From a virus (lineage: Duplodnaviria > Caudoviricetes), in the IMG/VR virus record IMGVR_UViG_3300043932_000107, positions 1-28,323 of that record: a DNA stretch of 28,323 nucleotides; one strand, 5' to 3'. The position numbers and the translations under genes were made by a program. This document shows positions 1-28,323 of this stretch, piece by piece (within the stretch, counting starts at the first letter, position 1; each line of letters begins with the position of its first letter). The notes below the pieces were generated by a model. The model did no database searches and was not told the DNA's origin. It saw only the letters and a list, made by a program, of their open reading frames with translations.

Positions 1-59
1 GGCCGCAAGCCTGGGGTATGCAATCTGCACGATCCTCACCATCGGAAAGCGAGACGACG

Positions 60-380
60 ATGAATGACTACACGCAGGAGGCCGTGGAAGCAGCGGCACA
101 GGCACTACTAGATCGCGTGAGGCAAGGCATGGGGAGGCGTCCAATATCGCTTTCCGAAGCGACAGGGAAAGACGAGTTGCTCAGACGATCAGAAGCCGCC
201 CTCGCCGCCGCTGAGCCGTACATGCGCCGGAAATGGACCGAGGAGCTGGTGGAAAGGATCGAGTCAAGCAATCTTGGCGCTCCGCTTCGCATCTATCCAG
301 ACGGCACAGCCCGTATAGCCGATGGGCCAGAGATGCGCGCGCTGCTTTGCGAATTCATCTTGGAAGAAGCCAACTCATGA
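60..380 (+). CDS. Hypothetical phage protein
   Basis: ORF 18-380; ATG at 60 chosen as likely start; stop overlaps the next ATG (ATGA). Confidence 0.6.
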   Translation: MNDYTQEAVEAAAQALLDRVRQGMGRRPISLSEATGKDELLRRSEAALAAAEPYMRRKWTEELVERIESSNLGAPLRIYPDGTARIADGPEMRALLCEFILEEANS

Positions 381-490
381 CACTCACAATCTGGGAAGCC
401 GTGATAATCGCTTGGGGATTATCGAGCTTCGGTGCGTGCGTCGGCATCGGCGCCCTACTACTCGTACAAGCCACAGACGAGGAGGACTAG
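377..490 (+). CDS. Small membrane protein (37 aa)
   Basis: MTLTIWEAVIIAWGLSSFGACVGIGALLLVQATDEED, one hydrophobic segment; ATGA-coupled to the upstream gene and abutting the next. Confidence 0.6.
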   Translation: MTLTIWEAVIIAWGLSSFGACVGIGALLLVQATDEED

Positions 491-1258
491 ATGAGTGAGG
501 CGCGCATATGCCCAATCACCGGCGAACCACGCATGACCAACCTCCAGGCCACGCTCCACACAGTCATCCAGCTTGCTGCGACGATGCCCGATCCACACGC
601 CACGATCCTCGGGATCCGCGCCGCAGACCCTTCGCGTTTGGGGCACGGCGGTGCATCCGACGGGCTCCCCTTCCGTTTGGATACGACGATCGACTACTGG
701 GACACTGAGACGGGCGACGTACGAGGAATCCGCACCAAGACCGGGATCCATGACTGGGCAGCAACATGGGCCTACTCCTGGTGGTCCTGGGCCGACGACG
801 GCAGCCCCAAACCAGCCGGTGACAAACTTCAATGGCTCGCGTCCCGCCTCGCCTGGGCAGAGCGCTGCTATCCCGCCATGACCGAGTTTGAGGATGAACT
901 CGCCTATGTCCTGCGAGTCCTCGAACACGCCCACGGACTCGACCCAGTATCTACCGACCGGACATGTCCCTCATGCGGAGGACAACTGCAACACCACGTC
1001 ACAGCAGCGGGTGTTCAGCCAGAGTTCGACTGCAGAGAATGCCGAAACCAATACTCCCCCGACGGATTAACCGTGATGACTCTCGGCAGAGCTAGAGATG
1101 CTCACGAGCTTGTTACCCAACAAGAAGCCGCCAGACTACTCAATATCAGTAGGTTCACCATCAACTCATGGATACGCCGAAAGCAGCTAGTAGCGTACGG
1201 GGCGCGGCGTCAAGTCTATGTTGATGAAGTGCAGCGACTCGCCGACCACAACGCTTGA
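491..1258 (+). CDS. Zn-ribbon plus C-terminal HTH DNA-binding protein, probable late transcription regulator
   Basis: CPSC...CREC motif, then excisionase/MerR-like HTH (VTQQEAARLLNISRFTINSWIRRKQL); GGAGG RBS; position just before the late region. Confidence 0.75.
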   Translation: MSEARICPITGEPRMTNLQATLHTVIQLAATMPDPHATILGIRAADPSRLGHGGASDGLPFRLDTTIDYWDTETGDVRGIRTKTGIHDWAATWAYSWWSWADDGSPKPAGDKLQWLASRLAWAERCYPAMTEFEDELAYVLRVLEHAHGLDPVSTDRTCPSCGGQLQHHVTAAGVQPEFDCRECRNQYSPDGLTVMTLGRARDAHELVTQQEAARLLNISRFTINSWIRRKQLVAYGARRQVYVDEVQRLADHNA

Positions 1259-1283
1259 AACAGGACGCTCGGTCGTGCACACT
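1255..1283 (+). promoter_or_regulatory. Candidate late promoter
   Basis: TTGAAA-17 bp-CACACT right after the regulator gene and upstream of a terminator hairpin. Confidence 0.35.
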
Positions 1284-1307
1284 GATTCGTGGAAGAACTA
1301 TATACAA

Positions 1308-1345
1308 AAGAGCCCCCAGCCATCGCAGGCCAGGGGCTCTTCTCG
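1308..1345. terminator. Intrinsic terminator-like hairpin
   Basis: AAGAGCCCC...GGGGCTCTT 9-bp stem between convergent genes. Confidence 0.6.
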
Positions 1346-1361
1346 TTAGACAATCCGGCTA

Positions 1362-1520
1362 TCAGGAACCGCCAAGCTTCTGACAATCCTTGCATGGACG
1401 ATTACCTACACCCTTGCCCGAGACGCGATTGCGCGCAGGGATCTGCTTTCCGGTAGGGCAATCATTGTGCCAATGATAAACATCTGGATCAGACGGATTT
1501 GATGAATGATAGTAAGCCAT
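1362..1520 (-). CDS. Small His/Cys metal-binding protein (52 aa), not in the ORF track
   Basis: MAYYHSSNPSDPDVYHWHNDCPTGKQIPARNRVSGKGVGNRPCKDCQKLGGS; RBS GGAAGGGGGTGA upstream on the minus strand. Confidence 0.7.
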   Translation of the reverse strand: MAYYHSSNPSDPDVYHWHNDCPTGKQIPARNRVSGKGVGNRPCKDCQKLGGS

Positions 1521-1612
1521 AAGTCACCCCCTTCCACACTGAAGAAGAAACCGTGGCGATACGGTCACCACCAACCATAAACCGAAACACAGACCTAAAC
1601 AGGAAAACCAAC

Positions 1613-1640
1613 AACCCCAATCGAAAGACGATTGGGGTTT
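1613..1640. terminator. Perfect 11-bp hairpin, possible terminator
   Basis: AACCCCAATCG-aaaga-CGATTGGGGTT. Confidence 0.5.
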
Positions 1641-1676
1641 AGTTATGCCCGTGATGGGCAGGCAGGAGACGGCGCG

Positions 1677-1922
1677 ATGCCAAAAGAAAGAATCTACGAC
1701 GGACCCAACGGGATCGAAGTCCAATGGGCCAAAGACGGACAGCTCGTCTGCGTCGTTATCAACGAAGAAATCAAAGCTCACACAGTCGAAGCAGACGGAA
1801 CGATCGGCGAACCCTACAGTGAGAAGCTAGACGCCATGTGGCAGACAATCGACCCAGCCGAGCTAGACCGACTCATTGACGCCCTCCAACGCGCCAAACG
1901 GAAAGCGTTCACGCAAGACTAA
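1677..1922 (+). CDS. Hypothetical protein (81 aa)
   Basis: AGGAG RBS before ATG 1677; ORF MPKERIYDGPNG... Confidence 0.7.
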   Translation: MPKERIYDGPNGIEVQWAKDGQLVCVVINEEIKAHTVEADGTIGEPYSEKLDAMWQTIDPAELDRLIDALQRAKRKAFTQD

Positions 1923-1977
1923 TCAAGTATGCCCCGGTGCGATTAGCCCCGGGGCATTCGTATATGCGGGGGTGGGT

Positions 1978-2313
1978 ATGCGTAGGTGTGCGGGTACCCG
2001 ATGTCCTCGCCTCGTAGCTGACGGCGCACGCTACTGTTCAGAGCATCAAGCCGAATACGAAACCAAGCGCGGAACACCAAAGCAGCGAGGATACGACGCC
2101 ACACACCGTAGGCTACGAGCCCAGTGGCGATCCCGCATAGACGCAGGCGAGCGTCCACCATGCAGTCGCTGCAGTAAACCCATCAACCCATTCGAGCCAT
2201 TCGACCTCGACCACGACGACACCGATCGGACCCGCTGGCGCGGCCCAGCCCACCAACACTGCAACCGCAGCGCCGGCGGACAACACGGCGCAGCCATCAG
2301 CAACAGCAAATAA
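1978..2313 (+). CDS. HNH endonuclease, terminase-associated
   Basis: CSRC...DLDHDD...HQHCNR motif, N-terminal C-x4-C...C-x2-H; immediately upstream of the terminase genes. Confidence 0.85.
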   Translation: MRRCAGTRCPRLVADGARYCSEHQAEYETKRGTPKQRGYDATHRRLRAQWRSRIDAGERPPCSRCSKPINPFEPFDLDHDDTDRTRWRGPAHQHCNRSAGGQHGAAISNSK

Positions 2314-2415
2314 CACTCAAACAACACTCAAAGACGAGTCAAAACAGAACAAAACTAAGACGCAAAAGCCGTTTTACACTCCTTCACCAGCATAAACGCT
2401 CGACCGCAACACAAC

Positions 2416-2480
2416 CCCAGGGGAGGGGGGCGACGCGGTATGGGCCGCACCGCCGGTGAGGAGTGAAAAATGTGCGGAGG
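2416..2480. other. Putative cos/packaging-initiation region
   Basis: Non-coding gap between HNH and terS with a G-run and CGCCGGTGAG (2451-2460); strand composition flips from A/C-rich to G/T-rich here. Confidence 0.5.
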
Positions 2481-2591
2481 GTTCAAAGATCCCAGAATAC
2501 GCCAATTTGAGGCGTTTTCTTCTCTTGTGGTAGGTGCGATGCCTGCCGGTATCCGACTGGCATGCGATATGCCTCGAGGTGGTGAATAACG

Positions 2592-3122
2592 ATGACTAGT
2601 GGTGGTGCGCGTGTGAAGTCTGGGCCTGCCCCAGATCCTCGTTCGGGTCGATCTGATCGGCGTGGGCTTACTTTCCGAATGCTTCCTGCGGAAGGGTTCA
2701 AGGGGCGGATTCCAAAGTTTCCTCTCCCTAAAATCGATTTTGGTTTTTTCACTAAAGATGGTGAGCGGGTTGAGGATCTTGAAGGGTCTGAGTCGTTTGC
2801 TCGTCGGGAGAAGGAATTGTGGCGGTGGGCGTGGCGTACTCCGCAGGCTGTGGTGTGGTTTGAGGAGCCGTGGCGTCAGTACACGGTGGCGATGTGGGTG
2901 CGTACGGCTGCGACGTGTGAGACTCAGCGTGGTGGTGCGGCTGATAAGACGGCGATGCTTCGTCTTGCTGATCAGATTGGTTTGACGCCGGCGGGGTTGG
3001 CTGCGAATCAGTGGCAGGTCGGCAAGGCGGCGGACAGTAAAACTCCTGATGGAAATCCGGGTAGGACCCGTTCGTCTCGGTCTCGTGTGAAACTCAAGGT
3101 CGTGGGCGATGGTGGCGCCTGA
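2592..3122 (+). CDS. terS: Terminase small subunit
   Basis: MTSGGARVKSGPAPDP start, WRTPQAVVW and QIGLTPAGL motifs; overlaps the large terminase start. Confidence 0.85.
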   Translation: MTSGGARVKSGPAPDPRSGRSDRRGLTFRMLPAEGFKGRIPKFPLPKIDFGFFTKDGERVEDLEGSESFARREKELWRWAWRTPQAVVWFEEPWRQYTVAMWVRTAATCETQRGGAADKTAMLRLADQIGLTPAGLAANQWQVGKAADSKTPDGNPGRTRSSRSRVKLKVVGDGGA

Positions 3123-4743
3123 TGAAGAGCTCGTCATCGACTTCAATCCGCTACACACTCTTGGCTTCCTGGTAACTGACTGGGTTGAACATCATTGCAT
3201 GGTTCCCTCTGGCGTGTATGAGGGGCAGTCGCTTGTTTTTCGTGGTTGGCAGATAGCGTGCACCGTGAATCACTATCGGATCAAGCCGAGAGCCACGTTC
3301 AACCCGGAGAGGATCCTAGCTCCATTCTTTTATCGTCGTTCGGTGATTGTGGGGCCGCAGAAGTCGGGTAAGTCTCCGTGGGGTGCAGCGATGATCCTCG
3401 CCGAAGCGGTTGGTCCGGCGTTGTTTGCTGGTTGGGCGAAGGGTGGCGAGAAGTACCGTTGCGAAGATCACGGCTGTGGCTGCGGGTTCGAGTACGAGTA
3501 TTTGCCTGGCGAGGCGATGGGGATTCCCCGCAGTAAGTCTCTGATCGCGTTGTTGGCTTTCGCTGAACAGCAGACAGCAAACGTGTATGGGCCTTTACAG
3601 ACGATGATCCATAGCGGGCCGCTGGAGGAGATCCTCAAGGTTCGTGAGGGCTTTATCCGCCTACCAAATGGGGGAAAGATTGTTCCCCTGTCGTCGGCGG
3701 CGAAATCAAAACTCGGGCAGCCGCTCAATGGTGCGCTCGCGGATGAGTCCGGCTTGTATACGGCGCAGAACAAGGTATTGGAGACGTGGCAGACAATGCG
3801 TCGCGGTGTTGCTGGTATGCAGGGGCGGACGATTGAGCTTACGAATCCGTGGGATCCGATGGAGAACAGTGCGGCCCAGCAGGCGTTTGAGTCGCGGCAG
3901 AAGGATATTTTCCGGTATTACCGGAAACCGCCGGCAGGATTGTCATATGCGAACAAGCGTGAACGGCACAAGATCCATGCGTATGTGTATGCGGATTCGC
4001 CTTGGGTAGATCCGGCGGGTATTGACGCTGAGGCTGCTGAGCTGGTGGAAACTGATCCGGTTCAGGCGGAGCGGTTCTTTGGGAATCGTCTCGTGCAGGG
4101 ACTTGGCTCGTTTTTGACGGAAACTTTGTGGGATTCGCACACGGACCGTGAACGTGTAGTCAAGCATGGCGAGTCGGTGTGTGTGGGGTTTGACGGGTCG
4201 AGGTCTGGGGATTGGACGGCGATTCGCTGTGAAACTCGTAGCGGTTTCCGTTTCACGCCTACTTATGGCCCTGATCGTCGTCCAGCGTTTTGGGATCCGA
4301 AAGATTGGCCTGAGGGGCGGATTCCTCGCGGCGAGGTTGATGCGTGTGTGCAGGAGATTTTCGGGCGGTACGCGGTTGGGCGCATGTATATTGATCCGCG
4401 GCATTGGGAGACGCAGGCTGACAGGTGGGCATCCCTTTTCGGAGATGACGTTGTTGTCCAGTGGCCGACGAATCAGATTTCGCGAATGTTCGATGCTCTT
4501 GTGAGATATCAGGAGGATTTGCATGAGGGTTTGACGTCGCATGACGCGGATCCTGACGCGAGGCTGCATGCGTTGCATGCCCGGAAGGTTGCTAAGCCGG
4601 GTGACAAGTTCATTCTGGGCAAGCCTGCCGAGCATATGAAGATCGATATTTTGATGGCTGATGTGTTGGCGCATGAGGCTGCGTCGGATATGCGGGCGCT
4701 CGGCTGGAACGAGAGTGAGCCGATTGTTTTTGACTGGAGGTGA
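3109..4743 (+). CDS. terL: Terminase large subunit
   Basis: Walker A GPQKSGKS, Walker B ALADESG, nuclease motifs VGFDGS and KIDILMA. Confidence 0.95.
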   Translation: MVAPDEELVIDFNPLHTLGFLVTDWVEHHCMVPSGVYEGQSLVFRGWQIACTVNHYRIKPRATFNPERILAPFFYRRSVIVGPQKSGKSPWGAAMILAEAVGPALFAGWAKGGEKYRCEDHGCGCGFEYEYLPGEAMGIPRSKSLIALLAFAEQQTANVYGPLQTMIHSGPLEEILKVREGFIRLPNGGKIVPLSSAAKSKLGQPLNGALADESGLYTAQNKVLETWQTMRRGVAGMQGRTIELTNPWDPMENSAAQQAFESRQKDIFRYYRKPPAGLSYANKRERHKIHAYVYADSPWVDPAGIDAEAAELVETDPVQAERFFGNRLVQGLGSFLTETLWDSHTDRERVVKHGESVCVGFDGSRSGDWTAIRCETRSGFRFTPTYGPDRRPAFWDPKDWPEGRIPRGEVDACVQEIFGRYAVGRMYIDPRHWETQADRWASLFGDDVVVQWPTNQISRMFDALVRYQEDLHEGLTSHDADPDARLHALHARKVAKPGDKFILGKPAEHMKIDILMADVLAHEAASDMRALGWNESEPIVFDWR

Positions 4744-4746
4744 GAT

Positions 4747-6078
4747 ATGGCAGTCATTCCGTTGGAGGGTTCTTATCTCTCCATGATCCGGAAGGCGCAA
4801 CAGTTTCTCGCTGAACGCGCGGTCTACGACTCGAAGATGCTTGCTAACTATGAGGGGCGTGCGCGGCTTGCCCATCTCGGGCTAGCTGTCCCTCCCGAGC
4901 TCTCTGCGTTGGAATTGGTCATTAATTGGCCGCGGATTGTGGTCGATTCGATTGAGGAGCGGCAAAACGTTTCCCGTATTACGGTGACCGGTGATCCGGA
5001 TGCCGCGCGTGAGATTGCGATGATTCGCGATGCTAATGATCTGGATGCAGAATTGTCGCTCTGGAAGCGTGACAGGTTGGTTTATGGGCGCGCATTTCTG
5101 TCCGTGGGCTCCAATGAAGATATTGCCGGTTTACCGATAATCCAGGTTGAGTCCCCTCGTGAGGTTGCAGTAAAGATTGATCGCCGGCATCGTCGTGTCG
5201 CGTACGCTGTGAGACTGTCCGAGGTTGACTCGTTCGGGAATCCGGCGTTGGCGACGATTTATCTTCCTAATCAGACGGTTCTTGCTGAACGCCGTAATGG
5301 CAGTTGGGTACAAACGGATGTCGATGAGCATCATTTCGGTATTGTTCCGATAGTCCCGTCTTTCAACCGTCGCATGACTGGCGAGTGGGTTGGGCATTCG
5401 GAGATGGAAGATATTATCCCCATCACTGAGGCGACGATCCGTACAGCTACGGACATGCAGGTCGCTATTGAGGTGGCTGCGTTGCCGAAGAATCTGATTG
5501 CCGGCGCGAAGAAGGAAGATTTTGGCGGCAACATGGATGGCTGGTTCAACTATCTGCGACCATTCCTCGCCTTGTCTTCGTCGGATGCGAAAGGTTTCCA
5601 GTTCACTGCGGCAGATTTGGAGAACTTTCACGGGACGATCGAACTGTATGGGAAGCTTGCGGCTTCCGTTACCGGTTTCCCTGCCCATTATTTCGGTATG
5701 ACGACCGTGAATCCTGCGGCGGAGGGGACGACGAACAATGAGATGGAACGTCTCGTGGGTCGTGTGGAACGGGTCAATAGTGAGTCTGGTGGCGCCTTGG
5801 AAGAAGCGTTGCGGCTTGCCGTCAACTTGGCAGGACATGACGTTTCGCGGGGCATGGTGAATGTGGATTGGAAGAATCCTGCCTACACCACGATCTCGCA
5901 GCTTGCTGATGCGATGCAGAAGCTCGCCGGTGGGGTCGCGTTGATTTCTCGTGAAGGTGCCTGGGACGAGATGGGTTGGGATGATGCCCGTAAAGAACAG
6001 GAACGCACCTATTTTGAGGAACAGGCGGCTGACCCTGAGATTGATGCGTTGACTGCGAAGGTGGATAGCCTTGGCTGA
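4747..6078 (+). CDS. Portal protein (SPP1 gp6-like)
   Basis: 443 aa after terL; NWPRIVVD, HHFGIVPIVP and GHSEM motifs. Confidence 0.9.
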   Translation: MAVIPLEGSYLSMIRKAQQFLAERAVYDSKMLANYEGRARLAHLGLAVPPELSALELVINWPRIVVDSIEERQNVSRITVTGDPDAAREIAMIRDANDLDAELSLWKRDRLVYGRAFLSVGSNEDIAGLPIIQVESPREVAVKIDRRHRRVAYAVRLSEVDSFGNPALATIYLPNQTVLAERRNGSWVQTDVDEHHFGIVPIVPSFNRRMTGEWVGHSEMEDIIPITEATIRTATDMQVAIEVAALPKNLIAGAKKEDFGGNMDGWFNYLRPFLALSSSDAKGFQFTAADLENFHGTIELYGKLAASVTGFPAHYFGMTTVNPAAEGTTNNEMERLVGRVERVNSESGGALEEALRLAVNLAGHDVSRGMVNVDWKNPAYTTISQLADAMQKLAGGVALISREGAWDEMGWDDARKEQERTYFEEQAADPEIDALTAKVDSLG

Positions 6079-7417
6079 CATCCCTGCCGCTGTTGAGACA
6101 CATTACCGTCACGTGCTGAAGTGGCAGGTCGCGGCGATGGGCTTGGGTTCGCAGGCGTGGGCAGAGGTCACGCCGAATGCGATCTCAGAATCCTGGTTAA
6201 CGCAATTGCCGGCAGTGGCGACAGCATTTGAGAAGCTCCGCCGATCGGTAGCTGTCGATTCGGCGATCTACACGCCACTGGCGCTCGCCGAACAGGATTC
6301 CTACCAGGCGACAGATGGTTTCGTGGACGTGGATGCATTCATGCCCACGCTTGCCACGGGTGGTCCTCTTGAAGATGCGCTCTATGTGCCGGCGATCCGG
6401 GCGAAGGAAGCAATCGGACGCGGTGTCGGCGTCTCCGAATCGCTTGAGGTCGGTAAGCAGGCGCTCTATGGGGTCCTTACGAGTGCGCTTGCGGATACTG
6501 GTAGACAAGTTGGCGGAGTCACGGTCGCTGCTCGTCCTAACGTGGGGTATACGCGGATGTTGAATCCGCCGTCGTGCGAGCGTTGCGTGGTTCTTGCGGG
6601 CAGGTTTTATCGCTGGAATACGGGGTTTCTTCGACATCCGCGTTGCGATTGTGTTCACGTTCCTACGGGCGTGAAATCCACGGCTGCGGCGCGCGCTGAA
6701 GGTCTAGTAGATGACCCGTACGAGTATTTCAATAGTCTGTCGGAGGCGGAGCAGGACAAGATTTTCGGGAAAGCGTACGCACAAGCCGTGCGTGGCGGCA
6801 GCGATATTTTCCAGGTTGTGAACTCGAAACGAGGACGCCTCAAACATGGACTGTTTACGACTGAGGGAACGACGCGGCGAGGCTATGCGGGTGCGAAGCT
6901 GAAACGAGGACAGAAACGGCTCACGCCGGAAGGGATTTATAGCCTGGCGGGCAAGGAGAATCTGACCCGCGAGCAGACGCTTTCCCTGCTTGAGCAGCAC
7001 GGCTATATCCTGCCGGGCGGGCAGAACCCTGCCGGGTCGATACGAGGTCAAGCGCAAGGCTTTGGGGCGATGGGTCGTGGAGTGACGCGTAGGAAAGCAT
7101 CGAACGCGGTGCTGGAGGCGAACGCCACCGGTGTGCGTGATGGTTCCGTTTATACGATGACGGAAGCAGAGCGGCGCCTCGCGTATGCGAAACGGGACTA
7201 TGAGGAAACGTTGCAGGGCTTGAATCCGTATACGGAGGCTGCGATACAGCGCCGTCAGGGGGTGCGCGCATGGTCGGTTGATCGTCCGCTTACCGATAGT
7301 GATAGGGCGCGTGCTGAGTCGTGGTATCAGGCGATGCAAGCAACCGGCGGACAGCTCTATCTAGCGGATGGTACGGACGTTCGCTCACTTTACAAGAATC
7401 TTCGGGGCCTCGGATAG
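6071..7417 (+). CDS. Minor head / capsid maturation protein (MuF-like)
   Basis: Between portal and scaffold; CERCVVLAGRFY...RHPRCDC motif. Confidence 0.75.
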   Translation: MADIPAAVETHYRHVLKWQVAAMGLGSQAWAEVTPNAISESWLTQLPAVATAFEKLRRSVAVDSAIYTPLALAEQDSYQATDGFVDVDAFMPTLATGGPLEDALYVPAIRAKEAIGRGVGVSESLEVGKQALYGVLTSALADTGRQVGGVTVAARPNVGYTRMLNPPSCERCVVLAGRFYRWNTGFLRHPRCDCVHVPTGVKSTAAARAEGLVDDPYEYFNSLSEAEQDKIFGKAYAQAVRGGSDIFQVVNSKRGRLKHGLFTTEGTTRRGYAGAKLKRGQKRLTPEGIYSLAGKENLTREQTLSLLEQHGYILPGGQNPAGSIRGQAQGFGAMGRGVTRRKASNAVLEANATGVRDGSVYTMTEAERRLAYAKRDYEETLQGLNPYTEAAIQRRQGVRAWSVDRPLTDSDRARAESWYQAMQATGGQLYLADGTDVRSLYKNLRGLG

Positions 7418-7487
7418 GTACCCGATAAGCAGTATTAGACCCGGCGCGAGGCCGGGTTTTTGTTCCCCAGCGATTGGAGAAAGAATC

Positions 7488-8075
7488 ATGTCTAGGAAAC
7501 GGCTCCCCTTCTATATTCGGCTTCTCACAGATCCTGCTGAACCTGGTGGCGGTGATCCGACGCCAGGAAACGCCGCTAACGCTAGTGGCGAGCAGCTCGG
7601 CGAGAACGGTAAGAAAGCTTTGCAAAGCGAGCGCGAGGCTCGTAAGGCTGCCGAAAAGGCTTTCGCTGAGGCTTCTGCCAAATGGGAAGCAGAGAAAGCT
7701 GCGCTAACGAAGCAGGCGCAAGAGGCATCTGATGCTGCGGCGAAGGCGCAGATTGATGCCGCGCGGGCGTCAGTGTTCCGAGCGAAGAACATTCCACCGG
7801 AGCTTGAAAAATTCGTTGCCGGTTCGACGGAGGAAGAATTGGAAGCAAGCGCTGATGAGGTGCTTGCGGCATTTCGTCCGCCTGCTGCAGAGCCGTCGGC
7901 GCCGGAAGTGAAGCCTCTCGGGATGCGTCCAGATATGACACAAGGAGCATCGACTTCACCAGATGGCGGTGATGTTGATTCTTTGATTTCGGCTGCTGAA
8001 AACGAGAAGAACTATCGAAAGTCTTTGGAATTGAAAGCGGTCAAACTGGGCAAACTCGCTCAGATTCAAAACTAG
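7488..8075 (+). CDS. Capsid scaffolding protein
   Basis: GGAG RBS; LGENGKKALQSEREARKAAEK coiled coil; GSTEEELEASAD motif; precedes the major capsid gene. Confidence 0.85.
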   Translation: MSRKRLPFYIRLLTDPAEPGGGDPTPGNAANASGEQLGENGKKALQSEREARKAAEKAFAEASAKWEAEKAALTKQAQEASDAAAKAQIDAARASVFRAKNIPPELEKFVAGSTEEELEASADEVLAAFRPPAAEPSAPEVKPLGMRPDMTQGASTSPDGGDVDSLISAAENEKNYRKSLELKAVKLGKLAQIQN

Positions 8076-8091
8076 ATTAGGAGGCTAGCCG

Positions 8092-9060
8092 ATGGCTGGT
8101 ATCACAGGTCTGGGCACTACCTACAATCTGCCCAATTTCGTTGGAGAACTGTTCAACGCTTCTCCGGAAGATACTCCGTTTCTTTCGGCTATTGGTGGGC
8201 TGACGGGTGGGGAATCCGTTGGTTCAACCTTGTTTGAGTGGCAAGGGTACGACCTGCGGGATGCAGCGACAGACCGGCAGCGGCTTGAAGGCGCAGATGC
8301 GCCCGGCGGTGAGGCGCGCGTGCGTTTCAACGCGTCAAACGTTGTCGAGATCCACCAGGAAGTCGTGGAGATTTCGTATACGAAGCAGGGTGCGACGAAA
8401 CAGCGTAATACTGCGGGGGCTGAGGTTGTACAGCTTGGCAATACGGTTATTCCCGCTGATGAGTTGGCATGGCAACTTGAGCAACAGTTCAAGCAGATTG
8501 CACGTGACGTGGAAAAGACGTTCCTCACCGGTACCTATGCGGCGCCCGCGGACAATACAACTGCACGTAAGACTCGCGGACTGCTCGAGGCTATCGCGAC
8601 GAACGTTGCGACTACCACTAAGACAGCTGCTACCGTTACGGCGGATGAGATCCTGGATCTTTTCCAGGCAGTGTGGGATAAAGGCGGTATTTCGGAGACG
8701 GAAACGCGCACCGTTATCGTGAACGCTACTCTCAAGCGCGCTCTGACTCGCCTTTTCATCACCGATAAGGGGTATAAAGAAGAGACGCGCAACGTCGGTG
8801 GCGTGAACCTTCAAACGTTTGAGACTGATTTCGGTAAAGCCAACATCATGCTCAACCGCTATATGCCTGCCGACACGTTGGTGGTTTGCTCGCTCGAGGA
8901 TTGTAAACCTGCGTTCCTTGAGATCCCCGGCAAGGGGCATTTCTTCTCCGAACCGCTCGCTAAGACCGGCGCATCGGATCGCGTGCAGATCTACGGCGAG
9001 ATTGGGCTGATCTACGGTAACGAGAAGAAGCATGGCAAACTCACGGTTGCCACTGCGTGA
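8092..9060 (+). CDS. Major capsid protein
   Basis: 322 aa with AGGAGG RBS; DTPFLSAIGG, ETDFG and LAKTG motifs; synteny. Confidence 0.9.
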   Translation: MAGITGLGTTYNLPNFVGELFNASPEDTPFLSAIGGLTGGESVGSTLFEWQGYDLRDAATDRQRLEGADAPGGEARVRFNASNVVEIHQEVVEISYTKQGATKQRNTAGAEVVQLGNTVIPADELAWQLEQQFKQIARDVEKTFLTGTYAAPADNTTARKTRGLLEAIATNVATTTKTAATVTADEILDLFQAVWDKGGISETETRTVIVNATLKRALTRLFITDKGYKEETRNVGGVNLQTFETDFGKANIMLNRYMPADTLVVCSLEDCKPAFLEIPGKGHFFSEPLAKTGASDRVQIYGEIGLIYGNEKKHGKLTVATA

Positions 9061-9066
9061 GTCCTA

Positions 9067-9097
9067 GTGGTGAGCCAGCATTATGCCGGCTCACCAC
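9067..9097 (+). terminator. Hairpin after the capsid gene (terminator or stabiliser)
   Basis: GTGGTGAGCC...GGCTCACCAC 10-bp perfect stem, no U-tract. Confidence 0.45.
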
Positions 9098-9117
9098 GGA
9101 TTCTCTAGGAGGGAATC

Positions 9118-9291
9118 GTGAAAGTTCAATCTACTAAGTACCCGAATCTGCTAGTCACGTCACCGAAAGTACAGTTTGTGGGAGGTGAAGCCGAAGTCGA
9201 TACGGCAACGGCTGAGAAGCTGGCGAAACTCTCTCACATGGGAATCGTGGTACCAAAGCGCACTTCAACACGGAAGACTGCGGCAAAGTGA
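9118..9291 (+). CDS. Small virion-region protein (57 aa), not in the ORF track
   Basis: AGGAGG RBS, GTG start, MKVQSTKYPNLLVTSPKVQFVGGEAEV... Confidence 0.7.
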   Translation: MKVQSTKYPNLLVTSPKVQFVGGEAEVDTATAEKLAKLSHMGIVVPKRTSTRKTAAK

Positions 9292-9304
9292 TTGGGGGTT
9301 CGCG

Positions 9305-9721
9305 ATGGCGTACGCGCTGGTATCAGATGTTGCGACAACGCTTGGCCGCACAATCAGCGATGCTACCGAAATCGACCAAGTAAACGACTGGATTTCTGAC
9401 GCCGAACTGATTATCCACGCCCGTCTCGGAGACCTCTCTGCGCTTGATGCCGGCGTGCTGCGCCTCGTTATCAAAGAGGCCGTGGCGCGTCGAGTACGGA
9501 ATCCAGACGGTAAGGATAACGAACGTATCGACGACTATTCCTATGGGCTAGTCGATGATGCAAAGAAGGTCGGAATCTCGATCACGGATGAGGAATGGGC
9601 AATGCTTTCCCCAGATGGATCGTCATCGGGTGCGTTCATGCCTACCGCTACACCGCAATGGTGGACCGGTGGCCGCCCGCCGCATTATCCGTCGCAGCTT
9701 GAACGTGAAGGGTGGAGCTAA
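9305..9721 (+). CDS. Head-to-tail adaptor
   Basis: MAYALVSDVATTLGR...VRNPDG...IDDYSY motif; synteny. Confidence 0.8.
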   Translation: MAYALVSDVATTLGRTISDATEIDQVNDWISDAELIIHARLGDLSALDAGVLRLVIKEAVARRVRNPDGKDNERIDDYSYGLVDDAKKVGISITDEEWAMLSPDGSSSGAFMPTATPQWWTGGRPPHYPSQLEREGWS

Positions 9722-9723
9722 TA

Positions 9724-10101
9724 ATGAGTATCCAGTCGGCGGTTCTCGCGGGCCGGAGCGCCGCAGAAAAACTCATGTCTGACACGTGTGAGATCGTCCG
9801 TCTGGTCCCTGGTGAGAATGAGGACGGCCTCGACGTCACTATCGAGACTGTTGTCTATTCGGGCAAATGCAAAGTTCAAACCTATGAGCCGTATGAGTCG
9901 AATCTTGTGATTGTCGGGAATCCGGTAACACAACAGAGGTACCAGCTACACATCCCGTGGGGTGCAGCCGTTCTGCAGGTCGGCGATATCGCACGTGTCG
10001 CTGGGCGTGAGAGGCCGCTACGGGTCGTCGCCTTGTTCGATAAGACGCATGCGACTGCGCTGCGTGTCGCATGTGAGGAGGTGGCGAATGCCAACAGTTG
10101 A
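9724..10101 (+). CDS. Head-to-tail stopper-like protein
   Basis: GRSAAEKLMSDTCEI...VYSGKCKVQ motif; synteny. Confidence 0.7.
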   Translation: MSIQSAVLAGRSAAEKLMSDTCEIVRLVPGENEDGLDVTIETVVYSGKCKVQTYEPYESNLVIVGNPVTQQRYQLHIPWGAAVLQVGDIARVAGRERPLRVVALFDKTHATALRVACEEVANANS

Positions 10102-10471
10102 TATCGATATGAGCGAGGTTAGGACACTGGCGGCGGATTTCTCACAGATCCCTGGTGAGCTTGCCCGGCACGCCGTTCCGGTTGTTGAGAAGGCTGCCGT
10201 GAACGTGAAGAAGCAGTTGATTGCCGAGATGCGGGCATCGAAGCATTTCAAGGGCTTCGCGAGTATTTCCTACGATCTGACATCAGATTCGGGTGGGATT
10301 GTTGCCGAGATCGGCCCTACCAAGGATGGTCCTGGCGCGGGTGCGAACCTCGCCTATTTCGGAACGTGGAAAGGCGGCGGTACGGTGCCGGATCCACGCG
10401 GTGCCCTCGAAGCGGAATACCCGAATCTAGAACAGCATTTGGCTGATCTAGCTGAGGAGTTGTTCGGATGA
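10088..10471 (+). CDS. Neck/tail-completion protein (HK97 gp10-like)
   Basis: GAGG RBS; SISYD...AEIGP...YFGT; synteny. Confidence 0.65.
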   Translation: MPTVDIDMSEVRTLAADFSQIPGELARHAVPVVEKAAVNVKKQLIAEMRASKHFKGFASISYDLTSDSGGIVAEIGPTKDGPGAGANLAYFGTWKGGGTVPDPRGALEAEYPNLEQHLADLAEELFG

Positions 10472-10893
10472 GCCGCGCACACTACCGGGCGATCGAGGCG
10501 CACCTCAAGGAGCTGATCCTCTCAGGCAAGACGGTCCCCGGGTTTCTCGGAGACCCGCCTGCAAATACGGTACTGCCGTACACGTTCATCACGCCGGTGC
10601 CTGCTCCCGCGCATGCGGAAAATGTGGCAGGCAGCAGGGACGTTCTCGATGCCTATTTCAACGTTACGTGCGTTCACACTACAGCAAACAATTGTTTGGC
10701 GTTGACAGAGAAAATGCGGGAACTCCTCGACGACTGGACCCCCACCGTCGATGGGTGGCGCACGTTTCCTCTTGAGCCGGTGGACGCGCAACCAGTTCAA
10801 ACATCCACCACCGCCATGGAGATGGATTCAAACAGCTATCCACGCTGGTCGGTCACGCAATACCGACTCCAAGCATGTAAGGAGAACAACTAA
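10468..10893 (+). CDS. Tail terminator protein
   Basis: 141 aa immediately before the major tail gene; ATGA coupling. Confidence 0.65.
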   Translation: MSRAHYRAIEAHLKELILSGKTVPGFLGDPPANTVLPYTFITPVPAPAHAENVAGSRDVLDAYFNVTCVHTTANNCLALTEKMRELLDDWTPTVDGWRTFPLEPVDAQPVQTSTTAMEMDSNSYPRWSVTQYRLQACKENN

Positions 10894-11402
10894 TGCTGAC
10901 GCTTTACGATAAGCACATTTCCGTCAGAATCGCTGAGGGAACCATCGAGTCTCTGGGTATCGATCCGGAGAATATCAAGGTTTCGGATTTCCCGGCCTTG
11001 GAGGCATCGAAGCTCATGTCAATGGCCGGCTTCGCTCTCGGCCCGACAGGATCGGATTCGGGGTCTGATCCTGCTGTGAACGGTGACCCGAACCAGTATT
11101 TCGGCACGTCAGGCTATGCGGGGACGCTAACCCCGTACCGGTATTTAGACGATAAGGGTGTCCCTGTTGTCGCCGAGGATACGTTGTGGCCTCTCGTGGT
11201 GGCGAAGGGCTCGAATCTGGTTTTGTTCCTACGTGAAGGCCCAGGCTGGGATTCGGATCCTGTGGCGGGACAGGAAGTTTCGATCTTTGAGGCGACGACG
11301 GATGACCCGCAGCCTGGTGACCGTTCAGGGTTCATCAAGTATTCGGTTCCTCTTGCGATCCAGAAGGCTTACCTGCACAAAGTGATCGTTGCAGACGCCT
11401 AA
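10893..11402 (+). CDS. Major tail protein
   Basis: AAGGAG RBS; 169 aa; position before chaperones and tape measure. Confidence 0.75.
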   Translation: MLTLYDKHISVRIAEGTIESLGIDPENIKVSDFPALEASKLMSMAGFALGPTGSDSGSDPAVNGDPNQYFGTSGYAGTLTPYRYLDDKGVPVVAEDTLWPLVVAKGSNLVLFLREGPGWDSDPVAGQEVSIFEATTDDPQPGDRSGFIKYSVPLAIQKAYLHKVIVADA

Positions 11403-11501
11403 TTTTCTTCCTCGGTGCTGGTTCTTTCTGGCCTTTCTGCCAGCACCGAGGACCCTTCCCTAGAAAGACCAAAGAACAAGCGTTGTGAAAGGCGAAGAAC
11501 A

Positions 11502-12014
11502 ATGACTACACCCACACCTGCAAGCTATGGCGACGCGAAAGAAACCGCGCCTATCGATCCGCAGAGCTTCGATCTTGCCACGTGGATCGAGGGAGTGAAC
11601 CCCGTCCGGCATGCGGTCACGATTTATCAGCGCGGTGACCTCGTCGCAGATCTGGACGTCGTGAAAGCACGGCTGAATAACGCGAAACTTGCGAAGAACT
11701 CGAAAGAAATCGCTGCGCTGACGAAGCAGGCGCGCGGCATTGTCGAAATTATTGAGCAGTCCTCCCTCGATGTCGTTGTTGAGGGCTGGTCGGAGGACCG
11801 CGTGAAAGCTTTCCGTGAGTCTTTCAAAGAGCAGGGCCTCTCGGATGAAGAGGTCACGGTCCGCCAGGTGGCGGCGCAGGTGGTTTCGCCAGAAGGTTTC
11901 ACGGCAGAGTTTTATCAGACTCTTTTGGGTGTTGTTCGTCCGCAGGCTGAGGCGATTGCTGCGGCGGCGTTTGCAGCTAATGTGCGGGTGCCGGTGGTCT
12001 CGGTCCCTTCCTGA
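11502..12014 (+). CDS. Tail assembly chaperone, copy 1 (gpG-like)
   Basis: GAAAGG RBS; between major tail and tape measure; ends at a CCCTTCC-TGA candidate slip site. Confidence 0.75.
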   Translation: MTTPTPASYGDAKETAPIDPQSFDLATWIEGVNPVRHAVTIYQRGDLVADLDVVKARLNNAKLAKNSKEIAALTKQARGIVEIIEQSSLDVVVEGWSEDRVKAFRESFKEQGLSDEEVTVRQVAAQVVSPEGFTAEFYQTLLGVVRPQAEAIAAAAFAANVRVPVVSVPS

Positions 12015-12415
12015 CGGAGTGCCTGGACCTTCCAAAGAACGACTGGATCGTTCAGGCACTCCGCACCGCGAAATCGTGGGGACGCAGGCCCGTCGAGTTT
12101 CTAGGAGGCCTTGCGGGTCCACGATGGACGCCACGGGACACACTGCTAGCGATGGCTCTCGACGAGTATGAGGCTACACGGGTGGGATACGGCGGGTTCC
12201 CGAAGCGTCTGACTGAGGATGAGGCGCAGGACGGCGAATTCGATGTGGATTCGACGACAGATTACGCGAAGCTTGCGTGGGATGAGTGGGAAGCGCAGGA
12301 ACGCAAACGCAAAGGTGACCCACAACCCGGTTTGGTACACCGGCTCGTATGGACGGGCTACCGGCGCGCGTCAGCCATCACCGGTGCCCCACAAGACAGC
12401 GCTAGTTCTTCCTAG
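12011..12415 (+). CDS. Tail assembly chaperone C-terminal segment (gpT-like), probably reached by -1 frameshift
   Basis: -1 frame open from 11981 with no ATG/GTG/TTG until 12152; W..RDTLLAMAL..YE motif spans that ATG. Confidence 0.6.
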   Translation: MTECLDLPKNDWIVQALRTAKSWGRRPVEFLGGLAGPRWTPRDTLLAMALDEYEATRVGYGGFPKRLTEDEAQDGEFDVDSTTDYAKLAWDEWEAQERKRKGDPQPGLVHRLVWTGYRRASAITGAPQDSASSS

Positions 12416-12581
12416 CGTAGATGAAGTGGTTCACGACCACGAGCACCCCTCCTACGAGGATGATGCCGATCCCGTTCCCCGTAGCGCCGTTGCTCAACGC
12501 ATATATCCCGAAGAGAATCAGCACAATTCCCAGCATGAAAAGCGGTGCCAGGAACTCATTCTTTTTCTGTGGCTGCGACAC
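12402..12581 (-). CDS. Small two-TM membrane protein (59 aa), not in the ORF track
   Basis: GAGGGGG RBS, GTG start, MSQPQKKNEFLAPLFMLGIVLILFGIYALSNGATGNGIGIILVGGVLVVVNHFIYARKN. Confidence 0.75.
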   Translation of the reverse strand: MSQPQKKNEFLAPLFMLGIVLILFGIYALSNGATGNGIGIILVGGVLVVVNHFIYARKN

Positions 12582-12632
12582 GTTTCCCCCTCAAAACTCG
12601 TGGATAAACACAACTTTATAGCGGAGGATCTA

Positions 12633-13130
12633 ATGGAAGAAAGTACTTCAGCCGGTGTCAGTTCGCTGTCTCGCGCGCAGAAGGTTGATCTCGCAGTATG
12701 GGCAAAGGGGATAACGCCACTGAGGCGCGCTGTGACAATCTACGGGGATCTCGTGGCGAACGCCGAACTGGACGTCCTTGAGGCGCGGGAGCGCGAGGCG
12801 CGACTATCTGGGGCCAAGACAACGGAATTACGGGAGATTGTCTCTCAACGCGAGGAGACGGCTCAGCGTCTCGCAGATACCGCGCTTGACGTGGTGTTTG
12901 AGAGTTGTACGGCTGATGCGCTGAAGCAGTCTAGTGCTGCAGCGAAGGAAGCCGGACTTGAAGGGACCTCGCTAGTGTCGGCTGTGATGGCTAACCAGAT
13001 TGTCGAACCGGCTGGCATGACCGCCGAACTCCTCGATCAGATCGCTGAGACGTTGCCCGGCCAGTACGCGAAGTTGATGGCGATGTGGAAGCAGGTCAAC
13101 GAGGATTCCGGTCTCAACCTCCCCTTTTGA
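12633..13130 (+). CDS. Tail assembly chaperone paralogue, copy 2
   Basis: GGAGG RBS; DLAVWAKGITPLRRAVTIY aligns with DLATWIEGVNPVRHAVTIY of copy 1. Confidence 0.75.
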   Translation: MEESTSAGVSSLSRAQKVDLAVWAKGITPLRRAVTIYGDLVANAELDVLEAREREARLSGAKTTELREIVSQREETAQRLADTALDVVFESCTADALKQSSAAAKEAGLEGTSLVSAVMANQIVEPAGMTAELLDQIAETLPGQYAKLMAMWKQVNEDSGLNLPF

Positions 13131-13158
13131 TGTGTACACGGGAGTGGCTCGCTAGCTG

Positions 13159-13347
13159 CTAGTGGTTGCCGTATTTGATGACGTGGTTGAACGCCATCGC
13201 AACAACGCCGATTACGAAGATAAAGAGTGAGCGGACGTCTGGGCCCATGAAGAAGAGTACGACTCCGAAAATCATGAGTAGAGCTCCGATGGCGAAGCCG
13301 AGACTCTTAGTTTCCGGGCCTTGTGGTTTCTTTTCCATGCCAGCCAC
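13159..13347 (-). CDS. Small two-TM membrane protein (start at 13347 or 13338)
   Basis: Two hydrophobic helices; ends FNHVIKY, similar to VNHFIY of 12402-12581. Confidence 0.7.
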   Translation of the reverse strand: MAGMEKKPQGPETKSLGFAIGALLMIFGVVLFFMGPDVRSLFIFVIGVVAMAFNHVIKYGNH

Positions 13348-13509
13348 CTAGCTAACTGCGCGCAATAAGACGAAGAGTGCTACGACAACCAGGACGGCTG
13401 CCGCTGCAAGGTTCCACGGCAACGTCTTACGCCGTCGCTGTCGATATTCGTATTCCGCGTCTTCGCGTTCTCGCCGAGCTGTCCAATAATCATGTTCTTC
13501 TTCGGACAT
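13348..13509 (-). CDS. Small single-TM membrane protein (53 aa)
   Basis: GAGGGGGG RBS before ATG 13509; charged N-terminus then LAAAAVLVVVALFVLL. Confidence 0.7.
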   Translation of the reverse strand: MSEEEHDYWTARREREDAEYEYRQRRRKTLPWNLAAAAVLVVVALFVLLRAVS

Positions 13510-13562
13510 GTTCCCCCCTCGTAATTCGAAGACGCTCACAACTATATATTGGAGGTGCCTCC

Positions 13563-16451
13563 TTGTCTCAAGAAAGATCGATAAAAGTCACCTTCCGGAC
13601 CAACGTCGCAGATTTTCGACAGCAGCTTAAGTCTGCTTCAACGGCTCTCGAGGATCTTGCAGCTAAAGGGGACAAAACCGGTAAAGTAGCGGAGACCGGT
13701 TTAGGCAGACTCGCGCAGTCAGCGCAGTTGCAGCGTGAAGCTTGGAATACAGCCGGTGGGGCCCTCCTATCATTTGGGGCGGTCGGCGCTGCCGCATTTG
13801 GCGGAATTGTCGCGGTAACGAGTAAGTTTGATTCGCAGATGTCCGCGGTCCAAGCGGCTACTCTTGCGTCGGCGTCTGAGATGGATGTGCTCCGTGAGGC
13901 CGCGATTGAAGCGGGTGCCGATACTGCGTTCTCAGCCACGGAAGCGGCGCAGGGTATCGAAGAGCTCGCAAAAGCTGGCGTGTCCACCACTGATATTCTC
14001 AACGGCGGCCTAGCCGGAGCACTCGACCTTGCCGCTGCCGGTGGTGTGTCTGTGGAGGAAGCTGCTGAGTCCGCCGCCTCAGCGCTGACACAGTTCGGGC
14101 TATCCGGCGAGGACGTCCCCCATGTTGCCGACCTACTTGCCGCTGCGGCTGGCAAGGCGCAGGGTGGCGTCACTGATATGTCGCAGGCGCTTTCTCAGGC
14201 GGGCTTGGTTGCGTCCAATTCTGGTCTTTCTATTGAAGAGACTACGGGCGTCCTCGCTGCGTTCGCGTCCGCTGGGCTGATCGGCTCTGATGCTGGGACG
14301 TCGTTCAAGAGCATGCTCCAGCGTCTCCAGAATCCGTCGAAGGAATCGGCGCAACTCATGGAGGAGCTTGGGATCTCCATGTATGACGCCAACGGGAACA
14401 TGGTTGGCATGTCCGATTTGGCCGGACAGCTTAAGAGCAAGCTGGGCGGGCTTACCCAGGCTCAGCGTGACGCGGCGTTGGCGCAGATCTTCGGATCCGA
14501 CGCGGTGCGTGCAGCCACCGTACTTTATAACCAGGGGTCGGAAGGCATCTCTAACTGGACTAGTGAAGTAGATGAATCGGGGTATGCTGCTGAAACTGCG
14601 GCGGCCCGTCAGGATAACCTCGCTGGGTCGTGGGAGAAACTGACGGGGTCGGCTGAGACTCTCGCCATTTCTATCGGAGAGAAGGTCACTCCGGCTCTAA
14701 AGTGGCTGGTAGATGGCGCAACTGCCGTTATTGATTCGATCGATGAGATACCTGATCCTATTCTCGCTGTAGCTACTGGACTTGGTGGGATTGCAACGGC
14801 TGGAGCGCTTGCTGGTGGGGCATTCCTTACACTCGCGCCGCGTGTATGGGATACGTACACGGCTATAACTAGCCTCAAGGCTACGTTCCCCACCTTTGGC
14901 TCGCACCTGGATAGCGTCACCTCCAAGACAGGAAAGTTCCTGGGGAAGCTTACGAAAGTTACCGGCGCACTCGGCGTGTTCTATGGGACGATGCGTGGCG
15001 TACAAGCCCTTTCGACCGCTGTCGCTGGGATCGAGAGAACCGTCCAGGGAGTGGAGCAACTTCAAAATCGACTCGATGCTGCCGCGTCTTCCGGGGAATC
15101 TTTCTATAATGCCGTCGTCAAGAGTATCGGGGATATCAATACCGAACAGTTTACCGACTTGGCGGAGTCTCTGGAGCGTGTGGCGCAACCTGGCTGGGCC
15201 GACAAGCTCGCGTCGATAACAAAGCTTGACGCGACCGGCTTTAATGACGTTGTAGACCAGTTCGATGTTCTCAATGAACAGATATCGACACTCGCTGGTT
15301 CGGACGTGTCGAAAGCTACTGACCAATTTGCAGCGTTGCTGGAAGAGGCTGGTGGCACCAAAGAGGCGTTTGAAAATCTGAAAACGGTACTCCCTGACTA
15401 CGTTGAAGAAATGTACGCCCTCGCTAATGCGAATGGGGTAACGATTGACGATACTAACGAACTTGCGCTACTCACGGGCGGGTTGAGTGACCAATTTTCT
15501 GCGACGTCCGATTCTGCGAACGGCACATCTACCGCTATCGATTCTGTCACCGATGCGGCTGAGGATGCAGCGGATGCCATGGATGAATACATCCAAGGCC
15601 TTGAGGACGCCGCAGGTATCGGCATTTCACTGTCCGAGGCTCAGATCGGCTGGCAGCAGGCTATCGCGGATGCTACGGCGGCTCTCCAAGAAAACGGTCA
15701 GACGCTCGACATTACTACTGAGGCTGGGCGTAATAATCAGTCTGCGTTGAATGATATGGCTTCCTCGGCGTGGGACCTTGTCACGTCGCTGTATGAGGTT
15801 GATGGCGCGTCTGCTGATCTTGAGGGCACGATGCAGACGGCGCGGAATGCGTTCATTCAGACGGCCATACAGATGGGGATGACGCAAGCTGAGGCTGGAG
15901 AACTTGCCGACAAGTTCGGGTTGATTCCGGGTAATGTGCGCACCAACGTGATCGCGAACACGTGGCAGGCATCTTCCGCCATTGATCAGGTAGCAGGGCA
16001 GCTATCATCTCTCCCCACGAGGAAGACGATCACAGTAGACGTTCTACAGTACTATTCCACATACGGTGAATCTGTTTATTCGGCGTCCGGTGGCACAGGC
16101 GGGAATGCTCTTCATCGTGCTGGTGGTGGCGCGATTTATGGGCCTGGGACTGCTACCTCCGATTCGATCCTGGCGCGCCTGTCGACTGGTGAGCATGTCC
16201 TGACGGCGTCGGATGTGCAAAAGATCGGCGGACAGTCCGCGGTGTATCGGCTCCGGGCGGCTATCCAGGCCGGGATGGTGCGGTTTGCTGATGGTGGCAC
16301 TGTTGGCGGCTCGTCGCTCGTGTCTCCGAAAGTCATGGTTTCAACCACACCGGCGATCTATGTTCAGAACCCGTTTACAGGGAAGTATTTGCTGGCGCAG
16401 GTGGATCAGCGTGCCGAGAATGTGGCGGTTGACGTGGTGAATGCGAGGTGA
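13563..16451 (+). CDS. Tape measure protein (TP901-type core)
   Basis: GGAGGTG RBS before TTG 13563; Ala/Gly-rich; FSATEAAQGIEELAKAG, GSDAGTSFKSML and C-terminal GPGTATSDSILARLSTGEHV motifs. Confidence 0.95.
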   Translation: MSQERSIKVTFRTNVADFRQQLKSASTALEDLAAKGDKTGKVAETGLGRLAQSAQLQREAWNTAGGALLSFGAVGAAAFGGIVAVTSKFDSQMSAVQAATLASASEMDVLREAAIEAGADTAFSATEAAQGIEELAKAGVSTTDILNGGLAGALDLAAAGGVSVEEAAESAASALTQFGLSGEDVPHVADLLAAAAGKAQGGVTDMSQALSQAGLVASNSGLSIEETTGVLAAFASAGLIGSDAGTSFKSMLQRLQNPSKESAQLMEELGISMYDANGNMVGMSDLAGQLKSKLGGLTQAQRDAALAQIFGSDAVRAATVLYNQGSEGISNWTSEVDESGYAAETAAARQDNLAGSWEKLTGSAETLAISIGEKVTPALKWLVDGATAVIDSIDEIPDPILAVATGLGGIATAGALAGGAFLTLAPRVWDTYTAITSLKATFPTFGSHLDSVTSKTGKFLGKLTKVTGALGVFYGTMRGVQALSTAVAGIERTVQGVEQLQNRLDAAASSGESFYNAVVKSIGDINTEQFTDLAESLERVAQPGWADKLASITKLDATGFNDVVDQFDVLNEQISTLAGSDVSKATDQFAALLEEAGGTKEAFENLKTVLPDYVEEMYALANANGVTIDDTNELALLTGGLSDQFSATSDSANGTSTAIDSVTDAAEDAADAMDEYIQGLEDAAGIGISLSEAQIGWQQAIADATAALQENGQTLDITTEAGRNNQSALNDMASSAWDLVTSLYEVDGASADLEGTMQTARNAFIQTAIQMGMTQAEAGELADKFGLIPGNVRTNVIANTWQASSAIDQVAGQLSSLPTRKTITVDVLQYYSTYGESVYSASGGTGGNALHRAGGGAIYGPGTATSDSILARLSTGEHVLTASDVQKIGGQSAVYRLRAAIQAGMVRFADGGTVGGSSLVSPKVMVSTTPAIYVQNPFTGKYLLAQVDQRAENVAVDVVNAR

Positions 16452-17137
16452 GCATGGTGAAGGCATGGGTGGCGGCGCATACGGGGCTGCCCAGTTTCTA
16501 TACGGACGAGCCTGTGCGGATCATGTGCGGGGATCGTGTGATTACAAGCGGGTCCGCGCAGGCGCTCGTATCGGATCCTCTTGCTGAGCCTGGCGTCCCG
16601 ACAACCTACCAGGTGGGTGACGAATCAGTGACGCTAACGCGGCCCCTCGGGACGCCTGGGACGGCGATTCTCACGGATGATACGGGACGCGGAGTCTCTG
16701 GGTTGATCTATGTGGATACCGGAGACCAGGAGAACTACGCCCCCGAGGTCACTCAGTTCAGTCCCTTCGTTACACGCTGGGCGATGACAGATCCCGCCTA
16801 CACGGGTTCGGGGACGTTCACGCTGAAAGACCTCTCCAAACGTGGCCAGGTGGAGGCACTGTTGCGTCGGCATCGTGTACTGATTGTCGGGCCTGCTGCG
16901 CCGTCCCCTGGTATGGGGTTGCGGCGTGTGATTGTGACGCAGGTGCAGCGGACCAGGTATGCGGGAGGGTCCCGGATACGGTTTGAGGTCTCGTGGTCTG
17001 AGGCGAGGCTTTCGGATCGGGAGGCGTGTGGGGTTCCGGTGGTGTCGTGGGGTGAGTATGCTGCAGCGTCGGATGGTGTGTTTACGGGCGAAAGCTATCT
17101 ACAGATTTGTCAACGGATCGCCGGGATGCCGGCATAA
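16448..17137 (+). CDS. Distal tail (Dit)-like minor tail protein
   Basis: First gene after the tape measure, GTGA overlap. Confidence 0.65.
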   Translation: MSMVKAWVAAHTGLPSFYTDEPVRIMCGDRVITSGSAQALVSDPLAEPGVPTTYQVGDESVTLTRPLGTPGTAILTDDTGRGVSGLIYVDTGDQENYAPEVTQFSPFVTRWAMTDPAYTGSGTFTLKDLSKRGQVEALLRRHRVLIVGPAAPSPGMGLRRVIVTQVQRTRYAGGSRIRFEVSWSEARLSDREACGVPVVSWGEYAAASDGVFTGESYLQICQRIAGMPA

Positions 17138-17154
17138 CCGAAAGGAAAAGAACC

Positions 17155-17391
17155 ATGGGTAATACTGCGATGAAGGAATCGATCTGGGAGGCTGCTGCCG
17201 CTCGGCGTGAGTTTGATGAGTGGAAGGCGGGCGTGGATCAGCGGCTCGGGGCTCTTGAAGCCGACGTGGCGGCGGCCCAGGCGCAAGCATTGAACGCCCA
17301 AGCCACCGCCAACGCGGCATGTGCGGAGTTAGAAGCAAAACTCGAAGAGCTTATTTTGATCTCCGCCGGTGAAGTATCGTCCGTTATTTAG
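17155..17391 (+). CDS. Small coiled-coil protein (78 aa)
   Basis: GAAAGGA RBS; Ala-rich heptad-like pattern. Confidence 0.65.
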   Translation: MGNTAMKESIWEAAAARREFDEWKAGVDQRLGALEADVAAAQAQALNAQATANAACAELEAKLEELILISAGEVSSVI

Positions 17392-17560
17392 AACGTATCA
17401 AGATCTCTAGCTGGCCGATTGCTTCGGCGATGTCCTTCTGCCCATTTTGTAGCTGTGTGATCATTTCGAGTGGATTTACAGCGGTTTCGGATAGTTGGGC
17501 GGTCTTAGTTCTCTCGTTCAATGCATCTATCAGTTTGCTGGTGATGGGTATGTCCGTCAT
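17384..17560 (-). CDS. Small helical protein (58 aa), not in the ORF track
   Basis: GAAAGGA RBS; MTDIPITSKLIDALNERTKTAQLSETAVNPLEMITQLQNGQKDIAEAIGQLEILIRSK. Confidence 0.6.
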   Translation of the reverse strand: MTDIPITSKLIDALNERTKTAQLSETAVNPLEMITQLQNGQKDIAEAIGQLEILIRSK

Positions 17561-17627
17561 CGCTTTTCCTTTCGTGTGAGCAATCCCCTTCTTCGTTGGA
17601 GGGGTTTTCTCATTCTAGGAGGTTGGT

Positions 17628-18680
17628 ATGCGTCCTGGTCCGTCTATTGATGAGCTGAAACGAACTGGTGTCGGTGCGCGTATCAACGTGATGCGCGCCG
17701 GGCGGGTTCTTGCGGTGGATGTTCCGGTGAAGGACGTGAGCGAGGATTGGACGGCGTCACGGTCTGTGCCTACACAGGTGACGTTCGTGGCCCCCTTGGA
17801 TTGGACGCCGAAGGACGCGTTGGATCCTCTCAACAACTATGGGCAGCGGATCCAGCTGATTAGCCTCGCTGAGACTGACCATGGCGTGGTGGAGACGGAG
17901 ATCGGCTGGTTCCAGATCTCCACGTGGGAGGTGCAGGACGATGGCGTGCAGGTCACCTGCCTGGACCTGCTGCAGGTGCTTGCAGAGAACGACATGACGT
18001 GGCCGTCGTCGCCGCCAGCAGGTGCGACACTTAGATCAGAGCTACAGCGCCTGTGCACGATCCGTAGTGATTTCGCGCTGCCTGTGGTCCTGGATGCTTC
18101 CGACCGGAGCATTCCGCGGACTTTTCAGTGGGGCACAGACCGGCTCGAAAACGTCGCAGACCTTTGCGAATCGTACGGCTTGACGTACGCGGTGAAGCCG
18201 GACGGCTGCCTACACGCGTGGAGTATCCCTGATGGTTCCTCGCCGGTGGCGCATTACACGGCGAAAGACCTGCTTATAGATGCTCCACGGAAGGCGAAAG
18301 AGCGTATCGCCAACGTTTACACGGTGGTTGGTGGGCAGGAAGATGACGCTGCAAACAGATACTCGGCCAGCGTGTCGAACACTGCGTCTCCATATGATCC
18401 AGCTGGCTATGGGGTGGTGACACAGCGGACTGCGCTTGATTCTGCCACCTCGCAGGCACAAGTGTTGACTGCTGCGCAAACTCGGATGAGGACCGCGCTA
18501 GCCGCCACCGAAACACGCTCTTTGGAGGTTGTGATGGATCCCCGCCTGGAAGGCATGGACGTGATCTCATGCATCACCGATGAAGGCGAGCCCATCGTAG
18601 GCAGGGTTACGGCCTATTCGCGGTCGCATACGGATCCGTCAGCCTCGATGAGGGTAGATGTGGAGGTACTACTGTGGTGA
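17628..18680 (+). CDS. Minor tail / baseplate hub protein
   Basis: AGGAGG RBS; 350 aa; DPLNNYGQRI and DPRLE motifs; synteny. Confidence 0.75.
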   Translation: MRPGPSIDELKRTGVGARINVMRAGRVLAVDVPVKDVSEDWTASRSVPTQVTFVAPLDWTPKDALDPLNNYGQRIQLISLAETDHGVVETEIGWFQISTWEVQDDGVQVTCLDLLQVLAENDMTWPSSPPAGATLRSELQRLCTIRSDFALPVVLDASDRSIPRTFQWGTDRLENVADLCESYGLTYAVKPDGCLHAWSIPDGSSPVAHYTAKDLLIDAPRKAKERIANVYTVVGGQEDDAANRYSASVSNTASPYDPAGYGVVTQRTALDSATSQAQVLTAAQTRMRTALAATETRSLEVVMDPRLEGMDVISCITDEGEPIVGRVTAYSRSHTDPSASMRVDVEVLLW

Positions 18681-21600
18681 AACGTAATCTGTGGTTGGAC
18701 GTCACCCCGCAAGGCTCGAAAGCTACCGCCAACCGCGGGATTCAGGTGGATCAGTGGCTTACTGGGACGGTCACGGAGCAAGTGGATTCGTCGAATGTTG
18801 CGGTCGAGTTGGACGGTTCGGATTCTACGCCGGTGGTTGCTCCGGCGACGGCGGGGATCACGTATATTGGTGCGCGGGTCCGGGTATTGCGGGATTCTAC
18901 GGGGCGGATTGTCCAGGTTGAGGCTCCGCTGGATTTGCCGGAGGGCGTAGACACTATCGCCGTAGGTTCGACCGGTTGGGCGATCATGGATGCTCAGTCT
19001 GGTGTGAACGAGACACGGGAGGCGCTCACTGCGGCGAAAGCGGAGTTGGAGGCGTCGCAGGCGGAGTTGGCGTCGAATCTCAGTGTGACGGATGCGAAAC
19101 TGGATGCCGCGCAGGACTACATCACGAACACGGTGACTCCGGGGCTGACGAAGGCTCAGGAGGATGCGGAGTCTGCGGCGTCTGCGGCGGCTCAGGCTGT
19201 GGCTGATGGTGTTGTGAGCGTGGTCACTGAGTGGGCGGTGGGGTCGTCTGAGACGGTGGCTCCCACGTCGGGGTGGAGTACGTCTACTCCCGCGCGGACG
19301 GCTGGCACGTTCATCTGGTCGCGGACGACCACCACGAAGGGCGACGGGACTGCGACCACGAGCGACCCGGTGCTGGTGACAGGGAACACTGGTGCGGCGG
19401 GTGCAGATGGTGCGGACGGCAAGGACGGAGCTCCCGGCAAGGATGGTGTGGGCCTGTCGGGAACCGTCATCTCCTATGCGAAGTCCACGAGCGGGACAAG
19501 TGCGCCCTCGTCTGGGTGGCAGGCGACCGTCCCCTCGTCTACGCCGGGACAGTACCTGTGGACCCGCACTGTGTGGTCGTATACGGATGGCACGTCGGAG
19601 ACTGGGTACAGCGTGTCCATGTGGGGCGCGACCGGCGCGAAGGGTGACACTGGCAGTGATGGTATCGCTGGTAAGGATGGTGTGGGCATCTCGTCCACGT
19701 CGATCATGTATGCGGCGTCGTCGTCTGGTACGACCGCTCCCACGTCTGGGTGGGCGTCTGCTCCCCCGTCCGCGTCGGCTGGACAGTATGTGTGGACGCG
19801 CACCGTGTGGACCTACACGGACGGCACAACTGAGACGGGGTATTCGGTCGGCAAGATCGGCAACACTGGCGCTACGGGTGCTGCGGGCGTGAGCGTGTCG
19901 TCGGTGACCCCGTACTACTGCCTCGTGGGCACTGGGGCGAGCGCTCCTGCGAAGCCTACGACGAACCCGCCGTCCTCGTCGTGGACTCTGACGGAGCCCG
20001 CCTACCAGTCGGGCACGGAACTGTACCGGTGTGATCTGACGGTCATGTCGAACAACTCGTGGAGCTGGGGCGCGGTGAGCAAGGTGTCGTCGTACACGGC
20101 GGCGAACGCGGCGATGGACCAGGCTGTGTCCGGCGCGGTCGAGGTGCGGAGGAATCTGGCTACCAGAACACGAGCCGACGCCTTTACCACATATGGAGCT
20201 TCGTCACTCATGCCAGTGACCACGGCTATCCCGGGGATTACTCAGGCCCGTGTAGCAACACGATCTACTGCGTCGTGGGTCGGAGTTCGCGCCGCATCAT
20301 CAGACTCTGCAGACTTCGCAATCACTCCGGGTAAGCCGATCACCGTCGGTATGCTGGTTTGGGCAACTGTCCCTGCTTACCTGATCCTTGTTACCAGGAA
20401 CTCGTCCGGTAGTTTTATCGCGGATCGCGAGATTGCAATGCAGGTTGTCCCCTCTGATGGTCCCGGTACGTGGATGACCGGGACATATACCCCCGTGGAC
20501 GGGGAAGCGGGTGCATGTCTCCGCGTTTCAAATCCAGAAACTTCTGCGATTGGCGAATGGGTAGCGGCAGCGGCTGCCATTGTGGTCAACGGGGCGGTGA
20601 CTCTCACCGTAAATGACTGGTTCGACGGCTCTTACTCCCCGGACCCCGACCTCACTCCCTCGTGGACGGGGACAGCGAACGCGAGTGCGAGTGTGCTCAC
20701 ACGTTGGTCGCAGGCTCTCACCGTGGCGAACCTCGCCACTGCGATGGCCCAGGGCCTCGTCACGGCAAGCACAACCGCCCCCGACGTGACACAGGTCGGC
20801 AAAGTCTGGCTCGTCCTTAACGGCTCGGGCAACGTGGTCGGCATGAAAATCAGCAACGGCAGCCAGTGGACGTCCTACGCAATGATGGTCGAGGACCTCA
20901 TGGTCGTCGGCGAGGACGGCACCATCCAACTCAAGAACGGGGTCGTGTCCGCGCCGAACATCAAGGCAACGAGCGACCTGTGGACGAAGATCCTCGCCGT
21001 CGCAGGCAACGCGACGATCGGTGGGAACCTGCTGGTCAACGGCGCGGTCACCGCGCCGAAGATCACCGCATCCAACGAGCTGTGGGCGAAACTCGCGACG
21101 TTCGCCAAGGTCACCACCGACATGCTCATCGCAGGTGGCGCGAGGATCACGGGCGAGCTGCTGGCTGATGTGATCACGCTGGCCACACGACTCGTCGCAG
21201 GCGATGTAGAAATAAACTCGTCCGGGTTTCACGTGTACCGCGCAAACCTGGATGGGCAGCGGCTAGAGGCAATACGTCTCGGCGTTAACGGATCCAGCGA
21301 TTACCTGCAGATTCAGGCGTCCGACGCGTCCACCATCGCCAGCATCAGCGACGAGGGCGGCGCATCATTCGCCAGCGTTGACGCCGGCGACAGCCTCACC
21401 TACCGGGGCAGTGAGATGTCGGATCTGCTCGCCACGATGCCGCTGGGCGTCGTGGCACGCTCACACCTCGCCGCCGATATTATCACCCGCGCCGACTGGA
21501 GTCTCGTCACATTCCTAACGTTCCAGGGGCTCCCATCGCGCACTTACCGGGCGACCCTCATCCTCACGCAGGGTAAAGAAGCGGTAGGGCTCCGGATTGG

Positions 21601-22408
21601 TGTGCGACGCCGATACGACGCGATCGTGGATATTCAAAGCGGATATCAGCAAATGTTTTATCCGGCTTTCCCGGACAATGGTAAGCCGTTAACATCCATG
21701 ATGAGTTACGAGTTCACGACGGGCGATGATTTCGACCCGGGCGGGGTTATCACAATTATTTGGGGTGCTCAGGCTCTCCACGACTCTGCCGGGGTGCGTA
21801 TCATGACTAACGGCTCGTCTCAGGACACTGCGGCGAGCACATACGCCGTCGTGGAAGATATTGGTCCTGCCATGGACGCTACGAACGTCGCAGGTATGGT
21901 CGCCGCGTCTGGAACGTCAACGTCGTCGGCGGTGAAACGCACGAAAACTGTGAACGCAAGCTGGGGGCGCAGTTTCACGATTTCAGGAGCATACACGGAT
22001 TCTCTGGCGCCGTATGTGGTGCAGGGGGGTTTGTGGACGGCCCGCATGGGCCTTATTGGGTTTCCTTCCATTATTTCGGATCTTTCTGGCGCGACCGTCA
22101 ACAGGATCGAAATTTATCTGTATTTCAGGCATTGGTATTACAACGCTGGTGGTACGGCAGGTATCGGGTATCACGGCGCTACCTCCGCGCCAAACTCATG
22201 GACGGGCAGTACCGCGTCAATCCAAAAGGCGGGTATCCCGAATCCGGGCGGCGTATGGATCACACTCCCCAGCTCGACATACTCGTCGTGGAAGTCGGGC
22301 GCGTACCGCGGGATCACACTCCGCGCACCAGGAGATTCGACGAATCTCCAGTATTACGGGTATGCGGACTGGTCTAAATGCAAACTCAGATACACCTACA
22401 CGAAGTGA
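18674..22408 (+). CDS. Large tail fibre / receptor-binding protein
   Basis: 1244 aa; coiled coil, collagen-like GxY runs, repeated GQY(L/V)WTRTVW.YTDGT.ETGYSV modules. Confidence 0.85.
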   Translation: MVKRNLWLDVTPQGSKATANRGIQVDQWLTGTVTEQVDSSNVAVELDGSDSTPVVAPATAGITYIGARVRVLRDSTGRIVQVEAPLDLPEGVDTIAVGSTGWAIMDAQSGVNETREALTAAKAELEASQAELASNLSVTDAKLDAAQDYITNTVTPGLTKAQEDAESAASAAAQAVADGVVSVVTEWAVGSSETVAPTSGWSTSTPARTAGTFIWSRTTTTKGDGTATTSDPVLVTGNTGAAGADGADGKDGAPGKDGVGLSGTVISYAKSTSGTSAPSSGWQATVPSSTPGQYLWTRTVWSYTDGTSETGYSVSMWGATGAKGDTGSDGIAGKDGVGISSTSIMYAASSSGTTAPTSGWASAPPSASAGQYVWTRTVWTYTDGTTETGYSVGKIGNTGATGAAGVSVSSVTPYYCLVGTGASAPAKPTTNPPSSSWTLTEPAYQSGTELYRCDLTVMSNNSWSWGAVSKVSSYTAANAAMDQAVSGAVEVRRNLATRTRADAFTTYGASSLMPVTTAIPGITQARVATRSTASWVGVRAASSDSADFAITPGKPITVGMLVWATVPAYLILVTRNSSGSFIADREIAMQVVPSDGPGTWMTGTYTPVDGEAGACLRVSNPETSAIGEWVAAAAAIVVNGAVTLTVNDWFDGSYSPDPDLTPSWTGTANASASVLTRWSQALTVANLATAMAQGLVTASTTAPDVTQVGKVWLVLNGSGNVVGMKISNGSQWTSYAMMVEDLMVVGEDGTIQLKNGVVSAPNIKATSDLWTKILAVAGNATIGGNLLVNGAVTAPKITASNELWAKLATFAKVTTDMLIAGGARITGELLADVITLATRLVAGDVEINSSGFHVYRANLDGQRLEAIRLGVNGSSDYLQIQASDASTIASISDEGGASFASVDAGDSLTYRGSEMSDLLATMPLGVVARSHLAADIITRADWSLVTFLTFQGLPSRTYRATLILTQGKEAVGLRIGVRRRYDAIVDIQSGYQQMFYPAFPDNGKPLTSMMSYEFTTGDDFDPGGVITIIWGAQALHDSAGVRIMTNGSSQDTAASTYAVVEDIGPAMDATNVAGMVAASGTSTSSAVKRTKTVNASWGRSFTISGAYTDSLAPYVVQGGLWTARMGLIGFPSIISDLSGATVNRIEIYLYFRHWYYNAGGTAGIGYHGATSAPNSWTGSTASIQKAGIPNPGGVWITLPSSTYSSWKSGAYRGITLRAPGDSTNLQYYGYADWSKCKLRYTYTK

Positions 22409-22416
22409 GGATATAT

Positions 22417-22668
22417 ATGGGATCGGATCTTTTCAAAATCGCGCGCGCCGTGGATGGGGATGATTTCTTCGCCATGCGTGTCAGAATCGCCTGCGAACTT
22501 CAAAAAATCACCTACAACCGGGACGTGCTACTCACCGTCGCACAAGAAGTAGCAGGCTATATCACGGTCGATGAGGCGGGCACCGTGGATACAAGCGGTG
22601 TCCCAGACGAGGCGATCATTAGTGCGCTACCAGCAGCTACACAAGCAGAGGATGAGGAGGCAGTATGA
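22417..22668 (+). CDS. Hypothetical tail-region protein
   Basis: GAGG RBS before ATG 22417; coupled to the next gene. Confidence 0.65.
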   Translation: MGSDLFKIARAVDGDDFFAMRVRIACELQKITYNRDVLLTVAQEVAGYITVDEAGTVDTSGVPDEAIISALPAATQAEDEEAV

Positions 22669-23327
22669 CGGGCACGACATGGAGAGGAGTACCGCTTATA
22701 GAATCCGGAGACGGAATCCTCGAAGCGCTCCAACTTTGGGCAAACGGGTTGAACGTGGGTATCCCGGTGGCATCGGTCGGCGCGGCTCGCACCCTACTCA
22801 CGCAGGCTGAGGCGGATGGCGTCGCACCAACCGCCTCAAATCCAGCAATGTTCATGATCGGCGAGGGAACAAAACGTGTCCTTTACATCTCGGACGGCTC
22901 CAAAACTGACGGGGTGTGGGTACTCTCCCCCGTCAACGAGCCGACTCGCGCCCGGTTCGGCCGCGGTGAAGATTCTGGCGTAACGCGTAACCTAGCCCAG
23001 GGGGATATACTCACCGTCATCAGCGGGGCGCTTCCGGCAGCACCCTACGATCGTGCAATCAGCATGGAAGCAATCTGCTATGGGTCTGTGACTGGCAATA
23101 TTTGGTTGCGGATCTATCCTCCGGGAGAAGCGTATGTTTCGGCCAGGTTTTCGTCTGGTGATCAGCAGTCGCAGCCACTCCCGGCGCGGGGAAAGATCCT
23201 CGCTGGGCAGTCTCCCGAGTTGAGGGTCGCCGTCGTTGGTGGTGCGGGGGGAGGGAGCATCACGTTTGGTACCACGGCAGATAACACGGTTCTTTTCGTG
23301 GATGCATTCCCGATCACGATGGCCTAA
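22665..23327 (+). CDS. Minor tail protein (putative)
   Basis: GAGGAGG RBS; 220 aa beta-rich; last gene before a terminator. Confidence 0.6.
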   Translation: MTGTTWRGVPLIESGDGILEALQLWANGLNVGIPVASVGAARTLLTQAEADGVAPTASNPAMFMIGEGTKRVLYISDGSKTDGVWVLSPVNEPTRARFGRGEDSGVTRNLAQGDILTVISGALPAAPYDRAISMEAICYGSVTGNIWLRIYPPGEAYVSARFSSGDQQSQPLPARGKILAGQSPELRVAVVGGAGGGSITFGTTADNTVLFVDAFPITMA

Positions 23328-23347
23328 CCAGCGGAAACACATACTCT

Positions 23348-23372
23348 AGCCGCCCGATGGGTGGCTTTTTTC
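23348..23372 (+). terminator. Intrinsic terminator after the tail operon
   Basis: AGCCGCCC-gat-GGGTGGCT followed by a T-run. Confidence 0.7.
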
Positions 23373-23393
23373 ATGCCCAATTTAGGAGGCTAT

Positions 23394-24134
23394 ATGAGTG
23401 GAGAGTCTACCCGCGAGAATCTTGTGGGGTGGATGGCCGCCCGCAAAGGAAAGTTTAGATACGCGAATACGAAACCGGGCAAGCTCGACCCGGATAATAC
23501 CGGCTATAGTGACTGTTCCGGCACCATCTATGCCGCGTATAAGGCTGTCGCTAACACGGTGATCGGCACCATGTCCTATGAGCAGGCCGCCACCGGGATA
23601 GAGGTGGCTTCCGGAACCACGACAGCGCAGTTTAAGACGGCGTTGGCGAATATGCTGCCCGGCGACGTCATCGCAATGGACCTGTCCTATAGCGCCTACA
23701 CGGGCCGCGTCAACCACGTCGAAATGTACTCTGGTACCGGCTCGATGAGCTGGGGGCATGGCGGACCGGGCTACGGCCCCACCTACCATGATCTGCTCGT
23801 ATCATGGCTGATCCCCTCAGCGAAAACATGGACAGTCCGCCGATTCATTCCTGTGACCAGCGGCGAAACCATCACCACCGTAACCCTAGACGACCTTGAG
23901 GAGGTCATCGATTCTATGAAAGCAACACACATTATTTTCCAGACGGGCAATGCGATTTGCATTTCCAACGTCCTGGCAGGCACCTACCGTGTCATGCCGA
24001 ACACGAAAACATTCCAGAACACGGTGACCGGCCTCAAACGCGCAGGAGCGAAAGTTGTGGAATGGAAATACTTGACCCCAACAAGATCGAACAAGGTCGC
24101 CAACCCCGCCGCATTCGGCGTGAAAGTAGGCTAA
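23394..24134 (+). CDS. Endolysin, NlpC/P60-type peptidase
   Basis: AGGAGG RBS; SDCSG catalytic Cys, NHVEMY His, then GHGG; upstream of the holin. Confidence 0.85.
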   Translation: MSGESTRENLVGWMAARKGKFRYANTKPGKLDPDNTGYSDCSGTIYAAYKAVANTVIGTMSYEQAATGIEVASGTTTAQFKTALANMLPGDVIAMDLSYSAYTGRVNHVEMYSGTGSMSWGHGGPGYGPTYHDLLVSWLIPSAKTWTVRRFIPVTSGETITTVTLDDLEEVIDSMKATHIIFQTGNAICISNVLAGTYRVMPNTKTFQNTVTGLKRAGAKVVEWKYLTPTRSNKVANPAAFGVKVG

Positions 24135-24137
24135 GCA

Positions 24138-24512
24138 ATGGAAAACCCAATCAGTGCTAAAGCACGCGGCGCACTCTATGTCGCCGGCATCATCATCGGT
24201 TCGCTCGCCACGGTCTTTGGGCCTCTCTCGCAGGCTATCGGCCTGTCAGATGAATGGTCGGCGGTAGTGACCTCGGTCGTGGGTGCGTTGATCCTGATAA
24301 CGAACACTCTCTCCAAAGCCAACCTGACGGCAGATAGCACGGATACCACTGCAGTTTCTACGGCCACTGCCACAGCAGAGGCGGATACTGCCACACCTGA
24401 GGCTATCGACGTGACAGCCGCTCTCTCTGAGGTTGACTCGCAGATTCAGGCTGAGGAAGCGCCCGTGGGAGACGTGGACGACCCGACCGGGGCACTCACA
24501 GACAGCGAGTGA
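24138..24512 (+). CDS. Holin
   Basis: Two TM segments (ISAKARGALYV...), acidic tail; follows the endolysin. Confidence 0.8.
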   Translation: MENPISAKARGALYVAGIIIGSLATVFGPLSQAIGLSDEWSAVVTSVVGALILITNTLSKANLTADSTDTTAVSTATATAEADTATPEAIDVTAALSEVDSQIQAEEAPVGDVDDPTGALTDSE

Positions 24513-24784
24513 CCATGGGCGGGATAGATACGGGCATTATCGTCGCGGCTATCGCGGCAGTGGGGGGAGTCGCGGTGGCCTGGATAAAATGGCGGACCGA
24601 CAAGGAAGCTAACGCTATCGCGGTGCTGCGCGTCCTCGTGGAAGAGCAGGGCGACGAGCTGGAGACGCTCAGGAGCCGTGTGGACGCGCTGGAGCGTGAA
24701 CGGCAGTCCGATCACGAGTATATCCAGATTTTGCGGGATCACATTTACAAGAGGCTTCCACCGCCGCCGCCCCCACATCCATAA
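24509..24784 (+). CDS. Lysis-module membrane protein (TM plus coiled coil)
   Basis: N-terminal TM, coiled coil, ends LPPPPPPHP; start at 24509 (GTG) or 24515 (ATG). Confidence 0.75.
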   Translation: MTMGGIDTGIIVAAIAAVGGVAVAWIKWRTDKEANAIAVLRVLVEEQGDELETLRSRVDALERERQSDHEYIQILRDHIYKRLPPPPPPHP

Positions 24785-24790
24785 AAACTT

Positions 24791-24827
24791 TCCCCGGTCG
24801 CCCTGATGGGTGGTCGGGGAGTTTTTT
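24791..24827 (+). terminator. Intrinsic terminator after the lysis module
   Basis: TCCCCGGTCGCCC-tgat-GGGTGGTCGGGGA then GTTTTTT. Confidence 0.8.
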
Positions 24828-24828
24828 G

Positions 24829-24857
24829 TAGATAGCGTCAGCGAACAATGCTATGCT
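24829..24857 (+). promoter_or_regulatory. Promoter for the CRISPR mini-array
   Basis: TAGATA-17 bp-TATGCT with extended -10 (TGn); predicted start about 24864, just before repeat 1. Confidence 0.6.
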
Positions 24858-24865
24858 GTTGATGA

Positions 24866-24973
24866 GCTGCCGCCCCGCAGTGGGTGGCCCTTCATTGAGG
24901 CATGGTGAGAGACGGGCTAAACCGCCGCTATATTGTGTTGCCCTCCAGTTTTTGGAGGGCCCTTCATTGAAAA
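24866..24973 (+). CRISPR. Cas-less CRISPR mini-array: two type I-G (I-U)-like repeats and one 35-nt spacer
   Basis: R1 GCTGCCGCCCCGCAGTGGGTGGCCCTTCATTGAGGC (24866-24901); spacer 24902-24936; R2 GTTGCCCTCCAGTTTTTGGAGGGCCCTTCATTGAAAA (24937-24973). Both fold into a 7-8 bp hairpin starting at nt 4 and share the GGCCCTTCATTGA tail. Confidence 0.8.
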
Positions 24974-24975
24974 TG

Positions 24976-25013
24976 AAAGCCCCTGGTTGTCATTAAGGCG
25001 ACCAGGGGCTTTT
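24976..25013 (+). terminator. Terminator closing the mini-array transcript
   Basis: AAAGCCCCTGGTTGTC-attaa-GGCGACCAGGGGCTTT(T). Confidence 0.8.
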
Positions 25014-25060
25014 CGCGTCACTTAGGACATTGCAAGTTTTGGGGGTGCGAATTCTCGATC

Positions 25061-25090
25061 CTCCCACCGCCGCCGCCCCCGCACCCGTAA
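25061..25090 (+). repeat. Second copy of the 3' end of the 24509-24784 gene (remnant)
   Basis: 26/30 identical to 24755-24784; both encode LPPPPPPHP-stop. Confidence 0.85.
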
Positions 25091-25096
25091 GCCAAG

Positions 25097-25136
25097 AACA
25101 AGCCCCTCACCCTAACCGGGTGGGGGGCTTGTTTTG
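25097..25136. terminator. Bidirectional terminator
   Basis: AACAAGCCCCTCACCC-taacc-GGGTGGGGGGCTTGTT. Confidence 0.8.
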
Positions 25137-25141
25137 TTGTC

Positions 25142-25672
25142 TTAGTCCTCGTCGTCGCTGTCGAAGAGGATTACGTAGGATCCGGGTTCGAGGTCGGCCA
25201 CTGTGTTCACGCGGTCAAGCTCCAAGCTGTGCCCGTCGCGGTGGAAGAAACTCGCCTTGAGGACTGCCGTGCCGCGGTTCGCGCTGACTTCGAGGTGCAC
25301 TGGCGGCTCATCCTCAAAAGCGAAGAGCCTGTGCCCGATGTTTTCGAAAGCGGGATCCATCCATGTCACATCGGCGGGGATCCACATGGCGACGACGGTG
25401 CGTGTATCGCCGAAGCGATCCGTGATGCTCAGGGTTGCGGTTCTGGGTGTGGTGTGCGTGAAATGGGTGGCGATCTCACGGCGGCGGTCGAAAGCGGTTC
25501 TGTCAATCTCGCTCCCAACACGGTGGGGAATCAATTCTTTGCCGGATTCCCATTTGCGGAGAGTGTCAGGGCGGACGTTGAGGCGAGCGGCAAGCGCTTC
25601 ACCGGTCATCCCGAGGACCTTGCGGGCATTCTTGAGCTGAGCTGGACTCATGCGGTCAGTGGTGGTGTTCAT
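25142..25672 (-). CDS. XRE-family HTH protein with additional C-terminal domain (Aca-like context)
   Basis: MSPAQLKNARKVLGMTGEALAARLNVRPDTLRKWESGK; GAAAGGA RBS. Confidence 0.85.
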   Translation of the reverse strand: MNTTTDRMSPAQLKNARKVLGMTGEALAARLNVRPDTLRKWESGKELIPHRVGSEIDRTAFDRRREIATHFTHTTPRTATLSITDRFGDTRTVVAMWIPADVTWMDPAFENIGHRLFAFEDEPPVHLEVSANRGTAVLKASFFHRDGHSLELDRVNTVADLEPGSYVILFDSDDED

Positions 25673-25713
25673 GGTGTTTTCCTTTCAAGAGTGATTCTGG
25701 TTTGGTGAGGTGG

Positions 25714-26103
25714 TCAGCAGAAGCTTGCTGATCCGTCGTCGCAGGAGTTGCAGAGCCAGCCGGAGATTCCGGACATGTCGCGGGCTGCGTGTGCTCCGGA
25801 GCGTCCGCATTCTTCGCAACGGTGGCTGGAGGTGCCCAACTGTCCGAGGCGTCCGGTGGCGTAACGGCGAGTGTAGGTTGGGCTGGTGTAGGTTGAGCGG
25901 GAGTGGGTTGCGGTGGCCACTGTGGCGATTGAGAGGCCGTCTGTCCCGGTCCAGATCACCTTGCCGACTGTGACGGTCTTTGTTTCGCCGGACTTCTTGG
26001 TGACTGTGACCTGTTCGCCTTCGGTCAGGTCGAATCCTTTGATTCCCCAAGACCCGTTGCGAAGCTTGATCCATGTGATCTGGGTGGTGGCTGTGGTGCT
26101 CAT
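25714..26103 (-). CDS. Hypothetical protein (129 aa) with beta-rich N-terminus and C-terminal CxxC...CxxC
   Basis: GGAG RBS before ATG 26103; CEEC and CNSC motifs. Confidence 0.75.
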   Translation of the reverse strand: MSTTATTQITWIKLRNGSWGIKGFDLTEGEQVTVTKKSGETKTVTVGKVIWTGTDGLSIATVATATHSRSTYTSPTYTRRYATGRLGQLGTSSHRCEECGRSGAHAARDMSGISGWLCNSCDDGSASFC

Positions 26104-26163
26104 TGGAATCTCCATCTGATTCTGAGGTCTTTGGGGCTGTTCCCCTGACCTCTTGATGACACA

Positions 26164-26193
26164 ATTCTAACCCACAACTTTGTGGGGTGTCAA
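26164..26193 (-). promoter_or_regulatory. Strong sigma70/SigA-type promoter with internal palindromic operator
   Basis: Minus strand TTGACA-18 bp-TAGAAT; CCCACAA-CT-TTGTGGG (26171-26186) lies between the hexamers. Confidence 0.8.
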
Positions 26194-26351
26194 ATCTTTT
26201 GGGAAAGATCTTTAGACCAATTTCCCGCCCGCCAATCATCCACACTCCACGCGGCCTCAAACCGCGCGAGCATGGGGAGAGTTTCCACAGCGATGTGATG
26301 TTTTCGTGGGTTGAAGTGCAAGAGGAAAACCATCAATAAATATGCATCACA

Positions 26352-26627
26352 TCACACGCGTGGATTACCGCCTGCACGGATAGCTCCGTCATACGCCACC
26401 ACGCGCTCCAGCGCGTACTCCAGCCAGCGCAGGTCATTCGCTGGCGCCTCGACCGGCTCTCCAGCCACATCCACAGTCTCAGTCCCTACCAGCTCGCCAT
26501 CCCGAAAAACCGGATAGAGGCCGACAACGTACGCCTCAAGCGCGCCATCCTCCGCATCGAATGAAACGCCGTAGAGATCCTTATCAGAGCACGCTGCCTC
26601 AAACGCTACCTCGCCCGCAAAATCCAT
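26352..26627 (-). CDS. Small acidic hypothetical protein (91 aa; alternative start 26648)
   Basis: GGTGAG before ATG 26627; about 19 D/E versus 6 K/R; TATAGT -10 candidate at 26693-26698. Confidence 0.6.
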   Translation of the reverse strand: MDFAGEVAFEAACSDKDLYGVSFDAEDGALEAYVVGLYPVFRDGELVGTETVDVAGEPVEAPANDLRWLEYALERVVAYDGAIRAGGNPRV

Positions 26628-26742
26628 CGAGTACTCACCAGCGGACAAAACCCGACACGCACCAAGGAGCTACTCAAAAGAGCCGCTTGACAACTATAGA
26701 AGCATCACACTTTCTCGCACAGTCCATAGCAGACACCGAAGG

Positions 26743-28059
26743 TCATATGGTGTGGGTGGTTTGTCGTGATTCTGGTAGTAGTGGCGCGAGTACGTCATTG
26801 ATTGCGTTCGCCGCCACTTCTGCGTCTCCGTGGAGGTATGACCGGACGAGTTTTGTTTGTCCGACAAGCATTTCGATGATGTGGTCTGGCGTGCCGGCGT
26901 CGGCGAGCATAGAGATCATCGAATGACGTGCTTCGTGGAGTAGGTAGAATTCGCCTTCGTCTCGTTCGGGATCTGGCTTACGTTTGTAGACTCCTGCGGC
27001 TTCTTGGACTTGTTTCCATTCGGAAAGGTCTTGTTTGGGGTTACGTGGATACCCGAGGTATTTTTTCATGCCGGAGATGCGCGGAAATACCAGATTGTTC
27101 GGGTTCGCCTCTCCTTCAGGGCACTCTGTCTTCCATGTTTTGAGTTCGCTAGCGACTTGCTTGATCATTGGTAGTTCGCGTTGTCCGGATTTGGTTTTCG
27201 TTGGCACGAGATGCCAGGAGTCGACGAGGTGGATTACTTCGTCTTCGTCTTTGTGGAGGTATTCTCCGGTAGTTGGGTCTTTGGGTAGTTGCTGTACTTG
27301 GTAGGTGAGCATGATTGCGCCGTGGATTAGTTCGCTGTCGGGGACGTTGTTGTAGAAGATGATCCTGTCCCACGTGAGTCCGAGGATTTCGTTTTGGCGT
27401 GATCCGTAGAGGACTGCGAGGAAGAGTCGGATGGCGTCGGGGTACATTTCGTATGCTTTAGTGAAGACTTTCGCGACTTCGAGTTTGCTCATCGCTTTGC
27501 GTTCCGATGTTCCTCTCCCTGCCTTTTCTTGGGCGAAGATCCTCTCGGGGACTTTGTAGCCGTCGGCTACTGCTGCGCGCAGCAGCTTACTGAGCGTCCT
27601 TTGGGCGGAGTTCGCGGTCGAGAGACTTTTCCCTTCTTTTCGGACGGCGCTCGCGATTTCCCGCATATGGGCCGCTGTGAGGTCTTCAAGCGCCACAGGA
27701 CCTATTTGAGGGATAATCCATTTTCTGATGTTGGCGTTGTCGCTTGCCAGGGTTTTGGGCCGTACGCGACCAATGCGGCTCGTCTGCCATATCTTGCACC
27801 ACCCTGCGACCGTTTGGTTTGGTTTGACCTGTTCGGGCCGTGGTCCTTCGATGAGATATTTCTTCTTCGCCGCGAGGAATTTTTGCCACGCGGTGTCTTC
27901 ATCCCTGGAAGAGGCTGTTACGACGAGGCGAGTGCCTTTGGAGTTAACTCGTCCAGTGTCGTATCGTCCAACCCAGAGTTGACGTTGCGGGTTCCATTTG
28001 AATGAGCCTTCGCCGTATCTGGTTTGGTGCGCTTTCTTTGGGCGTTTTGGTGTTGGCAT
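26743..28059 (-). CDS. int: Tyrosine integrase
   Basis: N-terminal RYGEGS arm-binding region; catalytic motifs GSRQNEILGL, KTKSG, HEARH and C-terminal Y. Confidence 0.95.
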   Translation of the reverse strand: MPTPKRPKKAHQTRYGEGSFKWNPQRQLWVGRYDTGRVNSKGTRLVVTASSRDEDTAWQKFLAAKKKYLIEGPRPEQVKPNQTVAGWCKIWQTSRIGRVRPKTLASDNANIRKWIIPQIGPVALEDLTAAHMREIASAVRKEGKSLSTANSAQRTLSKLLRAAVADGYKVPERIFAQEKAGRGTSERKAMSKLEVAKVFTKAYEMYPDAIRLFLAVLYGSRQNEILGLTWDRIIFYNNVPDSELIHGAIMLTYQVQQLPKDPTTGEYLHKDEDEVIHLVDSWHLVPTKTKSGQRELPMIKQVASELKTWKTECPEGEANPNNLVFPRISGMKKYLGYPRNPKQDLSEWKQVQEAAGVYKRKPDPERDEGEFYLLHEARHSMISMLADAGTPDHIIEMLVGQTKLVRSYLHGDAEVAANAINDVLAPLLPESRQTTHTI

Positions 28060-28075
28060 TGGTCACTCCCCCAAG

Positions 28076-28098
28076 GTCTACACATTAGTCTACACATT
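28076..28098. repeat. Tandem 11-bp direct repeat, probable integrase arm-type sites
   Basis: GTCTACACATT at 28076-28086 and 28088-28098, about 100 bp from the att core. Confidence 0.6.
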
Positions 28099-28196
28099 GA
28101 GGCGCTATCACCACGGTATCACTACGGGCCGCGCCATGACTGTAAATGGCTTTTTACCTGCTGTTTTACGTGTCCTAGCGTACGCCAATTATTAGT

Positions 28197-28251
28197 GAGC
28201 GTCTGCCTCCGGAGCAGAAGGCCGCAGGTTCGAATCCTGTTCGGGGCACCA
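28197..28251 (+). other. att core: 3' portion of tRNA-Arg(CCG), probable attR
   Basis: Anticodon arm TCTGC-CTCCGGA-GCAGA, T-arm GCAGG-TTCGAAT-CCTGT, ends GGGGCACCA; no matching 5' acceptor strand or D-arm upstream. Confidence 0.85.
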
Positions 28252-28288
28252 ATGCGAATCTCACGCGTACATGCGAATCTCACGCGTA
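28252..28288. repeat. Tandem duplication with 19-bp period immediately after the att core
   Basis: ATGCGAATCTCACGCGTA at 28252-28269 and 28271-28288. Confidence 0.85.
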
Positions 28289-28323
28289 GCTTTTTCTAGT
28301 CGGATAGGGCATTTCCCCAAGAA

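Follow-up and report, generated by a model that had tools for sequence, protein, structure and literature searches.

A two-repeat type I-G-like CRISPR cassette on a temperate phage, a candidate mimic of CRISPR guide RNA

The phage locus and the layout of the cassette

The window analyzed here, a whole stretch of 28,323 nucleotides, is an IMG/VR virus record, and 28,249 of its bases are identical to a complete phage genome (G001) of 39,086 bases with direct terminal repeats. The source is a temperate siphovirus of actinobacterial type from bioreactor sludge, with a terminase about 53% identical to those of Arthrobacter phages. Its genes encode portal, protease, capsid, tape-measure, and tail proteins, an NlpC/P60-type lysin, a holin-like protein, and a tyrosine integrase, and the part of the complete genome beyond the window adds a primase, RusA, and a repressor with a metalloprotease. 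There is no tRNA gene in the window, and the DNA of the region had no match in INPHARED.

A cassette of about 190 bp lies between the last lysis gene and a convergent three-gene block that ends at the integrase. The lysis gene (24509 to 24784, plus strand), behind which the cassette is placed, encodes a protein of 91 amino acids with a weak spanin-like match (phrog_739, E value of 9e-4). The convergent block (25142 to 26648, minus strand) fills the space between integrase and cassette and encodes proteins of 98 and 191 amino acids, for which no family match was found, and a helix-turn-helix (HTH) protein of 176 amino acids. The last matched HTH_3 with 26 bits and Aca2_YdiL with 19.6 bits, under the cutoff of 23.8 for that family, and searches of PDB sequences and PADLOC gave generic HTH matches only. 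The layout of the block resembles an acr-aca operon convergent with the cassette, with an Aca2 match that is below threshold. When the endolysin and the HTH protein were used as queries for close relatives, we retrieved only this phage itself and a single distant record that lacks the cassette, and a protein atlas search for the host yielded viral capsid clusters only.

Using 74 open reading frame queries, some of them against several libraries, we found no cas family in the window or in the whole 39-kb phage, so that the absence of cas genes first reported for the window extends to the complete genome. A host array fragment at a prophage edge was ruled out, because the cassette sits inside a complete phage genome with terminal repeats.

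The core of the cassette (24866 to 24973, plus strand) consists of a 36-nt repeat, R1 (24866 to 24901; GCTGCCGCCCCGCAGTGGGTGGCCCTTCATTGAGGC), a 35-nt spacer (24902 to 24936), and a 37-nt repeat, R2 (24937 to 24973; GTTGCCCTCCAGTTTTTGGAGGGCCCTTCATTGAAAA). R1 forms a 7-bp hairpin and has the tail CCCTTCATTGAGGC, and R2 forms an 8-bp hairpin with a z score of -3.6. Terminator-like hairpins bound the core on both sides, all of them read on the plus strand, and the coordinates together with the fold confirm the layout of the unit given in the initial annotation. The upstream hairpin (24790 to 24827) has a 14-pair stem followed by TTTTTT and appears in the terminator scan at 24790 to 24821, in agreement with the insulating terminator that had been proposed there. 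The downstream hairpin (24976 to 25016), which ends the module, has perfect arms of 12 nt and 17 bp in the fold, followed by TTTT. Of the strong terminator claimed for the cassette itself, the stem stands, but the scan omits it, the T run being only 4.

A predicted promoter occupies 24829 to 24857 on the plus strand, with TAGATA at 24829 to 24834, a spacing of 17, TATGCT at 24852 to 24857, and TGC directly before the -10 element, and the start site predicted from it would fall within about 4 nt of R1. These elements are present as had been described, but they match the consensus at 8 of 12 positions, whereas our consensus scan requires 9 and hence does not list them. The same scan gave another weak promoter-like site within the spacer (24905 to 24934), at a rate that shuffled sequences nearly reach. 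The predicted promoter is the same in a related contig from sludge (X9, below), and expression of the cassette from its own signals is plausible as predicted from the sequence.

Some features of this stretch would also suit a hairpin small RNA, an attenuator, or a small peptide gene unconnected with CRISPR. A 157-nt stretch of the cassette folds well (z score of -5.7), the R2 tail is able to pair with the 5' arm of the terminator, and an open frame of 22 codons on the plus strand runs across the spacer and R2, from an ATG at the first base of the spacer (24902) to a TGA in the R2 tail (24968 to 24970). We consider such an origin very unlikely. An Rfam scan of 24300 to 25500 gave a best E value of 0.03, far below the gathering score, and the agreement with type I-G repeats in length, register, tail, and spacing is specific. 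The open frame is probably due to chance, as GAGG lies just 1 nt before its ATG and a frame of this kind arises by chance about 1 time in 3.

Two unlike repeats of a type I-G family

To collect the family, we searched one genome per species for the 12-nt tail CCTTCATTGAGG written twice at repeat distance. The 79 stretches found were nearly all arrays of 36-nt repeats, mostly from Actinomycetota, whose repeats have the form GTYGC, stem, loop, stem, CCCTTCATTGAGGC. They occur in Micromonospora, Actinoplanes, Dactylosporangium, Salinispora, and Pseudonocardia, as well as in Bifidobacterium tsurumiense, Corynebacterium frankenforstense, Haematomicrobium, Ancrocorticia, and Cellulomonas, and outside these genera in some Chloroflexota and Trueperaceae. 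For the family with the tail CCCTTCATTGAGG, type I-G cas genes adjoin the arrays, in the same direction, in four of the seven loci examined. The array flank in Haematomicrobium sanguinis (L020) encodes Csb2 (220 bits, cutoff of 45) and Cas3g (573 bits, cutoff of 400), that in C. frankenforstense (L069) Csb1, Csb2, and Cas3g, that in B. tsurumiense (L005) Cas3g, and that of a fourth locus (L006) Csb1. Cas4g/Cas1g was the top match in L020, L069, and L005, each time below its own cutoff. No I-G cas gene was found within the array flank at hand in the other three loci (L012, L013, and L034).

A covariance model was built from 37 distinct array repeats. Its stem covaries, with 81.6% of cells paired compared to 64.6% in shuffles and six of eight pairs changed on both sides. 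When 69 kb was searched on both strands, R1 scored 37.4 bits (E value of 1.6e-7) and R2 19.0 bits (E value of about 0.01, with the last 3 positions absent), both on the plus strand, and the next-best score in the window was 12.4 bits on either strand. Genuine array repeats score 34 to 54 bits with the same model, which makes R1 a full family member; R2 belongs to the I-G family in a degenerate form and resembles the decayed last repeat of an array. By construction, this model has an invariant tail, as the sequences were found through it; independent support for the match comes from its length, from GTYGC at the start, and from the stem register. R1 shows the features of the family over the full model, namely, 36 nt, GTYGC at the 5' end, a stem of 7 to 8 bp in a fixed register, and a 13-nt tail. 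With arrays of this tail family beside I-G cas genes and the R1 score inside the genuine range, the type I-G-like character first assigned to the repeats is borne out, and it is well supported by the sequence that the cassette is built for recognition by I-G proteins. It is not a canonical CRISPR array, having only two repeats, which agree in 24 of 37 columns, and neither cas genes nor a leader.

The 24 identical positions among the 37 aligned columns include the common stretch GGCCCTTCATTGA. The two hairpins stand in the same register, with 7 and 8 bp, respectively: they share three basal and two upper pairs, two more differ in both partners without loss of pairing, and an eighth pair is present in R2 only. 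The initial annotation had noted stems that differ while pairing and tail are kept, and the alignment upholds it. In R2, GTTGC, the stem base, and CCCTTCATTGA are kept, and an AAAA end replaces GGC. The near-invariant positions of the family, G4, C5, the two basal pairs, and CCCTTCATTGA, are kept in both repeats. As for the ends, R1 does retain the handle ascribed to it, since its ATTGAGGC end corresponds to the 8-nt 5' handle left by Csb2 (PMC9638904), and the loss ascribed to R2 is real and concerns only the last 3 to 4 bases. The terminal repeats of genuine arrays often lose their last tail bases in the same way; the last repeat of the H. sanguinis array ends in CATTGATCC and R2 in CATTGAAAA.

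This likeness raises the question of whether the cassette is a decaying relic, an array-end fragment gained by recombination and now drifting without function. The degenerate end of R2 agrees with such an origin. The terminal repeats of genuine arrays, however, retain the stem of their own array, while the two stems of the cassette differ and yet both pair, and every near-invariant family position has been retained in both repeats. We therefore rejected a simple capture of an array end, because genuine terminal repeats keep the stem of the array.

In the only I-G system mapped in print, Csb2 cuts the 36-nt repeat 4 nt past the 7-bp hairpin, leaves an 8-nt 5' handle, and remains on the 3' hairpin (PMC9638904). 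Applying this cut to the cassette would give a 72-nt product with a ATTGAGGC handle, and the position is a candidate cut site. The spacer length agrees with that of genuine I-G arrays, in which 35 nt is the commonest length (362 spacers), followed by 36 nt (319) and 37 nt (269). For Csb2 of Bifidobacterium animalis, a cut 5 nt from the 5' end of the substrate with a dispensable stem has been described (10.1101/2022.08.19.504415). That cut, at C5/A6, would fit the reverse complement of the tail of the present family, and the substrate orientation in that preprint may be opposite to the one that follows from the direction of cas genes to array and from the decay of terminal repeats in our data.

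Other elements of this family came up during the searches. Two proviral IMG/VR records (L092 at 1057 to 1380, plus strand, and L104 at 2790 to 3110, minus strand) carry a different I-G-like two-unit element, in which unit 1 has the tail only, with no hairpin, and unit 2 has a CCCTCC/GGGAGG hairpin like that of R2. A 16-nt inverted repeat brackets this I-G part. About 130 nt on there is a two-unit element of I-E-like type, whose CCCCGC...GCGGGG repeats are spaced 32 nt apart, and a terminator comes after it. Perfect lone I-G repeats were seen in two bacterial I-G loci (L045 at 7632 to 7667 and L033 at 15615 to 15650), separated from the main arrays by about 2 kb or more, and are possible host solitary repeat units. 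A 4.4-kb record filed as viral (IMGVR_UViG_3300045454_000064) holds a plain I-G array of at least seven repeats and may be a misfiled host fragment.

The module among related phages and the searches for host and target

In contigs from sludge runs, many relatives share 24500 to 24827 at high depth and then diverge just past the upstream terminator, and loose ends at 24799 to 24827 were found in runs X5 to X9. More abundant relatives in similar samples have a CCCCG...CGGGG hairpin after the lysis terminator, in place of the cassette. As the abundant relatives diverge at this point into a different hairpin, the site after the lysis terminator is a hot spot with alternative cargo. Run X12 gave no cover.

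Two contigs carry the module itself. X9 (698 nt, depth of 6) carries 24797 to 25016 with three changes in 220 nt: the T run has gained a T, and the 5' arm of R1 has lost one base at 24868 and carries G24872T. Its spacer is unchanged. X9 then jumps from 25016 to 25139, skipping 25017 to 25138, and enters the HTH gene; this further stretch of 478 nt shows 55 differences, the neighboring gene being about 88% alike. X10 (253 nt, depth of 2) is unchanged over 24855 to 25019 and then runs into unlike sequence, so that the module ends at 25016 to 25019 in both. The cassette is thus a discrete module at a variable site among related phages. The 122 nt skipped in X9 (25017 to 25138, plus strand) repeat the final 30 nt of the upstream gene in an 87% alike second copy and hold a second terminator (25095 to 25135), and from the sequence this stretch looks like a recombination scar.

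The module is rare. An I-G-like repeat was found in none of 50 related IMG/VR records (large terminase subunit, TerL, 47 to 96% identical; 11 of the records at least 90% complete). Among 119 matches to a 14-nt tail in 34 of the 64 IMG/VR parts, there was no convincing hairpin in the register of the family, and three weak 5-bp hairpins look like one coding sequence. Both this rarity and the position at a recombination hot spot beside a duplicated gene-end scar would be expected of a relic. Drift without function, however, agrees poorly with 3 changes in 220 nt of module compared to 55 in 478 nt of flank, and the module is also present beside other DNA, in X10. Together with the stems that differ and still pair, this makes a relic unlikely in our judgment.

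We looked for the array from which the repeats might have come. The native repeat closest to R1, the best of 78 genome loci, agrees with it at 28 of 36 positions. A metagenome scan for the 3' arm of either R1 or R2 in array form gave one unrelated array only, and so no native array with the stem of R1 or R2 was found in the 78 genome loci and this one scan. When the window was compared by BLAST with 82 array-bearing loci, the matches were to the shared repeat tail only, and hence no spacer in these loci matches the phage.

For the host, TerL was searched in 401, 251, 20, 1, 1, and 31 genomes, with a best identity of 76 to 77% in two genomes of one family. We did not adopt this family as the host and name none, because even the best TerL is only 76 to 77% identical and lies in prophage loci with 67% G+C, compared to 57% for the phage. 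In the same family, Csb2 was above its cutoff in 3 of the 401 genomes (G638, G535, and G551); the arrays of G638 and G535 have repeat tails other than that of the cassette, and no array was found beside Csb2 in G551.

The initial annotation had envisaged a competing element or a gene as the target of the spacer, and the searches for such a target came out negative. There is none within the window or the complete genome of 39 kb. Against INPHARED and PLSDB, the spacer gave chance matches of 17 to 21 nt only; its exact string occurs in IMG/VR in the cassette itself only; and no match was found in five genomes that have either the nearest prophages or an I-G system, or in the 50 related viral records with up to 3 mismatches. 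For close relatives from sludge, these target searches had low power. We also counted PAM-proximal seed matches in 3.2 Mb (both strands, about 60 I-G loci). None had 10 or more bases, and one had 9, compared to about 12 expected by chance; this single match sits on the trailer side of an array.

These results bear on a reading of the cassette as a mini-array that makes a functional guide, in which its crRNA would direct Cascade and Cas3 of the host I-G system at a rival phage or plasmid and give superinfection exclusion to the benefit of lysogen and prophage. Much of the layout would serve this purpose: R1 follows the consensus and carries the ATTGAGGC end, the spacer is of the modal length (35 nt), R2 retains the hairpin and the context of the cut site, and promoter-like and terminator-like signals of its own accompany the unit between lysis genes and integrase. 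The spacer has also stayed unchanged in X9 next to the more diverged gene. The spacers of viral mini-arrays mostly match related viruses (PMC11656645), but for this spacer no protospacer turned up in the collections above. The published mini-arrays, moreover, have repeats identical to those of the host (PMC11656645), whereas here R1 and R2 differ and no native array with either stem was found. We regard interference with a competitor as a real possibility, somewhat less probable than the reading given next.

A predicted guide mimic and its relation to known systems

To our knowledge, type I-G is the least studied of the type I systems, and we know of no RNA-based inhibitor, regulator, or viral guide, nor of any I-G Racr, that has been tested for it. 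The system is used as an endogenous editing tool in bifidobacteria. The cassette is a compact and well-bounded candidate for an RNA-based interplay of phage and type I-G immunity, and we predict that its RNA likely blunts or redirects the I-G immunity of the host.

Our preferred reading, held tentatively and at somewhat less than even chances, is that the cassette is a counter-defense guide mimic of the Racr or Cracr kind, predicted to occupy the I-G Cascade of the host. The cassette would be transcribed alone, starting from the TGC-TATGCT element a few bases from R1. Csb2 would bind both hairpins, its cuts falling immediately 5' of ATTGAGGC in R1 and of ATTGAAAA in R2. The product, an RNA of about 72 nt, would begin with a handle of 8 nt, continue through the spacer (35 nt), and close with a 3' hairpin formed by the first 29 nt of R2. 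This guide-like RNA would compete with the crRNAs of the host for Csb2 and Cas7, and through partial pairing it may in addition direct Cascade to a promoter of the host, for example, that of the cas operon. We know of no CreR-like regulator or cas promoter target in type I-G.

We place the mimic first because only family-wide features are kept in the repeats, no native array matching them was found, and the searches gave no full target for the spacer; two unlike repeats that keep what is common to the family are more in line with a generic mimic than with copying from a single host array. We also do so because the cassette adjoins the acr-aca-like block, with its subthreshold Aca2 match, and because the proviral records L092 and L104 string I-G-like and I-E-like units together, as in multiplexed Cracr arrays (10.1101/2024.10.29.618823). 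Counted against the mimic are the intact handle of R1, the modal spacer, and the cut-site context of R2, which are the needs of an interfering crRNA, and the site between lysis genes and integrase, which equally suits an exclusion function expressed in the lysogen. Also counted against it are the seed search, with nothing of 10 or more bases in the 3.2 Mb and fewer matches of 9 than expected by chance, the Aca2 match under its cutoff beside two small proteins that match nothing, and the low power of the target searches for the closest relatives, which come from sludge metagenomes.

A bolder version of the guide mimic, which we put forward as a speculation with little probability, takes the unlike repeats as design. 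By keeping only GTYGC, the basal pairs, and CCCTTCATTGA, the two repeats would be proof against recombination and could hijack many I-G systems, and the spacer would silence a conserved host promoter. If true, such a promoter-silencing spacer would bring to light a circuit, as yet unknown, by which type I-G CRISPR-Cas regulates itself.

Mini-arrays, Racrs, and Cracrs have already been published (PMC11656645, PMC10651486, and 10.1101/2024.10.29.618823, respectively), and the cassette extends this class to type I-G and opens no new one; its own feature is a pair of unlike repeats that equally conform to the family. Like the Racrs of Camara-Wilpert et al. 2023 (PMC10651486), it is a phage-borne repeat mimic without cas genes, on a mobile element, outside a cas locus, and behind a promoter-like site, the promoter being a predicted one. 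Racrs act by binding Cas6 and Cas7, which blocks the cognate CRISPR-Cas system. The cassette differs from them in having two repeat units at exact spacer distance instead of one (PMC10651486). Among the rows listed as Racr candidates in supplementary file 3 of that paper, there are at least about 25 I-G solitary repeats, and none of the I-G repeats in the rows listed has the present tail, nor do any of the sequences or records described here occur there. Under the mini-array rule of that paper, which asks for at least 90% identity between units, the cassette, with 24 of 37 columns identical, would not count as a mini-array.

The Cracrs of Liu et al. (10.1101/2024.10.29.618823) are similar in that a degenerate repeat, a spacer-like stretch, and a degenerate repeat lie on a phage, with repeats that are unlike. 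Their units may adjoin anti-CRISPR genes and multiplexed forms exist, to which L092 and L104 may be compared (10.1101/2024.10.29.618823). A Cracr is defined in the preprint by at least 9 PAM-proximal matches to the host CreR/CreA target, located at a cas or toxin promoter, and for the cassette no such target was found in the loci searched. The 219 Cracr candidates given there belong to types V-A, I-F, I-E, I-C, and I-B, not I-G, and "I-G" is absent from the main texts of this preprint and Shmakov 2023.

With the virus-borne mini-arrays, which serve in conflicts between viruses (PMC11656645), the cassette shares one spacer, two repeats, the lack of cas genes, and a temperate virus as carrier. 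As described in that paper, the repeats of those mini-arrays are identical to the host's and their spacers are mostly directed against related viruses, and neither was found for the cassette. The genuine I-G arrays of Actinomycetota (L020, L069, and L005) resemble it in the 36-nt repeat with GTYGC start, the hairpin of 7 to 8 bp in the same register, the tail CCCTTCATTGAGGC, the 35-nt spacer, and the degenerate last repeat. Compared to these arrays, the cassette has two repeats only, with unlike stems, is without cas genes or leader, and is carried by a phage.
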